DNA of 64,000 nucleotides, from positions 434,001 to 498,000 of the forward strand of contig OZ251222.1 of assembly GCA_965240325.2 (NCBI GenBank). The letters run 5' to 3'. This document shows, in pieces, positions 1 through 64,000 of this stretch. The notes beneath the pieces are model-generated. The model saw only the letters and a program-made list of their open reading frames with translations. It made no database searches and had not been told where the DNA came from. Position 1 is the first letter of the stretch. Each line of letters begins with the position of its first letter. Source of the stretch: Rebecca billardiae RCC1528. Lineage: Eukaryota; Protista; Haptophyta. Both the position numbers and the translations under genes were made by a program.

Positions 1-433
1 CGACGAGGCGCGCGAGCAGTTCCGGTTATTTTCTTCGGGATCATACATCGTCGTCGTCAGTCTCTCTCTCTCGCTGCGACTCAGTGACTCAGTGACTCAG
101 ACTCTCGCTCTCGCTTATCGTCCGATTGCCCTGCTTAGTGCTTGCGCCGTCGCGCGGGCTCCCTCGACGAGCTCGCGGCGCAATATATAAGGCGCTGCGC
201 TGCTGATGATGCCGCCTGCATGATGCCTGATGATTATACATCATCAGCGTGATATGTCTCAGTTATCGACGATCGCGGCGGATGATCGGCGCGAGCGAAT
301 AATTGCGGCCTGCACGCAGCACTGACACTGCTCAGTGTCATGCTGAGTGACTACGTCTACGGCGTGACGCAGCGAAGCAGAGCTGGAATTTCTCGCGCGG
401 GCCGCACGCAAGGCGTCAACATCGCGTCCATCG

Positions 434-475
434 CCAAGCCCACCGGCGACGTCACCAAGCCCACCGGCGACGTCA
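434..475. repeat. 21-bp tandem duplication (CCAAGCCCACCGGCGACGTCA x2)
   Basis: Two exact adjacent copies, 434-454 and 455-475. Confidence 0.9.
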
Positions 476-565
476 CGTGGTGGGCCAAGCGGCAAGCCCA
501 CCGCGGACAACCACACTCACCTCCTGCGCCGCCAACCAGCCCCACGCCGAGCCCGATCTTCGATC

Positions 566-1048
566 TCAGCTGTTCCGAGGACCGAGGAAGCTGTCCAGGT
601 GCAGCAGGCACTGCTCGTACAAGATGACGAGCCACGCGCACGAGTCTGCCAAGAAGGCGCGCACGGCGTCGGCTGGCGTGGCACTGGCAACTTTGCGGGC
701 CACAAGCACGCGCTGACCGGGCACCCAGCGGCACAGCTCGTGGGACCACTTGGCCAGCACGGCTGCCGGTACGATGATTAGCACGCGCTCATGTGGCCGC
801 TCGGCCAAAACGATCGCCTTCGCGCTCTTCCCGAAGCCCATTTCGTCGGCCAGCACCTGGCCGTCGTACTTGTCCAGGCGCTCTAGCACCATGCGCGCGC
901 CTTCCCGCTGCTCGGGGCTGAGCTGGAGGCCCTCGACCCCATGCCCGAGCTCATCGTCTGCTGCGCGCGCTTGACAGGAGGGCAGCGTGCGCGTAAACAA
1001 AGCGAAGCAGGCAAAGGACGGGGTTGAATGGATACCAACCACCCACAC
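566..1048 (-). pseudogene. Truncated SNF2-family ATPase (N-terminal lobe fragment)
   Basis: Contains Q motif LSPEQREG, Walker A LADEMGFGKS and motif Ia LIIVPAAVLAKWSHELCRW. The frame stops at 566 before any DEAH motif. An upstream exon may lie in ORF 883..1374. Confidence 0.6.
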
Positions 1049-1406
1049 GTGAGCGCGCGAGCGTCATCCACGACGCCTCTCCGCACCACGGCGGCAACGC
1101 ACACGCGCAGCACTGGAAGAAGCCGAGCACGATTCGAACTAGTGTCAGAAGATGCAGGAGCCGTCAGACGCGCGCGCCCGAGCGTGTCTCCCCCGGCGAC
1201 GCCATCGATCTGCCGGCTCACTTGCCTCGACGTGGCCACGCGCGCCGTACACGCCGCCGCCAGCTCGCGCCCGAGCGCGCTGCGCGGCACGCTCTCGACG
1301 GCCACGACCGCCGGCCGGGCCAGTGCAAACTGCAAGTGCCAGTAACACGCGCGATACCGTGATGGCGGAGGCACGCCGAGCCCAACGGCCCAAGACTGGC
1401 TGAGAG

Positions 1407-3521
1407 ATGGGGGCCCTTGCGCGGCTGCTGGCCGTGGGCCTCGCGGTGCCCCCCGCGAGGGCGGAGCGCGCGCGAGCGTGTGGCCCGTCCATGCGCTGCG
1501 TCGTCCCGAACCCTCGCACGCCGGCCGAATGCCTCGCGCGGAACGGCCAGGGTGATGGGTACCTGTACGTGCCGGCGGCCAAGGCGGTGGCCGGCGCGTG
1601 CGCGACGCTGCAGCACTGCACGTGCTTCAAGTGCATCCCGACGGACGCACCCGGCGTCCCCCACCGGCATCGGGCCGCACCGGCGCTCAAGTCCTGGCGT
1701 GAGCCGTGCGGTGCGCGAGGCGAGGCGATGGCCATCCACGAGGCGACAGGGGACTTTGCCTCGCCGCACGCGGCGCGCACGTGCGTCCAGGCGTTCTCGC
1801 GCGCGGCGGCGGCGAACGCGCGGGCGTTCGAGAGGCGCGTCAGTCTGCCGAGCGTCCTCGCCAGCGCGCGCTGCCAGCTCTGCCTCACCACGCTGCTCGG
1901 CGGCGCGCTCTGGTGGTACCTGGAGGCACACGGCGTGTTCATCCGAGCGCTGCAGCGCGTCGAGCCCAAGTTCGACGCGCCCGTCGTGGTGGTGGACGCG
2001 ATGGTCGGCGCGCGGCTGGGCGCGAAGGGCCGCGCGCACGTCGCGAGCGCGTACGCCCGCACCTACTTCTTCGAGCCGCTCATCCCGCCGTGGCCGGTGA
2101 ACCGGACGGGCGGGCAGCTGCTGCTGCCGTCGGTCGCGCTGCCGAGCGGCGCGGCGTATCAGCCGGTCGCGAAGGACCACGACTCGCCGTCGGTGAAGAT
2201 GGCGTTCTACCTGCGGCTGCAGGTGTTCCTCCTCTCGTCGTGCCCGGCCGTCCTCGCCGTCGACTCAGCGGACATGCTCCCGCTCCGCCCGTTCACCGCG
2301 GCCGCAGTGTCGCGCACGCACACCCACGGCTTCTCAGCGGTGCCGCTGTGCACAGGGCACGCCTACTTCAACGCCGGGCTCTTCGCGATTGGGGGGCGGT
2401 TCCTCGCGCCAGCCGAGGCGGCGCGCACGTTCGGCGAGATCACGATCATCGGGCTCTCGCCGCCGTGCCCCGACCGCTTCGTCCCCGGCGTGTGGTTCTC
2501 CGACCAGTCGGTGCTCAACTCGATGTTCCACCAGAAGCAATTTCGGCAACTGCCGCGCGACATGAACGCAGACAAGCGGATGAGCCGGCGCTTCCCGGCG
2601 TGCGTGCGCAGCAACCCGGCGGTGGTGCACCTGCAGGGCTCGAAGCCGTGGGTGCCCTTCGCCGCGCGGCACCACCGCGACATGCTCCCGCAGACCCTGC
2701 GCCTCGAGCACCTCTGGTGGCGCGAGTACCTGCGCGACAAGACGGTCGTGGTGGGCTCGGGGCCGTCCGTGCGCGCGCCGTTCGGTGTGTACATTGACAT
2801 GTGCCGGAGCGTGCTGCGGGTGAACGACTCCCCGCTGGGCGAGAAGAACCAGACGGGGAAGCGCACGACGCACGCGCTCGTGCACAAGGCGACGCGCGGC
2901 ACGCCCGCGCTCAAGCGCACGCTCGCCGCGCTGCCACGCTCGCACGTACTGCTCGCGCCGTTCGGGGAGCCAGCAGCCGTGCTGCAGACGCGCATGCGGC
3001 AGCCGAGCGGCACGCGCCTCCGGCTGAGCCAGCTGACGGTGCTCGAGCCGTACTACTACCAGGGGCTGATGGGCGAGATGGAGTACGCGCTCGGCGCCGG
3101 CGCCAGCGCCGGCGCCGACAGCGCGGGGACCAAGCCGCGGCGCCGCCCCGGCGCCAAGGCCAAACGCGTGAAGCACCCGCTGACCGGGACGATCGCGATC
3201 GCTTGGGCGGTGCGCAACACGCGCGAACGGCCGGTCTACGCGATCGGCTTCGACATGACGATGGGCGGCGCGGCGGAGGGCGCGGCGGCGTACGAGCACG
3301 CGGACGCGGCGACGGGTGGCCGAGTCGCCATGCCCACCGCCTCGCTCGACCGCTTCCACCACGTCGAGGCCGACCGCGCGTACCTGCGCCAGCTGGTCGA
3401 GGACGGCACGGTCGCGCTGCTCGACAGCCTCCCGCTGCCCAGCTTGCAGGATCAGCTACAGCAGCCGACGACCGACCTTATTCAGCATCAGCATCACGCT
3501 GCTGAGATGGCGCACAGATGA
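1407..3521 (+). CDS. Glycosyltransferase with GT8-like domain fused to a GT29 (sialyltransferase-like) domain
   Basis: GT8 motifs: VDSADML, YFNAGLF, DQSVLN, HLQGSKPW. Sialylmotif L: VVVGSGPS..IDMCRSVLRVNDSP..TGKRTT. Motif S: PLTGTIAIAWA..VYAIGFD. VS-like: HHVEAD. Single 704-aa ORF. Confidence 0.8.
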   Translation: MGALARLLAVGLAVPPARAERARACGPSMRCVVPNPRTPAECLARNGQGDGYLYVPAAKAVAGACATLQHCTCFKCIPTDAPGVPHRHRAAPALKSWREPCGARGEAMAIHEATGDFASPHAARTCVQAFSRAAAANARAFERRVSLPSVLASARCQLCLTTLLGGALWWYLEAHGVFIRALQRVEPKFDAPVVVVDAMVGARLGAKGRAHVASAYARTYFFEPLIPPWPVNRTGGQLLLPSVALPSGAAYQPVAKDHDSPSVKMAFYLRLQVFLLSSCPAVLAVDSADMLPLRPFTAAAVSRTHTHGFSAVPLCTGHAYFNAGLFAIGGRFLAPAEAARTFGEITIIGLSPPCPDRFVPGVWFSDQSVLNSMFHQKQFRQLPRDMNADKRMSRRFPACVRSNPAVVHLQGSKPWVPFAARHHRDMLPQTLRLEHLWWREYLRDKTVVVGSGPSVRAPFGVYIDMCRSVLRVNDSPLGEKNQTGKRTTHALVHKATRGTPALKRTLAALPRSHVLLAPFGEPAAVLQTRMRQPSGTRLRLSQLTVLEPYYYQGLMGEMEYALGAGASAGADSAGTKPRRRPGAKAKRVKHPLTGTIAIAWAVRNTRERPVYAIGFDMTMGGAAEGAAAYEHADAATGGRVAMPTASLDRFHHVEADRAYLRQLVEDGTVALLDSLPLPSLQDQLQQPTTDLIQHQHHAAEMAHR

Positions 3522-3646
3522 TAGTTGGTATGCCGTCGTGTCACAATAATAGTATAGTAGTCAGCATCAGTGTCATCGCACTCCTACTATAATATTATAT
3601 TGGCGTCGTCGTCACCATCATCGTCAGCGGCCACTGCGCGCGAAGA

Positions 3647-6600
3647 CTATGACGCGCACGACGCAGCACGGCTCATGCTGCCGGCCATGCTGCTACTGCA
3701 CGACGCGGACGCGCCCGAGCCACCGCCGCCGCCTTCCGCGAACACCGACGACGGCGCGGCCGCCGCGGCGGCTACGTCCGAGCCCTCGTCCGGGCTTGAG
3801 CCCGCGCACTGCTCGTGCGTGCCGTTGCCAGCGGCGGCCACTGCGCTGAGGGCGGCTGGCCGCGACGCTGCCGGCGCGCCATCGGCCGGCGCGCCTGCGC
3901 CGACCCCTCCGCGCCCCGCCGCCGCCCCGGAGCGCACGGCCGGGCCGCCCGGAGCGCCCTCGAGCGGCTCGCCCTCAGCCGCCGCCGCGGCGTGCGCCGC
4001 CGCGACCGCCTCCAAGCCGGCGGCGATTCTGGGCAGCAGGTGCAGCCGGCTGAGCAGCTTGGTGAAGGTGCCCCAGCGCACGACCCCGTCGCCGACCGTC
4101 TTGGACAGCGCGCTCTGCAGCTCGGACTCGTCGTCTGCGCCGACCTCGGCGCTGGCCGCGCCGCCATCGGCAGCCGGGGCGGCATCGGTCTCGTCGGCGC
4201 GAGCGATGATTGCGCCGCCGGGGCCGGCGGCGCCGCGCGCCGACGAAGCGGCCGTGCCGCCGCCCTCCTCCGAGATCGGCTCGGCGGCGAAGAGCGCCGG
4301 GCGCGGCTCGCTCGCGCCCGTGCCGCGCCGCGCCGCGCCACGCGCCTCCGTGCCTGCGAACGCGCCCGCCAGCGCGCGAAGCACAGCACCCGCCTCCAGC
4401 GCACTCATGCTCGTGCCCACCGCGCCCGGGCGCGCGGCCGGCAGGTGCGCGTCAAAGACGAGCGCGCAGAAGCCGAGGCTGTTGGCGCGCGCGACGCAGA
4501 CGCCGAGCGCGGCGAGCACGTCCACGTCCACCGACGCGGCGTGCACGTCGACCCCACCGTCTGCCGGCGCAATCAGTGCCACCAGCCGCCGGCACGTGCT
4601 CCGCCCCAACGCGCACGACGCGCCGCCGCCGCCGAGCGCGGCGGGCGCGCCGACGTGCGCGGTGGCTGACGCGTCGAGCTCGGGCGCGGGCGCCGCGTGC
4701 TCGCGCGCCCGCTCCTGCTCGCGGTACCGCGCCCATGCCGCGCGCGTCGCCGCCACGAGCGCGCGCTCCGCCTCCGCCCGCGACGCGCGCGCGTCGAGCG
4801 CGTCGACAGGCAGCAGCAGCGCGCGCAGCGCGTGCGTGCGCGCTCGCAGCACGTCCGGAGGCTGCACGTGCGCGCGCGTGCCGAGCTTGGCGAGGCGGGT
4901 GAGGCACGCGTCCTCGCGCTCCTTGCGCCGCTCGGCCAGCAGCGCCTCCGCCGCGCCGGCGCTCGGCAGGATCCCCGCGCCCGACGCCATTGCCCCGAGC
5001 AGGGGCTCCGCTTCGTACAGAGGCGCGCACGCGGCGCGCAGCGCGCCCATGGCCGCCGCCGGGTCCTCCGACTCGAGCAGGGCGGGCTTCGCGAGCTGCA
5101 CGATGGCTGCCGCGGCGGTGAAGAGCGGGAGCGGGCCCGACGCGGCGGAGGCGGGCGTGCGGCCCGGCTCCGAAGCCGCGCCCTCCCCCTCGGCCGCCAG
5201 CACGCCGGCGCGGGGCGGCGCGCTCAGGCTTCGGCCGAGCGCTGGCACTTCGACGCCCGCGCGCGCCGGCGCGCGCGCGGCGAGCGCCGCCGCCGCCGCC
5301 GCCGCGCCCACGCCCGCCGAGGCCGCGGCGGCGTGGTGCGCGTGCGCGCGCGCGCAGAAGAGGTGGTCCCACAGGCAGAACAGCGTGCCCGGCGGCAGCT
5401 GGTTCGCGAACAGGCACAGCAGCCATCGTGTGTACAGCATGGCTGCCGGCACGCCCACGCGAGCCAAGTGGGCCGCAAGCCGCGGCTGCGCGCGCGCGAT
5501 GGCGCGCTGCAGCACGTGCGCGTCGATGGAGACGCCGGCCATCGCGTGGGTGTGGTAGTCGGGCACGACGCGCTCGCACAGCGCGAGCAGCAGCGTGAAC
5601 GCGCACACCTCGTCGCCTACGAGCAGCAGCAGCGCCGCCACAAAGTTGAGGCTCTGGCAATAGCCGACCGCCGGTAGCGCGACGGCAAGCGCGCGCAGCA
5701 CGCGGCGCAGCGCGCCGCGCATCGGGCCGGCCTCGTGGCTGAACGCGGCGTGCTCGGGGAAGGTGCGCGGGAGGTCGCGCTCGATCTGCTCCCGCTCGCT
5801 CAGCGCCTCCGCCTCCTCCGCCGCCTCGCGCGCGTCCGCGCGCGCGAGCAGCTGCGCGTACTCGTCAGCGCTCAGCCAGCTCACGCCTCCGACCGCGCGT
5901 CGCCACACCTCCGCGCGGTGCGGCAGCGGCACGCGGCCGAGCGCGACGAGGCGGTGCAGCTCGAGCGCCGCGTCGGGCGTCGCCTCCGCGCGCGCGTCCG
6001 CGCGCCACGCGCGCATCCGCGCGTTCCACCGCCCGCTCCAGTCGCTCGTGTGCACGGCCGCGTCGGCCGCGGCGCGCGCGCGCGCAAACGTGTGCGCGTG
6101 CGCCGGCTCGACAGGGAAGCCGAACTCGTCGTGCACGGCGGTGGCGGGCTCGGCGGCGGGCGGGGGCGCAGGGCCGACGCCGCCGCCGCCGCCGCTGCCG
6201 CCGTCGATCGCGGGCGCCTCCGCGGACGGCTCGTCTGGAGAGCCGGAGAGCTGCTCGCCGCCGCGCGCTGCGGGGACGCGCGCCGCCGCCACCGCCGGCG
6301 GCTCGGCGCGCGGCGCGCGCGGGAGCGCGAGCGTGCGGCCGGTGAGGCGCAGGGTGAGCTCCCCGCCGCACGGCTCGAGCACCACGCGCGCGCTCTCCCC
6401 GTCGGGCGCGCGTGCGCCGAGCAGGCCCACGCTCAGCTCGGCCGCTCCCAGGCAGCGCGCGCGCTCACTAGACACCTCGTCAGCTGACGGGAGGCCGGCG
6501 CTCCAGAGGAGCTCGACGCGCACGCGCACGCGGCGCGTGGCGGGCGCGGGGAGGCAGAAGTGCTGCGACCAGACCATGTCCTTCTCCGCCGCGGACGCGC

Positions 6601-7018
6601 AGCAGCTGTCCGCCGTCTCCGCCGCGCCGGCGATCGAGACTCGCGCAAAGCACCACCCGCGCGCCGGCACGCTGGCAGCGCCGGCCCCGCCGTCGGCGGT
6701 GGCGTGCGCGCGGCGCGCGCCGGAGTAGGAGGCGATGAAGACGAAGACGTGCGCCAGGGCGCCCTCCGCGGGCTCGTCGTCCTCCGCCGCCTCCTCCACC
6801 GCGGGCAGCTCCGCAGGCGCGGCCGGCGCGGCGCATGGCTCGGAATGCGTCGCGGCGTGCAGGCGTCTGGAGGAGCGCAGCGAGTCCACGCGCTGGCGGA
6901 GCTTGTCGATCGAGAGCCTCCGCTCCGCGATCCGCTGCGCGTGCGCGTCCACGCGGTCGATGAGCGCGACGAGCGCCTCATCGAGCTCGTCCGCGCGGGC
7001 GCGAAGCGCCTGCGCCAT
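3647..7018 (-). CDS. TBC-domain Rab GTPase-activating protein with N-terminal coiled coil and C2-like region
   Basis: DEFGF, VPLPHRAEVW, IERDLPRTFP (Arg finger), GYCQSLNFVAALLL (Gln finger), WLLCLF. First ATG at 7018. Confidence 0.85.
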   Translation of the reverse strand: MAQALRARADELDEALVALIDRVDAHAQRIAERRLSIDKLRQRVDSLRSSRRLHAATHSEPCAAPAAPAELPAVEEAAEDDEPAEGALAHVFVFIASYSGARRAHATADGGAGAASVPARGWCFARVSIAGAAETADSCCASAAEKDMVWSQHFCLPAPATRRVRVRVELLWSAGLPSADEVSSERARCLGAAELSVGLLGARAPDGESARVVLEPCGGELTLRLTGRTLALPRAPRAEPPAVAAARVPAARGGEQLSGSPDEPSAEAPAIDGGSGGGGGVGPAPPPAAEPATAVHDEFGFPVEPAHAHTFARARAAADAAVHTSDWSGRWNARMRAWRADARAEATPDAALELHRLVALGRVPLPHRAEVWRRAVGGVSWLSADEYAQLLARADAREAAEEAEALSEREQIERDLPRTFPEHAAFSHEAGPMRGALRRVLRALAVALPAVGYCQSLNFVAALLLLVGDEVCAFTLLLALCERVVPDYHTHAMAGVSIDAHVLQRAIARAQPRLAAHLARVGVPAAMLYTRWLLCLFANQLPPGTLFCLWDHLFCARAHAHHAAAASAGVGAAAAAAALAARAPARAGVEVPALGRSLSAPPRAGVLAAEGEGAASEPGRTPASAASGPLPLFTAAAAIVQLAKPALLESEDPAAAMGALRAACAPLYEAEPLLGAMASGAGILPSAGAAEALLAERRKEREDACLTRLAKLGTRAHVQPPDVLRARTHALRALLLPVDALDARASRAEAERALVAATRAAWARYREQERAREHAAPAPELDASATAHVGAPAALGGGGASCALGRSTCRRLVALIAPADGGVDVHAASVDVDVLAALGVCVARANSLGFCALVFDAHLPAARPGAVGTSMSALEAGAVLRALAGAFAGTEARGAARRGTGASEPRPALFAAEPISEEGGGTAASSARGAAGPGGAIIARADETDAAPAADGGAASAEVGADDESELQSALSKTVGDGVVRWGTFTKLLSRLHLLPRIAAGLEAVAAAHAAAAAEGEPLEGAPGGPAVRSGAAAGRGGVGAGAPADGAPAASRPAALSAVAAAGNGTHEQCAGSSPDEGSDVAAAAAAPSSVFAEGGGGGSGASASCSSSMAGSMSRAASCAS

Positions 7019-7162
7019 CGCGTCTCGCAAATTGCGCGGCCCCGAGTCTGAGGCGCCCGGCCTGTCGATGCATCGACCCGTTGATGCAAGGGCCGTGTTG
7101 ATGCGCGCCCGGACGCGCGAGCTATTACCTACTTCATGGGCGGTGACAGTTGGCGGGCGTCA

Positions 7163-7215
7163 ATCTCGCCTGCCTGAGCTGTGTGCGTCTCTTACTGTAT
7201 TCTTAGTAAACTGTA
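7163..7215. repeat. Dispersed repeat, reverse complement of 59761-59808, with a 5-bp insertion
   Basis: ATCTCGCCTGCCTGAGCTGTGTGCGTCTCTTA[CTGTA]TTCTTAGTAAACTGTA matches the other copy exactly apart from the bracketed bases. Confidence 0.85.
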
Positions 7216-7301
7216 CGGCCCTTGCTACTGTTCATGAGCGCGGGGCGGCCGCTTGCTGCAATGGCCGCCTCGATGAGGTGCGGCAACGCGCCCCTCACCC
7301 A

Positions 7302-8402
7302 AGGGTAGTAAGGGTGAGCAACTCCGCTGGCGGCAGCCGCGAAGGTCGGGAGCCCTCTGTTTGCCGCGAGCGGAGCGGAGCGAGTACTATCAGCGGCGGA
7401 GGGCGCTGAGGCCGCGCACGGCGTGAGGCGCGGCGTCGGCCGAGTCGGTCCGCGGAGGATGCGCGGCGCTCGGCCCGCTGCGCAGCGGCAGTGCGCCTCA
7501 CTTTGCCCCGAGCGCCGTCCTCCGCGTCGCCTCCTGCCCGCCTTGGAGCAGCACGCATGTGCGCGCCGCCACCTTGAAGGCGGCACGGGCTTGCTCAGAC
7601 GACCGCGCGCGCGTGGCGCGCGACTTGGTCGGCTGCGCGCGCGCGCCGCCGCGGTGCAAGGTAGCGCCACCGCATGCGCGCGCCGTGCCAGCGCGAGAGC
7701 GTGTGCGCGGACCTGAGTGCGACCTCACACACATGTCGAATGCTGCTTGGCATCCGAGTTGCGGACTGACGGGAAGCTGGAAAAGACAGCGGCGTGAGTG
7801 TTGGTACCATCGTTGCGGAGCCTTAGCGTCCACTTGCATTCGTGCTGAGAAGGAATAGACAAGACTAGGCCTTCGTCCTGGGTATCCAATGTCACTCAAC
7901 ACCTCGCTGATCGACCCGACGAGTGCCAGCGTGAGGCACAGCAAATCATTCGTGAGAGCAAGCAGACAAGCGAGCACTACGCTCATGAGATGGCCGTGAG
8001 CAAAGGCTCGCGCGGGCACGGCGCGCGCATGCGGTGGCGCTACCTTGCACCGCGGCGGCGCGCGCGCGCAGCCGACCAAGTCGCGCGCCACGCGCGCGCG
8101 GTCGTCTGAGCAAGCCCGTGCCGCCTTCAAGGTGGCGGCGCGCACATGCGTGCTGCTCCAAGGCGGGCAGGAGGCGACGCGGAGGACGGCGCTCGGGGCA
8201 AAGTGAGGCGCACTGCCGCTGCGCAGCGGGCCGAGCGCCGCGCATCCTCCGCGGACCGACTCGGCCGACGCCGCGCCTCACGCCGTGCGCGGCCTCAGCG
8301 CCCTCCGCCGCTGATAGTACTCGCTCCGCTCCGCTCGCGGCAAACAGAGGGCTCCCGACCTTCGCGGCTGCCGCCAGCGGAGTTGCTCACCCTTACTACC
8401 CT
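7302..8402. mobile_element. Foldback / long-TIR non-autonomous element
   Basis: 396-bp inverted arms (7302-7697 and 8007-8402), one mismatch seen at 7690, with a 309-bp lower-GC spacer. No TSD found. Confidence 0.75.
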
Positions 8403-8654
8403 CGGTTGGTTGGATGGCGTTCGTGCAGATATACAGCAGCTGAAGAGGTTGCTGCTCGATCAAAGAACTGATGATGTCTTGCAGTCATCATCAGAAGAAG
8501 CCGAGCAGTTATTTAGCAGCGCCGCCAGTGATCTTGCTGCTGACTGCTCGGAGAGGGCGCTGGTGGCGCCGGTGCAGTCGGCACGCCCATGGCTGCCTTG
8601 TTGTGACGAGAAGCACACAGTGCGCGTCTGAGGTACGCGCTTGTGCATGGTTGT

Positions 8655-10556
8655 ATGCGGGCGAGGAGATGGACCCGGAGGGAGTGGCGCAAGGCAGTCG
8701 TCGCTCTGGTCGTGTGCGGCCTCTGCATCTCGTTCATGCCCTTCTGGCTGCTTCTCTCGCACGTGCCGACCGAGCGTAGGACGGAGCGGCTCGCTGAGAC
8801 GCAGCCGCAGAGCTCGACGTCCTTCAGCGTGAGCAGCGCATCGGAGAGCGGCGAGGACATCGATGACATCGAGCAGTGGCTCGACGCCCACCAGGACGAC
8901 GTCGAGCGCGAGCGTCTCACGCTGCTGCGCGAGCTCGAGGGCGCAGAGGAGGTTAGCGAGCCCGAGCGCACCGTCACGACCGGCATCGTCAAGGAGCGCC
9001 GGCACGCGGAGGTGCAGCCGTCGAGGCTCGCGTGCGCGAAGCAGCACTCGCGCTATCGGATCGCGGTTGTCTCGCCATGGGTGACGAATAGTAACTCCTT
9101 TCCCCCGTGGTGCGCACTGCGGCGGCGGCGCAGGCACGCGCGGGTGCGCGCACGAGCGCGCGCCGCCCGGCTCAGTGTCCCCGCCCCCGCCTCGCCGCGC
9201 GCTCCGTCCGCCGCGCGCCGGCAGGTTCTACCCGTACTTTCTGTCCACGCTCGGCCGCTCGAGCTTCCTCGTCGACTGGCTCGTCCTGCACGAGGGCATC
9301 CGCGAGCCGCCGGCCCGGCCCGAGAACGCAAAGTTCATCGACCTCGGCCGCGGCGGGATGGCGCAGCTCGTCGCGTCGACGATCGGCGCGCACATGGGCT
9401 GGGGCGAGCGGAACGTGTCGCGCGCGAACAAGTACCTGCGCTTCGTTATGTACAAGTGGCCGCGCACCATCGCCGAGTACAAGCCGGCGTTCGGCGTGAT
9501 CTTCGCCGCGTACCTGAGCAACTACACGCACTGGGCGTTCAGCGACCTCGACACGCAGTTTGGCGCGCTGCCCAGCTTTGTCGAGCTCGCCGAGCTGCGC
9601 GATTTTGATCTGGTGTCGTACTCGTTCGGCGACCACGACGGGCTGTACCTGCGCGGGCAGTGGACGATGCACCGCAACGCCGCCGAGGTGAACCGCGTGT
9701 GGACCAGCTGCGCGCACCTCGGCACCGAGCTGATCCGTGAGCTCGCCACCAAGGTGAAGTGGATCAAGGTACACGAGTCCAAGCTCAGCGCGAACGGCAC
9801 GCACCGGCAGAACTACCGCAAGCGCTTCATCTCGGCGGAGGGGTGCTACTCGACCGCCGCCTTCGACCCGGCGCGCGGCATGCGCATCAAGATCGCGCAC
9901 AAGCAGTTCGTCGGCCTCTCGACAAAATCGTGCGCGCGCGCACGGCGTGCGCCGAGCAGCGCGCGGCGCGCGCCGCCCCACCCGCACGCGGGCGCGCGCC
10001 GGGCCGCGCGCCCTCGGCGGTCATGGCCAGCCGCACGGCCCGGGAAGTCTTTGCGGACTGCGCGCGCTGCGGCCTCACACACGCGCGTGCGCCCGCGCGT
10101 GCCCCTGCCCGCAGGCGCAACGACGTCATCGTCGTGAACAGCGCCGTGTGGCTGTGTCGCAAGGGCGCGATCGAGGTGCGCGCGCTGCTCGCCAACTCGC
10201 AGCTCGACTGTGACGACACGCTGAAGGGCGTCTTCGACGTCGTCGGCCCGCAGATCCCGCTCACGCCGCTGCGCTCGAAGGCATGCAGCAACTGGATCGC
10301 GCCCGAGTTCCGCGTGTGCGCCAACGCCAGCGTCGTGCGCTCCGGCATGAACGTGTACGTTCACTCGGGCAACTTTAGCGCAGCGGCGGCCGTGCCCAAA
10401 CCGCGCATCCTGCTGCAGAACGGCTGCCAGCAGGCGGCCCTCTTCCACTTCCAGGAGTGGAAGAAGGGATGGGGCGGCCTGAGCCTCTCGCCGTCGACGA
10501 CCCTGGACATGCGAATTTTCAAGATCAACAGCGATGGCGTGTACCGAATCAGTTGA
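8655..10556 (+). CDS. Type II membrane protein with DUF6625-like putative glycosyltransferase domain (3 exons)
   Basis: Exons 8655-9109, 9225-9929, 10115-10556; GT-AG introns restore the frame. N-terminal TM anchor; motifs RIAVVSPW..YFLSTL..VDWLV and EYKPAFGVIF..YTHWAFSDLD. Confidence 0.7.
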
Positions 10557-10727
10557 TGACGTCCCGTCGTCATCATCCCGCCACTAAAGTTCTACTACGT
10601 ACCTGATCCTGGCCAGCGGCCGGCTCATGAACTTCCGTCGGACACGTCGGACAGTGTCAGTGGCGTGCAACGTCGGCTGGCTGCGTACGAGTGACGTGCC
10701 GCTCGGCATTGAAATATGCGCGACGAA

Positions 10728-10781
10728 TATAATAATAATAATAATAATAAAGATAGCAGCGCAGTTATATATATATATATA
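10728..10781. repeat. (TAA)n and (TA)n microsatellites between convergent genes
   Basis: Directly visible. Confidence 0.85.
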
Positions 10782-11130
10782 CCACGTCGTTAATATATGG
10801 CGGGCCGTCGTAATTCCAACGGGGCCGCGGAGCTCCGTCGGTCTAACTAGTAAGTCGTAGTAACTGCCTCCCGTCCGCCTCCGACTGGCTGTCTCGAGTG
10901 CCATTGCTGACACAGACAGAACTAGCTGCCGAGTAGTCCGATCTGAAGCTTATTGAGTCATATCTTTGACTACTGCTATGTAAATGATGATCCGACTCAT
11001 ATATAGTAGTCATTGACGACATGCTGACTATATAGCAATAAATCTAGCGCGATGCCGCACTATGTCATGATGTCGCAGCGGATGCGGTTCCGACCGTTGC
11101 AGCGGCAACGACAGTGACTCACGGTAGTAG

Positions 11131-12438
11131 TCAACCCAACTCAGCACGCAGTCGCTCGGCGAGCTTTGCGGCGTGGCCCGGTTTCATGCCGAGCGCATCC
11201 GTGCGCTGGAAGTACGTCGCCGGATCTGTGGATGCCAGCCGGTGCATGAACACAAGCGACGGCCCCGAGAAGCCCGCGGCGTGCAGCGCGTGCGCATAAT
11301 CGCCCAAGTCGGCGGATCGGAGCCACGTCGATACGTCCGCCTCCGACATCTGGTGCAGCGCGGAGGAGGGAGGCGCGGTCGGCATCGAGGCGGAGAAGCG
11401 TGCGGACGACCCGTGATGGTGCGCCCCGCCCATCAACGCCGAGCCCTGAGGAGGCGCCCCGTGCCCGCGATGCGCGGCGTGCAGCGCGCCCTCCACGTGT
11501 GGCGGCAGCTCCAACGAGGCGCTCGACGCGCCGAACGGTGGGAGCTGGTAGGAGACGACGGACTGGGTGGGGACGTACTGGAGACGAGGCTGCGCGCGCT
11601 CGGAGTACGCGCTCGCTTTGGCCGCGAGCATCTTGAGCGCATCGTCCACGCGCCCGATGATGGGCGGCTCGGCCCCACCGTACATGGCAGCTGCACCGCC
11701 GTTGAGCATTCCGCTGCCGCCGCGCCCATAGTCCGCCGCGGCGCCAGAGCCGACGAAGCTCGAGGGCACGAGGGCTGTGACAGGCGGTGCCGGCTGAGCA
11801 CCGGCCTTGGCGCGCACCTCGAGACCAACCTCGCGGCGCCAGCGGACAAAGGCTCCTGTCAGCTCGAGCTGGCCAGGCTCGGACGCGACCTTGGACATGG
11901 TGTGCACGAGCTTGCTGACACCCGCCAGATGGTCGGCCTGCCTGATCTGCTCCTGCTGGTCCTTGACGATGTCTTTGAGCTTTGTGATCTTGAGCAGCAG
12001 CGTCGGATCGGCCGCTGCGGGCGTGGGTGGATTGAGGGGCGCGGCCACGCCGGCCGTGTTGCCCGCGTACACGGCAGAACTCGCGAGTGGCGTCGACGGA
12101 AGAGCCATGTGTTGGGTGGTGCCGCCGGAGAATGGTAGCGATACCGATGGGGTTACGGGCGGGTATACCGATGGGGGCCGACCGGGCGTCTCTGGCGCAT
12201 ATGGCGGCGGCACGCCCGGCGCGGTCGGCGGAGCAGGCTGACCGCACCCGTCCACCACCGCGAGTGGCGTCGACGTAGGATCCACAAACTGGGTGGCGCC
12301 GCCGGTCGTTGGAAGCGACGAGGACCAAGTTGCGGGTGGGTAGACTGATGGGGGCTGACCGGGCGTCCCGGGCGCATATGGCGCCGGCACGCCACCTGGC
12401 GCGGTCGGGGGAGCAGGTTGCCCGAACCCGTCCACCAT
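11131..12438 (-). CDS. Proline-rich protein with coiled coil and C-terminal SAM domain
   Basis: C-terminus SEADVSTWLRSADLGDYAHAL..GFSGPSL..LGMKPGHAAKL is SAM-like. N-terminal ~59-aa Pro-rich unit is duplicated. ATG at 12438. Confidence 0.7.
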   Translation of the reverse strand: MVDGFGQPAPPTAPGGVPAPYAPGTPGQPPSVYPPATWSSSLPTTGGATQFVDPTSTPLAVVDGCGQPAPPTAPGVPPPYAPETPGRPPSVYPPVTPSVSLPFSGGTTQHMALPSTPLASSAVYAGNTAGVAAPLNPPTPAAADPTLLLKITKLKDIVKDQQEQIRQADHLAGVSKLVHTMSKVASEPGQLELTGAFVRWRREVGLEVRAKAGAQPAPPVTALVPSSFVGSGAAADYGRGGSGMLNGGAAAMYGGAEPPIIGRVDDALKMLAAKASAYSERAQPRLQYVPTQSVVSYQLPPFGASSASLELPPHVEGALHAAHRGHGAPPQGSALMGGAHHHGSSARFSASMPTAPPSSALHQMSEADVSTWLRSADLGDYAHALHAAGFSGPSLVFMHRLASTDPATYFQRTDALGMKPGHAAKLAERLRAELG

Positions 12439-12644
12439 GCCTCGAGTCCTCGACGGCCAGAGTTGCTGTTTCCGAAGACGCCTGGGCTGGACCGTTCCAA
12501 GTGCCGCCGCCACCAGAGTCCTGAGCCACCAGGCCCGTGGGTCCGGGTGCGAGCACCTTGGTTTCCGTTGGCACCTTGCGTTGGGACTCTCGGAAAGCCG
12601 CTAAGCCGCGCGGGTGCGCTGGGCGCTCGAGGAGCTGCGACGCC

Positions 12645-14108
12645 ATGGAAGACGACGACTTCCAGCAGGCGGCTGCGCCGCCCGCCGCGCAGTCTAAGTC
12701 GCGCCTCAAGCTGAAGAAGAAGGACTCGAGCTCGTCGAGCCGCGCGCCAAAGCCCGCATCTGTGCACGTGCAGTCGATCGGCGGCGGCAGCAGCGGTGGC
12801 GCGGCGGGCGGGCCCCCACGCGGGCCCGGAGCCGCAGCGTCGCCTGTGGCCGCGCCCACGCAGCCAGACGCGTCGGCGACGCCGGTCGGTGCTGAGAAGC
12901 AGGTCTGCCGAGCGTCAGCCCCCGGCGCAGGCCCGTCGGCGCAGCCGCTCGCCGAGGCTGTCCAGAACACGCAGCCGGAGAGCTCGCCGTCGCAGCCCCC
13001 GGCGTCCGGCAAGCGCAAGGCGAGCGCGTCCGCGGGCGAGGGCGCAGCGTCGCAGCCCAAGGCAAAGGCTGCGCGCTCGACGCCCAAGTCCACACCGCGC
13101 AAGACCACGCCCAAAACCTCGCCGGCCTCGGCCACGCCGAAGGGCGGCAGGCTAGGCGAGCAGGACGCGCTCGGCTTGGTCGAGGCCATGGTGCTGCGCA
13201 AGAACAAGCCGATCAACGGGCAGGTGGTCTCGGACGCGCTGCTGGGCGACGGGCACAAGGTGTCCAAGCCGGCCGTGGAGAAGCACCTCGCCACGCTCGT
13301 CGAGAAGGGCAGCGTCCTGCACCACGAGTGGGGCAAGGCGAAGCTGTGGTGGGCGTGCCAAGAGCAGCTGGCACAGTCGAGCGACGGCGGCGTGGACGCC
13401 AAGCTCACGGCACTCGAGGGGCGCTTGCCCGAGATGAAGCAGCGCGCGAAGGCGGTTGCCCAGGGTGCGCGGCTGCGCGCGCGTTGCGTGCCCTGCACCC
13501 AACACGCCCTGCCTGGGAGGCGACGCCGTCGTCGCACTCACCGCCGCCCGTGCGCCCGCGCGCTCGCGCGCCCGTGCGCCCGCGCGCCCGCGCGCCGCGT
13601 CGCCGCAGCCGTGCTGGACGTGAAGAAGATGGCCACCTTCGAGCAGCTGGGCGAGCAGCTCGAGGCGGAGGAGGCGGCGTGCGCGGCGCTGAGGGAGCGC
13701 CTCGCGGAGCGGGTGCGCGCGCCCGCGCCGTACGTCGCGAGGGGCCGCGGCCTTCGCGCGAGCCGCGCGCGTCCGAGTCGCGCACTCAGCGCCACGCACG
13801 CCCCGCACGCCCCGCATGCATCACGCTGCCCGCGCGCGCTCGCGCGCTCGCAGGAGGCGGCTGCGAAAGGCGAGCTGAAGCGCTCCTTCACCGCCGCTGA
13901 GACGAAGAAGCTGCGCACTGCGCACGAGAAGCTGCGCAAGGAGTGGCAGCGGCGAAAGCTGATGCTGAAGGACAAGCTGCTCGAGTACATCGAGGCGTCG
14001 TCGAAGAAGCTGCCCGCGCTCGTCGAGGAGCTCGGCTTCGAGCTCGACGAGGACGTCGGCGTCGACGCAGCCGAGTACGGCGTCAAGTGCAAGTGGCCAC
14101 AAAAGTGA
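12645..14108 (+). CDS. HOP2: Homologous-pairing protein 2 (TBPIP/PSMC3IP), 3 exons
   Basis: Winged helix KNKPINGQVVSDAL..SKPAVEKHLATLVEKG..WGKAKLWWACQEQL and C-terminal KEWQRRKLM..EELGFELDED. Introns 13465-13608 and 13713-13853. Confidence 0.85.
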   Translation: MEDDDFQQAAAPPAAQSKSRLKLKKKDSSSSSRAPKPASVHVQSIGGGSSGGAAGGPPRGPGAAASPVAAPTQPDASATPVGAEKQVCRASAPGAGPSAQPLAEAVQNTQPESSPSQPPASGKRKASASAGEGAASQPKAKAARSTPKSTPRKTTPKTSPASATPKGGRLGEQDALGLVEAMVLRKNKPINGQVVSDALLGDGHKVSKPAVEKHLATLVEKGSVLHHEWGKAKLWWACQEQLAQSSDGGVDAKLTALEGRLPEMKQRAKAVAQGARLRARCVPCTQHALPGRRRRRRTHRRPCARALARPCARAPARRVAAAVLDVKKMATFEQLGEQLEAEEAACAALRERLAERVRAPAPYVARGRGLRASRARPSRALSATHAPHAPHASRCPRALARSQEAAAKGELKRSFTAAETKKLRTAHEKLRKEWQRRKLMLKDKLLEYIEASSKKLPALVEELGFELDEDVGVDAAEYGVKCKWPQK

Positions 14109-14400
14109 TGATGAGCAACCTGCCGAGCGCGGCGCGCCTGCGCTACTCCGGAGCCGTGCTGGTGCCCACAGTGTGAGTGATCAACAGTGAACTGATGAAC
14201 AACAACGGTGTGACGACTGAAAAGGCCTGTCAAGGCGTGATGAACACTCACGCTGCTTCGTCACCGTGCTGTCCTGGGCAGTCACTGGGAGTCGTCCGTG
14301 CCGGGCGGGAAAATTCCGCCGCCGGCGCCGAACGGCCGAATAGCCGAGCATCATTCATGACGTCAGAGCGTCACGCGCGAACGGTCAGAGCAGGCTTCCG

Positions 14401-16414
14401 ATGGCGTCCACCACGCAGGGTGCTCCGCCGGGCTCGCCCCCGGAGGAGGACGTGCCTCCGTCGCGCAGCAGGGGGCGGGTGTCGATCTCGCAGTCGCTGA
14501 ACGACCTCGCCGATGCAATCAAGAGCATCGAGAGCGTGGAGGAGCTGCTCGCTGTCGAGCGGCCGCCGCCGGCCAAGGACCCGCTGCTCTCGGCTGACGC
14601 GAGCCGTCGTGACGCGCTAGACGCGGTGGCGATCGCCATCACCACGTTCATCCTCTACTCGGCCATCTACTTCATCAAGGCCTCGCCATTTGCCGCCCAC
14701 TGGGAGGGCGAGAGCTTCTGCGGCATGCACTTCAAGTCTGCGCTCGGCCTCGCAATGTCGCTTGGCTATCTCGTCGGCAAGGGGCCTTCGCTGGCCTTCA
14801 CGCCCAAGCTCGCTCCGGAGCACCTGCTCGCGGCCGTGCTCGGGGTGGTGATCCTCTCGGGTGGGGCGCTCGTGTTCGCCGCCGTGCTGCCGCCGGGCGG
14901 CCTGGTCGTGTGCACCTTCGTCACCAGCTTCTGCCTCGCGCCCTCGTGGTCACTGATGATCCGCTTCTGCGAGGGCCGCGTGCGCACCGACGCAATCATC
15001 TCCTTCGTGAGCTTCTCGTTCATCGGCATGTCCGGCGTGGTCAAGTCGATCGGCGCGTGGCTCGTCGGGTCGTGCGGCTTCTCCGAGCGCGCGATGGTCT
15101 CCGCGTGCTCCTCCTTCGGCATCGTGGTCGGCAGCGTCGCCGCGGTGGTGCTCTTCCGCCTCCCACCGCCCTCGGTGACCGACCGCGCGCTCCGTGGCGA
15201 GCGCCGCCGGATCGCATCGATCACGAAGGAGGGGTGGATGCTCCTGCAGCGCTACGGCGTGGGGATCTGCCTCTCGACCACGGCGTACGTGCTGATCGGC
15301 ACGCTGCGCACGCTGCGCGACTACTTCCAGCCCGAGATCTTTGCGGCCGCCGGGCTGCGGCCAGAGGCGATGGCGCTGAGTGAGATGCTGATCGGCGTGT
15401 TCGTGCTGAGCGTGGTCGGCTCGTTCTCGCTCATCCTCAACTCGTGGCGCGCGTTCAACGTGGTCATCGCGACGGTCACGTGCGGCAGCCTCGCCGTGAC
15501 GCTGTGCACGCTCGGCTGGCAGCTCGGCTGGATCGGCGGCTACGTGTGGGCGATCGGGGTGGGCTCAGGCATCTTCTTTGCTTGTGCGCGCTCGGCCGCT
15601 GCGCCGCACCCGTGCGCGCGCGCCCACCCTGCGCGGCGGCTGTGCTGACGCGTCCTCGCACACCGCGCGCACCGCGCGCCGCCCCACAGACATGCCCCTC
15701 GGCTGCGTCCTCTTCGACCGCCTCCTCGCCTCCGCGCGCGAGCAGCTCACCACCTCGATGTTCTCTCTGCTCTCAGACGCGGCGGTCACGCTCGCCGTGT
15801 CGGTCGTGCTGATCGTGAAGGAGGTGGCGGCGGCGCGGGCTGGCGCGGCGGCAGGGGGCGACGCGTCCGCCGTCGTCGACCTGGGCTCCGGCGCGAACGG
15901 CACCAACGCCACCGCCCCGTCGGCCCTCGACTCGCCGATGCCGCCCGAGCACGCGGCTGCCGCCGGCGACGACATGGCCGACTTCTTTGCGAGCTCGTGC
16001 GTCGCCGTCGGCGTGACGGTCGCCGTGCTCACGCTGGCGGCGGGCGTGGCGTACAACCTCGCGATCGCGAAGGCCCGCGTCAAGCTGGCGGACAACGTCC
16101 TCGGCCCGGGGACGGCCAGCCTGCCCCCTGACGCCGCGGACAGGCTCGACGAGTCGCACGCATTCGACGTGCCGCGCATCGCCAGCAGCCTCTCCGGCCT
16201 GTTTGGTGAGCCGATGACGTCTGAGGTGCGCTCGCCTCGCGTGTCGCTCAAGTTCAACTTCCCGTCGTCGAAGGAGCAGCCGCTGCTCGACTCGGAGGCC
16301 GGTCAATACCGCGACCACGACTCGTCCGACGGCGATGATGCCGCTGGCGGTGGCGGTGCGACGACCTCTGGAGGTGCGGCGAGGCGTGCGGGGCCGGGGG
16401 CGGAGATGATGTAG
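14401..16414 (+). CDS. DUF5690-family multi-pass (MFS-like) membrane protein, 2 exons
   Basis: LGYLVGK, CEGRVRTD..SFIGMSGVVKSIG, LPPPSVTDRALRGER, LRTLRDYF. Intron 15584-15689 yields AYMPLGCVLFDRLLA. Confidence 0.75.
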
Positions 16415-16602
16415 CAGTACGGTTACAATACCAGTACGGCGAGCACGACGACTTGCTGAAGTAGTCACTATGCCACTAAGCAGCGCCTCGCGCTGCGCGT
16501 ACTACGACGATATATTATATTCGTCCGACGACGCCGGCCCGCGGATAATAATGTTGATGAAGCAGTCGTCGTTGGCGTACTCGTTTGTCATCAATGTCAT
16601 CC

Positions 16603-16605
<3 letters not shown>

Positions 16606-16633
<28 letters not shown>

Positions 16634-16698
16634 TAGAGAGAGAGAGAGAGAGAGTAGAGATCGATATACGATCGATCATATATATATATATATATATA
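16606..16698. repeat. (GA)n and (TA)n microsatellites
   Basis: Directly visible in convergent intergenic DNA. Confidence 0.9.
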
Positions 16699-16968
16699 CA
16701 ACTTATATTATTACTACCATTATTATTGACAGTGCTGTCACAATATATGACGACGGCGCGCGCGGCGCGCGCAACGTGGATCCGCGGCGGACGACGACGA
16801 TGATGAATATATATGCTGCATGATGGCAGCAGCATCAACGATGATGATGATAACGTCGTCGCGACGTTGCAGTAGTATGCTGAGCAGCGTCGTCCTCGTG
16901 TGAGCGTCGTCGGCGAGCTCCTCAATCGCCAGCCCGCCAAGCGCGCACTCGCGCGCGCTGATTCGGCT

Positions 16969-19900
16969 TTAAGCCAGGCTGCCGCCCCGCCCATTGACCA
17001 GCCAGCCCATGCAGCGGCCGGCGCCGGAGGCGAGCGCCTCGTTGATCGCGCGGCCGAGCAGGACCCCGCCGCCGAGCGCGCCGCGTGCCGCAGAGTCGGC
17101 CGCCATCGCGAGCGCCGTGAGGCACGGCTCGATGAGCGCGAGGCGCTGCGCCTCCGCAAGGCCCCAGCTGAGCATCATGCGCCGCGTCTTGGCGCGGCCG
17201 AAGCGGTTGGCGTACACGATCGCAAAGAAGGCAGACAGGCAGAGCGTACACACAGCGAGCGCCCAGCCGAGCGCCGTGCGCGCGCGCCCTCCGCGCGGCG
17301 GTGGCACGGCGCGCGCCGCGCAGCACGGCAGCCAGCGGGCGGCGCGCGCGGCGCGCCGGAGCCGCCGCCGCGCGTCCGCCTCGACGCGCCGCGTGTACCA
17401 GCCGCAGAGGGCGTCGAACGTGATGCGCCCGTCAGAGCGCGCACTCGGGTCCAAGCTGTCGGCCGCGCTCGGCCGCGCTCCGGAGTGCCGGCTTGGCGCT
17501 GCGGCCGGCGCCGGCGCCGCGCCGCCGCCGAGCTCGACGATCGCGCTGTGCGCCGCGCGGCGGTCGAAGCCCAGCTCGAGCAGGAAGCGCAGCGCGGCCG
17601 AGCTGTCCAGGCCGCCGCTGAAGAGCGGGTCGGCGAGCACGAAGCGGTAGCGCAGCAGAGAGGCGGACGCGGAGTCGAGCCCGTGCGCGTGCGGCGCGGA
17701 CAGCACGGACAGCGACTTGAGCGTGGCGTTGAGCGTTGCGTCTGTGAGGTCGGACGCGTCGGCGAGGGAGAGGGCGTCCTCGGCGCCCGTGGTGCGCCGG
17801 CTGGTGAGCTTGCTGCCGCGCACGGGGGGCGGCAGCGGCGAGAGCCCCGCCGCGCGCAGCCGCTCGGACTCTGTCGGCGCCTCGAAGCGCGAGGCTGCCG
17901 ACGGGAGGAAGCGCCCCAGGTCCAGCGGCGTGGCTCTGGTCGGGCCGAGCGCGCACGAGCCGGCGGCGAGAGCGGCGGGCTGTGCGCACGCCAGGCTGGC
18001 CGACCGGCACGCGGGCGCGCGCGGGCGGGAGCCTGCGCTGCGCGCGCGCGCGCCCGGCCGCGCGCCGACCGCCCCTGACGACGCGGCAGCCGTGCCGCCC
18101 GCAGGCAGCTGCAGGCATGAGGGGCGCGCCGGCTCGGCGTGAGGCGGCGCGTCCGCGTGCGGTGCCGGCGGACGGTCGCCTGCAGCCGACGTCGGGCGCG
18201 GCGGCGCATCGAGCGGCGGCGAGCCGGGGGGCGAGAGCGGCGGCGTGCTCGGCCGACACTCGCTGCCGGCCGCGCCGCCGCCGCCTCCGCCGGCGTGCGG
18301 CGGCCTTGGCTTGGACTTTGCGCGGCGCTCCGGCTGGAGCGGCGAGGCGGCGGAGCGCGGCGAGGGCCAGGCGCGCGCCGTGCCGGCCGTGGAGATGGAG
18401 AGCGCGGAGCACGGGCCGACGGACGGGCTCCCCCGCGAGCGCAGCGCGGAGAAGGGCCCCGTGCTGCTGCCCGGTGCCGGACTGCAGCTGCAGCTGGGCG
18501 TGCTGCCCAGCGAGAGACCAAAGCTCAGCCGCAGAACGCGCCCGCACAGCCTGACGCCCCTGGCGGCGGCGGCGGCTTCGGCGGCGCCATCGGCGCCGCC
18601 CTCCGCGCCGCCGCCCTCCGCGCCCCACCACGCGTCGCTCGCGCAGGCCAGAGGAGGCGCGTCGCGGAGGACGAGCGTACGCTCAGGCGAGAGCTGCGCC
18701 GTGCCCGGTGACACGGGCAGCGGTGGGCGCGCGCGCGCGCGCGCGCAGCGCAGTTGCGTGGCCGGCGAGTGCGCGGGGCTCTGCCCGCGGTCGCTCGCGC
18801 CGCCGCGCTGCGTGGCGCCCGCGCTGTGCTCGGAGTCGGGCGCGTCCGCCAGGTACGCTGCGGAGCGGCGCTGCGCGCGGCCGGCGCAGCCGACGGCGCC
18901 GTTGGCCACGCAGCTGAGCGGAGCCTCACGGCTGCGCGCGCGCGCGAGCGGCGACGGCGCGTGCACGCGCGTCGTCGCGCCGAAGGGCGGCGGCGGCGGG
19001 CGGCGCGGTGCGCACGCGCGCGGCGGGTCCGCCGCGGGGCACACACGCCCGACGGCCTCCACGCGCGGCGAGCCTGCGGGCGGCTGCGCCGAGGGCGCGC
19101 GCCGCGGCGGCTGCGCGCGCAAAAGGCGCGCAACCCGCCGCGCGCCGAGCGCGGCGCCGCTGCGTCCTGTGCGCGCCGTGTGCTCGCGCAGGGCCTGCTC
19201 GGTGAGCAGCTGCGCCACGGCCGGCGCGCGCGCGCCTGCGGTGCCCGCGGCCCACGGCTGTGCTGTGCCGCAGCCTGGCAGCACCGCGGCAGCGGAGGCC
19301 TCGGGCAGGCACAACTCGGCGCCAAGGCGAGTGCCGCCAGGGGCGCTGCCGTCGTCGGACGAGGCCGCGAGCCCTCTCCGGGTGCCCGCGCCAGCGCCGC
19401 CGACGAAGCGCGCGGGCGCGCTCAAGCGCGCGAGGCGCGTTGCAGAGGGCTGCGGGCCGCCGCCGCCACCGGTGGCCAGCACCGGCTCCTGTGACCAGCA
19501 GGGGGGCGGCGGGGCCGGTGCAGATGGCGCAGCCAGAAGCGCTCCGGCGCGCGCGCTCCGCGTGGCGAGGCCGGCACAGAGCGCGGCGCCGTCCCGCGCT
19601 GCGCCGACCCCGTCGGCCCCGTCGGCGAAGCGCTCGCCGCCATCTAGGGAGCCGCCGTCCCTCGGTCGGTCCTTCGAGCCGTCCGGACTCGGAGAGTCCG
19701 GAGGGGTGCTCCCTTCGAGCGAGATGGCGAGCCGAGGCGGCTGCGGCGGCGGTGCGCGGCCGCGCGCCGCCGTCGTCTGAGCGCGCGCGCCTCCGCGCGG
19801 CTCGGTGTGCGTGGGCACCACGCGCTCGTCGGCCATGCTGGACGCCGTGCGTGCGCCCAGTCTGGGCAAGCGCGCGCCGCCGCACGCGCAGAGCACGCGC

Positions 19901-21012
19901 TGCCACACGGACGGCAACCGGCTGCGCGCCGCGCGCGCGCGCGGCGTGGCGAGCTGGTCTGCCGCATCAAAGCCGCGCTGCGCGAGCGTCGCCGTGCGCA
20001 CGCGCACTGCCTCCGCGTACACGAGCCGCGCACGCCCCGCTCGGTCGAGCAGCCTGGGCGCGCGTGGCGCGCGCCCCAGTCGGAAGAGCCACTTGGTGAG
20101 CGCGAGGAGAGGCACGGCGAGCAGCGCAGTGGCCGTGGCGGCGAGCAGCTCGCGCGCGAGGACGATCGGCGCGTCGGCCGGCGCGTCGTCGTACTGCGCG
20201 CAGGACACGGCCAGGCCGAGTGCCGCGGCCGCCCAGAAGAGGACGGCGAGCTCGGACGGGCGCAGGCCCTCCGGGTCGGACACACGGCGGCGCAGAGGGC
20301 CGAGCAGCGTGTGCTCGGCGCCCCCGCGCGCGACGAGCGCGCGCGCCAGACGCATCGCCACGGCGCCATCGAGCCCATGCGCGCGCGCCGCGCCCGGGCC
20401 GTACGCCCGCCACGCGCGCCGAAGATCACTGCGAGCCCTCGTGCCGTCGCGGTCGGGCGCATCAAACGCGCCCGCCGACTGCCGGCTCGTGGACGCGCGC
20501 GCGCCTGCGTCGGCGCGGCGCTCGAGCAGGCCTCGCACGAAGCGCTGGATCTCGCACGCGGCGTGCTGCTCGGTGAGGGCGGCGAGCACCGCCGGCGAGA
20601 TGGTGCCAGTCGGGTCGCCGCTGACCGCATCCGCTGCGCCCGCCGCGCCAGGCACTGCGCTGCCACCGCGGTGCAAGCTGTGCGCGAGGCGCCACGTGAG
20701 GGCATGTGGCTTGCCTGCCAGTGGCTGAGACGGCGCCGTCGGCTCGGGGCCCTCCTCGGTGCGCACCGTCGCCGCCGCGTGCCGCCGCTCGCGCCACGCG
20801 AGCACGCCCACAGACACGCACGCCGCGACCACGAGCGCGAGCACCACCCCGTGAAGAATCGGCTCGCGCTCAGCCGCGGGCGCGGTGAGGGCGCCGATCA
20901 GGTCTGCCCTGTCGAGCTCGTTGGGGCGGAGAGCGTCTTGTGCGTCATCAAACGCGCCGCCCACCGAGATGGGCACGTACACCCCCAGCACGAGCCAGCA
21001 GCGAAGTATCAT
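16969..21012 (-). CDS. Polycystin-1-like membrane protein with IQ motif and EF-hand-like segment
   Basis: Signal peptide from ATG 21012 (alternative ATG 21081); TM helix; IQ motif ACEIQRFVRGLLERR. PKD1-like TM pairs HTLLGPL..ELAVLFW..LLAVPLLALTKWLFR and AFFAIVYANRFGRAKTRRMMLSW..LIEP. EF-like SDGRITFDALCGWY. Confidence 0.6.
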   Translation of the reverse strand: MILRCWLVLGVYVPISVGGAFDDAQDALRPNELDRADLIGALTAPAAEREPILHGVVLALVVAACVSVGVLAWRERRHAAATVRTEEGPEPTAPSQPLAGKPHALTWRLAHSLHRGGSAVPGAAGAADAVSGDPTGTISPAVLAALTEQHAACEIQRFVRGLLERRADAGARASTSRQSAGAFDAPDRDGTRARSDLRRAWRAYGPGAARAHGLDGAVAMRLARALVARGGAEHTLLGPLRRRVSDPEGLRPSELAVLFWAAAALGLAVSCAQYDDAPADAPIVLARELLAATATALLAVPLLALTKWLFRLGRAPRAPRLLDRAGRARLVYAEAVRVRTATLAQRGFDAADQLATPRARAARSRLPSVWQRVLCACGGARLPRLGARTASSMADERVVPTHTEPRGGARAQTTAARGRAPPPQPPRLAISLEGSTPPDSPSPDGSKDRPRDGGSLDGGERFADGADGVGAARDGAALCAGLATRSARAGALLAAPSAPAPPPPCWSQEPVLATGGGGGPQPSATRLARLSAPARFVGGAGAGTRRGLAASSDDGSAPGGTRLGAELCLPEASAAAVLPGCGTAQPWAAGTAGARAPAVAQLLTEQALREHTARTGRSGAALGARRVARLLRAQPPRRAPSAQPPAGSPRVEAVGRVCPAADPPRACAPRRPPPPPFGATTRVHAPSPLARARSREAPLSCVANGAVGCAGRAQRRSAAYLADAPDSEHSAGATQRGGASDRGQSPAHSPATQLRCARARARPPLPVSPGTAQLSPERTLVLRDAPPLACASDAWWGAEGGGAEGGADGAAEAAAAARGVRLCGRVLRLSFGLSLGSTPSCSCSPAPGSSTGPFSALRSRGSPSVGPCSALSISTAGTARAWPSPRSAASPLQPERRAKSKPRPPHAGGGGGGAAGSECRPSTPPLSPPGSPPLDAPPRPTSAAGDRPPAPHADAPPHAEPARPSCLQLPAGGTAAASSGAVGARPGARARSAGSRPRAPACRSASLACAQPAALAAGSCALGPTRATPLDLGRFLPSAASRFEAPTESERLRAAGLSPLPPPVRGSKLTSRRTTGAEDALSLADASDLTDATLNATLKSLSVLSAPHAHGLDSASASLLRYRFVLADPLFSGGLDSSAALRFLLELGFDRRAAHSAIVELGGGAAPAPAAAPSRHSGARPSAADSLDPSARSDGRITFDALCGWYTRRVEADARRRLRRAARAARWLPCCAARAVPPPRGGRARTALGWALAVCTLCLSAFFAIVYANRFGRAKTRRMMLSWGLAEAQRLALIEPCLTALAMAADSAARGALGGGVLLGRAINEALASGAGRCMGWLVNGRGGSLA

Positions 21013-21590
21013 GGCGACGTGGCGGCCAGGTGCTCGCGCCGAGGGCGGGGCCCGCGCGTCGATGCGGGTTGCCGCGGCCATCGGATTCCGCGCGTCGCGA
21101 GCGCGACCGGTGGAGGGTGCGAGTACACCGGTGCAAGACCAAAGACCCACCAATATGCGGTTCGCTGAACGACGATGAGTGCGCGCGCGGGGTTGCCGGA
21201 GAGGTTCAACAATCACCAAGTACGACGACTCAACCATCAAAAACGTACCAGCGCATCAAGTTCAAGATCAGGGTTCGCGGTTCGCGCAATCAACTTTGCC
21301 ACTGTTAAGAACGTGGGAAACTACTCAAAAGGCATTCGCGTCCTTTTAAATTCCCCTTTATAACGGGCTCCGGGTGATCAGGCTGCGGCCGTAGTATTCA
21401 TCCGCACGTAAGGTTATTTATTTGGTTTTACCGCGCTATTGAACCCGATACTCCCCCCAAAACTGAGTCATGACGCGAGCCAACCAGGTTGCTCACCTAC
21501 CGTGGTCCGGGCGCCCCGGACGGCAGCCGAGGACGAGGCGGACAGCCGCCATCATTCACGCCCCGGGGGCGGGCAGTGGCTCGAGCTCGA

Positions 21591-21944
21591 ATGGCGGACG
21601 CGTATGCGAACGTCGTGGGCGGATCGCTCAAGCTCAAGGGGAAGAAGAAAGGCAAGAGCAAGCGCAAGCGTGCAGAGGTGGAGGCAGACGCCGATGCGGA
21701 GCCCGACCGCGCAGGTGACGGATCGCGTGCAGCCCTGGATGCTGCAGATGGTGTCGCGGACGGCACCGCGATTGCGGGTCTGACAAAGGCGCAGCGGGAA
21801 CACATGCGCGTGCTCGAACGCAACGCGAAGCAAAAAGTCGAACAAGACAAGAGCAAGTCCTACCGCGACCGCGTGTCGGCGATGAACGAGTACTTAGCGA
21901 ACCTATCTGAGCACCACGACATCCCACGCATCTCCAAGCACTAG
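21591..21944 (+). CDS. FAM32A: FAM32A/DUF1754 family protein
   Basis: YANVVGGSLKLKG, LTKAQ, KSYRDRVSAMNEYLANLSEHHDIPRIS. Confidence 0.9.
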   Translation: MADAYANVVGGSLKLKGKKKGKSKRKRAEVEADADAEPDRAGDGSRAALDAADGVADGTAIAGLTKAQREHMRVLERNAKQKVEQDKSKSYRDRVSAMNEYLANLSEHHDIPRISKH

Positions 21945-22894
21945 GCCTTGGACGCCCCGAGTGCCGTACCCCATTTCAGCCTCTGTGGCATGAACGACTG
22001 CAATGCAGTGTCACGTCGTACACACTGGGCCAGATGTCTTCGCACGCCGGCCACGGTCAGGCTGCGATGCCTGTCATCTCGATTGTTCGCCCAAGCTGTC
22101 TCGTTCCGGGATCGGGCCCGACCCGGTCCCGTGGCCGTGCCGCGTGCGGAGCATTGCGCTCGGACCTCGGTCCCGCTCCGAGGCGCCCAGTCACTAGCCA
22201 GTCAGTCAGGATTGAGCACGCACTCCTTCCGAGCCGTCACTCCCGATTTGGCCCGCGCGTCCGGAGTCAGACTCAGCGCCACCCGGAGTGTCTCCGCGTG
22301 CCCGGCCACCGTCGGGGCGTGAGGCGTGGGCATACGTGGCAAGTGTCGAAGTGAACTTGCCCGATTCACTCTGACTCACACTAGACACACTATTTAGCTT
22401 ACTTGAACTTATTGAAGTCGGACTCCGTGCCCCGCCCACCGTCTCATTCTCAATTCCGGACTCCGGGTCCTTGCAGGCCCTGGGAGTGGCACGGTCCCGC
22501 CATTTGTTGAGCCAGTAATACAGATGACAGAGTCAGTCCGCCCAAAGGACCATTAAAATACCCTTCGGTCCGCCGGACGGCGGTTCGCGGGTACGGTACG
22601 GCGGCCGTGCCATTCGGTCCGCGCTCCGACGGGCGTCGGCCCGCGGCGCGCGGCACGAGCTTGACCGCGCGGGGCGCCGGCGGCGGCCACGGCCGCTGAC
22701 GGTCGCCTGACGGCGGCCGCGGCGCGGTCGCGGATCGGCCCGGACTAGTGAGTAGCTAGCGCTAGTGGGCGTCTAGCTACTCTCGCTCGATGGTGTGTGT
22801 ACCTTTGCTGCAGATGCAGGCGCGACCGCCGGCCGCCATCGTTCTTGCCTGATCGTAAGTTGAACGTGGTGCCGGATCAGGCCGGGGCCGACGA

Positions 22895-25800
22895 ATGTCG
22901 TCGGGCGCGGGCCATGGGCACATGCCCCATGGGCCCATGCCCCGCGTGGCGTCGTTCCAAGAGCCCGTGCTCGAGAGCGGCATGAACCGACCGCTCACGG
23001 CCCAGCGCCGCTCGAGCAGCTGGCAGGACATCGCGGAGAGCGTGTCTCGGCCCTTCTCGGCCGCGATCCGCAAGTCGAGCATCCAGATCGCCTCGCTGGT
23101 GATGGACCCGGCCATCGAGCAGGTGCAGAACGTTCTCGGCCGGATGGGCCGTCGGACCGGCATCCTGCGCGAGCCGCTGCTGGCCTCGCGCGGCGCGTCC
23201 TCGCATCGGCGGCGCGCGCGCGAGGACACGGCGTCGAGCATGGGCACCAGCATGGACGCCCTCGAGGAGCGCGACCGCAGCCTGGACCGGTGGCTGCGCA
23301 TCCAGGTGGCGGCGTCGTTCGTGCGCGACGCGATCCACGGGCGCAACCCCGCGCGGCGGACCACGCGCTCCGCGCTGCGCGTGTACCGCTACTACCACTG
23401 CGCGCTCGGCAAGCTGCTCCGGTACGCCGCCACGCTCGCGTTCATCCTCACGCCCATCTACGAGCAGCCGGGCTGGTGCCTCACGTCGGGGTGCGACTCG
23501 AAGGATCCGGAGGTGTACTACTTTGGCGCGCCCTTCCTCCCCTTCTCAGTCACCGTCTCCGTCGAGCTCGCCGCGCTCGCCGTCATCCTGATCGACCAGG
23601 CGGCGCGGCTGCACTTCACCGGGCTGAGCGCGTTCCGCCGCGACTGGTGGTCGACGTCGCGCTCGGTGGTGGTGGTGCTGACGGGGCTCGACGTGGTGGT
23701 GGGCACGTTCTACGAGGCGTGGGACCGCTCGTGGCTCACCCGCGTGCTGCGCATCTACGTCTTCGTCTCGCAGCACCACAACCTGCGCGCGGCGTGCGTG
23801 AACATTTTCCGCACGGTGCCGGCGCTCACCGAGGTGCTGCTGATGTTGTGCGCGCTCATCCTGCTCGCGGCGTGGGCGGCGATGCTGCTGTTCGGGCACA
23901 TCGAGTCGGCGGGGTTCCGCACGTACTCGTCCTCGCTCCTCTCCATGTACACGCTGAGCACCGTCACCAACTTCCCCGGCGTCACCCTCGGCCCTATGCG
24001 CCAGGCGCGCCAGTCGTTCCTCTTCTTTGTCGCCTTCCTGTGCGTGGGCGTGCTCGTGCTGATGAACCTCGCGCTCGCGATCGTGTACGAGGCGTACCGG
24101 ATCAACCTGGCGAGCGAGGTGGCGCGGCAGCTGAGCCGGCAGCGCCGCGCGCTGCGCTATGCGTATGCGCACATCTCCACGCCGCTCGACAGCGGCGGCG
24201 GCATGCGGCCGGCTGTGCTCGGCATGCTGGGCGTGCCGAGCTCGCTGCACGAGGCGGCGAGCCGCTCCGGCGGCGGCGCGGACGCGGCCGGCTTCGGCGG
24301 CGGGTCGTTCGGCGGCGGCGGCGGCGCGGCGGGCAGCAACGGGTGCGGCGGCGGCGCAGGCGTGAGCCGCGGCATCCTCCGCTCCGACTCGTCAGACTCG
24401 TGCCTCGGCCTCGAAGCGGCCGAGGCGAGCGGCCGCTCGCCGCCGCCAGGCGCGCGCCTCGGCCGCAGCGGCGCGCTCAACCGGGGCATCTTCCTCAGGG
24501 ACTGGTGCGCCATGCTGCGCGTGCTCGACCCGAAGCTGCGGCGGTGGCAGGCGGAGCTGCTGTTCCACGGGTGCGATACCACGCAGTCGGGGTACATCAC
24601 CGAGGACGAGTTCGCCAACGTGCTCGCCGCGCTGCAGCTCCGCTTCATCCCGGTGCCGAGCGGCGCGGCCGCCGCGGCCGCCCGGCGGCCGCTGCGCCAG
24701 CTGGTCAAGTCGCGCTACTTTGAGCTCTTCTTCGACACGCTCGCGGGCGTGACGGCGGTGGCGATCGCGTGGCCGGCGCGCACGGTCGCCGTGCCGGTGC
24801 ACGTCGCGCTCGTCCTCCTCTTCGCCATCGAGATGCTGCTCAAGCTCGTGGGGCTCGGCCCTGTCGGCTACTTCCGCTCGCGCCGCCGCCGGTTCGACGG
24901 CGTCGTCGCGCTGATCGCGATCGGCGCGATCACGTACAACCTGCGGCAGATCGCCAACCCGGAGTCGGGCGGCGAGCAGGCGGTGCGCTGGACGCTGTAC
25001 CTCTGGATCTTCCGCGCGATGCGGCTGCTCGGCCTCTCGCGCCGCTCGATCCTGCTCGGGCACACGCTGCGCCGGCTGATCAAGCCGTTCCTCACCTTCC
25101 TCGGCGTCGTCTTCTGCTTCTTGTACGCGTCCGCCGGGATCGGGCTCGAGCTCTTCGGCGGCCGGCTGTACGTGCGCGCGGAGTGCGTGGTGGGCACGGC
25201 GTACGAGCAGGCGACGTACGAGCCGGTCAACTTCAACTCGATGGCGTCGGCGCTCGTCCTCGCCTTCTCGCTGCTGATGGTCAACGACTTCCCGGTCTTC
25301 ATGGACGTGACGGCGCGCTGCACGTCCTCGTGGTCGCACATCTATTTTGTGCTCTTCCACCTGTGCAACGTGGTGATTGTCTCCAACCTGCTCACGTCGT
25401 TCATCCTCGAGGCGACGCTGCGCGCGTGGGCGGACGTCGACGCGGAGGGCGCCGAGTCGGGCGCGGCGGGCCTCTCGCCGCGCCCGGCCGGCGGCGCGCC
25501 GCACTCGGCCAACGCGTCGCTGCGCGGCACGCGCAAGACGTCGCTCGCGCCCGGCCGCAATGCCGAAGCGTACGCGGCCGCCGCGGCGGCCGCGGCGGCC
25601 GCGGCGGGCGGCGGCGCGTACGGCGGCCAGATGCCCGCGGCGCAGGGCTCGAGCGGGCTCGTGCTCGAGCAGCGCGCGCGGTACGTGCAGCGCATGCAGC
25701 AGCGCATCGAAGAGGAGCACGTCACGCTCGAGGACGGGCGCGCGTTCACCATCAAGCGGCAGGACTCGTTCACCGGGCTGGCGGCCATGGAGGAGATGCT

Positions 25801-25933
25801 GCTCGACCAGACGGCCATCATGGGCGGCGGCACCGAGTCGCGCGTGCACACGCCGCCCGCCTCGCCGCGGCGCGAGGGCAGCTTCGCGTACGACTCCGCG
25901 CCCCCGGCCTTGAGCTTCAACCGCACGCACTGA
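22895..25933 (+). CDS. TPC: Two-pore cation channel with EF-hand linker
   Basis: AASFVRDAIHGR, YEQPGWC, two 6-TM repeats, pore I LSTVTNFP, MNLALAIVYEAY, EF-hand DTTQSGYITEDEF, pore II NFNSM..LLMVNDF. Confidence 0.9.
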   Translation: MSSGAGHGHMPHGPMPRVASFQEPVLESGMNRPLTAQRRSSSWQDIAESVSRPFSAAIRKSSIQIASLVMDPAIEQVQNVLGRMGRRTGILREPLLASRGASSHRRRAREDTASSMGTSMDALEERDRSLDRWLRIQVAASFVRDAIHGRNPARRTTRSALRVYRYYHCALGKLLRYAATLAFILTPIYEQPGWCLTSGCDSKDPEVYYFGAPFLPFSVTVSVELAALAVILIDQAARLHFTGLSAFRRDWWSTSRSVVVVLTGLDVVVGTFYEAWDRSWLTRVLRIYVFVSQHHNLRAACVNIFRTVPALTEVLLMLCALILLAAWAAMLLFGHIESAGFRTYSSSLLSMYTLSTVTNFPGVTLGPMRQARQSFLFFVAFLCVGVLVLMNLALAIVYEAYRINLASEVARQLSRQRRALRYAYAHISTPLDSGGGMRPAVLGMLGVPSSLHEAASRSGGGADAAGFGGGSFGGGGGAAGSNGCGGGAGVSRGILRSDSSDSCLGLEAAEASGRSPPPGARLGRSGALNRGIFLRDWCAMLRVLDPKLRRWQAELLFHGCDTTQSGYITEDEFANVLAALQLRFIPVPSGAAAAAARRPLRQLVKSRYFELFFDTLAGVTAVAIAWPARTVAVPVHVALVLLFAIEMLLKLVGLGPVGYFRSRRRRFDGVVALIAIGAITYNLRQIANPESGGEQAVRWTLYLWIFRAMRLLGLSRRSILLGHTLRRLIKPFLTFLGVVFCFLYASAGIGLELFGGRLYVRAECVVGTAYEQATYEPVNFNSMASALVLAFSLLMVNDFPVFMDVTARCTSSWSHIYFVLFHLCNVVIVSNLLTSFILEATLRAWADVDAEGAESGAAGLSPRPAGGAPHSANASLRGTRKTSLAPGRNAEAYAAAAAAAAAAAGGGAYGGQMPAAQGSSGLVLEQRARYVQRMQQRIEEEHVTLEDGRAFTIKRQDSFTGLAAMEEMLLDQTAIMGGGTESRVHTPPASPRREGSFAYDSAPPALSFNRTH

Positions 25934-26244
25934 TCATCCTCGAAGGCGTGCCGATGCCATCTGTGGGCCTCGCCTCACGCCTGAGCCTGAGGCGCGGCTG
26001 CGGGCGGCCCGAGTGCGCCGTGGAAAATCGATTGCGCTGACGATGATGATGATGCGCGCGCGTTTTGCGCGAGATGGAATAATAAAAACTAAAAACAAAA
26101 GCCGGCCTTTGCCGAGGCCGGTGCGGCTGGGAAATCACACGCGACGTCAGCTGCCACCGTTGGCGGTCGAGCTCACCAAGCACGGCCCGCCGGCGCGGCC
26201 GGCATTGCTCATCGAGGCGCACATGCCAAGCGCCGCCCGCGCAC

Positions 26245-28230
26245 ATGAGCCGTGAGCGCCCAGCCAGCGCTGAGCAGACGCATCCCAAGCGAGTACGTCG
26301 GGGCGGCTCGGCCGACCGGGACCTGCCGCTCCCCGATGGAGTGGCGTCGGGCGCAGCGCCGGCGCATGGCCGTGCGAGCTCGGCGCACGAGCGAGCTGGG
26401 CCTCCGAGTGCGCCCAGGAGCGCGGCGGCCGACGACGCTCGCGCTCCTCTCGCGCAGGCTATCGGCGCCATGCTGCGCTGCGTCGACGACGCCGACTCGG
26501 ACGAAGCTGCGATCACCGGAGCCCTGAGCGAGCTGAGCGCAACCATCACGGCACACGCTCCGCTGGCCGCGACGGACACAGGCGCCGACATCCTGTGCGA
26601 GGCGCTCCAACAGCTCCACGCCGCGGCGCTCGACAGCGGGCACAGTGAGCGGTACCCGGGAGCATGGCGTCAACTCATGCGCGCGTGCGCAGACGGCGCC
26701 TCGCGCGAGCGCGTGCGCGGCGCAGCGTCTGAGCGGGGCCTGGCAGCTGTGGAGCCGAGCGCTGAGGGCGCGGCGACGTCATCGCCCACGCCTGGGGCCG
26801 CGGCTGGGTCGCCCCATGCCGTCGCCGCCAATGCTGCCCTCGCCGCGCAGCCCTCCGCGCACAGCGACGACGTGATCATCCTCGACGACTGCGAGGAGGA
26901 GGAGCCCACACGCGACGAGGCCGCTGCGGGCGCGCTCGGAGGCACGATGGGCAGCCAGGAAGTGGTGCTGCTGGGCCAGGCTGGGTTTGATGTGCTGCGG
27001 GATGCGCCGCACCCGCGGCCCGCGTGCATCGAGAGGCCGTGGGCGAGCGGGCCGCAGGACTTCTGCACGCACTGCGTCTGCTGGGTGTGCGAGCGCCCGC
27101 CGGCCGAGTGCGCGCACTGGGCAACGGGCGACAGGCACTGCGACGCGCAGCCAGACAGCGAGGTGTGGCGCCAGGCGCGCGAGGCCGTGCTTGGGCCGCC
27201 GAGCCACCCCGAGCCGGCGCGAACAGCGCACGAGCGGCCGTGGCTCACGGCGGCAGAGCAGCGACGGGCTGCCGCGTCGGCGCCCGACGCGGCGGTGCCC
27301 CTCTCGTCTGAGGCCGTGCAGCTGGTGGCTGAGATCGCCAACTGCGAGGTGGCCGAGGCGCGCGCCGCGCTGCTCGAGGGCGGCGGGCACGTGCAGCTCG
27401 CGCTGGAGGCGCTCTTCTCTGAGCGCAGCCGCGCGCGCGCGCTGCAGCGGCAGCGGCCGAGGGAGGCCGCCGCGCCAGCGCGCCCGCCCGCTGGCTCGCC
27501 GTCGAGTGGCTGGCGGCGGCGCACCCTCCGGCAGGCCTCCAGCCCTCCGCCGCGCGCTCGCCAGGCGGCCCCGGCGCAGGCCGAGTTCGAAGCGCCGCCC
27601 GTCGCTGAGCCGGTGGCGGCGAGCCGCGGCGGCGCGACGCCGGCTGCGGATGAGCCGGCCTCCGGGCTCGCGCAGACGCCGGCTGCGGATGAGCCGGCGT
27701 CAGGGCCCGCGCAGACTCCGCTGTGGTCCGCGCGCGGGGCGCTCACCGTGCGCTCGCTGGCCGAGTGCGCGTGTGCGCACTGCGCCCGGCCTATGCAGCA
27801 CACCCTGGCTGGGCTGTGCTCGCTGGATGACCTGCTCATCGAGCCGGGCGATGAGGACGACGGCGGCCGTGCCGGGAGCGCGGACGGCGCCGCCTCAGAA
27901 TGGCCGCTTGTCGAGCTCGCGGGGTGCAAGCACGCACTGCACGAGCGCTGCGCGCGGAAGCTCGCGGACGGCAGCATGGTTGCGACCCGTGGTCATGCGA
28001 GCGGTATCATGGCTACGCTTGACGACGCAGTTGCCGCGCAGCGGCACGAAGGCGAGGCCTCCGATGGCGCTGCCACTGATGCCATCAGGCATGAGCCAGG
28101 CCGGCATGGTGCGAGTGCGCGCGCACCCGCGGGCGGCGCATTGAACTGGACGGTCCTGAATGCGCGCTCGCTCGTGTGCCCAGTGTGCGGCATCGCGTGC
28201 CGTGGCAGCGTGCCGGACCCATCGCCATGA
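26245..28230 (+). CDS. Putative ubiquitin ligase: RIN13-like Cys/His domain, UBA and interrupted RING
   Basis: PHPRPAC..CTHCVCWVCE..C.HW..HCDA; UBA-like AVQLVAEIA..EARAALLEGGGHVQLALEAL; CAHC..GCKHALHERC..CPVC. Confidence 0.65.
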   Translation: MSRERPASAEQTHPKRVRRGGSADRDLPLPDGVASGAAPAHGRASSAHERAGPPSAPRSAAADDARAPLAQAIGAMLRCVDDADSDEAAITGALSELSATITAHAPLAATDTGADILCEALQQLHAAALDSGHSERYPGAWRQLMRACADGASRERVRGAASERGLAAVEPSAEGAATSSPTPGAAAGSPHAVAANAALAAQPSAHSDDVIILDDCEEEEPTRDEAAAGALGGTMGSQEVVLLGQAGFDVLRDAPHPRPACIERPWASGPQDFCTHCVCWVCERPPAECAHWATGDRHCDAQPDSEVWRQAREAVLGPPSHPEPARTAHERPWLTAAEQRRAAASAPDAAVPLSSEAVQLVAEIANCEVAEARAALLEGGGHVQLALEALFSERSRARALQRQRPREAAAPARPPAGSPSSGWRRRTLRQASSPPPRARQAAPAQAEFEAPPVAEPVAASRGGATPAADEPASGLAQTPAADEPASGPAQTPLWSARGALTVRSLAECACAHCARPMQHTLAGLCSLDDLLIEPGDEDDGGRAGSADGAASEWPLVELAGCKHALHERCARKLADGSMVATRGHASGIMATLDDAVAAQRHEGEASDGAATDAIRHEPGRHGASARAPAGGALNWTVLNARSLVCPVCGIACRGSVPDPSP

Positions 28231-28530
28231 TGCTGCCATGACCAACCCACTGGTGCATCCACGGTCGATCGGACGCGTCGACTGATAAGACCGATGCCAC
28301 TGCGACGCGTTTGACCGTGACTGACCGTCGGCGTCGTTATGAGCTATGTGAGCCCGCGTCAGCACCGTGCGCCGGACTCCATGCGGAGTCCGGGAGCGAT
28401 GGACTTGTGCAAGGCAGAAGCAGCGGCTCTCCTGCGTCTCACGCCGCCGAGCTTGGCGGCTGACGCAGCGTCGTCGCGCGGGGGAGCGTCGCGCGACAGC
28501 GTCGCGGCGGGGGCGTTCGCGTCGCGCGGG

Positions 28531-30224
28531 ATGATCTCTGGCGTCCTCTTCCTCAACCAGAAGGGCGAGGTCCTCCTCAACCGCTTCTACCGCGATGGCG
28601 TCACGAGGCAGGTAGCCGAGACTTTCCGGAATCAGGTTGGCGCCTGGCGCCCGGCGGCGCTCGTGCGCGTTCGCAGCGTGCGTCGCGCGGCGTTGCGGCG
28701 CGGAGCGACGCGTGATGTTCTTGGCTCGCCCCCGCGCCGGCGGGCGGCGCAGGTGATCGTCCAGAAGGAGGCCGGGCGCTGCCCGGTCGTGATGTTTGGC
28801 AACTCAACGTTCATGTACATCAAGGCCGGCACCGTCTTCGTCGTCGCCGTCTCGCAGGGCAACGCGCGCGTGGCGCTGGTGTTCCAGTTCCTCACGGCGC
28901 TCGTCAACATCATCAAGGCGTACTGCGGCGCCGAGATGAACGACGACACCATCCGCAACAACTTTGTGCTCATCTACGAGCTGCTGGACGAGGTGCTCGA
29001 CTACGGCTTCCCGCAGAACACGACGATCGACCTGCTCAAGATGTACATCACGCAGCAGGGCGAGCAGGTGCTGGCCGAGCAGGACGGCACGCCGCCGCAG
29101 AACATCACGATCCAGGCCACCGGCGCGATCAGCTGGAGGAAAGAGGGCATCAAGTACCGCAAGAACGAGCTCTTCATCGACGTGGTCGAGCAGTGCAACC
29201 TGATGGTCTCCAACAAGGGCACCGTGCTGCGCAACGACGTCTCGGGCAACATCATGGTGAAGTGCTACCTCACGGGGATGCCCGAGTGCAAGTTCGGGCT
29301 CAACGACAAGCTGCTCCTCGACAACGAGGCGAGGAACAGCCGCAACAGGGTGCGCGCACGGCGCGGGCCGCCTCGCGCGCGCGAGCTCTCGCGCGCGCGC
29401 GCCCGATCCGCCGGCTCCGCGAGCGCGCGCTCACGCGCCCTGTCGCACGCGCGGCGGCCGGTGGCATGCCGGCGCAGACCCGACGTGCGGGCGCGGGCAT
29501 CGAGATCGACGACTGCTCGTTCCACCAGTGCGTCAAGCTCGGCAAGTTCGACCAGGACAGGACGGTCAGCTTTGTGCCGCCCGACGGCGAGTTCCAGCTG
29601 ATGTCGTACCGGATCACCGACTCGATCAACCTGCCCTTCCGCGTGCTGCCGGTCGTGAAGGAGCTCGGCCGCACGCGCATCGAGGTGAACGTGAAGGTGG
29701 GCGCGGCGCGCGCGCGCGCGCGCGCGCGCGCGCGCTGCGTACACGGGCCGGCTCGCCGTGTGCGACCAGGCATGCGACCCGCTGCGCTCACCAGGAAACG
29801 CGCGCACACTCCGTCGCGGGTCGTGCGCGCCGGCCGGCCGCAGGTCAAGTCCATGTTCACCTTCAAGCTGTTCGCGACGAGCGTCCTCATCAAGATCCCG
29901 CTGCCGAAGAACACGGCGCAAGTGCACGTGAACGCGGCCGCCGGCAAGGCCAAGTACGAGTCGGACCAGGCCGCGATCATGTGGAGGCTGCGACGCTTCC
30001 CCGGCGACACCGAGTACTCGCTGAGCGGCGAGGTCGAGGTGATCAGCAGCGTCACGGAGAAGCCGTGGAGCCGGCCACCGATCACGATGGACTTCCAGGT
30101 GCCGATGTTCGCCGCGTCGGGCCTGCACGTGCGCTTTTTGAAGGTGTTCGAGAAGAGCAACTACCAGACGGTCAAGTGGGTCAGGTACATCACGAAGGCT
30201 GGCACGTACCAGCACCGCATCTAG
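28531..30224 (+). CDS. AP2M1: AP-2 adaptor complex subunit mu, 4 exons
   Basis: MISGVLFLNQKGEVL, NNFVLIYELLDE, SWRKEGIKYRKNELFIDVVE, FHQCVKLGKFD, KWVRYITKAG. Introns 28636-28752, 29350-29477, 29697-29843. Confidence 0.95.
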
Positions 30225-30444
30225 CTGCTGAGATCATCACGATGGATCCCGGATCCGCCCACTGGCACAGACACGGACATGGGCGCTGCTCGTGAGTCCG
30301 ACGGGTCGCGTTCCGAATCCGATTGCATCGCCGAGGCTGTCAGCATCGCGGCATCGGGTTGATGACGCTTCTGTGACGATTTACACTGATGAAGTCGCGC
30401 GCGACATAGTTCTACTTACGTTTTACGACTCCATATGATCTGAA

Positions 30445-30520
30445 ATATAATTATATATTACAATAAGGTGAAAATAAATATATATATAAATGATTTTATA
30501 TATATATATATATATATTAT
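30445..30520. repeat. AT-rich / (TA)n tract between convergent genes
   Basis: Directly visible. Confidence 0.8.
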
Positions 30521-30603
30521 ACACATCATCAGTTGGTGGCCGCCGGCGCCGATCGGACTCGTCCAGACCGTTGCTCCGGACAGACGAGCGACGCATCGTC
30601 GTC

Positions 30604-32649
30604 TCAGTTCTTGTTTGCCACGTTCACGAGGCGCCCATCCACCCTAGCGGCAATCGCGTGCTTCTTCAGCACGCCCTCCCGCACCGCCCCCGGCTGCGCA
30701 AGCGCTGCCTCCAGCTGCTCGTGGTGCTTCGCCAGCGCCTCGCGCATGAGCACGGGCAGCAGCGGCACCGCGTCCGAGTCTTTGAGAAGCCTCACCTCTT
30801 TCAAGACGTCATAGCCGTCCTTGCCGCCTGCAAGCCAGAAGGCGCGCGCCGGGCGTGGTGAGTGAGAGGGCAGGCGGGCGGGCGGGCGCGCGACCGCGCG
30901 GCGAGGCCGCGCGAGCGCAGGGCGCGCGCACTTCGCAGGTAGTTCTTTGTGAAGACGGAATACTCGCGGCCGGTGAGCTGCAGCGGCTCCCCTTTGATGC
31001 GCACACTATCCACGAGCACGCGCGAGCCCATGGGCTTCGAGCCGTCGAACTCGAGCGTCACGCCCGCCACGCACGGGAACCTGCCCTCCAGCTTGGGCCA
31101 CTGCGACACGCTGTTCTCGAGCGCCTGAAGCAGCTGCTCGCCCGACAGCGCGAGCACGCACATCTCATCAAGCATGGGCAGCAGCTGGTTGATGTCGCGC
31201 ATCTTGAGCGGGCCCACGGGGAAGACGTCGTCCTGAACGCGCACAGGGAACGGCGCGCGGTGCAGCGGGCGGTCGGGTGAGCGGGGAGCGACTGTGCCAC
31301 ACCTGCGTCTTGCCAGCAGGCCCTGTGCGCGCGCTGGCCGTGCGCGCGTGCGCGTACCGCTCGCAGCGTGCCGCTGTTCATGAAGGCGAGGTCGACGCCC
31401 GGCACGGCAGCGAGCATCGCGTCGGCGACGAAGTTGCTCCCGCTCGTCTCCTGCGTGCGGATATGCGCGAACTTGAAGTCTAGCTCCGTGCCCAGCTCGC
31501 CAATCACCATGTCCATCGTCTTGGCCAGCTCCTTGCTCAGCTCGGCGACGAGCTGCGCGGCGTGCGCGTCCTCGGGGAAGTCGGCGGTGATCTGGACGAC
31601 GTTCCACTCGGCGTCGCAGCGCGGCCCGGGCGTGCCCGGCACGTCGAGCACCACGCGCGTCAGCTCTCGGAAGTCCGTGCCCGACTTGATCAGCGGCACG
31701 GGCCCGACGCGCTTTCTGTACGAGTCGTGGTCGTGGCCGCCGAGGATGAGGTCGAGGGTCGGGCACTCGCGCGCGAGCCGCTCGTCGTTGGGCACGCGGC
31801 AGTGCGTGAGCGCGATGACGAGCTCGCAGCGCTCCTCGCTCCGCAGCGTCGCCTCCAGCTCGCGCGCCGCCTGCACGTAGTCCGTGTACCGCACCTCGCC
31901 CGGCTCCATGCAGTTTAGAGTCGCCAGCCACTCCTCCTCGATCAGGCCCATCAGCCCGATGCGCACGCCCGCGTGCTCGAGCACGAGCGTCTTGCGCGCG
32001 CCCGCGAGCTGCTTGCCCGTCCTCACGTCGACCACGTTGGACAGCAGGTACGGGAAGTTGCTCTCAGCCATGCGCTGCGTGCACGCGTCGAGGCCGTGGT
32101 CAAAGTCATCTGCAGCACGTGGCAGGCGAAGCGGCGGGGCGAGTGCGCGCGCGCCGCAGTCGCGTCAGGCGCGGGGAGGCAGAGGGCCGTCGGGCAAGCC
32201 CCTCGCGAGGGAGGCGGCGGGACGGTCATGCGGCGCGCACGGTTTCCTAGGCACATCGCCTTGATGTTCATCTGGTTGAAGAAGGACACCATGTGCGCGC
32301 CCTTTGTGGACGTCGAGAGCAGCGACGGCGCGAGGAAGTCGCCCGAGAAGAGCACGCACGGGTCCTCGTGCTCGAACGACTTGAGCGCGGTTGTGAAGCG
32401 TGCGACGCCGCCTACTGGCTCGCGCTCGCGCGGGTCGATCTCGTACACGTCGTTGAAGTGCAGGATCACTAGTTTGCGAGCCTCGCTCGAGGCCGCGGGC
32501 GGCGATTGCTGGGGATTGGCCGAACTGTTGGCCTGGCTGAGGCCTGGCGCTGTGTGCGCTTCCCGTGGGGGTGACCTCTCATCATCCGACTTGGCGCCGC
32601 CCTCCGGGTTCAGCCTCCGCGCCGAGGCTCTCCCCGCGCAGCAGAACAT
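30604..32649 (-). CDS. 5'-nucleotidase family metallophosphoesterase, 4 exons
   Basis: ILHFNDVY, SGDF, spliced GNHDFD, IALTH, LGGHDH, NSGTLRAD, EGRFPCVAG, GKDGY. Introns 32110-32240, 31233-31357, 30828-30931. Confidence 0.9.
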
Positions 32650-33000
32650 TGGGCTGCTGGACGCCAAGCACGCGCGCCCTGTTTGCTCCCGGGCAGCCAC
32701 GTCCAAGACCAACGCGTGCAGTTGATGCGCGGAACGACCACGTTCGTCGTTCTTCGTCGGGCGCATTCATTTTTCGTCGGCGGCGGCGGAATCTGTGAGG
32801 AACCCGAATCTTTGGCATTGTCACGCGCGCCCCGGACTCGCGACGAGAGCCAGACTTTCGACCAACCGCAAGGTTGTCCAACCGTCTACCGCAGTCTCAA
32901 GTCGCGGGTGGCGAGCTCGAGCGAGGCGAGCGAGCGACCCCGCGGCCGAGGCCGCTTGGTACCTCCTCGAGGAGGCGCACGGAGTGTCGGAGTCGGCTCG

Positions 33001-34896
33001 ATGTCCATCAGGACCGATGCGCAGCAGCTCGCCTCGGCATGCGCTGCTGCAGATCTCGCACCTGCCGAGCAGCGGCTCGGTGAGCATTCATCCGCGGCCT
33101 GCGTGCTCACTGCCGCTCTGGCAGCGGCTGACGCCATGGGCCAGACAGACGATACGCAGCGCCTGATCAAAGCGAGAGCGCAGGTGGAAGTGGCCCAGGA
33201 ACATGGGATCTCCGGTGTGACTGCGCTCCACCTCGTATGCGGCGCCGGCTACGCGACGTGTGTGGAGCTGCTGCTCTCCGCTGGTGCGGATGTCAACGCC
33301 CCGAGCTCATCTTTGGGCATGCCGCTCCACGCCGCATGCGTGCAAGGACACGAAGCTTGCGCGGAGCTGCTGCTCTCTGCTGGTGCTGATGTTGACGCCC
33401 CGAGCTCATCTTTCGGCATGCCGCTCCACGGCGCGTGCGTGCAAGGACATGCGGCGTGCGCGCAGCTGCTGCTCTCTGCTGGTGCTGGTGTCGACGCCCT
33501 CAACCCAGTTGGGAACACTGCGCTTCACCTTGCATGCGTGTCGGGACACTCGGCGTGCGCGCAGCTGCTGCTCTCTGCTGGTGCTGGTGTCGACGCCCTC
33601 AACCCAGTTGGGAACACTGCGCTTCACCTTGCATGCGTGTCGGGACACTCGGCGTGCGCGGAGCTGCTGCTCTCTGCTGCTGCTAGTATCGACGCCATCG
33701 GCGCACATGGGAACACTGCGCTTCACGCCGCATGCTGGCGCGGACAGGCGGCGTGCGCGCAGCTGCTGCTCTCTGCTGCTGCTAGTATCGACGCCATCGA
33801 CCCAGATGGGAACGCTGCCCTTCACTTTGCATGCGTGTCGGGACACGCGGCGTGCGCACAGCTGCTGCTCTCTGCTGGTGCTAGTGTCGACGCCATCGAG
33901 CCAGGCGGGCTCACGGCGCTTCGCGTCGCATGCTCGTCTGGACATGCGGCGTGTGTGGAGCTGCTGCTCGCGGCGAAGGCTGATGCCACCGCCACCGATA
34001 CCAATGGCGTGCCTTTGCTTCACAGCATGTGCCATGGGGGGCATGCTGCTTGTGCGCAGCTGCTGCTCTCTGCTGGTGCTAGTGTCGACGCCGTCGACCC
34101 AGGCGGGATCACTGCGCTTCACGCCGCATGCTGGCGCGGACAGGCGGCGTGCGCGCAGCTGCTGCTCTCTGCTGGTGCTGGCGTCGACGCCCTCAGCCCA
34201 ACTGGGGCCACTGCGCTTCGCTTCGCATGCATATTCGGACAGGCGGCGTGCGCGAGGCTGCTGCTGGACGCAGGTGCAGATATGACCGCCTTCCCTGCTC
34301 TGGCTGTCGCTGTCTGCGATAGTGGAGGAAGCGCTGAGGCCGTGCTGGGTGGTTCCGTGAGCGTGAGTGACCGGCTGCAGGTGGTACAGCTGCTGTGTGC
34401 GCGTGGTGCCTCGATGGGCTTGCCGACCGAGCACGAGGACAGCCGCGCCTCTGTTGCCGCTGCCGCCCACGAGGAACACGGAGCGAGCGTGCTCACCGAG
34501 TGGCTGGCGCGCGCGGCCGCGTGGACGACTCGGCTGCACCACGTCGAGCTGCTGAACGAGGCAGAGGCAGTGGCAGAGCTGCGCGCGGGCGCCGACGTGC
34601 ACGCCGGCAGCGGGCAGACGGGCGGGCACACGCCGCTCACGATAGCTCTGGCTGCGCTGTCGAGAGAGCCGCAGCACGGCGCCGCAGCGATGGTGGTCGC
34701 CGCGAGCCAGCTGTGGTCGCCGGCGACGCATCGGCTGTTTCCGACGGGTGCGCGTGCGCGTGCTGTGGAGCTGCTGGTGCTGGGATACAGGCTGTCGGCG
34801 GAGGCGGCGTTCGAGGGCGAGGCGATGGCGCTTCTGGATGTGTGGGTCGGGCACGTGGTGCCGCATGCCGTGCACCGTTATTATAGTCTTAGTTAG
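33001..34896 (+). CDS. Ankyrin-repeat protein A (11 repeats plus conserved C-terminal domain)
   Basis: Repeated GxTALHxACxxGHxACAxLLLSAGA units. Intronless. C-terminal WSPATHRLFPTGARARAVELL. Confidence 0.9.
   Translation: MSIRTDAQQLASACAAADLAPAEQRLGEHSSAACVLTAALAAADAMGQTDDTQRLIKARAQVEVAQEHGISGVTALHLVCGAGYATCVELLLSAGADVNAPSSSLGMPLHAACVQGHEACAELLLSAGADVDAPSSSFGMPLHGACVQGHAACAQLLLSAGAGVDALNPVGNTALHLACVSGHSACAQLLLSAGAGVDALNPVGNTALHLACVSGHSACAELLLSAAASIDAIGAHGNTALHAACWRGQAACAQLLLSAAASIDAIDPDGNAALHFACVSGHAACAQLLLSAGASVDAIEPGGLTALRVACSSGHAACVELLLAAKADATATDTNGVPLLHSMCHGGHAACAQLLLSAGASVDAVDPGGITALHAACWRGQAACAQLLLSAGAGVDALSPTGATALRFACIFGQAACARLLLDAGADMTAFPALAVAVCDSGGSAEAVLGGSVSVSDRLQVVQLLCARGASMGLPTEHEDSRASVAAAAHEEHGASVLTEWLARAAAWTTRLHHVELLNEAEAVAELRAGADVHAGSGQTGGHTPLTIALAALSREPQHGAAAMVVAASQLWSPATHRLFPTGARARAVELLVLGYRLSAEAAFEGEAMALLDVWVGHVVPHAVHRYYSLS
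33452..33660 (+). repeat. Perfect 99-bp tandem repeat within the ankyrin array
   Basis: About 2.1 identical copies, period 99. Confidence 0.9.
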
Positions 34897-34979
34897 CGGC
34901 CTTAGTAGCGGGAGCCTACTGCTTTGCACTCCCCCAGTCCGCGACGCCATCAATAATTGTCAGCTAGCTAGAATCATCA

Positions 34980-34981
<2 letters not shown>

Positions 34982-35053
<72 letters not shown>
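34982..35053. repeat. (TA)n microsatellite
   Basis: Directly visible. Confidence 0.95.
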
Positions 35054-35055
<2 letters not shown>

Positions 35056-35142
35056 TGATGAGCTAGCTAGCTGACAATGATGCTGAGCATATCATATCGT
35101 CAAGCAATCGACAATCATTATCAGCATGATTCATCATCGTCG

Positions 35143-36567
35143 TCATTCCTCAACGACAGCACGTTGTCCGTCCACGACGCCAACCTTGGGCGCGCGCGGC
35201 CTCCAGCGCCACACACCAGGCCAACGCTCGGCTCTGCGAGGCGCGCCACCCTCGTCCAGCCTGCGCGCGTTGAAGAGCATCGCGCACAGCGAGCGCCTCC
35301 CCGCGAGGCCGGGCAGGCCGTCGTGCATCACCGCAAAGTTGTCGATGAGCAGCACGTCCCCCGCGCGCCACTCGAAGAGGGACGCGGACGCGGCGAGCGC
35401 GCGGCCCAGCGCCTCGGACTCGCCCAGCCGCAGCGCGGCGCGGAGCGTGCGCGCGCTCCCGTCCCGCCGGACCCCGCCCGTGCGCGCGGCCGCTCTCTCG
35501 CGCGCACGAGCCGATCGAGCGAGCGCCCACCAGCGCGCGGGCCTGCGGAGCGCGTACGGCAGCTGCTCGGCCAGCTGCAGGGCGGCGCGCGCGCCTGGGA
35601 GGCGCCGGACGCACCACCACAGAGCCCTGTGCACGCGCCACCGCGCGGCGCCGGCGTACACGTCGCGCTCGAGCGCGCGGGCGAGCGCGTCCAGACCGTG
35701 CGCGCCGAGCTCGGCGGCGTTGATGAGCAGCGCGCGCGTGCGCCCTGCGGCAGCATCGCTCCTCGCCGGCTCGCGCGGGCCCAGGTCGACCACACTCGGC
35801 TTCGCCAGGCGCACCTCGACCAGGTCGCCGGCCGTCGAGCACGCCGCGACGCCATGCGACGCTGCCTCGGGCCACTCGGCCCGCACAACCGGCGGATGGC
35901 ACGCACGTGCATCGCTCTGCCGCGCGTCGACGAGCGTCTCGGCGCACGCGTCGCGCCGGGCGCACTCACGCGCGAGCTCGGCGCTCGTGCGGAACGTGCG
36001 CGCGTCGAAGCGCTCAGCCTCGAGCTTGAGCTGCAGCGTGCGCGGCAGGAGCGCGAAGGCGCGGCGCGAGTCGAAGAGTGCCGTCTCGCCGCCGAGCAGC
36101 GGGGGATGCGCGCAGAAGAAGGCGACGACCTCGGGCACGTCGGGCGAGTAGTAGTTCTCCGCATGCGCGCACGCCTCAGGCGGCCCAAGGTAGCCGCCCG
36201 TCGGCTTCAGAGTGCTGGTTGCCAAGCAGTACCTGGTGCCGGCGACCCTGTCGCGCCCGGCCTCCGCCAAGAAGTAGCCGTCCATCGGCTCGAGGTGGAG
36301 CGGCGACAGCCCCAGCATGGCCGCCTCGAACGCGCGCGCGTCGCCGAGCTCAAAGCTGCGGAAAAGGACCGCGCCGTGCGCTCGCACGAGGCGGACGACC
36401 TCATCGCCACGCCCACAGAGCGCGTCCTCAAGGCTGGGCGCAGGCCCAGCCCCTGCCATCTCCGATGCCTCGATCACCACGGGGAGGGACGGCACGCGCG
36501 AGCGGGCCGTCGGCCGCTCGTCCGCACGCATCGCGCGCGGCCTGAGCGCCGCCGCCAATCCCGCCAT
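35143..36567 (-). CDS. TauD/TfdA (SyrP-like) Fe(II)/2-oxoglutarate dioxygenase
   Basis: HGAVLFRSF, HAE iron ligands, FFCAHPPLLGGETALFDS, WRAGDVLLIDNFAVMH. Confidence 0.85.
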   Translation of the reverse strand: MAGLAAALRPRAMRADERPTARSRVPSLPVVIEASEMAGAGPAPSLEDALCGRGDEVVRLVRAHGAVLFRSFELGDARAFEAAMLGLSPLHLEPMDGYFLAEAGRDRVAGTRYCLATSTLKPTGGYLGPPEACAHAENYYSPDVPEVVAFFCAHPPLLGGETALFDSRRAFALLPRTLQLKLEAERFDARTFRTSAELARECARRDACAETLVDARQSDARACHPPVVRAEWPEAASHGVAACSTAGDLVEVRLAKPSVVDLGPREPARSDAAAGRTRALLINAAELGAHGLDALARALERDVYAGAARWRVHRALWWCVRRLPGARAALQLAEQLPYALRRPARWWALARSARARERAAARTGGVRRDGSARTLRAALRLGESEALGRALAASASLFEWRAGDVLLIDNFAVMHDGLPGLAGRRSLCAMLFNARRLDEGGAPRRAERWPGVWRWRPRAPKVGVVDGQRAVVEE

Positions 36568-36723
36568 CGCACAAACTGTGAGTCATCGGCAAGTCCGGCC
36601 GCTTGGCCAAGCAGCCGGACACGCGGGCGGATCACGGACGCCGCGCGCCCGACGCGACGCCTCGGTCTAAGACCGCTACCTACCCCGCGCCCGACGTGCA
36701 CGGAGGCTCACGGAGTCGGCTCG

Positions 36724-38526
36724 ATGTCGATCAGGACTAATGCGCAGCAGCTCGCCTCGGCGTGCGCTGCTGCAGAGCTCGTACCTGCCGAGCAGCGGCT
36801 CGTTGAGCATTCACCCGCGGCCTGCGTGCTCGCTGCCGCTCTGGCTGCGGCTGACGCCATGGGCCAAACAGATGATACGCAGCGCCTGATCGAAGTGCGA
36901 GAGCGGGTGGAAATGTCCGAGAAGGCTGGGAGGTCTGGTGTGACTGCGCTCCACGACGTATGCTACGACGGCTATGCGACGTGTGTGCAGCTGCTGCTCT
37001 CCGCTGGTGCTGATGTCGAAGCCCTCAGCCCAGATGGGAACACTGCGCTTCATGTCGCATGCTCAAATGGACACCCTGCGTGCGCTGAGCTGCTGCTCGC
37101 GGCGAGAGCAGATGTGAACGCCACCACAAACCTGGGCTTGACTTCGCTGCAAATTGCGGCTGGCGATGGCCATGCGGAGTGCGCACGGCTGCTGCTCTCT
37201 GCTGGTGCTGACGTCGAGGCCCTCGGCCCAATGGAGATAACTGCGCTTACCCTGGCATGCTCAAGAGGACACTCGGTGTGCGCTGAGCTGCTGCTCTCCG
37301 CGGGTGCTGATGTCGGCGCCATCGAACCAAAGGAGAGCACTGCGCTTTTCCTCGCATGCGCGGCCGGACATGTGGCGTGCACCCAGCTGCTGCTCTCTGC
37401 TGGTGCTGATGCCGGCGCCCTCGACCGAGCTGGGAACCCAGTTCTTCACGTCGCATGCCTGTCGGGACATGCGGCGTGCGCGGAGCTGCTGCTCTCTGCT
37501 GGTGCTGGCGTCGACGCCCTCAGCCCGACTGGGGCCACTGCGCTTCACGTCGCATGCACGGCGGGACACGCTGCGTGTGCGGAGCTGCTGCTCGCGGCTA
37601 ATGCAAATGTCAACGCCACCGAAGGCCAGGTGGGCATGACTGCGCTTCACGTCGTGTGCGAGCTGGGGCATGCGGCTTGTGCACAGCTGCTGATCTCTGC
37701 TGGTGCGGATCTGGACAGCAGGTGCATCCACGACGTTGGGGTGGCTGCGCTTCACATCGCATGCGGTAAGGGCCACGTGGATTGTGTGGAGCTGCTGATC
37801 ACAGCACGTGCTACTGTGGAGGACGCCTTGCAACACGACCAGGAGGGAGCCTGTACCCCGTTGCGGTGGGCGTGTGGACGCGGACAGGCGGCGTGCGCGA
37901 GGCTGCTGCTGGACGCAGGTGCAGATATGACTGCCTTCCCTGCTCTGGCTGTCGCTGTCTCCGATAGTGGAGAATTCGCTGAGGCTTTGTTGGGTGGTTC
38001 CGTGAGCGTGAGTGACCGGCTGCAGGTGGTACAGCTGCTGTGTGCGCGTGGCGCCTCGATGGGTTTGCCGACCGAGCACGAGGACAGCCGCGCCTCTGTT
38101 GCCGCTGCCGCCCACGAGGAACACGGAGCGAGCGTGCTCACCGAGTGGCTGGCGCGCGCGGCCGCGTGGACGACTCGGCTGCACCACGTCGAGCTGCTGA
38201 GCGAGGCAGAGGCAGTGGAAGAGCTGCGCGCAGGCGCCGACGTGCACGCCGGCAGCGGGCAGCCGGGCGGGCACACGCCGCTCACGATAGCTCTGGCTGC
38301 GCTGTCGAGAGAGCCGCAGCACGGCGCCGCAGCAATGGTGGTCGCCGCGAGCCAGCTGTGGTCGCCGGCGACGCATCGGCTGTTTCCGACGGGTGCGCGT
38401 GCGCGTGCTGTGGAGCTGCTGGTGCTGGGATACAGGCTGTCGGCGGAGGCGGCGTTTGAGGGCGAGGCGATGGCGCTTCGGGATGTGTGGGTCGAGCACG
38501 TGGTGCCGCATGCCGTGCACCGTTAG
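36724..38526 (+). CDS. Ankyrin-repeat protein B (10 repeats), paralogue of 33001-34896
   Basis: Same N-terminus (MSIRT.AQQLASACAAA) and near-identical C-terminal ~210 aa; different central repeats. Confidence 0.9.
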   Translation: MSIRTNAQQLASACAAAELVPAEQRLVEHSPAACVLAAALAAADAMGQTDDTQRLIEVRERVEMSEKAGRSGVTALHDVCYDGYATCVQLLLSAGADVEALSPDGNTALHVACSNGHPACAELLLAARADVNATTNLGLTSLQIAAGDGHAECARLLLSAGADVEALGPMEITALTLACSRGHSVCAELLLSAGADVGAIEPKESTALFLACAAGHVACTQLLLSAGADAGALDRAGNPVLHVACLSGHAACAELLLSAGAGVDALSPTGATALHVACTAGHAACAELLLAANANVNATEGQVGMTALHVVCELGHAACAQLLISAGADLDSRCIHDVGVAALHIACGKGHVDCVELLITARATVEDALQHDQEGACTPLRWACGRGQAACARLLLDAGADMTAFPALAVAVSDSGEFAEALLGGSVSVSDRLQVVQLLCARGASMGLPTEHEDSRASVAAAAHEEHGASVLTEWLARAAAWTTRLHHVELLSEAEAVEELRAGADVHAGSGQPGGHTPLTIALAALSREPQHGAAAMVVAASQLWSPATHRLFPTGARARAVELLVLGYRLSAEAAFEGEAMALRDVWVEHVVPHAVHR

Positions 38527-38597
38527 TAGCGTCAGTCAGCTAGTAGTACTCAGCTTATTAGCATCGATCCCCATCAGACATATAACTATATATATAA

Positions 38598-38600
<3 letters not shown>

Positions 38601-38678
<78 letters not shown>
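38601..38678. repeat. (TA)n microsatellite
   Basis: Directly visible. Confidence 0.95.
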
Positions 38679-38679
<1 letters not shown>

Positions 38680-40006
38680 GCATACTATATGTCTAGCCAC
38701 GGTCCTCGTGAACGCCGGCGCCAAACGCTGGCCGGCAGAAGGTGGGCACGCTGCCTGGCATGTTGATGCCGAGGCGGCTGCGTGTGTTCCTACTCAGTGG
38801 GATTTACGTGTCCTCATGCCTTGGCGAGCGGCAGCAGATGCGGTGGGCATGCCGCTCGCCGTCGACGAGACACGGTGCGTGAGTGATCCCGCGCCGTGAC
38901 GTCCGCTGACGGAAGGCTGAGCGCCTGCGGACTCGTCGACTGAACCTCCACCGCCGCCCGCGTGCAGCACTGCTGGGGACCTTCCCTGAAAACCCAACCG
39001 TGTTGGGACGCAGGGGGGGTCACATGAGCCCTAAGTGCAGCGCTGCAATACCGGGCGGTCGAACGGCGGGCGTTGTGGTCCCGCCGCCCAAGCACCAGAC
39101 CAACGGGCCCTGGGTGGGCGGGTTGCCTAACGATGTTGGTCGGTGCACGCGACGCGCCACCCGCGTGCGAGCCGCAGCCACCGGCGACGCGGAGCGCGTG
39201 GTCGATGGCCATCGAGCCTTCGCTCGCGCTGTGGCTGGAACAAGCCGAGATGCCGTCGCCGCCCCGAAACGAAGATCTTCTTGTCCGGGACGGAACAACC
39301 CGGACGGGCTGTTTGTCCGGCAGCAGCTCGTTGAGGCCATGGTCCGGTAGAAGGCGATGGAGCTGATGAGCAGCGCTGGCGCGCGGCGTCCTTGTCGTCC
39401 CCTTAGACAATCAGTTTTTGTACCAATAACCCCACATATATGCATCAGAATATCATCACGTACTTCACAGAAGTACGACCGCCGGGTTTAATAGTTACGA
39501 CTGTAAGTACTAAGTGTACCTATACTGCGTCATCTACTGACTCACGGAGGGATCGGCTCCAGTCGGGAGTAGTTACCAGGTTACCCCCGAGGACGGACGA
39601 TTACGATGTCGACGCGCGATATATATCTGATGACGAACGCGACGCCGACTGCAGGCTGGCAGGCGGCAGCAGACTGGCTGCTGGCGGCGTCGTCCTGATA
39701 TGCGCGCAATCTGCTGACATCAAGCTGTAGGCCTAGACGGTAGTCACAGAGAGAGACTCCCAGACAGAGAGACGTGTAATGGGACTACTGGCAGCATCAC
39801 TCGTCCGCGCGGTCACACCTGATGATGATGATACGCCAGTTCATTAAAATGTAGTATTATATAATACGCTATAGCGACCTGCATTCTCAGAGTACTACGT
39901 ATATATATACTAGTTATAGCTTATTTACGTCAATACTACTAGTTACTTACTAGTAAGTCCAGTCTGACTAGTCTCTGCTGCTGATACTGCTACTGCGAAG
40001 TGTGAT

Positions 40007-41323
40007 TCACAATGCCCAAACGGCTTGCGGCGGCTCGCGCCAATCGTTCTGCCGCTCGCGACGTTGGCGGAACGTGCGCGCGATCGGCGGCCGCCGCGCG
40101 ACGGCGACGTCGCCGAGGCTGCCGTTACGCCCATCGCCGGCGGCCCCGACCGGCGCCCACTCAACACCGCTCGGAGACTCGGCCTCGTACTCGGCGGCGG
40201 TGTACCCGAGCTCGAGCGCGAGCCGCCGCACGCGCGCACCGAGCTCGGTGCTCACGCCGTCGAGCACGCGCGCGCTCACACGCAGCGTCCCGCGGTTGCG
40301 CTGGTTGACGCGCGGCACGGCGCGCGCGCGAGCGCCGCCGCGCTGGGCGCACGTTCGCGACACCGCCGCTGCCGACGGCGGGTGCAGCGCGGGTGTGCCG
40401 GGGCTTGCGCCGAAGCCGCCGAGGCGCGCGACGGCGCACGCGTCCACCGTCTCCACGCGGTACGCCCCGTGCAGAGCGCCCGCACGCATCGCCTCGAGCA
40501 TGTCCGCCGTGTGCGCCGCCCAGTACGCCGCGAGCGCGCCGAGGCACGTGTGGCTGAACTCGCCGCGCGCGGCGCGCGCCGGCCAGAGCGCCGCGCACAC
40601 GCCGTGGAGGTCGGCGCCGAGAGGCGCGTCGGGGCCCGCACAAAACTTGACGGCGAGTGACTCGATGACGCGCAGCGGATGGCGCACCTGCAGCAGCGAG
40701 CGCGCGAACGGCGTCTCGCACGAGCCGCCTGCCGCGTGCGCGCGCGCGCAGCCCCACTCAGCCGCCAGCAGCGCCTCGCAGTCCGCGCGCTCGCACGCGC
40801 CGCCGTCGGCCGCGCGGGCGGGGCACGCGGCGCGCGGCTCGCGCCACATGCGCGGGTTGAAGCCCGAGCGCGGCCGCGGCTCGGCGCACAGCCAGCGCGC
40901 CGACGACGCGTTGAACGAGTCCGGGCGCAGGAAGCGCACCGAGTGGAACCAGGACACGGTGCCGTCGCGGCACAGCTTGTGCGCCGTGTTCGACGTCTCG
41001 TGCCCCACCTCGAGGCCGAGGGCGCAGAGCGCGCGCGAGATGGCGGAGGTGGCGGAGGACTGCGTGCCTACGACCAGCAGCTGCCGCGCGTCCGCGTCGC
41101 CCACCACCGGGCGCAAAATTCCCGAGCGCAGCAGCGTGTACTCGCGCACCCCGCCGCGCCAGCACGCCAGCGTGCCCAGCGCGAGCGCAAGGCCGCCGAG
41201 CAGCGCGAGCGTGCGCCGCTGGCGACGGGCGAGGCCGTCGCCGCCCCGCGCGAGCCCCGCGCGCCCAGCGCCGGGCGTGGCCGCCCGCTCCTCCGCGCCG
41301 GGCCGCCGGCGCTCAGCCAGCAT
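40007..41323 (-). CDS. Type II membrane sulfotransferase-like (P-loop fold) protein
   Basis: N-terminal TM; LLVVGTQSSAT (5'-PSB-like), GLEVGHE..DGTVSW, LQVRHPLRVIESL (3'-PB-like). Confidence 0.6.
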   Translation of the reverse strand: MLAERRRPGAEERAATPGAGRAGLARGGDGLARRQRRTLALLGGLALALGTLACWRGGVREYTLLRSGILRPVVGDADARQLLVVGTQSSATSAISRALCALGLEVGHETSNTAHKLCRDGTVSWFHSVRFLRPDSFNASSARWLCAEPRPRSGFNPRMWREPRAACPARAADGGACERADCEALLAAEWGCARAHAAGGSCETPFARSLLQVRHPLRVIESLAVKFCAGPDAPLGADLHGVCAALWPARAARGEFSHTCLGALAAYWAAHTADMLEAMRAGALHGAYRVETVDACAVARLGGFGASPGTPALHPPSAAAVSRTCAQRGGARARAVPRVNQRNRGTLRVSARVLDGVSTELGARVRRLALELGYTAAEYEAESPSGVEWAPVGAAGDGRNGSLGDVAVARRPPIARTFRQRRERQNDWREPPQAVWAL

Positions 41324-41686
41324 GGCGCTACTTGCGCGATCGCGCCGCCGCCATCCCTCCTGAGTTAGAAATTAGAAAATCGATCGATCGACTTTCGACT
41401 ACGATTTCGCGACGAGTGCTATCGAAACGAAACTGGTTTCAGGCTGACAGCCTGATCAATATCATGCGCATGACTTCATGACATACTACTAATGATGTCG
41501 TCAGCTGCGGCGATCCGTATCATCACGTCCGGGGCGCCGCACACCACTCATGAACACCATGCGTGACAATAGCCGTGTAGCAGCTGCATATAGTCTAGCT
41601 CGCTCGTCGATGTCTGAATCAAGTCATTCAATAGCTAGCAGCTATGTCATGAGTCATGACGACGACGACGACGACGACGAGCTACG

Positions 41687-43968
41687 CTACGATGATGAAG
41701 ACGAATCGGTGGCGTTGAGAGGGGCAGCTGGCTGCTGGTCGCTGGCAGTGCATCCATCGCCGCCAGCAATCTTGAGGCACATCGTCGTCGGCATCATCGA
41801 GAGCGTGTTCACCACCAGGCTGTACGTGAGCGCGCTGCCGAGGCAGACGATGGTCGCGATGGCGTACGAGTCGCGGTGGCGCCAGCGCCGCTTCCGCAGC
41901 TGCGCCTCCTCCTTCTGGTCCGGCAGCAGCGGCAGGAAGCAGAGCGACGCGGCCGCGAACGCGAAGGAGAGCAGGAAGGAGTAGAAGACGGTGCGCCTGA
42001 ACTCGGGCGTGTCCAGGATGTAGTTGCGCACGTCGGAGAGGTTGGGCCTGAAGAGGCCGTACAGCGCGTTGGCCACCGCGCGCGCGACCGGATTGCCCAT
42101 GTTGTGCGCCGTCGTGACCAGCCCGTAGACGATGCCCTCCATGCCGGGCTCTGCGCCGAGATGGCGGCGCGCACCACGGCGCGCACGGGAGCAGCACGTC
42201 CAGCGCCCAGTGTCAGCGAAGCCCACCGCGCCGCGTGCGGCGGAGCGCGCGCGCGCGTCCCAGTCCCCGGGCGCACGAGGGAGCGAGGGGGCGCACACGG
42301 CACGCGCGCGCACACGCGGGCGCACGCGCACCGGCCATCTCGACGATCACGTACGTGGACACGACGAAGTTTGCGGCGGCGGGCACCTCGTACAGCACCG
42401 TCTCGCCGAGGTAGAAGTACTGGTTGCGCACGACGTCGAAGACGGTGCACGTGACGAAGAAGAGGTCGAGCAGGTTGAGCAGCAGCGCGGTGACGATGAG
42501 CATCCGCCGCCACGACGTGTTGAGGAAGTGGCGCTTCACGAGCCACAGCCCGGCTGCAAAGAGCAGGTGGCCAAACAGTGAGAAGATCTGGTCCTGCAGG
42601 TTCTTCACGCCCGCCCAGTTCTTCTTGACCAGCCCGCCGGCGGTCGTGCTGATGTTGCCGATGGTCGGCGTGAGGAACGAGTGGCTGATCACCGCGAAGA
42701 ACGCGCCGCCGCGCAGCGTCGAGAACACGAGCCGCGCGTACTCCGCGCGGCTGTGCCCGCCCTTGCGCGCGCGCTGCGGCTCGCGCACGAGCAGGTAGCT
42801 GATGGGCACCATGGCCGTCGCCGGCAGCGCGAGGATCGCGCATATCCAGTTGAAGGAGAGTCCCCACTCGAACGAGCCTGCGAGCGCGGGGCCGGGGGAC
42901 GCCCGGGCGGCAGAGAGCGCGCGACGCGGCGCGGGCGAGGAGGGGCAGCAGCGCGTGAGCTCGCCGCACAGCCAGCCAGCCGCCCACGGCGCCGCCCGGA
43001 GAGCGCGCGGCGCGGGGCGCGTCCGTGCCGTTGTACTGGCGTGAGTTCATGCACAGCCCGACAAGGAGGGCGGCGCAGGCCTGGCCGAGGGATCGCGTCA
43101 GGTAGGCCGTCGTCTGCGTGTTGCCACGGCGGCTGATCGGCTCGAGCTTCGCGTACTCGACCGTGAGGCCGTCGGCGGCGACGTCGGCGACGACGTAGCC
43201 GGTCGCCGCCAGCGCCATCAGGATGGCGTAGCTGCCGCCCGCCTTTGCCGATTCGGGGTGGCACGGCTCGGCGGGGACTGTGTGGCCGTCCTGCTGCACG
43301 TGGGTCACGTACCGCCCATCCTCGCCGACGCACCAGTACGGCGGCGGCAGGGGGCGCAGCCACAGCGCCACGAGCATGAGCGCGCAGAAGCCCCAGCCAA
43401 GGATCATGTACGGCTTCCGCCGCAGGCCAAAGATGGGTGTCGTGTCGTTCAGCGCGCCGAAGACGAATTTGAACGACCACGGGATGCGCGACATCACGAC
43501 GACGGTGGCGTACGTATACGATGGGACGCCGAGGTACCCGAGGAAGAAGCCATACGTCGTCGCCGGCAGGCCGGCGTAAATGATGCCGACCGCAAAGTAC
43601 TGCGCCAGGAAGCCCACGCGGTACCTGAAGTTGTGCGGGGCGTATATGTCCGAGAGGGCGCGCACCTCGCTGTCCAGCTCCATCGGCTGCGGCGGCAGCT
43701 CAACGAGCGCGGCAGCATCTGCTGGAGCCGTCGCGCGGGGTGCGAGCGCGGACGCCGCGAACGCGGCCGAGCCCGGGTGCACGATCGTGACCTCCGGACT
43801 CGGCTCGAGCTCGTCGATCGGCTCGTCATCAGCAAGGGGCGGGCTCGGCCCGGCGGCGGAGAGATCGCGGGACGAGCTGGACAGGAGCTGGTCGTAGTCG
43901 TGCTTGGTCTCGTCCGACTCCGATGTGGCAGTTGAGCGAGACATGTCGCTTGCCCTCCGTCGGGACAT
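41687..43968 (-). CDS. Folate-biopterin (BT1) family MFS transporter, 3 exons
   Basis: PWSFKFVFGALNDTTPIFGLRRKPYMILGW, ADVAADGLTVEYA..RGNTQ, VEMAEPGMEGIVYGL. Introns 42878-43028 (GC-AG) and 42151-42331. Confidence 0.85.
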
Positions 43969-44076
43969 TCAGCGACGAGGCGTGGCGTCCGCCATCATTC
44001 TTTACACCAATATGCTGGGGTAGTAGGCGTGCTTTTTTCATACATCAGTGTAAAATCCTGATGAAATATCATCGCG

Positions 44077-44517
44077 ATGGCGGCCGGGCCGCGACGTCGG
44101 GCGCGTGAAGGAGAGCATGTGGAGGACGACACACCTCTCTTGGACGAGGACGAGCAGAAACGTGTGATCGATGAGCTAGAAAGCCAGAACGAGCGTCAGA
44201 CGCGGTGGGCTCGCCTGGCTCTGGGCTGCCTTCTCGCATGCTGCTCAACCGGCTGCGCTGTGTACTCGAGCGTCGCTGGCTGTGCTGCGATACTCTGCAC
44301 GCTTGCATACTTGTGTACGAGGCAGAAAGCGTGCGTGGCGCTTGCCTTGGGTCTCTCGTGCATTGCTGCCTTCCAGGGAGCACGCGATGCTCCGATCGTC
44401 CGTGCTGGGCCAGGCGTACTGGTGCTGATCACAGCCTGGCACGAGCACGAGCACGCCCGCGTCCGAGCCGGAATCCAGGCTTTACACGGCTGTCGTTACA
44501 ACTACAAGTCAATCTGA
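44077..44517 (+). CDS. Small membrane protein of unknown function
   Basis: LDEDEQKRVIDEL..QN, hydrophobic core, and C-terminal L..RYNYKSI resemble a conserved eukaryotic small-protein pattern. Confidence 0.55.
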   Translation: MAAGPRRRAREGEHVEDDTPLLDEDEQKRVIDELESQNERQTRWARLALGCLLACCSTGCAVYSSVAGCAAILCTLAYLCTRQKACVALALGLSCIAAFQGARDAPIVRAGPGVLVLITAWHEHEHARVRAGIQALHGCRYNYKSI

Positions 44518-44820
44518 GAGCCACGATGGGTCGGGCGGCTGACGTCAAGACGTGCAGGAGAAGGCCCCGCGCATCCATGTGCTCACTGCCTCCACGGAGC
44601 ACACGACTACTGGGACCGCCTGGAACTTATTCCGCTCCACGGCCACGGGCACGGGCGCGGAATGCGGCAGTCACCACGATGACGGTGTCGGTGTGACGGT
44701 GTCGACTGTCGTCGGTGACGGTCAGCCTGCCGGTCTCACGGTCTGAGCAGTGGTCTGGCACTCAGCGTCGAAGTTAGCCGTAGTCCGTTTTAAGCAGTAG
44801 CAGTTACCAGGCAGTCATTA

Positions 44821-45914
44821 CGGATATCCCACTGCGATCCTATCCCATAGGATTCAATCCTATGGCATAGGATGGCCCCAGGGACGACTCAGCAGACGAC
44901 ATTTTCTCATGTTGCTGAATGGTACGACTGCACCTAGGGGTCGGTAGCAGTGTCGCCACCATCCGCCAGAGCGAGCTTGTTGTGATTTTCGACCACCACC
45001 GCATCGTTTTGGGCTCCACGGATGGAGCGCGTGAAGCCGTCGCGGTCGCTGCCGCCTTGCGACTCCACGGCGGCAACGCCGACCGACATGTGGCACTTGT
45101 AGATGACACCCAGCTTGATGCTCACACATCGTGGTTCACTGTGTTCGACCGGAGCCCTATGTGGTTCATCCACAATGCGTTTTGGTCCTCGCCAAGCATG
45201 GCATTGTACGTCACGCCGGGGCTGCGCGCGCAAGCTGCTGCGGGTCTCTCGCGTCGTCAGGTGGTTGCGATCGAGCATCGGCGCGCATGTAGAGCAAGCC
45301 TCGGAGGTAGCCGGAACATCTTGCCATGCCGCGTGCGTGGATGGTATCGCACCTGTGGACACGCCATGCGTGTGCCGCAGTCGATTTACGCGACGCTCGA
45401 CCCGCACGCTCTTGGATTCGTGGGCTCGTGGTCCACAAGGACGGCCGCCACCATCGTGGGAGGTCCGTGGCCGCACGCACGATGGCGGTTGCCCTCTCTT
45501 CGCCCCGCCCCAGAATCGGTGTGCCACGGGCAGCAACGCGCCTGGCGGCGTGGGCGGCGGTGCGGGCGGCAGCGCGGGCATCCGGTGCGAGCACCCGCCG
45601 GCGCCGTCCGTGCCCAGGGTCGCCGCTCGGCTGCCAGGGGCGAGCAACTGACGCTGTCATGCCGATCCTATGTAGCCGTCCCTGGCGCGGATCCTATGGC
45701 ATAGGATCGCGCGCGCGCGCGCGGTCGCGCGCGCGCGCGCGCGACCGCCGTGGCAGTGGCGGCAGGCGGAGATGGTGTGTGTCGACAGCCGGTGGAGTTG
45801 TGTGTACGATATAGCAACACCGATGATCGTATGCGCAAAACTGAGCCGCTGGCGCTCTGGTGAACTCATCCTATGCCATAGGATCAGATCCTATCTGTTG
45901 CAGTGGGATATCCG
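44821..45914. mobile_element. Non-autonomous DNA transposon with 15-bp TIRs and 4-bp TSD (possibly Sola-like)
   Basis: ATTA|CGGATATCCCACTGC ... GCAGTGGGATATCCG|ATTA. Four internal ATCCTAT-NNN-ATAGGAT palindromes. Confidence 0.85.
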
Positions 45915-46187
45915 ATTAGACTGATAGTGAGTGACTCCGCCGGGACAGGCAGTCATAACTCATATGAAATAAGTCACGCAGCTAGCGTTGTGACTGCGGT
46001 GGCTCCGGCTGACCGGCGGGGTTCCGGCCGTGACCGACTGGCGACTGACCGAGTCTCGGCGATCCGCGGATCACGGCGCACCCCACCGCCGGGGATGACG
46101 GCCGCCCGGACCCACGTGCTCGGCGTGGCTACTGGCGTGTGCGCAGCCTGTGCCAGACGGGCGCTTCGGCTTCGGGCACGGGGTCCA

Positions 46188-47894
46188 TCACACAGAAGTG
46201 TGCGGCGGTGGCGGCGAGCCCGCGGCAGACGCGTCCAACGCGCCGCCGTCCCGTGGCCGGCCGCCGCCGCCGAGTGACCCCGAGGGGGCCGATGCGCCGG
46301 CGGCGGCCGTCGAAGCCGAGCCGTTAACGCTCGTCGACGTCGCCGTGGGCGACGCGGCCGCTGGCGGCTTTGTGGGCCGCGGTGGCGTCGAGGGCGTGGC
46401 GTCGAGCGGCGCCGGCTCAGCGCGCTCGAGGTCCACATCGCGCTCCGGCCGCTGGTGACCCGCCGCGGCCCATGGCGGCCGCGCGAGGCCGGCAACGCAC
46501 CGGAAGAGCCCCGAGGTGGCGAGCCATCGGCTGAGCGCTAGCGTGGGCGTCGGCCGCGCGAGCGCGCGCGATGCGCCCTGCGCGCTCGCCGCACGATCGG
46601 AGAGCGGCTGTATGCTCTTGCCGCGCTGCAGCGCCCACTGCCGGATCGCCTCGTCGCTCTCGCGCTGCGTCGCCGACGGCTGCCCGCCCTCCGACACGCA
46701 GCCGCCCGGACAGCGGCACGTGCCGCCCAGAAAGTCCGGGAGATTCTCCGGGTCGATGACCTCGCGCAGGAAGGCCTTCGTCTCGCTCGGGCTGAAGACG
46801 CGGAGCTTCTCGGCGGTGCGCGGCACGAGGAGGTGGGACATCGCCTGCCAGCACTTGGCGAAGAACCACGGCGCGTTCACGATCCAGATCGCCGCGAGGT
46901 TCTCGAAGGTGACGTGGTCGCCGAGGCTCGAGAGCGCCTTGAGACGCTCGACGCACGCGCTGTTGGTGAACATGCCCATCCGCATGCCCTCCAGGTCGAG
47001 GATGGAGACCATCTTGCTCACGCGCCGGCCGTGCAGCCGGGCCTGCCGCTCGTACTCCAGCCGCGCGTACTCCACCATCTGGAAGTGGTACCACACCACC
47101 GCGTTGATCGGCTCGTCCAGCAGCCGCTGGTGCACCGCCTCGGCGTGCGCGTGCGTGCCAGGCATGATGGCGAGCCCGCGGCCGCTCGCGCGCGGCGGCG
47201 GCGCGGAGGCGCGCACGGAGGCGGGCTTGTGCGCGAGCGGCGCGGTGGCGCCCGCCTTCCACAGCTCGCTCATCGCCGACGGCATGATCCGACCGATCCG
47301 CTCGATGTAGATCGGGTGGCCCCACCGGTCCGTCTTGTGCAGCGAGTGCGGCATCACGCGCCGGATGTGCTCGACAAACGCGCGGTCCATCGGGCTGAGG
47401 AGGAGCTCGTCGACGCCGTGCGCCTTGCGGAACTCGAGGGAGTGCTCGAACGCCTCGAAGGCGGCGGACGCTGGGTGCACCGTGGCGAGCACCTTGTGCG
47501 CAAAGAGCGTCACGTCGGGGCAGTACATGATGCCACTCGGTGGCGTGTCCTGGCTGTGCTGCAAAGCCTCCGCCGCGCGCGGATCCTCGCGAAAGCGACG
47601 CTCGAGCTCGGCGAGCTGGCGCGGGTAGTCGAGCGCCGCCGAGCGCGAGCAGGGGGGCGGCTCGCACATCGGCGAGCCGCATGCGCACGTCGAAGGGTGG
47701 CACGAGCCATCCCAGCCAAACGAGTGGATGAATGACGAGCTGCGCTTCGCGCGCGCGCTCTGCGACGTGAGCGGGGATAGCAGGTCGCTGCTGGACGCGT
47801 CGGCCCGACGGCACGCGCGAACGCCGAGCGCGATCAGTGCGAGCGCGAGCGCCGCACCGCCGCCGCCGACCGCGAGCAGCACCGCGGGGAGCAT
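46188..47894 (-). CDS. SEC14/CRAL-TRIO lipid-transfer protein with N-terminal membrane anchor
   Basis: HKTDRWGHPIYIERIG, ILDLEG, IVNAPWFF..W..L.PRT..K, IDPENLPDFLGGTCRC. ATG 47894 precedes a hydrophobic anchor. Confidence 0.85.
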   Translation of the reverse strand: MLPAVLLAVGGGGAALALALIALGVRACRRADASSSDLLSPLTSQSARAKRSSSFIHSFGWDGSCHPSTCACGSPMCEPPPCSRSAALDYPRQLAELERRFREDPRAAEALQHSQDTPPSGIMYCPDVTLFAHKVLATVHPASAAFEAFEHSLEFRKAHGVDELLLSPMDRAFVEHIRRVMPHSLHKTDRWGHPIYIERIGRIMPSAMSELWKAGATAPLAHKPASVRASAPPPRASGRGLAIMPGTHAHAEAVHQRLLDEPINAVVWYHFQMVEYARLEYERQARLHGRRVSKMVSILDLEGMRMGMFTNSACVERLKALSSLGDHVTFENLAAIWIVNAPWFFAKCWQAMSHLLVPRTAEKLRVFSPSETKAFLREVIDPENLPDFLGGTCRCPGGCVSEGGQPSATQRESDEAIRQWALQRGKSIQPLSDRAASAQGASRALARPTPTLALSRWLATSGLFRCVAGLARPPWAAAGHQRPERDVDLERAEPAPLDATPSTPPRPTKPPAAASPTATSTSVNGSASTAAAGASAPSGSLGGGGRPRDGGALDASAAGSPPPPHTSV

Positions 47895-48072
47895 CACGAC
47901 CCCGACAAGGTGCGATGCGAGCAGCCGCTCGCCTCGGTCGCCAGGAAGCTGCACCGCCTTGGTGCTTTCGATCGTCGTCAGCTCGTCGATATCTTTTACT
48001 GGGCAGCTCGCTGCCGGACTTTCTCCCGCAAGAAAGCCGGACAGACGTCGGGCATCGGCGTCATCAGCCGCG

Positions 48073-48696
48073 ATGAGGCAGGCCGTGGTCGTGCTGGTCG
48101 CCTTCGCCGCGGTGGGTTCGTGCGAGCGTGAATCGGCGACGGGCATCACGTTTGCCGACAAGCGCGCAGGCCTTGCACTCGTTGGCACAGGCGTGCGCAC
48201 CAAGGGTCCGATCAAGGTGTACGCTGCTGGCCTGTATGCGGCGCCGATGGGCTGCAAGATGTCCATGCGCAAGTACAAGGACACGAGCCCGTCGAACGCG
48301 GGGGCTCCCTTCTACAACGACCTGGTGAACGCTGGGTTCGCCAAGGCGATCGTGCTCAAGATGGCCATGGGCATCTCGAAGGAGAAGCTGGTCGGCGCCC
48401 TCTCCGATAGCGTGCGCCCGCGGATGAAGGGCGGCAAGGATGCGCTGCCGCAGTTCGCCGACCTGATCCTGAGCGGCTGCGAGCGTCACGCTGCCGGCGG
48501 CAAGGCGTCGAAGGGTACGGAGCTCGCGTTCGGGCTGCAAGGCTCAGCCATGTCCGTCTCCGTGAATGGCAAGGCCTGCGGCTCCGTGAAGAGCCCTGCG
48601 CTTTGCAAGGCGCTTCTCAGCTGCTACCTCGACGAAAAGGCCGTCTCGCCCTCCCTCAAGCGCAAGTGCGCCGAAGGCGTCGTCGGGCTGCTGTAG
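48073..48696 (+). CDS. Chalcone-isomerase-fold (FAP-like) protein with signal peptide
   Basis: ESATGITF, LVGTGVRTKGPIKVYAAGLY, ALSDSVRPRM, LCKALLSCYLDEKAVSP. Confidence 0.8.
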   Translation: MRQAVVVLVAFAAVGSCERESATGITFADKRAGLALVGTGVRTKGPIKVYAAGLYAAPMGCKMSMRKYKDTSPSNAGAPFYNDLVNAGFAKAIVLKMAMGISKEKLVGALSDSVRPRMKGGKDALPQFADLILSGCERHAAGGKASKGTELAFGLQGSAMSVSVNGKACGSVKSPALCKALLSCYLDEKAVSPSLKRKCAEGVVGLL

Positions 48697-48886
48697 ACGA
48701 TTCAGTTGCTACATCAGTAGGACTTCGTCTCAGAGGGCTCCGGGGCCAGTTGCCATCGTCAGTTCACGCACCGTTCACGCACCGCGGACCGGGGCCCGCC
48801 GGGCCCGCCGGGCGGCCGGGCCCGGCGCCGGGCCCGCGCCCGGTCCGCGCGTCTGGTCCGACCGTCGCCCCAGTGTGCATTCTGGC

Positions 48887-49090
48887 TCACAGCTCCGAGG
48901 GCCGCGTGAGTCTATGCGCCTGTGCGGCAGACTTGTTGTAGTACTGCTCGTACGTACGTAGCAGTGTGACTGCGTCAAGACCGTTCTGCGCTGCCACGCC
49001 ATTGACCAGTGCAGGACCGCCGCAGAACACCACACAGGCGCTGCGGATGTCGACGTGGTCGTCGAGGACGGACTCATACATGGCCGGCAT
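48887..49090 (-). CDS. Possible 67-aa small protein
   Basis: ATG start, GC3-rich codons and ordinary amino-acid composition; no family recognised. Confidence 0.3.
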   Translation of the reverse strand: MPAMYESVLDDHVDIRSACVVFCGGPALVNGVAAQNGLDAVTLLRTYEQYYNKSAAQAHRLTRPSEL

Positions 49091-49216
49091 GTTGGCGCTC
49101 GCGGCGCCACCCGTCGGTGTCGTGCGTCAGCGTCGGCGCCGTCAAATGTTACCAGTCACCGGAGCTGAGGCGAGGCGCTGCCGCCGCAAGTGGCCGGTGA
49201 CGGTGTGTCCATTGGC

Positions 49217-49960
49217 TCACCACCGGGCATGCACGCGCAACTGTGCTGCTGTCGGCGATGGGCCCGAGAAGAACTCGACAAGCAGCGAGTTGAAGAGCTC
49301 CGGGTCCTTGAGGTAGCAAGGGTGTGGCGCATCCTTCATCACGTACATGTGGTGCTCCGGGAAGAACATTTTGTACATGCGAGCGCGTGCAGACTCGGGA
49401 TGATCTCGCTCGCCCCACACGATCAACGCAGGCAGGCCGGCAAGGTTCTGCCTCTTCCGAACGCCCGCCGTCTCGAAGACGGCGGCGACGGGCACGTAGC
49501 CAGCGACGACGTCTGCGTGCTCAGCCACGAACGGCGTGGCAACCGAGCCGCCCATCGACGCCGCCACGACGGCCACTTTCTTGCCGTGCGCGACCCCCGG
49601 GACTGCGAGCTGCACAAAATCGTGCAGGAAGCTCTCCTTGGCTGCGCTTGAGAGCTTCTTGCTGCCGGAGAGATGATCGCCGTAGCCGGGCAGGTCGATG
49701 GCGATGGCTCTGAAGCCCGCCCTGGCCAGGGCCTCCAGGCTGCCGACCTCATTCCAGGTCTCCGCCTTGAAGGCGGCCCCGTGCAGCAAGATGACCGTGC
49801 CGCGCACGGGCGAGCCCGCGGGCGGTGCCGCGGTGAGCGCGTGGACGCGGAGCGTCTCGCGTGAGGCCGAGATGTACACCGTGAAGTGCTCAGACTGCAC
49901 CAGCGCCGCGCATGACGGGATGAGGGCTGCGAGCAGGCCGAGGCACGCGATGGCGCGCAT
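49217..49960 (-). CDS. ABHD14-like alpha/beta hydrolase with signal peptide
   Basis: LLHGAAFKAETW, AIDLPGYG, ASMGG nucleophile, LIVWGERD, APHPCYL. Confidence 0.85.
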   Translation of the reverse strand: MRAIACLGLLAALIPSCAALVQSEHFTVYISASRETLRVHALTAAPPAGSPVRGTVILLHGAAFKAETWNEVGSLEALARAGFRAIAIDLPGYGDHLSGSKKLSSAAKESFLHDFVQLAVPGVAHGKKVAVVAASMGGSVATPFVAEHADVVAGYVPVAAVFETAGVRKRQNLAGLPALIVWGERDHPESARARMYKMFFPEHHMYVMKDAPHPCYLKDPELFNSLLVEFFSGPSPTAAQLRVHARW

Positions 49961-50340
49961 GCCCGCCCGCCGCCTCGCTGGAGAGCTCTGCGCCCGCTTG
50001 TGCCGTCCGGATTGTGGATACCCCCATATACCTTAGCTGAACCAAACGTCATACGTAGCGCCAAAGGACAAACCTGAATGCCCAATACATGCGGGTAGCT
50101 CCGTCGGGGATCGTAGTTGCTTGCTTCGGCGGCGGCTCCCGCATTTGCAAGCAGCAGCGGCGGGTGCTTCACAGCCCGCCCCATCGAGCCGGCGGCTGCC
50201 CTTGCCTAGGGTGCACGCGCGCTGGCCGTCGGCGAGGGCCACCCACAATTTCCTTCGCGGAACAGCCCCAAGCACCCAGCGCGGCGTCCAGTCCGCCCGG
50301 GCCGCCCGCCATTCCGTTCCGAGCGTGGGGTGCGAAGGTA

Positions 50341-53300
50341 ATGCCAGGCGGCCTTTTCACGACCGGCGAGGAGCAGCCTCGCTCGCCAGTCGCAGTGCCC
50401 ATGGACGGGGGGTCGAGCCGCCGCGAGGGCACCGGCTCGCGTCGGAGATCCACCCTCTTCTCGTCCTTCCGGCTCCGCCGCCCGAGCATCCTCGAATCCA
50501 AGCAAGGAGGCAAAGGCGTGCTGCACGGGCACTTTGGGTCGCTCGAGTCGACCAAGTACATGCTGCCCGCGGCGAGCACATGGCTGCCGATCACGTTCCT
50601 CAAGTTCATCGTGCTGTTCAACTTCGCGTTCATCTTCGCCGTCGCGGCGCTCGACATCGTCGGCGACTGGGCCACGGACGCGAAGACCGAGATCCGCACG
50701 GCCGACTGCCGCGACGTGTACGACTCGTTTGAGTCCGCGCAGTGCTCGGGCGTCAACTTCGCCGGCGGGGAGATGGTGTCGCACACGTTCACGGGGCTCT
50801 ACCCGCTGAACCGCTGGCTGCGCGTCAGCCTCGACATGTACACCGTCTCCGCGCGCCTCGTCCCCGAGAACGCGACGCTGACGCTGCACGTGCGCATGTT
50901 TGAGCGCAACAGCGCCGCCGAGGGCTGGTCGCTCGTGTACGCGGCGCCGACGCAGAAGCAGCTGTGGTGCCCGCACCGCGCGCTGACGCACGCGACGCCG
51001 TGCAACCTCTTCAACGTCGCCTTCAAGGAGGGCCTCTCCTCGAGGCAGTACCGCGTCGACGTGCAGCTCGCGCGGCACTCCGTGGTCGAGTCGCGCGCGT
51101 GGGCACGCGGCACGGTGCTCAAGGCCTCGCACGGCCGGCGCTCGCTCGGCGAGATCGACATGGCGATGCGCACGATCGGCGCGGTGGTCGCGCTGCTCGC
51201 GCTCTTCGGCTTCCTCTACTCCATGTGGAGCTTCCCCTCCCACCTCTGGCTGCCGCAGCAGCGCATGGTCCTCGTGTACCTCGGCCTCCTCTTTCTGTAC
51301 AACGACCCGACGATCGCGATTTCGCACCTGGCGGGCGGGCGCAACTACTTCTACCAGATGGTGCTCGCGGCGCTGTTCGTGGCGGGCGGCGCGGTGCTCG
51401 CGCTCGTGCTGCTCGACGTGCGCTCGACCGAGCACGACGGCATCGGCGCGGCGGACGACCGCACGCGCCCCGAGCTCACGCACGCCATGCGCGCGGGCAG
51501 CTCGCTCGGCGGCAGCGACAAGCTCGCGCCGACGCGCGAGAGCCGCGCGCTGCCCGCGGCGGCGGGCGCGGCCGAGCAGGAGAGCCCGCTCGAGGAGCTG
51601 AGCCAGTCGGCGTTCGAGCGGCTCAGCGGCAGCCCGATCTCAAGCCACGCCTTCTGGCTGCCCAAGCTCGCGCTCGCCGCCGCGCTCTTCGTCATCACCG
51701 TCACGCTCGACTCGCACCTGTACGCGGTGATGCAGCAGGACCCGGGCGTCACCTACTCGTCGCTGCCGAGCTACCGCGCCTACTTTGGGCTCGAGGCGGC
51801 GGTGTCGTTCACGTGGCTCGGGTACGCGGTGTACCTCGGGCTGGTCGGCGTGGGGCAGGCGTCGAAGGAGTACCACCGGCTGCGCCACGACGCGGAGCGC
51901 GGCGTGCTCGACCTCACGTTCACCAACGTTGCGCACGTGATGGCCTCCAAGGCGTACCTGGCGACCGCGACCGCTCTCGTGATGGTGATCCTCGCGATCC
52001 ACCTGCGCGAGGGCGTGCGCACGCGCGCGTCGGACCACCCGACGTACTCGGACTCGGCGTTCCGCACGGCCCTGCAGAACGTGGTCGTCGCGAACGTCCT
52101 CGGCATCGGCCTCGCCGTCTGCTTCCAGCCGTCGGCGACGACCAAGCAGATTCGGAACGCGGGCGGCCTGCAAGCGTCGCTCGAACACGGGCTAGGCGGG
52201 CTGGACGAGCTCACGTCGGCGCTGCACTCGTACTCGCAGCACCTGAAGAAGCGCGTGGGCAAGTCGCTGCACAACATCCACGGCGCCAAGCCGGGCGCCG
52301 AGCAGCACGCCGCGGCCGTGGACGGCGCGTCCGACGCTGGCGGCGCGCGCTGCGACAGCTCGCGCAGCGCCAGCCGCGGCGGCGCCGGCTCGTCGAGCGC
52401 GCGCGCGGGCACGATCGCGAGCCAGCTCGGCGAGGCGCGCACGGAGGAGGACGGCGTGAAGCTGCTCGCCAAGCTGCTGAAGGAATACGCGGCCGACATG
52501 AAGCTCGCGTGGGAGAAGGGTGGCGACGAGAACCTCGCCGAGGAGCGCGTCGAGGAGCTGCGGATGCGCCAGACTGCGCTCGAGCGGCTGCCGCACATTG
52601 CGCGACACGTCGCGCACATCAAGTGGCGCTACCCCGTGCTGTACACGAGCCGGCAGCGGTACGTGTGGGCGCTGGTCGTGCGCGACGTGGATGACTCGGA
52701 GCACCGCGAGTACTGGGCGCGCGTGCTCGGCACCGGCCTCATCCCCGCCGTGCGCCAGTCCGCGCTCGGCGCGAGCGTGGGCGCGCCTGTCGCCGCGCTG
52801 TGCGCGCACCTCGAGAGCCTCGGCCTCACGCCCGTGCGCAAGCCGGTGCGCCTCGCGGCGAACTCGCCGCACGTGCTGATCCTGCTCGGCGCGACGGAGG
52901 CGGTGCGTGAGGAGCACCTCCGGTACCACCGCTGGCGCTGCTCGGTGGAGCTCGAGCTGCCCACCACGCCGCCCGAGCCGATCACGGCGGCGGACAAGCT
53001 GATGGCGATCGCTCGGCTCCTCGGTGACAACCCCGTGAGCACCGAGCAGTCACACGCCGGGCTCAGGCCGGGGATGATGTCGCTCAAGGTGGGCGGCTTC
53101 GAGCTCGTGGCGGACTCGTTCCCGCTGCACGACCGCGCGCTCAACGCCACGCTGCACACCGAGCTCCGCCGGCTATACGTGCTGAACGACGAGCAGCTGA
53201 CCGTGTTGCGCAACCACTACGGCGAGGAGGTCGGTTTCTACTACGCGGTCCTCAACTTCACGTGCACGTGGCTCACGCCGATGGCGGGGCTCGGCGTGCT

Positions 53301-55394
53301 TTTCGGGCTGCTGCGGTACTCGGACGCGCGCGAGCTGTACGAGTCGTTCTACATCGCGTTCGCCTCGATCTCCGTGCTCTGGGGCGCGCTCGTGTACGTC
53401 TTCTGGCGGCGGCACGCCAACTCGCTCGCGCTGCAGTGGGGCGTGTCCGAGCTGCACGAGAAGGAAAGCCCCAACCCGGCGTTCGTCGGGCGCGTGGTGG
53501 ACGACCACGTGTACGGCGGGGTGCGGCGCGACGTGTCCGGCTGGACGCGCTGGCCCGCGTACCTGCACACGCTGTGGCACATGCTCATCCAGGTGCTCGT
53601 GCTGATCGTCCTCGAGTACTGCGTGTACGCGCACTGGGTCTGGCTCAACGAGAGCCTCGACAACCCGCAGACCTCGATCTACTACTACTACTTCCACTCG
53701 AGCTTCGTCAACTCGCTGCTGTACATCGTGCTCATCATGTACGGGCAGTACGTCGTGTGGTCGTATGTCGCGCACTGGTGCACGGGCAAGGAGAACTGGG
53801 CCTACATGTGCGCGCCCTGCCGACGCCGCGCGCGCGGCGCGCGGCGCGCGGACCGGCCGTGACAGCCGCCTGCGGCTGGCGCGGCGCACGGCGCGCGCGC
53901 ACACGGCGCGCTCGCTGACGTCTCGTGCGCGGCTCACGCCCCCGCCCCACGCGGTCCGCCCCGTCGCCCCCGCCGCCGCCCGCCCCGTCCGCTCCCGCCT
54001 GCTCCCGTCGCGTGCCGCTGCGCTCCGCAGGCGGCAGTTCAGCCGCAACTACGTCTCGTATGTCTTCCTATTCATCTGGCTCGATGGGTACATGTGGTCG
54101 CTGATCATCGGGCTGGTGCACATCCCGACGGTGGAGTGGTACCAGAGCAACGACGGCGACCTGACCGAGGTCAACTTCCCCATCTTCGGCCGCCTCTTCA
54201 AGTCGAACGACCACGACGCTGACTACTGGATGGTGCGCGGCGCGCGCGCGCGCGCGCGCACCGCGGCGGCCGCGGCCGCGGCCGCTCGGCGAGGCGGCGA
54301 GGCGGCGGCGGCGGCGGCGCGGACGGCGCGCGCGCGCGCTGGACGCTCACTCGCGCTCACGCGTCGCCGCGCGTGCGCGCGCCGCCGCGCGCGCGCGCCG
54401 CGCGCAGCAAAAGCACACGGACACGATCATCCTGATGCTCTCGACCAACCAGATCGCCGGCCTCTTTGCTGAGAACGTCTTCCCCGTCCTCTTTGTCTAC
54501 TTTGTGCACCGCACGCTCAGGAAGCAGCGGCGGTACGAGGCGGACGAGCGCGCGGCCGGGCGCGGCACGGCGGACAACATGTTCGACCCGGCGGGCGGCG
54601 GCTCGCGCTCCGAGCTGGACAAGCTCGTGCAGCAGGCCAAGGAGGAGTGGTGGCTGTGGGAGTACTCGACGCAGGACGACTACTACGACGTGGTGCTCTT
54701 CATCGGGTACATCGCCACGTACACGGTGATCTGGCCGGTCACGCCGCTCATGTCGTGGGTGAACAACCACATCGAGCTGCGCACGGACCTGATCAAGATC
54801 AACCGCGCGTGGCGGCGGAAGGTGCCGATGCGCGTCCCGGGCATCGGCGCGTGGGAGCAGGCCCTCGGCATCTCCGTCCTCCTGTCGATTGTCCTCGTCG
54901 TCGCGTTTGGCACCATCTCGACACGCACCGCCGAGACCTTCTTCCGGACTTTCGAGAATCCGGCGCACCCGCAGCACGAGACGTTCTGGAACCCGAAGAC
55001 GGGGCACGTGTGGATCGCGTACCGCTTCGTCGTGCTCTTCGCGTGGGAGCACGTGCTCGGCGTGCTCGTCTTCGCCATCATCTTCTTCATCCCGCCGTGG
55101 ACGACGCGGCTGCGCGCGCACAAGTACCTGCAGCAGAAGGACCGGCTGCAGAGCGAGGCGCGCCACGACGAAGGCGCGCCCGCCGCGGATCGCACGCCGA
55201 GAGCCAAGGGCTCGGGCGGCAACCCGGGCCAGAGCGGCTCGGGCGGCGTGACGACCTCGGCCTGCCACTCAGCGAGCGCCGGCTCGACCCGAAATCGCAA
55301 GGCGGGCTCGGCCGACCCAAAGGCGGCGGGTGCGGCGGCCGCAACGGCGAGCGTGGACACCGGCGGGAGATTTGGATTTCGCCAGTATTTTTGA
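50341..55394 (+). CDS. TMEM181/Wntless-like domain fused to anoctamin (TMEM16), 3 exons, ~1551 aa
   Basis: Exons 50341-53807, 54031-54232, 54408-55394. TMEM181 motifs WLPQQR..LLFLYNDP, FWLPK, QQDP. Anoctamin motifs FPLHD, LRNHYGEEVGFYY, KENW, DDYYDV..GY, NNHIELRTD, GIGAW, WEH. Confidence 0.85.
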
Positions 55395-55647
55395 CGGCGG
55401 CGGCGACGCCGCGGGCGAGACGGGTGTCGATGCTGACGACGACGACGACGCCGATGCGCTGCTGGGCGCTTGATGAAACCCAAACGCGGGTGCGGCGGCT
55501 GCAACGCGCGAGTCTCAACGACACCGCGGCGGAATCCGGCCGGACGGAGTCCGACGGCTATATTACTATTATTAGTATGCTGGCTGGCTGCTGGCATATA
55601 TATATAGTATCGTCGTGCCCGCTGGCGGCCGCTGGCCCGCCGCTAAC

Positions 55648-57750
55648 TTACTGCTGCTGCTGCTTATTATTCTGCTGCGCCATATCGTGATCGTCATCAG
55701 CAGTAGTCGTCGCAGACTCGCAGCAGCAGTGGTAGTACAGAAAGCGATGCACGGGCTTCGCTTCGAGAGCGCACGCCACCTCAGTCTCGGTGCGACCACA
55801 GATCGGCAGTGGGCTTGCTGCGAGCCAACCGGGGCCGACAGCGGGCTTCCCCCCTTGCGCGGCGTACCGAAGCTGGCGCAGGGGCATCGTCGGCGTGACG
55901 CCCGTCGCTCCCGCCGATCGCGCGTCCGGGCCCGCACCCTGCGGAATCTCCTCCTGCACCAGCGCGCGCATGGTGCACGACCGCCACTCTCGGCCGCGGA
56001 GCAGCTCGTCCACGCCCTCGCGCATCGCCACGGCCACGTCCTCCGCGTTGGTGCTCACGTACAAGAAGCCGCCCGCGCCGCGCTGCTCGATCGCGTGCAG
56101 CGCAAGCCTGAGCAGCTCGCGGTTGGCCATGAACCCCTCGCGCCCAGGCAGCTGCTGGTTGCCAGGCGCTCGTCCGAGCACGTCGGCCTCGTCCCGAGTC
56201 GCCCCGGCCGCAGGGCCAACGGAGTCGGCAGGGCCGTCCCCGCTCGCCCTAAAGGGTGTGGGGAATTGGATCAGCACAGCGAGCGCGCCCTCGGGCGCGT
56301 GAGGAGGGCGCGCGCGCGAGGCCCAGCGCAGCGCGTCCTCGGCTGTCGCCGTGGCAAACGCCGCCCGCCCGCTGAGCCCGAGCCGCGTCGCCATGCCCGC
56401 CGCGTACCGGACGGCCGCGTGCCGCAGGTCGCAACCGACGAACCGGCCGTGCTCGTGGCGGAGCAGGTGGGCCACTGCCGGGTGCAGCGGAGGCTGCGGC
56501 TCGATCAGCTCGACGCGCCGCGCGCCGCCGGCTGCGTGCGCTGCCAGCCCAAGGATCGATGCGCCGTACCCGCAGCCCACGTCAATGACCAGCGGCGCGG
56601 CGCGGTGCGCCGTCGGGTTCGGGAGCAGGGGCGGCTGCAGCTGCAGCGCCGCGAGTGCCTCTGTGTCCGAGTCTGCTCCGGCTTGCCTCGGCGCGCTCCC
56701 GCGAGAGGCGTCCGCCACCTCCGCGGGTGTGAGCTTCCGCTGCCGTGCGGCGTGGCGCCAGAGCCAGAGCAGCGGGCGCGCGTCGAAGATGGTCAGCGTG
56801 CCGCGCGCGCACAGCGCCTGCCGCGAGGACAGCCCGAGCGCAGGCTCCGTCTCCACCGGCCGCACAGCGCCGCCACCGCCCGCAGCCCCGATGCGATCTG
56901 CAGATGCGGCCTCGCCCGCCTCACCCGCCTCGCCCGCGCTGCGCTGCTGCTCAGCAGCATGCGCCCGCTCGGCGCGCACGCGCGCGGCGGCCGTGGCGAA
57001 GACCGGATGACGCGGATCGACGCCCGCGGCGGCGCAGCGCTCGACCATCGGCAGCACGTCGACAACGCGCCGCGCCCGCCGCACCTCCTCGAGCAGCCTA
57101 TCCGCCAACGCGCCGTATGGCGCAGCGGCGCGCACGCCCGCGAGTGCAAAGTTGAGTGCGGCGTCAGCGGCCTTGCGCCCGTGCATCTCCGGGCCGCCGG
57201 TGGAGGCGAGGCGCGCGAGGGCCGCGTCGAGCAGCGCGTCGATCGCTGCTTCGGCGCGCACGGCGTCCGGTCCGGGCGCCGCGACCTCAGCTCCGAGCAG
57301 TGCAGCGGCCTGAGCAAGCTGTGCGACTGATGTCGCCGCCAGCGACGTTGCCGCACGCGCACGCGCGTCCGTGCGCTCCGGGCTGCTGGCGAGCATGGCG
57401 TCGCGCGCGACGTCACAAAGCCCTCGCTTGGGAGCGGGCGACATCGAGCCACCGCGCGGGTGCCCACTTTCGGCGCGCCGCCATTCGCTCGGGCCATCCC
57501 GAGTGTCGATCACGTCGACGTCAAACGCGCGGAGCGCATCGCGGAGCGCGTCCGCCGAGTCGAAGTGGCCCGCGAGCCGTTCCGCCTGACGGTGTCGGAG
57601 GAGCGCCGCGATGGCGACGCAGCTATTCTCACGCTTGCACGCGGATAAGGGCTTCACGTAGGGCAAAGTCGGCACACTTGGCACAGCGCGGCCACACGCT
57701 GCGCATGTGAGTGTTGCCCATGGGACCAGCGCAGAGATCAGTGGCAGCAT
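55648..57750 (-). CDS. SAM-dependent methyltransferase (TrmB-like) with CysRS anticodon-binding-like N-terminal domain
   Basis: RQAERLAGHFDSADALRDAL..VIDTRDG..WR; VIDVGCGYG; VGCDL; LIQFPTPF; GGFLYVSTN; RTETE. Hydrophobic N-terminal targeting peptide. Confidence 0.7.
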   Translation of the reverse strand: MLPLISALVPWATLTCAACGRAVPSVPTLPYVKPLSACKRENSCVAIAALLRHRQAERLAGHFDSADALRDALRAFDVDVIDTRDGPSEWRRAESGHPRGGSMSPAPKRGLCDVARDAMLASSPERTDARARAATSLAATSVAQLAQAAALLGAEVAAPGPDAVRAEAAIDALLDAALARLASTGGPEMHGRKAADAALNFALAGVRAAAPYGALADRLLEEVRRARRVVDVLPMVERCAAAGVDPRHPVFATAAARVRAERAHAAEQQRSAGEAGEAGEAASADRIGAAGGGGAVRPVETEPALGLSSRQALCARGTLTIFDARPLLWLWRHAARQRKLTPAEVADASRGSAPRQAGADSDTEALAALQLQPPLLPNPTAHRAAPLVIDVGCGYGASILGLAAHAAGGARRVELIEPQPPLHPAVAHLLRHEHGRFVGCDLRHAAVRYAAGMATRLGLSGRAAFATATAEDALRWASRARPPHAPEGALAVLIQFPTPFRASGDGPADSVGPAAGATRDEADVLGRAPGNQQLPGREGFMANRELLRLALHAIEQRGAGGFLYVSTNAEDVAVAMREGVDELLRGREWRSCTMRALVQEEIPQGAGPDARSAGATGVTPTMPLRQLRYAAQGGKPAVGPGWLAASPLPICGRTETEVACALEAKPVHRFLYYHCCCESATTTADDDHDMAQQNNKQQQQ

Positions 57751-58083
57751 GATGCCGGGGGACGACTCGGGCTGCCGGCTGCAGGAGGCGCTCGCGTCGT
57801 TTGCCCGGCCGAAGTGGGCCTCGCCGTACGCCAGCGAGAGGAGTTCACCGTCGGCGTGCGCGGACGTCGCGCATTCAGATCGGCGTCACGATGTCGCCGA
57901 CTCACCAGTTGCATTCCGAAACACCTCCCAGGTCCGGTGGGGGCCCGGCCGGGCGGCCGCCCGGGCCGGGCGGCCGTGGGGGGGCGGGGCGTCCGAGTGT
58001 CCGACTGCCCCACTCCGCCCGGACTGCCAACATGGGCGCACAGGACTCCAATCTCAAATTAATCTCGGGCTCTTTTTTTAGTA

Positions 58084-58714
58084 CAGGGGGGTCCAGATGA
58101 AGTTGGGGAGTTTTGAAGGGAAGCCATGGCGGGCGTGAATGGCCGTCCCACCGCGATCCAAGGCGCGAGTGCAACGTCCGGGACAGGGGGGCGTTGCACT
58201 CGCCGGTCGGCGTCGCCGTACGAGCGCGCGTGCGTGAGTGACAGCTTCCCTTCCGACTTTTCGACCACTCTCACGTCCACGTCCACGTCATCGTGTGACC
58301 GGCGCGCGCGAGACTGCGCATGGGAAGGATGGGCAAGTAGTGGGCAGGATCACCCTTCTGATGGCTGTGTTGACCTCTGGGGCATGCCAGGCGAGGGTGC
58401 AGACCTATCAATGTTCTGCCTGACCCCACAAGTCGTGAGTCTGACGATCAATGTTGGCTACGCGGTAGTCGTGCGACCGCCGTCCGACACGGCTGCCATG
58501 CGATTACGCGTGGCGTGTGCGCGCCTGTCAACGGCGGGGTGATCAACGACCGGCATGGCTAGCAAGCTGGTCAGTGATAGCAGCAGCCTTCTCTGGGACC
58601 ACGCCGCGCGATTTGGCGACCTCGCCACGGCTCAATGCCCGTCCAGAGGCACGGACGTGCCGCACTACCTGGCCAGCCACCATCGAAGTACCCGCCACCA
58701 TCTGGACCCCCCTG
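58084..58714. mobile_element. Tc1/mariner-type non-autonomous element (MITE)
   Basis: TA|CAGGGGGGTCCAGATG ... CATCTGGACCCCCCTG|TA: perfect 16-bp TIRs and TA TSD. Confidence 0.85.
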
Positions 58715-58790
58715 TAGCTACGGCCGCTACCGACGCCGACACATCCTCGCGGGGTCGGCTGGGCGACGGAGGGTCCCGTCATCCGCGCCG

Positions 58791-59642
58791 ATGGCAACGA
58801 CGACGCGTTCACGCTACAGCAAAGAGCGCTTCAGGGGTTACGTGGGGGACGACTGCTGCTGTCCGATCTGTCTCGACGTTCTCGACACACCGGTGTGCTC
58901 GGCCAAATGCGATGAGCACCCTGCGTGCCAGGTGTGCTTCCGAGCCTGGCTGGAGCGTCGGGGCGCGGATGCCGCGTGCCCCGTTTGCCGCACGCCAATG
59001 TCATCCCAAGACGACCTCAAGCCAGCGTCGCGCTTCCTCCGCTTGCAGCTGTCGCAGCTCCAGATCCGCTGCGAGCACGAGGGCTGCGAGTGTTTCGTTC
59101 CGCTGGATGGCCTCGACGCGCACCTGCAGACGTGCGCCTTCAAGCCAATGCATGGTGGCTCCGTTGGCGCCCTGCACGCTGAGATCGCCGAGCTCAAGGG
59201 CCAGGTGCACACCCTTGCCACTGCCCTTGACAGCGTGCTGAGAGCTGTGGTGCCTACCAAGCAGTATTCACGTGGAGAGGACATCACAACCTGGGAGATG
59301 CGATTTCACGAAGGCACCAAAGTGCCATCTGGCTTGCTTCATGACGAGGACGGCCGCGGCCGCGATGGCCAGCGGCTGCCCGAACCCCGCACCCCTCCGT
59401 TCGATGCGTACCATGACGAAGTCGATGCTCTTGTCCGTGAGCAAATGGTGCGCAATGCTGAACGGATGGCTCGAGGCGAGCGGGTCGACGTGGAGTTCAA
59501 CGACTGCATTCCGGATTCGGAGCAACCTATGGCACTGCGTAGGGAGGCAGTGAGGAAGGCAAAAGCAAAGATGTGCGTGAGGAAGTTGGCCGAGGTCAAA
59601 GGTCAAGTGCGCGAGGTCAAGAACGCGACCGCCACTCAGTGA
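58791..59642 (+). CDS. RING-HC plus TRAF/SIAH-type zinc finger and coiled coil (NRDP1/TRAF-like N-terminus)
   Basis: CPICLDVLDTPV..C.EHPACQVC..WL..CPVCR; LQIRCEHEGC..LDAHLQTC; heptad LHAEIAELKGQV. Confidence 0.8.
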   Translation: MATTTRSRYSKERFRGYVGDDCCCPICLDVLDTPVCSAKCDEHPACQVCFRAWLERRGADAACPVCRTPMSSQDDLKPASRFLRLQLSQLQIRCEHEGCECFVPLDGLDAHLQTCAFKPMHGGSVGALHAEIAELKGQVHTLATALDSVLRAVVPTKQYSRGEDITTWEMRFHEGTKVPSGLLHDEDGRGRDGQRLPEPRTPPFDAYHDEVDALVREQMVRNAERMARGERVDVEFNDCIPDSEQPMALRREAVRKAKAKMCVRKLAEVKGQVREVKNATATQ

Positions 59643-59760
59643 TGATGGCAGCCTGCTGGTCCAAACGCACTGCGGTGACTGGGGCACTTTGCATCACTCA
59701 TACCGTTGAAACTTTGCATGCACTGGCTTTATTCTAGGCTCTGCTCGCTCACGACCGCTT

Positions 59761-59808
59761 TACAGTTTACTAAGAATAAGAGACGCACACAGCTCAGGCA
59801 GGCGAGAT
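59761..59808. repeat. 48-bp dispersed repeat (second copy at 7163-7215, inverted)
   Basis: TACAGTTTACTAAGAATAAGAGACGCACACAGCTCAGGCAGGCGAGAT. Confidence 0.85.
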
Positions 59809-60034
59809 ACATTAGTACCGTACAGTCAGTACTAATATTAGATAATAGATCGCTGCTACTGAGTAGCGTTTAGACTTTAGTCGACTGAACCGGCGGACCG
59901 ACGGCGACAGTGTCAGTTCTGTCAGGCCCTCAGTGTCAGGCGGCTACTAGGCCCGGACTCCTGACACTGTCCCGCCGAGTCACTATGACCCGGACCGGAG
60001 ACACTAGTGATGTTGCCACACTAGCGCGTCTTAA

Positions 60035-61387
60035 CCCCTATTGTGGAACGGACCCCTATTGTGGAACGGCGCCAGTTTTTCCTATGTAGAGCTCGGATGT
60101 CGCGGAGGCGATGAGATCGGCGGCTACCGCCGTGTGCGCCTGGCCAAGGCGCGTCCAACGAGCCCAAGAACGTCGCCATAGCCCCGCCCCAGCGCCGTCC
60201 GCAGCCGATCATTTGCTGAAGTCAGACCTGAGAATCTGGTGTGAAAAAATGGTTTTCGGCTCCTGTAGGCCGAAGCTTCGGCCGGGAGGGCGCGCACGGT
60301 ATTTTTGGGAGCTCCCCGAAAGCAGCCCGGGCAGGGAATCAAGCCGGCTTGCCGCTGCCGCACGCGTGGATGGAGCGCGAGTGACACGAATTGGGTCAGG
60401 TCAGCATGGCTGATTCCTGGGTTGGAGGGTCGAGGACGCCCCGCCGCGGCGGGGGGCGGTGCGGCGGCGCGAGCTGACTGGTGGCGATGATGAACGCGTA
60501 GCCGAAGGTGCCGGGCCGTCAGGCGACGCCCAACCCCGCAAAGCAGCTTCATCGCCTGCCGACCGCGCGAGAGCCACGCCGCGTGAAGCGGCTGGGCGCG
60601 AGTGGACTACGACCCGCCAGATGCAGCCATCAGGGACTGTGTGTAGAGCGGGGAGCTGGCGTGAGGGCACAGCTGTCGCCGACTTCGGCGCATATGCCGT
60701 GACAACTGGCCACGCTCTGTCGGATGGTGAAGGACCCGACCAGCCCGTCGAGGCCGCTGGGGCTGCAGCAGCGGCTGAGTGGCTGTGACGGTCGAGCAGA
60801 TGCACACCGACCAGGTCGTGGAGATAGCGCTACTCAGCTACGCGCCGACCACGCGGCAGGTCTGCATCGATGCGGCGCTTCTCTTCCTGCGTAGCGGCGC
60901 GCCCTTCTCGACGCTCTCCAGCATGCCCTGGAAGCGGTGGTGTCGGCGGCGGCTCAGGCGCCACGCGAAGGCGAGCGAGCGTCGATGACGGACACGCTCG
61001 TCGACCGCATCACTCATCGTGGAGAGGGTTCGCGCGGGCAAGACGTGCCCCCCGGCGGCTGCGGGGTCGAGGGCGGGTGCCCACACCACCAGCGCGCCGG
61101 CGAGCGCCAGCGGGCCGACTGCGAACGCTCAGGAGCCAGCAGTGGCACCGTCCTGAGCGAGGAACCAAAATCGTTCCACAATAGGGGTCAGTCGACCCTT
61201 CGACGCACCCCGCGGGCGCGCGCGCGCGCGCGGGGGGGGGCGGGCGAGTTCCGAGCTCCGCACCCTCAGTGGTGTATGGTCCCTTCGGTAGGACCCATGG
61301 CCAGTACCTGACACCTTAAGTTCGCTCGCCGAACCGCACTACCTCGCCCTAGGGGCAGAAAACCCGAAAATCGTTCCACAATAGGGG
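60035..61387. mobile_element. piggyBac-like non-autonomous element
   Basis: TTAA|CCCCTATTGTGGAACG ... CGTTCCACAATAGGGG|TTAA. Extra TIR copies at 60053-60068 and 61172-61187. Confidence 0.9.
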
Positions 61388-61748
61388 TTAAGAATAAGAC
61401 GTTAGAGTGTATTGAGTCCGACGTTACTCACAGGACTCGGACTCGGTAAGTCGGCGGTCGTTACAGGACTCAGGAGTCCTGCGTAGTTAGCCGGTAGAGC
61501 CGAGTCTGACTCTGAGCTGCTAGTCAGCCTAGAGCAGAGTGCTCTAAGCTTAAAGCTACTACTAATAAAGCGGGCTCCGGCTTCGGTCCACCCCCCCCAG
61601 TCCGGTCAGTGGAGCGTTACATCTTGACACTGCAATCGACGGTATCGCAGCCTCTGATGATCTACAATAGCTCCTAGCCCACCCCAGGCGGTCCCTTGGA
61701 CCGCTTGGACGATATTACGGCCAGATGGATCTAATCCGAGCCACACCT

Positions 61749-61906
61749 CCAATAGGTTCAGACTCTATTTTCTATAACTAAATACCCAGCCCGGGTATCA
61801 TTTTCGCATATGTATACCGGTGTCCGGAACGCTCCCGGACTGTGCTGAAATCTGAGTAAGTGACGGGTAATTACATAGTAAAAATTATAGAGTCTGAACC
61901 TATTGG
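61749..61906. mobile_element. Small AT-rich MITE-like inverted repeat
   Basis: Perfect 20-bp IR CCAATAGGTTCAGACTCTAT (61749-61768 and 61887-61906) with imperfect extension on both sides. No TSD seen. Confidence 0.6.
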
Positions 61907-62349
61907 GACGGGTGGTCGGACCATGCGACATTTCTCGTTGAAGTCATCAATCGGGGGTCGGAAGGGACTCTGCCGTGCATGGTCCGCTTGGTTGACTTCG
62001 GCTCGGGGCCAAGACGTAAGTCGTTACGGAGCTGGGCCTGGGCCGGGGCCGGTGGACCGGAGCCGGCCCGAGCCAAAGCCCGTTGCCACTGAAGGCACTC
62101 GCCCGCATCAGATGACTCGGCAGTCAGTCTACGCGGAGTAGACAGTATGAGTAGTACGGGTGCTTGCGGAGCGAGTGTGCTGAAGCTCACGAAGGGTCAG
62201 TCACGGAGCTGCCCATGATAAAGCCATCTTTGAAACTGTCAGTGTCAGTCAGCTGCGACGGACCCTCGCAACGGTTGCGACAATGACATCGGCTGACGGC
62301 AGCCCTGCTGGCTACCGCCCGTCCGGGCTGAGCCGACGCGCCCGTCGGC

Positions 62350-63915
62350 TCAGCCGACGCGGATGTCATCGAAGCGCACGTCGTCGAGCTGGACAGTGTC
62401 CGCGCTGCCAAACGCGAGCGCGCGCCCCGCCGTGCTGCGCTTGGTCACCAGCGCGTCCGGCGGCGGCGGCGGCGGCCGTTGCGCGCTCGCCCGACCGAGC
62501 GTGGGCATCGTCGGCGCGCGCACCAGCCGGTGCTTGGCTGTGGGCGCGAGCCCGTGCCGCTGCTCTGCCGCCTCGGCCGCGGCGAACGGCTTCGTCTTGG
62601 TCGTGCTGAACCCCGGCGAGCGCGTCAACGCGCGCACCATGCCCGGGCGCTCGGCAGCGGCCGCCCGGCCGTTGAGCGCGCTCGCGCCGAGGGCGCGCAG
62701 CGCCGGCCTCGGCCGGAAGCGCGGGCGGGCGACGCGCTGGATGGTGACGGCGGCGGCGCGGTGGCGCGCAAGCTCGCGCCGCGCACGCGCCGCGCGAGCC
62801 GCCGCCTGCAGGCGCGTCGCCGCCCGCCGCGCCCGCGCCAAGCGCACGCGCGCCCGCCGGGCGCGCGCGTGCGCCTGGCAGCGCACGGCCGCGCGCCGCA
62901 GCTTGAGCTGCTGCCGCCGCTCGATGATGGCGGCCATCTCCTCGTCGGCGGCGGAGGGCGCGGCGGCGAGGGGCGGCGGGCTGGACGCGCCGAAGCCGGG
63001 CCCGCCGCCGAACGGCCACGTGCGCTTCCGCGCGGGCTGCGCCGCCGCCTGCACCACGTTGGTCAGCGCGCCGGCCGCGTAGTAGAAGCGCGGGTCTCCC
63101 TCCGGAACGATTGCGGCGACTTCGCGCAGCATGGCGAGGAGCTGGGGCTGCTTGCGGAGGAGAGCGACGTACGCGGGGAGGGCGGAGAGGTTCTGCATCG
63201 TGGCGAGCGCGTACGACTGCACCTCGTCGTCCGTGACGCACGGCGCGAGCCGCGCCAGAAGCTCGAGCGCTCCGGCGCGGACCGCGAGCGCGTGCCCTCC
63301 GATGTACAGCAGGTTGGCGACGGCGGAGAGGCCGACGGCAACCACCTTGGGCTCGGCGAGGTTGAGGACGGGGATACGTGGGGCGCCATCGTCGTCTGCC
63401 GCGCCGATCGCGCCGAGGCTCGCGCCGCCCGCGCGCTCCCGCTCGGCCGGCGCGCTGAGGGCGTCGATGGTCGAGATCAAGGCGGGGACGACTGCAGAGC
63501 GCGAGATCGCGCCGAGCTGCGAGGGCTCGGCGCGGCGCATGAAGTGAGCGAGCTGGAGCAGCGCCTCGCGTTGCCGTGGCAGCGACTCGCCCGGCCGCGT
63601 GCCCACCGCTGGCCGCAGCTCGTGCGCCGTGACGCGCAGCATTGCGAGCGTGTGCGCCTGCTGCTGCGCTCCAAACGGTCGCGGCAGGCGCCAGCCCGTG
63701 CGCGCGAGCTGGGCACGGGACGCGCTCGGGCCGTTTGGCCGAGCCTTGGCGCCAGTGTCGCGCCTGGCAAGCCCGCCGCTGCCGCCCATGGCGCCACTCG
63801 GCGCGGCGGCCGCGCCCGCCGCGTGAGGCGCGACGCCGAGCGAGCTCTTCCGCATCATTCGAGCTCGAACGCCCTGTCTGAGCGTGGCCGCCGCCGTTTC
63901 ACCGTCTTCTCCCAT
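62350..63915 (-). CDS. Armadillo-repeat protein with tandem IQ motifs
   Basis: VVPALIS, AVANL, AGALELLARL..VQSYALATMQNLS, AAGALTNV. IQ-like AAVRCQAHAR, AATRLQAAAR, AAVTIQRVAR. Confidence 0.75.
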   Translation of the reverse strand: MGEDGETAAATLRQGVRARMMRKSSLGVAPHAAGAAAAPSGAMGGSGGLARRDTGAKARPNGPSASRAQLARTGWRLPRPFGAQQQAHTLAMLRVTAHELRPAVGTRPGESLPRQREALLQLAHFMRRAEPSQLGAISRSAVVPALISTIDALSAPAERERAGGASLGAIGAADDDGAPRIPVLNLAEPKVVAVGLSAVANLLYIGGHALAVRAGALELLARLAPCVTDDEVQSYALATMQNLSALPAYVALLRKQPQLLAMLREVAAIVPEGDPRFYYAAGALTNVVQAAAQPARKRTWPFGGGPGFGASSPPPLAAAPSAADEEMAAIIERRQQLKLRRAAVRCQAHARARRARVRLARARRAATRLQAAARAARARRELARHRAAAVTIQRVARPRFRPRPALRALGASALNGRAAAAERPGMVRALTRSPGFSTTKTKPFAAAEAAEQRHGLAPTAKHRLVRAPTMPTLGRASAQRPPPPPPDALVTKRSTAGRALAFGSADTVQLDDVRFDDIRVG

Positions 63916-64000
63916 AGCTAAAGCGCCTGACGAATTCGGACGACGAAACGGCTGAAAATGGCCGCCCGTCCCGTCCTCACATCCACCTGCGCAGTCGTGC

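Follow-up and report, generated by a model that had tools for sequence, protein, structure and literature searches.

In the haptophyte alga Rebecca billardiae RCC1528, two neighbouring genes encode proteins with conserved ends and unlike ankyrin-repeat arrays, and we consider the pair to be, probably, paralogues from a large, lineage-specific haptophyte family of soluble ankyrin-repeat adaptors in which the arrays have been rebuilt and the tail has been converted. Three ordinary DNA processes account for the constant-variable-constant look of the two genes, namely an older duplication (N-terminal dS ~0.17), unequal crossover or gene conversion that turned over the 99-bp units within the arrays, and a recent conversion tract of ~645 bp that made the 3' ends alike again. 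The genes lie in a window of 64,000 nt (assembly GCA_965240325.2, contig OZ251222.1, positions 434,001-498,000 of the forward strand), to which all positions below refer. The genome of the alga measures 72 Mb, with 68% GC.

Architecture of the two proteins

Both proteins score above the curated cut-offs of the profiles that define an ankyrin repeat protein (PF00023 / PF12796), with 11 stretches of Ank in gene 1 (E 1.7e-66; Ank_2, E 2.5e-69) and 10 in gene 2 (E 1.7e-61; Ank_2, E 2.9e-63), and at E<=1 a Pfam scan of both full proteins returned only ankyrin families and noise. Aligned by BLASTP, they are 69% identical overall, conserved at the ends and unlike in the arrays, which together with the Pfam result confirms what had been proposed from the sequence alone, i.e., a paralogue pair with a common N-terminus, a near-identical 3' region and differing arrays of 11 and 10 repeats (Table 1). 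Homology between the genes begins ~25 bp upstream of the ATG, and the first 312 bp of the coding sequence are 86.5% identical. The N-terminal 71 aa matched no Pfam family and were present in only two copies, those of genes 1 and 2, in a search of the alga's own genome. Both 1.8-1.9-kb frames run without a stop or frameshift; since long ORFs survive by chance in a genome of 68% GC, their intactness is weak evidence of function.

Each protein forms a single long ankyrin solenoid, in which a degenerate N-terminal region, 10-11 canonical repeats, cryptic repeats and a helical cap follow one another. The last part of this solenoid had been taken for an unknown C-terminal effector domain, a candidate that we rejected: the region consists of cryptic ankyrin repeats and a short helical cap (WSPxTHxLFP...RxRAVELL) that has no Pfam or fold match. 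In a profile search of PDB sequences, positions 7-55 of the family profile matched DARPins (E 4e-8) and ankyrin repeats were the only structures returned, and when the last 263 aa were modelled with AF2 (pLDDT 91), the result was a solenoid of helix pairs throughout.

Table 1 Features of the gene pair, in window positions
Feature	Position	Strand	Description
Gene 1	33001..34896	+	Intact ORF, 631 aa: 71-aa N-terminal region, 11 ankyrin repeats, conserved C-terminal domain
N-terminal region, gene 1	33001..33213	+	71 aa, 78% aa identity to gene 2; dS 0.17, dN/dS 0.75
Array, gene 1	33214..34302	+	Eleven exact 99-bp (33-aa) ankyrin units, 99-bp spacing throughout
Tandem duplication, gene 1	33452..33660	+	Perfect 99-bp; exact 110-bp run at offset 99 from 33452
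Repeated block, gene 1	33714..33778 = 34110-34174	+	65/65 identical, no further extension, four units apart
Inter-gene patch	34157..34219 vs 37484-37546 (gene 2)	+	63 bp, 62/63 identical
3' block, gene 1	34236..34880	+	645 bp, 97.2% identical to 37881-38525, gap-free, 18 mismatches (blastn)
Conserved C-terminal domain, gene 1	34303..34893	+	Cryptic ankyrin repeats, then ~55-aa helical cap
Gene 2	36724..38526	+	Intact ORF, 600 aa: architecture as gene 1, 10 ankyrin repeats
Array, gene 2	36937..37947	+	Ten units, 33-37 aa, less homogeneous
3' block, gene 2	37881..38525	+	Partner of gene 1 conversion tract

Recombination in the arrays and at the 3' end

The difference between the two arrays is mostly a matter of unit turnover. 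The mean pairwise amino acid identity of the units is 59% in gene 1 and 50% in gene 2, and the best identity at a lag of 33 residues over 100 aa reaches 82% and 61%, respectively. Five units of gene 1 (r4, r5, r6, r7 and r10) share 83-95% identity as copies of a single unit that is similar to r6 of gene 2, with r6 and r10 (94% identical) having their first halves in common, while r2/r3 constitute another young unit pair. The traces of module shuffling that the sequence-only reading had pointed out were all verified at the positions given in Table 1: the perfect 99-bp duplication base by base, the identical block four units apart in full, and the block shared between the genes with a single mismatch. 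The register of the duplication at 33452-33660 is shifted relative to the protein repeat, which is a sign that unequal crossover or slippage occurred here recently. The inter-gene patch spans the r10/r11 junction in gene 1 and the r6/r7 junction in gene 2, i.e., different array positions, and its identity far exceeds the 70% mean between the two arrays. Judged from these patterns, recombination does reshape the arrays, through in-array amplification of units, duplications in a shifted register and the 63-bp exchange between genes. Repeats of such a regular, internally similar type were found in these two genes only, plus weakly in a single gene of contig 11, whereas the repeats of most paralogues are ordinary and diverged.

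At the 3' end, a near-identical region of ~640 bp had been claimed (34237-34876 vs 37881-38523); the near-identity is real and the coordinates were slightly off, the true block being 645 bp long. Its upstream junction is sharp, as identity jumps from ~45% to 100% at 34236, inside the last canonical repeat. The dS between gene 1 and gene 2 amounts to 0.166 in the N-terminus, 0.377 in the array and 0.047 in the 3' block (Fisher p 0.027 for the N-terminus vs the C-terminus and 9e-12 for the ankyrin part, hereafter ANK, vs the C-terminus), a contrast that overstates the age difference because the array dS is inflated by the alignment of non-orthologous units. Given a dS of 0.047 vs 0.17-0.38 elsewhere, and given how sharp the junction is, we attribute the near-identity of this block to recent gene conversion and not to constraint alone.

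Variation and selection on the ankyrin surface

Variability among the units peaks at DARPin positions 1, 2, 3, 5, 10, 13, 14 and 33 (entropy of 2.5-3.3 bits vs ~1 elsewhere), and the proposal that variation falls at target-contact positions of a fixed scaffold thus stands, the variable sites being the canonical binding-surface sites. As in DARPins, the gene 1 units lie near a single consensus and vary at the library-randomised positions (2, 3, 5, 13, 14 and 33), to which positions 1 and 10 are added. Unlike DARPins, the window genes are natural, and since the same positions vary in essentially all ankyrin repeats, the pattern alone is no indicator of a diversifying receptor.

The framework residues carry a signature of purifying selection, if a weak one. 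Across 21 units, seven of them (L8, G15, C19, L22, L23, A26 and A28) never change, and pN at invariant framework positions is 0-0.07 vs a pS of ~0.47. At positions 8, 15, 19, 26 and 28, pS is ~0.47 or higher, which shows that the fold is under purifying selection; the codons of L22 and L23 never vary (pS 0), so these two are uninformative on selection. The framework pN/pS is 0.56 (p 3e-6) when five independent paralogue pairs are pooled, and 0.65 between gene 1 and gene 2. The surface residues, with a similarly weak signature, seem to evolve at the neutral rate or a little faster, in which case binding specificity would be free to drift or would be in the course of diversification. The surface-site ratio to which the sequence-only reading had attached weight is indeed ~1.5 in the pooled data (pN/pS 1.48 at the a-priori DARPin sites of the same five pairs, Fisher p 0.044), but the p value rises to 0.19 once the window pair is left out. 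Four of the five pairs have a surface pN/pS of 1.4-1.6, overall estimates are ~1.2-1.5, and young units give 1.47, with a framework dN/dS of 0.83 among the youngest. Being only marginally above 1, the ratio is suggestive of positive selection at the binding surface and does not prove it.

The high dN/dS of the pair (0.65-0.88 overall; 0.88 in the array and 0.75 in the N-terminus) and its low GC3 would be compatible with low expression or relaxed constraint as well. On a rival reading, the two genes duplicated recently, are weakly constrained and may be in decay, with array and surface variation as neutral by-products of an unstable tandem repeat that mean nothing for function. The GC3 of 0.65-0.70, well under that of the neighbouring gene and the paralogues, agrees with this, as do the dN/dS values including that of the framework of the youngest units, and chance long ORFs do occur at this GC content, e.g., a 1,149-aa ORF largely antisense to a TauD-like gene. 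We nevertheless regard such decay as unlikely: framework positions 8, 15, 19, 26 and 28 are invariant despite their pS, the framework pN/pS between the genes is 0.65, and both frames are intact.

A large family with a conserved C-terminus

The C-terminal domain was used to collect the family genome-wide, as the sequence-only reading had suggested, and gave 53 matches in the alga's own 72-Mb genome, which makes this a large family rather than one of only two copies. At E<=1e-3, the domain also matched 1,446 protein clusters, mostly marine and all unnamed, in a library of 1.84 billion proteins; all ten clusters inspected (10/10) combine ANK with this C-terminus. We define the ANK + WSP-cap family by a ~130-aa domain (W..RLHHVELL ... 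PWSPxTHxLFP..RxRAVELL ... VLPHAV.R) that ends an ankyrin array, and both window genes belong to it, aligning over their full length with 26 paralogues with 14 columns invariant. The family is tandemly clustered in the genome. Its nearest named relatives are those of Pavlovales sp. CCMP2436, and our search for a name or paper for the family returned none. Neither gene had an allele or orthologue in the protein collection, where the best hit reached 58%, or in metagenome contigs (36-39%), and viral contigs yielded no relative. In all close paralogue pairs tested, the C-terminus is slower to diverge than the ANK part; over nine pairs, ANK dN/dS is 0.64-0.93 and ANK dS 1.2-10x the C-terminal dS.

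A MYND zinc finger follows the cap in ~13 of the 30 paralogues examined. The finger (PF01753) is matched in two halves, with E values of 8e-5 in L021, 3e-4 in L014, 0.025 in L018 and 0.11 in L012, and among these four only L021 passes the Pfam MYND cut-off. The window genes stop 0-5 codons past the cap, and tblastn showed no MYND remnant downstream of the pair. MYND is a peptide-binding zinc finger, so its presence in paralogues fits an adaptor role. As predicted from the fold, the window proteins would most likely be protein-protein adaptors; their arrays would use the concave face to bind partners that vary, and a common partner would be the docking site of the constant C-terminal module. 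Ankyrin-and-MYND proteins are known from animals (ANKMY1, ANKMY2/daf-25), and the ~13 of 30 paralogues resemble them in domain layout by joining N-terminal ankyrin repeats to a C-terminal MYND. The window pair, by contrast, is without MYND, ANKMY proteins are not known to have a WSPxTHxLFP cap that separates array from finger, and there are dozens of fast-evolving copies here vs one conserved orthologue.

The sequence-only reading had proposed recombination-diversified sensors analogous to fungal NLR repeat arrays. The genes would then be dedicated, diversifying receptors of non-self (e.g., virus), driven by recombination and positive selection on the ankyrin surfaces, with the C-terminus giving the signal. 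The shuffling of arrays is real, the family has many members and lies in tandem clusters, its ANK part always outpaces the C-terminus in divergence, and the surface pN/pS in four of the five pairs (pooled p 0.044) is of the kind expected. However, we judge such receptors rather improbable, as nothing demonstrates an immune or effector role, no NOD, TIR, death-like or enzymatic module was found by Pfam, the tail amounts to a simple helical cap, the repeats in most paralogues are of an ordinary, diverged kind, no relative appeared in viral contigs, and pN/pS is not robustly above 1 (p 0.19 with the window pair left out).

In fungi, NLR (STAND) proteins have been described whose ANK, TPR or WD repeats show high internal conservation, such as HNWD/NWD of Podospora, with such conservation defined as >=85% identity over >=100 aa (Dyrka et al. 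2014, PMC4986451). The analogy extends to repeat dynamics only: unequal crossover and gene conversion rebuild the solenoid arrays, both inside single paralogues and from one paralogue to another, variation lies on the concave face, the non-repeat part is constant, and the families are tandemly clustered. Unlike the fungal proteins, the algal pair has no NACHT or NB-ARC and no N-terminal effector, its constant module is C-terminal and not N-terminal, its internal identity (mean 50-59%, best 82%) is below 85%, and positive selection is not robust.

The C-terminal tail

The structure search on the C-terminal domain matched its ankyrin part, while the tail matched no fold. Among 28 members, the tail had no Pfam match, and no F-box, PRANC or SOCS even at E<=10. 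The fold search with the isolated tail returned nothing at E<=0.001, its best match (Z 6.1) being to unrelated helical proteins at the noise level of helical bundles, and no F-box or SOCS structure was among the top 50 matches. It is therefore very improbable that the tail represents a diverged form of F-box, PRANC or SOCS-box-like module and the family a set of cullin-RING ligase substrate receptors whose array selects substrates, the more so as the PDB profile search gave ankyrin repeats only and MYND follows the tail in many paralogues, unlike the ASB or F-box layout, even though the module sits C-terminal to the array as in ASB and poxviral ANK/F-box proteins, the best Foldseek match of the 263-aa model was ASB9 with Elongin B/C (E 5e-4; TM only 0.33, ankyrin-driven) and a language-model search lists viral ANK-PRANC clusters (score 0.79, the noise level). 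What the pair has in common with ASB and poxviral/giant-virus ANK/PRANC proteins is a short, conserved helical module at the C-terminus, placed behind an ankyrin array, but the pair bears no SOCS, F-box or PRANC signature in Pfam, the PDB profile search or the tail fold search.

Wider meaning

The evolution of ankyrin arrays by unit shuffling is already well known, and the pair itself is unsurprising. What goes beyond is an unnamed family, composed of array, cryptic repeats and WSPxTHxLFP cap and often MYND, with ~50 loci here and >1,400 clusters in marine metagenomes, as well as a family-wide split between a recognition part that diverges fast and a tail homogenised by conversion. Haptophytes dominate ecologically and come under heavy viral attack. 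It is a long shot that they possess NLR-independent variable receptors in the form of large solenoid families (e.g., ANK/WSP-cap, with MYND or not) whose binding faces would be diversified by repeat shuffling together with positive selection, and whose C-terminal docking module conversion would keep identical from paralogue to paralogue, such that all receptors engage a single common partner downstream. If surface selection were to hold true in population data, haptophytes would exemplify repeat-based recognition repertoires without NLRs; if the signal were to fail, the pair would be a clean case of conversion and unequal crossover mimicking a designed constant-variable-constant receptor.

Codon usage

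The pair had been said to use more T/A-ending codons than neighbouring genes, and this holds, since its GC3 is 0.69-0.70 over the whole genes (0.65-0.66 in the arrays), whereas the neighbouring TauD-like gene has a value of 0.88 and the C-terminal regions of 24 paralogues have 0.79-1.0. Codon bias is stronger in the C-terminus (GC3 0.84 vs 0.65) and could lower its dS somewhat without conversion. In 19 of 22 family members, C-terminal GC3 exceeds ANK GC3, which is the expectation if conversion is frequent in the C-terminus.

An ankyrin gene pair from a large haptophyte family

The two neighbouring ankyrin genes of the window, gene 1 and gene 2, are probably fast-evolving paralogues that encode putative ankyrin adaptors of an undescribed haptophyte family, and their constant–variable–constant appearance would stem from turnover of repeat units within the arrays combined with recent gene conversion at the 3′ end. 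The two proteins share 69% amino-acid identity, and Pfam assigned them ankyrin families only, in 11 stretches of gene 1 and 10 of gene 2; the closest named protein matches belong to Pavlovales sp. CCMP2436. DNA homology between the paralogues starts ~25 bp 5′ of the ATG and ends just past the stop codon, and thus the duplicated unit is essentially the coding sequence. Over its first 312 bp this is 86.5% identical between the genes, and the N-terminus was found in this pair alone when the R. billardiae assembly (72 Mb, 41 contigs) was searched.

Features of the window in and around the ankyrin gene pair
Feature	Position	Strand	Remarks
5′-nucleotidase-like ORFs	31058-32766	-	upstream of gene 1; probably split over frames by introns
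Gene 1	33001-34896	+	uninterrupted ORF, 631 aa
99-bp duplication	33452-33660		exact 110-bp run at offset 99, starting at 33452
Block repeated within gene 1	33714-33778; 34110-34174		identical
Block common to both genes	34157-34219; 37484-37546		62 of 63 bases alike
(TA)n microsatellite after gene 1	34961-35075		~36 units
Spurious ORF	35077-38526	+	1,149 aa
TauD/TfdA-family dioxygenase-like gene	35143-36567	-	PF02668, E 1e-18; between gene 1 and gene 2
Gene 2	36724-38526	+	uninterrupted ORF, 600 aa
(TA)n microsatellite after gene 2	38600-38680		~36 units

The supposition that the pair belongs to a larger family with a constant C-terminus was confirmed by a genome-wide collection with the last 219 aa, which gave 53 matches, mostly within ORFs of 400–800 aa that also bear ankyrin repeats, and which rules out that only two copies exist. 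About 12 of the 53 lie on a single contig (C13), several as adjacent pairs (e.g., 1474560/1476996, 2473209/2475752, and 2563822/2567437). Two matches on another contig (C23, 222108 and 237698), 15.6 kb apart, have the same score, suggesting that the segment was duplicated very recently.

Beyond this genome, a profile of the conserved C-terminal domain (A2, the last 130 positions of an alignment of 28 paralogues) retrieved 1,446 clusters from a library of 1.84 billion proteins at E ≤ 1e-3, of which 793 also passed E ≤ 1e-10. Among the best 150 of the 1,446 clusters nearly all cover essentially the whole profile, with most matches at or near the C-terminus, and all ten clusters that were scanned combine ankyrin repeats with the C-terminal domain. 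The clusters stem from Logan, ENA, JGI, and Tara assemblies, where their sole names are “hypothetical” or “ankyrin repeat protein”, and the best public match reaches 58% identity in the C-terminus. The hits of a pattern scan of metagenomes were two distant paralogues (L040 and L041), the contig L039, which does not match gene 1, and the contig L038, which belongs to a human-gut metagenome assembly. The literature on haptophyte ankyrin/MYND proteins and Pavlovales ankyrins yielded nothing on a family of this ankyrin-plus-WSP-cap layout. A viral origin or link found no support, with no relative among IMG/VR viral contigs.

Unit turnover in the arrays and probable conversion of the 3′ region

The arrays were cut into 21 units, eleven of exactly 33 aa in gene 1 (g1 r1–r11) and ten of 33–37 aa in gene 2 (g2 r1–r10). 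All three sets of repeated blocks that had been taken as module shuffling were recovered at the DNA level (see table). A unit-by-unit identity matrix left a few recognisable orthologous units, namely g1 r1/g2 r1 (89%), g1 r8/g2 r7 (82%), g1 r9/g2 r8 (76%), and g1 r11/g2 r10. Within gene 1, r4, r5, r6, r7, and r10 are 83–95% identical among themselves and 82–87% identical to g2 r6, while r2 and r3, 89% identical, are a second young pair. Half-units also recur in shifted registers in gene 1 (r5 and r6 have equal tails, as do r3 and r4, and r6 and r10 have equal heads), which shows repeated unequal crossover or conversion. Together with the young unit copies, this indicates that the arrays differ mainly by unit turnover and not by point hypermutation. 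The regular repeat type is confined to the window pair and, weakly, one gene on contig 11 of the same genome; DNA identity at a lag of 99 reaches 0.68 for gene 1, 0.62 for the paralogue L003, and 0.48 for gene 2, with 0.27–0.48 in the other paralogues.

The near-identical 3′ block of the pair (645 bp, 97.2% identity, gap-free) is best explained as a recent gene-conversion tract of about that length, given its low synonymous divergence and abrupt junction. Between gene 1 and gene 2, dS is 0.166 in the N-terminus (dN/dS 0.75), 0.377 in the array, where it is inflated by non-orthologous alignment (dN/dS 0.88), and 0.047 in the C-terminal 214 codons (dN/dS 0.47); synonymous counts differ between N- and C-terminus (p 0.027) and between array and C-terminus (p 9e-12). 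Because an eight-fold drop in dS in the C-terminus is beyond the reach of protein-level selection, conversion is favoured. The junction itself lies at 34236, within the last canonical repeat, where same-register identity leaps from ~45% to 100%. Across nine close paralogue pairs, the ankyrin part exceeds the C-terminus in dS by a factor of 1.2 to 10, and in 19 of 22 members GC3 is higher in the C-terminus than in the ankyrin part, the pattern expected of GC-biased conversion.

Cryptic ankyrin repeats and a helical cap

The sequence-only reading had proposed an unknown effector domain at the C-terminus, a proposal that we abandoned, since both structural modelling and a profile search of the PDB show cryptic ankyrin repeats there. 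When the last 263 aa were modelled by AlphaFold2 from the paralogue alignment (pLDDT 91, pTM 0.84), they formed an unbroken stack of helix pairs, with which Foldseek retrieved ankyrin proteins only. Profile A2 matched DARPins among PDB sequences at positions 7–55 (E 4e-8), and for this reason the stretch W..RLHHVELL...GAD....PL.LA is a cryptic ankyrin repeat; the preceding RLQVVQLLC..GA resembles a second helix from a further such repeat.

The non-ankyrin remainder comprises only the final 55–68 residues (PWSPxTHxLFP..RxRAVELL.LG..L......W..HVLPHAV.R). For these, Pfam gave no match in any of the 28 members at E ≤ 10 and Foldseek none with a model of the isolated 68-aa tail (pLDDT 75), while VIA-align of the tail reached Z ≤ 6.1 to unrelated helical bundles, the noise level of this tool for helical models. 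We read the modelled tail as a conserved helical cap with a putative docking surface, and not as an enzyme or pore.

In ~13 of 30 paralogues read, the reading frame stays open beyond the cap and enters the first half of a MYND zinc finger, which lies just past the ...HAVER motif; these paralogues include L004–L009, L012, L014, and L018–L021. L012, L014, L018, and L021 also have the second half in frame, and zf-MYND was matched in L021 (E 8e-5, profile positions 1–24) and L014 (E 3e-4, 24–39), both as unspliced read-through ORFs with exons unjoined. The finger is probably interrupted by a candidate intron whose position, directly after ...KAVVYC, is constant; in four MYND paralogues the sequence between the halves is stop-free in frame. 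The window pair ends at the cap, with no MYND remnant found downstream, and lacks the ANK–MYND layout of these paralogues.

Selection on the repeats and alternative readings

In the 21 units, the framework positions L8, G15, C19, A26, and A28 have a pN of 0–0.05 with a pS of ~0.47 or more, whereas L22 and L23 are invariant but uninformative, their codons being likewise invariant (pS 0). Purifying selection acts on the fold, or did so until recently. As the sequence-only reading had noticed, variation falls at DARPin-type positions, with high per-position entropy solely at 1, 2, 3, 5, 10, 13, 14, and 33. The six positions randomised in designed ankyrin libraries (2, 3, 5, 13, 14, and 33) have a pN/pS of 1.23 over all units, vs. 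0.66 elsewhere; in the young units the values are 1.47 (surface) and 0.83 (framework). Ankyrin positions were also mapped by an HMM from the 21 units onto five non-overlapping paralogue pairs, and Nei–Gojobori counts on these independent pairs, using same-register codons only, were pooled. Here the a-priori DARPin sites gave a pN/pS of 1.48 (Fisher p 0.044; four pairs at 1.41–1.56) and the framework 0.56 (p 3e-6), and without the window pair the surface stood at 1.57 (p 0.19). The counts fit neutral-to-positive evolution of the putative binding face, with diversifying selection not proven. The same surface positions vary in any ankyrin family, and surface variability alone is thus not diagnostic.

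Relaxed or decaying duplicates are an unlikely reading of the pair, one that the high dN/dS and low GC3 of the pair would suit and that the conserved framework speaks against. Dedicated diversifying sensors, as first proposed, are about as unlikely. Of that proposal, recombination-driven remodelling of the arrays and a large family with a constant tail were borne out by the exact blocks, the unit matrix, and the 53 matches; the effector domain fell away, and positive selection is unestablished. Its analogy with fungal NLRs extends to repeat dynamics, since NLR repeat domains combine concerted evolution, repeat shuffling, and concave-face variation (PMC4986451), and ends there: Pfam found no NACHT or NB-ARC domain in either protein, and internal identity is at best 82% over 100 aa vs. 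a threshold of 85% for fungal NLRs (PMC4986451). A role as E3 substrate receptors is very improbable, as the layout of an array with a short C-terminal helical module is common to ASB, F-box, and PRANC receptors, yet Pfam, the PDB profile search, and the fold searches gave neither sequence nor fold evidence of membership. Nor did Pfam (28 members, E ≤ 10), Foldseek, or VIA-align support the tail as an F-box, SOCS, or PRANC module, and language-model atlas scores on it were ~0.8, the noise level.

Sequence surroundings of the pair

Codon usage in the pair is more T/A-ending than in its neighbours, as had been stated, with a GC3 of 0.70 in gene 1, 0.69 in gene 2, and 0.65–0.66 in the arrays, compared with 0.88 in the TauD-like neighbour and 0.79–1.0 in the C-terminal regions of 24 paralogues. 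This neighbour is unrelated to the ankyrin genes and lies outside the duplication; it starts 156 bp away from the gene 2 ATG, and the TauD-like gene and gene 2 may share a divergent promoter. The ORFs upstream of gene 1, read by eye, presumably resemble the N-terminal metallophosphatase part of a 5′-nucleotidase. The GC content of the window is ~68%, and wrong-frame ORFs of 300–500 aa are numerous across the region. The ORF of 1,149 aa was dismissed as an artefact of this GC-richness: its first 549 codons are not ankyrin gene and run largely antisense to the TauD-like gene, and the true gene start inside it is that of gene 2. A (TA)n microsatellite follows ~90 bp past the stop codon of both genes; the sequence between stop codon and microsatellite is not conserved between them. 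The microsatellite after gene 1 is flanked by a ~22-bp inverted repeat that gives a long potential hairpin.

Follow-up and report, generated by a model that had tools for sequence, protein, structure and literature searches.

In this work, we describe a gene of the haptophyte Rebecca billardiae RCC1528 in which two membrane proteins of separate families are joined in one chain. The gene lies on the forward strand of the window, by which we mean the whole 64,000-nucleotide stretch that was analysed (contig OZ251222.1, positions 434,001 to 498,000). Its three exons encode one protein of 1551 amino acids, a membrane protein of about 18 helices; the spliced coding sequence, 4656 nt long, contains no internal stop. 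We regard it as nearly certain that two complete known membrane modules have been joined in this single gene: a Wntless/TMEM181-like unit, complete by Pfam and predicted fold (aa 67-600), and a TMEM16 protein, or anoctamin, complete with five acidic Ca2+ ligands (aa 771-1460). The features are as follows.

50341..53807, + strand: exon 1, aa 1-1155 plus two nucleotides of codon 1156 (open reading frame, GC3, donor)
50539..51135, + strand: predicted first transmembrane helix and luminal GOLD-like beta-sandwich, aa 67-265 (AF2 model, WLS alignment)
51136..52140, + strand: seven-helix bundle (PF06664), aa 266-600 (Pfam, AF2 helices)
51421..51630, + strand: disordered, poorly conserved loop between bundle helices 3 and 4, aa 361-430, predicted cytosolic
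52141..52650, + strand: linker, that is the junction, aa 601-770 (no stop, high GC3)
52651..53205, + strand: cytosolic N-terminal domain of the anoctamin, aa 771-955 (phmmer alignment, P0155 model)
53206..53807, + strand: first part of the anoctamin transmembrane domain, aa 956-1155 (PF04547)
53808..54030, + strand: intron 1, 223 nt, GT..AG, interrupting codon 1156 (sequence, orthologue alignment)
54031..54232, + strand: exon 2, last base of codon 1156 plus aa 1157-1223, middle of the anoctamin transmembrane domain
54233..54407, + strand: intron 2, 175 nt, GT..AG, between codons (sequence, orthologue alignment)
54408..55394, + strand: exon 3, aa 1224-1551 and the stop, remainder of the anoctamin
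54471-54473, 54678-54680 and 54687-54689, + strand: Ca2+ ligands E1245, D1314 and D1317, exon 3
54774-54776 and 54786-54788, + strand: Ca2+ ligands E1346 and D1350, exon 3

The first exon holds the Wntless-like unit, the linker, the cytosolic N-domain of the anoctamin and about the first half of its transmembrane domain. It lies within an open reading frame at 50089-53862 (+), 1257 codons long from its ATG and 1267 from stop to stop, whereas in shuffles of the same composition the longest open run averages 187 codons and reaches 530 at most; the remaining five frames of 50341-53807 carry 4 to 37 stops each. GC3 in the coding frame is 0.92-1.00 in all 150-nt bins of 50539-53807, including those of the junction at 52141-52650 (0.92-0.98), as against 0.66-0.72 before 50341 and roughly 0.7 beyond 55394. 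GTGCGC donors are found at 53808 and 54233, and AG acceptors at 54029-30 and 54406-07. The three-exon model is confirmed by orthologues from three other organisms (P0001, P0155 and P0154), in which the fusion is a single uninterrupted ORF of 1521-1621 aa, 45-51% identical and carrying both Pfam families in each case: the 1551-aa protein aligns with these intron-free sequences from end to end, with no gap at either splice junction, and its start at 50341 matches the N-terminus of P0001. A preceding sequence-only reading had proposed an uninterrupted first-exon frame of about 1155 codons, completed by two further exons, and a junction without an intron. Start, end, exon number and the codon count of exon 1 proved right, and the junction does fall inside exon 1, in sequence that is coding throughout. 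We infer a single transcript in R. billardiae RCC1528.

It is extremely improbable that the architecture is an artefact, produced by neighbouring genes sharing an open frame by chance, by an assembly error or by a pseudogene. Long chance ORFs are indeed common at 70% GC, and ORFs as long as 425 and 576 codons occur here in other frames; this reading is, however, already contradicted by the GC3 across the junction, by the length of the open run compared with the shuffles, and by the recurrence of the same junction, with its conserved blocks, in independent assemblies from other samples.

The N-terminal unit matches Pfam PF06664 (WLS-like_TM) with 49.1 bits against a cut-off of 28.3, over profile positions 7-79 and 106-246 of 247, and the same family lies above cut-off in the related proteins P0001 (38.9), P0007 (45.9, profile 8-247) and P0154 (29.1). 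Its AF2 model, of moderate confidence (pLDDT 64, pTM 0.63), contains in order a transmembrane helix (23-46 in model numbering), a beta-sandwich (strands within 56-205) and a seven-helix bundle. When this model was searched with Foldseek, human WLS was the top match (E 2.5e-14) and the next family was TMEM87A, another GOST protein; VIA-align superposes 419 of 480 residues on WLS chain residues 3-498 with a Z of 22.1, which exceeds generic 7TM bundles by 5-7 Z units. Within the ESM Atlas, the model comes closest in shape to TMEM181 and Wntless clusters, which are also the closest by language-model features. The predicted topology is that of the GOST superfamily, with a single transmembrane helix preceding a disulfide-bonded luminal beta-sandwich, followed by a bundle of seven helices. 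Four cysteines of the luminal domain are invariant (C123, C135, C210 and C221), and an N-x-T/S sequon is present there in three of the four full-length proteins. The loop between bundle helices 3 and 4 has pLDDT below 50 (model residues 301-373) and identities of 0.10-0.28, compared with 0.42-0.56 outside it.

Membership of PF06664 does not extend to a closer assignment. TMEM181_GOLD (PF21885) gave no match and WLS_GOLD (PF21883) remained below threshold (E 0.098, 12.7 bits against a cut-off of 27.9); since neither GOLD-domain profile reaches threshold, the unit is best taken as a family member that is not assignable specifically as a TMEM181 or a WLS orthologue. A phmmer search of PDB sequences with the unit returned no match, and in a sequence search with a profile built from seven N-terminal units Wntless was the sole match, in the GOLD region; it agrees with the family assignment but is too weak (E 0.45) to be significant by itself. 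The earlier description of the first 600 or so residues as TMEM181/Wntless-like thus stands as regards family and fold, but not as regards TMEM181 in particular. The checks proposed along with it, HMMER with PF06664 and PF04547 and structure prediction, gave both families above their cut-offs and an N-terminal fold like that of WLS. All the motifs it had named (WLPQQR, LYNDP, FWLPK, DP, AENVFP, DDYYD and NNHIELRTD) are found and are kept in the orthologues.

In the anoctamin half, PF04547 scores 88.7 bits in exon 1 (aa 957-1153, profile 2-193 of 460; cut-off 28) and 99.5 bits in exon 3 (profile 263-454 of 460), while the full orthologue P0001 reaches 228.8 bits over profile positions 2-451 of 460. 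Upstream of the Pfam domain, the phmmer alignment of P0001 to nhTMEM16 begins at chain residue 36, and the N-domain shows mixed alpha/beta elements of high pLDDT in the model of P0155. Exon 3 spans the helices of the Ca2+ site (TM6-TM8, TMEM16 numbering) and completes the Pfam domain; a low-complexity tail follows from about aa 1461. The five acidic ligands, aligned by phmmer through an orthologue, coincide with acidic residues of afTMEM16 and are invariant in all four full-length proteins, so that the expected retention of the Ca2+ site is borne out. Brunner et al. are said to have described in 2014 the corresponding ligands of nhTMEM16, E452, D503, E506, E535 and D539, on TM6, TM7 and TM8. 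The motifs of the site recur in most related loci, the pattern search having missed TM6 in L002 and L007 and TM7 in L005.

Among PDB sequences, the best matches of this half are afTMEM16 (1e-27), ANO10 (2.2e-27) and nhTMEM16 (8e-26). The TMEM16 fold, in which a cytosolic N-domain precedes a membrane domain of ten helices, was confirmed on the orthologue P0155, about 60% identical in the anoctamin part, whose model (pLDDT 89, pTM 0.90) best matches afTMEM16 (Foldseek E 2.8e-23), nhTMEM16 and TMEM16K, with TM by target of 0.75-0.82; TMEM16F and TMEM16A rank lower. By sequence and by model, the anoctamin half is thus closest to the proven scramblases afTMEM16, nhTMEM16 and TMEM16K.

Between the two modules, the linker consists of a block A (601-645), a variable Ala/Ser/Gly-rich stretch (646-700) and a helical block B (701-770), the last forming three helices with pLDDT 79-96 in the P0155 model. 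Identity among the four full-length proteins is 34-54% in blocks A and B and 16-29% in the variable stretch, which comprises 55 residues here and is longer in P0155. Such a stretch could let the modules act independently or be cleaved apart. It may accordingly be asked whether the fusion is a precursor or a co-expression device, from which the Wntless-like protein and the anoctamin each arise in free form through an internal promoter or start, or through proteolysis of the linker. Met codons are present in block B, the variable segment looks disordered, and one related protein, P0006, from the same sample as P0001, begins at block B. We nevertheless consider two products very unlikely: conserved blocks flank the variable part, frame and GC3 are unbroken, and the fusion has been retained through duplication and across seven organisms. 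P0006 itself was rejected as a free-standing anoctamin that might date the fusion, because a run of N adjoins its start directly upstream on the contig; it is probably truncated, and its sister P0007 is fused.

Beyond the three single-ORF orthologues, colinear, intron-split genomic copies were found in three more organisms (L002, L003/L004 and L005), so that the fusion is known from at least 7 organisms, the source included, in two paralogous branches. In the tree, the fused anoctamin halves group together in a clade (SH-aLRT 99) that splits into two sub-clades, a pattern suggesting that a single old fusion was later duplicated. The N-terminal unit is conserved to a degree (identity 0.38-0.56) comparable to that of the anoctamin (0.44-0.68). 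The fusion is ancient, and purifying selection acts on it.

Neither NCBI nor UniRef was the source of any related protein. Word-index searches of proteins, using either residues 1-500 or an alignment of N-units as query, gave no match; these blanks reflect the tool and not absence, given that relatives of suitable length exist (P0003), and the searches were probably swamped by low-complexity words. Scans of metagenome contigs with N-unit and junction patterns yielded no confirmed locus, NCBIfam gave no match, as expected for a eukaryotic protein, and an ESM Atlas feature search with the whole fusion protein as query returned no usable cluster. Both modules are independently known, and our literature search found no description of a Wntless-like/anoctamin architecture, in agreement with the initial impression that no example had been described.

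As to function, the reading we prefer is a hypothesis, namely that cargo trafficking may be coupled to lipid scrambling. With eight helices and the beta-sandwich taken as luminal, the N-terminal unit ends in the cytosol and leads, through the partly structured linker, into the cytosolic N-domain of the anoctamin. On the strength of its nearest characterised relatives, the anoctamin half would be a Ca2+-activated phospholipid scramblase, possibly with an ion leak; like other TMEM16 proteins it would presumably be homodimeric, giving two Wntless-like units per complex. In solved GOST proteins (WLS, TMEM87A), the cavity of the bundle opens to the lumen and also, via a slot between H5 and H6 in which a phospholipid sits, to the luminal/outer leaflet; a shared role of GOST proteins in carrying lipidated cargo has been proposed (PMC9711517). 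Located in a membrane of the secretory pathway or of endosomes, the tethered scramblase could set which lipids make up the luminal leaflet beside the putative slot. Ca2+-triggered scrambling might in this way be coupled to a cargo, either a lipid or a lipid-anchored luminal molecule, being loaded onto, retained by or released from the GOLD domain and the putative cavity. The only cargo of the Wntless family known to us is Wnt, which is found in animals only, so that there would be no Wnt to carry here. Taken as a whole, the statement that includes both the fused architecture and this coupling has, in our judgement, about an even chance of being correct.

A simpler role for the Wntless-like unit would be that of a mere sorting or retention module, so that the scramblase would recycle between Golgi, endosomes and surface as WLS does. 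WLS is a trafficking protein (PMC9711517), and the variable low-complexity linker (aa 646-700) suggests a flexible tether and not a rigid assembly. However, the GOLD-like domain and the bundle are as conserved as the cytosolic domain of the anoctamin and keep the four invariant cysteines, which exceeds what a sorting tag needs, and the usual sorting signals are short cytosolic motifs; we therefore hold this alternative to be unlikely, if still a serious one. Decidedly unlikely, in our view, is a receptor-channel, in which the anoctamin would be mainly an ion channel, gated or modulated by the Wntless-like unit as a luminal or extracellular ligand sensor. The Pfam label of the PF04547 family is Ca2+-activated chloride channel, TMEM16 scramblases also conduct ions, and the N-terminal unit is modelled as a GPCR-like bundle under a domain of ligand-binding type; yet the nearest relatives by sequence and fold are afTMEM16, nhTMEM16 and TMEM16K, with the TMEM16A channel far lower, and TMEM87A, a GOST protein, was judged in the family paper as unlikely to be a channel or a GPCR (PMC9711517).

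In a broader reading, the fusion may be taken as a 'Rosetta stone': throughout eukaryotes, GOST proteins of the Wntless/TMEM181 type would cooperate with TMEM16 scramblases, which would supply or remove lipids at the luminal-leaflet slot while lipid-linked cargo is loaded or released. This generalization seems to us rather unlikely; if true, TMEM181 or WLS and an intracellular anoctamin such as TMEM16K, separate proteins in animals, would be functional partners, and the role of TMEM181 would be in lipid-leaflet control. No established function is known for TMEM181; it is described as minimally characterised in the GOST family paper (PMC9711517), and a literature search by title found no paper naming it there. 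A conserved natural fusion is direct evolutionary evidence that both activities are useful at the same place and time, and its retention in at least 6 other organisms offers a testable clue to the function of the TMEM181 family. For the TMEM16 field, the protein would be a rare example of a scramblase joined to another complete polytopic module; with about 36 helices per dimer, it is a good target for cryo-EM, which could reveal how the lipid-binding slot is arranged relative to the scrambling groove.

Among known systems, human Wntless (WLS/GPR177; PDB 8TZS, 7KC4 and 7DRT) shares with the N-terminal unit the layout of the whole chain and the family PF06664, at about 10-11% identity and with the WLS_GOLD profile not reached; the R. 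billardiae protein differs in the long disordered cytosolic loop of its bundle and in the extension of the unit's C-terminus by a second membrane protein. TMEM181, an animal GOST protein linked to sensitivity to E. coli CDT, also has PF06664 in common, and its Atlas clusters align over about 430 residues with TM 0.64-0.65 by query and 0.67-0.74 by target, and are among the nearest by features (0.93); TMEM181 is, however, a stand-alone protein with no anoctamin, whereas the fused unit lacks a PF21885 match. On the anoctamin side, afTMEM16 and nhTMEM16 are the best matches by sequence and fold, and both the cytosolic N-domain and the transmembrane domain align with them, at about 18-20% identity. 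A second membrane module is absent from the fungal proteins, and the N-domain here is preceded by the three extra helices of block B; of the two TM7 ligands, the first is Asp in both, and the second is Asp here but Glu in afTMEM16. Human TMEM16K (anoctamin-10), an equal-best match by sequence with fold matches at E of about 1e-21, is a scramblase of the ER, an intracellular membrane, and hence a plausible functional analogue, but its 660-aa chain stands alone and includes no GOST partner. A precedent for a TMEM16 protein with a functional appendage is given by yeast Ist2, a weak sequence match (2.7e-5), whose appendage is a cytosolic tether and not a complete second polytopic membrane protein.

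The fusion gene (50341-55394, + strand) joins two known families, Wntless-like and anoctamin, in a conserved combination so far undescribed. Its first exon lies within a + strand ORF, 50089-53862, which is 1257 codons long when counted from its first ATG and 1267 from stop to stop. Chance ORFs of great length are common in a 70% GC genome; in 300 shuffles of the same bases, the longest open run was on average 187 codons and at most 530. Between 50341 and 53807 the remaining five frames are interrupted by 4-37 stops, and GC3 of the ORF frame is 0.92-1.00 in all 150-nt bins between 50539 and 53807, without any dip at the junction of the two units (0.92-0.98, 52141-52650), falling to 0.66-0.72 in the 250 nt upstream of 50341 and to about 0.7 past 55394. 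Shuffle maximum, stops in the other frames and GC3 profile together indicate that the whole stretch is coding in one frame, so that the uninterrupted passage through the junction, claimed in the sequence-only reading, is borne out. The ATG at 50341 is the likely translation start. Coding regions in the window feature a GC3 of 0.95-1.00, so that exons of the R. billardiae genome can be located very sharply by GC3 phase.

Gene model of the fusion gene, with the evidence for each element
50341-53807, + strand: exon 1 (ORF, GC3, splice donor)
53808-54030, + strand: intron 1 (donor GTGCGC at 53808, acceptor AG at 54029-30)
54031-54232, + strand: exon 2 (splice sites, alignment to relatives)
54233-54407, + strand: intron 2 (donor GTGCGC at 54233, acceptor AG at 54406-07)
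54408-55394, + strand: exon 3 (splice acceptor, alignment to relatives)

The spliced CDS of 4656 nt encodes 1551 aa with no internal stops. Over its full length, the protein can be aligned to P0001, an uninterrupted relative of 1605 aa from another contig (48% identity, 1538 columns), and both splice junctions are gap-free in alignments to P0001, P0155 and P0154, three intron-free full-length fusions. Splice sites, open CDS and gap-free alignments thus show the three exons first proposed, and their coordinates, to be correct. Both introns consist mostly of GCG/CGC-rich low-complexity sequence, open in other frames. Their shortness and GC richness, the base composition and a GC3 near 1.0 agree with a GC-rich alga as the source.

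The fusion gene is immediately preceded by three genes carrying lipid-related Pfam domains (46188-49960), the last of which is divergent from it at a distance of about 380 bp. Their presence could be a coincidence or mark a lipid-handling neighbourhood; the chalcone-isomerase-like family includes fatty-acid-binding proteins.

Genes and ORFs flanking the fusion gene
46188-48284, - strand: CRAL/TRIO (Sec14-like lipid-transfer) protein, 70.8 bits
47728-48696, + strand: chalcone-isomerase-like protein (Pfam domain)
49217-49960, - strand: alpha/beta hydrolase (Pfam domain)
55648-57750, - strand: 700-aa ORF, weak CysS_C (3e-4) and methyltransferase (1.5e-3) matches, GC3 about 0.8
58635-59642, + strand: RING-finger (zf-C3HC4) ORF (Pfam domain)

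The N-terminal unit (aa 67-600) matches Pfam PF06664 (WLS-like_TM) with 49.1 bits (cut-off 28.3), over profile positions 7-79 and 106-246 of 247, the two stretches being split by a disordered loop. Its AlphaFold2 model, obtained from seven orthologous sequences and of moderate confidence (pLDDT 64, pTM 0.63), features one helix, a beta-sandwich and seven long helices, in this order. Foldseek placed the four human Wntless entries on top (E 2.5e-14 to 1.5e-11) and TMEM87A next; VIA-align gave a Z of 22.1 against WLS (rmsd 4.0, 419 of 480 residues aligned, chain residues 3-498), as compared with about 15 over some 250 residues for generic GPCR/rhodopsin bundles. Among the ESM Atlas clusters, two of TMEM181 come closest in shape (TM 0.64-0.65 by query and 0.67-0.74 by target), ahead of a Wntless cluster (0.56 and 0.71, respectively), and the feature search led to the same two families. 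Four cysteines of the beta-sandwich are invariant across the full-length relatives and an N-glycosylation sequon is mostly conserved, a pattern which fits a luminal domain. The TMEM181_GOLD profile did not match the unit, and WLS_GOLD stayed below threshold (E 0.098). For this reason the unit, which by profile and predicted structure is a member of the Wntless-like family, is assigned to the family and not to either protein, orthology to TMEM181 or WLS not being claimed; this family lies within the GOST superfamily (PMC9711517). The TMEM181/Wntless identity originally suggested therefore stands at the family level, on the PF06664 score and the WLS superposition, but not as TMEM181 orthology, for lack of a TMEM181_GOLD match.

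The anoctamin identity of the C-terminal unit (aa 771-1460), also part of the sequence-only reading, is confirmed by PF04547 matches of 88.7 bits in exon 1 (profile 2-193) and of 99.5 bits in exon 3 (profile 263-454), and by a model of P0155 residues 742-1520 (pLDDT 89, pTM 0.90). The best matches of the latter, with E about 1e-23 to 1e-21 and a TM by target of 0.75-0.82, are afTMEM16, nhTMEM16 and TMEM16K; TMEM16F and TMEM16A rank behind them. At the sequence level, P0001 matches afTMEM16 (1e-27), anoctamin-10/TMEM16K (2.2e-27) and nhTMEM16 (8e-26), while TMEM16F and TMEM16A match it around TM7-8 only. The Ca2+-site acidic residues had been read as retained, and indeed E1245, D1314, D1317, E1346 and D1350 align with the acidic residues of afTMEM16 TM6, TM7 and TM8 (phmmer alignment) and are invariant among the four full-length proteins. 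The corresponding motifs were seen in most related loci; a pattern search missed that of TM6 in L002 and L007, and that of TM7 in L005. In nhTMEM16 these positions bind Ca2+, as reportedly described by Brunner et al. in 2014. By analogy with its nearest characterised relatives, the unit would be a Ca2+-activated scramblase dimer.

Relatives were sought by an exhaustive phmmer search over 1.84 billion representatives, plus cluster look-up and word search. Close ones are few, 8 at E up to 1e-30 in the phmmer search, full fusions among them. With the window protein as tblastn query, all six entries below are colinear on a single strand.

Relatives of the fusion protein
P0001, 1605 aa: L001, JGI sample 3300016802; one ORF, 5.4-kb contig
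P0155, 1621 aa: L008, JGI sample 3300016954; one ORF, 5.5-kb contig
P0154, 1521 aa: L006, Logan SRR12366011; one ORF, two other genes adjoining
P0007, 1088 aa: L002, JGI sample 3300038657; one ORF with both Pfam families, further anoctamin exons downstream
P0003, 975 aa: L003 and L004; colinear genomic copy
P0008 and P0002, 308 and 949 aa: L005; colinear genomic copy

In L005 the Wntless-like unit is broken by a short segment that lacks homology and contains an in-frame stop (1947-2103), presumably a small intron ending ...cag; introns are absent from L006, L001 and L008, hence intron positions vary between lineages. L001 and L008 are shaped like full-length mRNAs, with about 200 nt, then a single ORF, then about 400 nt; their accession series may be that of the MMETSP transcriptome re-assemblies in IMG. 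None of the listed records of related proteins has an NCBI or UniRef source. Word-index protein searches with the window protein or the N-terminal unit alignment returned no match, though P0003 is in the same collection, probably because low-complexity Ala/Gly/Arg words of GC-rich genes crowd out true candidates; since the exhaustive search did find P0003, such blanks are no sign of absence for the R. billardiae genome.

A quick maximum-likelihood search on the N-part of the anoctamin only (LG+G4, 40 rows, rooted on other anoctamins) gave a tree in which the seven fusions shown group with three fragments in a single clade (SH-aLRT 99), which splits into a type-A group including the window protein (96) and a type-B pair, P0007 and P0006 (100). 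Among the 40 rows, this clade includes no anoctamin known to be unfused. A single fusion clade with two branches and no such member suggests one fusion event, followed by duplication. P0006 (L007:1-360, contig Ga0186151_100687), an 866-aa type-B anoctamin found, like the full fusion P0001, in JGI sample 3300016802, starts at linker block B. Its start is immediately preceded by a run of N, with no stop in the frame between the two, so that P0006 is probably a truncated fusion, not a free anoctamin.

That no example of such a fusion had been described agrees with full-text literature searches, in which TMEM181 with anoctamin, or TMEM16 with Wntless, are named as separate genes only. Some database may contain an unremarked entry in which the two domains occur together. 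TMEM181 is described as still minimally characterised (PMC9711517).

Within the linker (aa 601-770), block A (601-645), which comes after the last bundle helix, has 34-54% identity across the four full-length proteins; the Ala/Ser/Gly-rich middle (646-700) varies in length and sequence (16-29%), and block B (701-770) is conserved again (39-51%), with three confident helices predicted before the anoctamin N-domain. By alignment and model, the linker is more than a featureless spacer. The overall topology, derived from the N-terminal model together with what is known of WLS and TMEM16 topology, is coherent: eight helices and a luminal beta-sandwich would put the C-terminus of the N-terminal unit in the cytosol, in agreement with the required cytosolic place of the anoctamin N-domain. 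The main rival to a functional coupling of the two units, with which the flexible linker middle is compatible, is that the N-terminal one serves just to carry the scramblase along the secretory or recycling pathway. That the protein acts as a receptor-channel, or is a precursor cut into two products, is less likely.

The data establish the architecture and its conservation. The reading which we prefer for its mechanism, coupling of the two units, combines the scramblase type of the C-terminal unit with features of the GOST family. Solved GOST proteins contain a seven-helix cavity, open to the lumen and, via an H5-H6 slot, to the outer/luminal leaflet; both TMEM87A and WLS hold a phospholipid at this slot, and carrying of lipidated or membrane-embedded cargo has been proposed for the family (PMC9711517). 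By comparison with these proteins, the tethered scramblase might determine which lipids are supplied to, or make up, the luminal leaflet at the GOST slot, and Ca2+ would thereby control the loading or release of lipid or lipid-anchored cargo.
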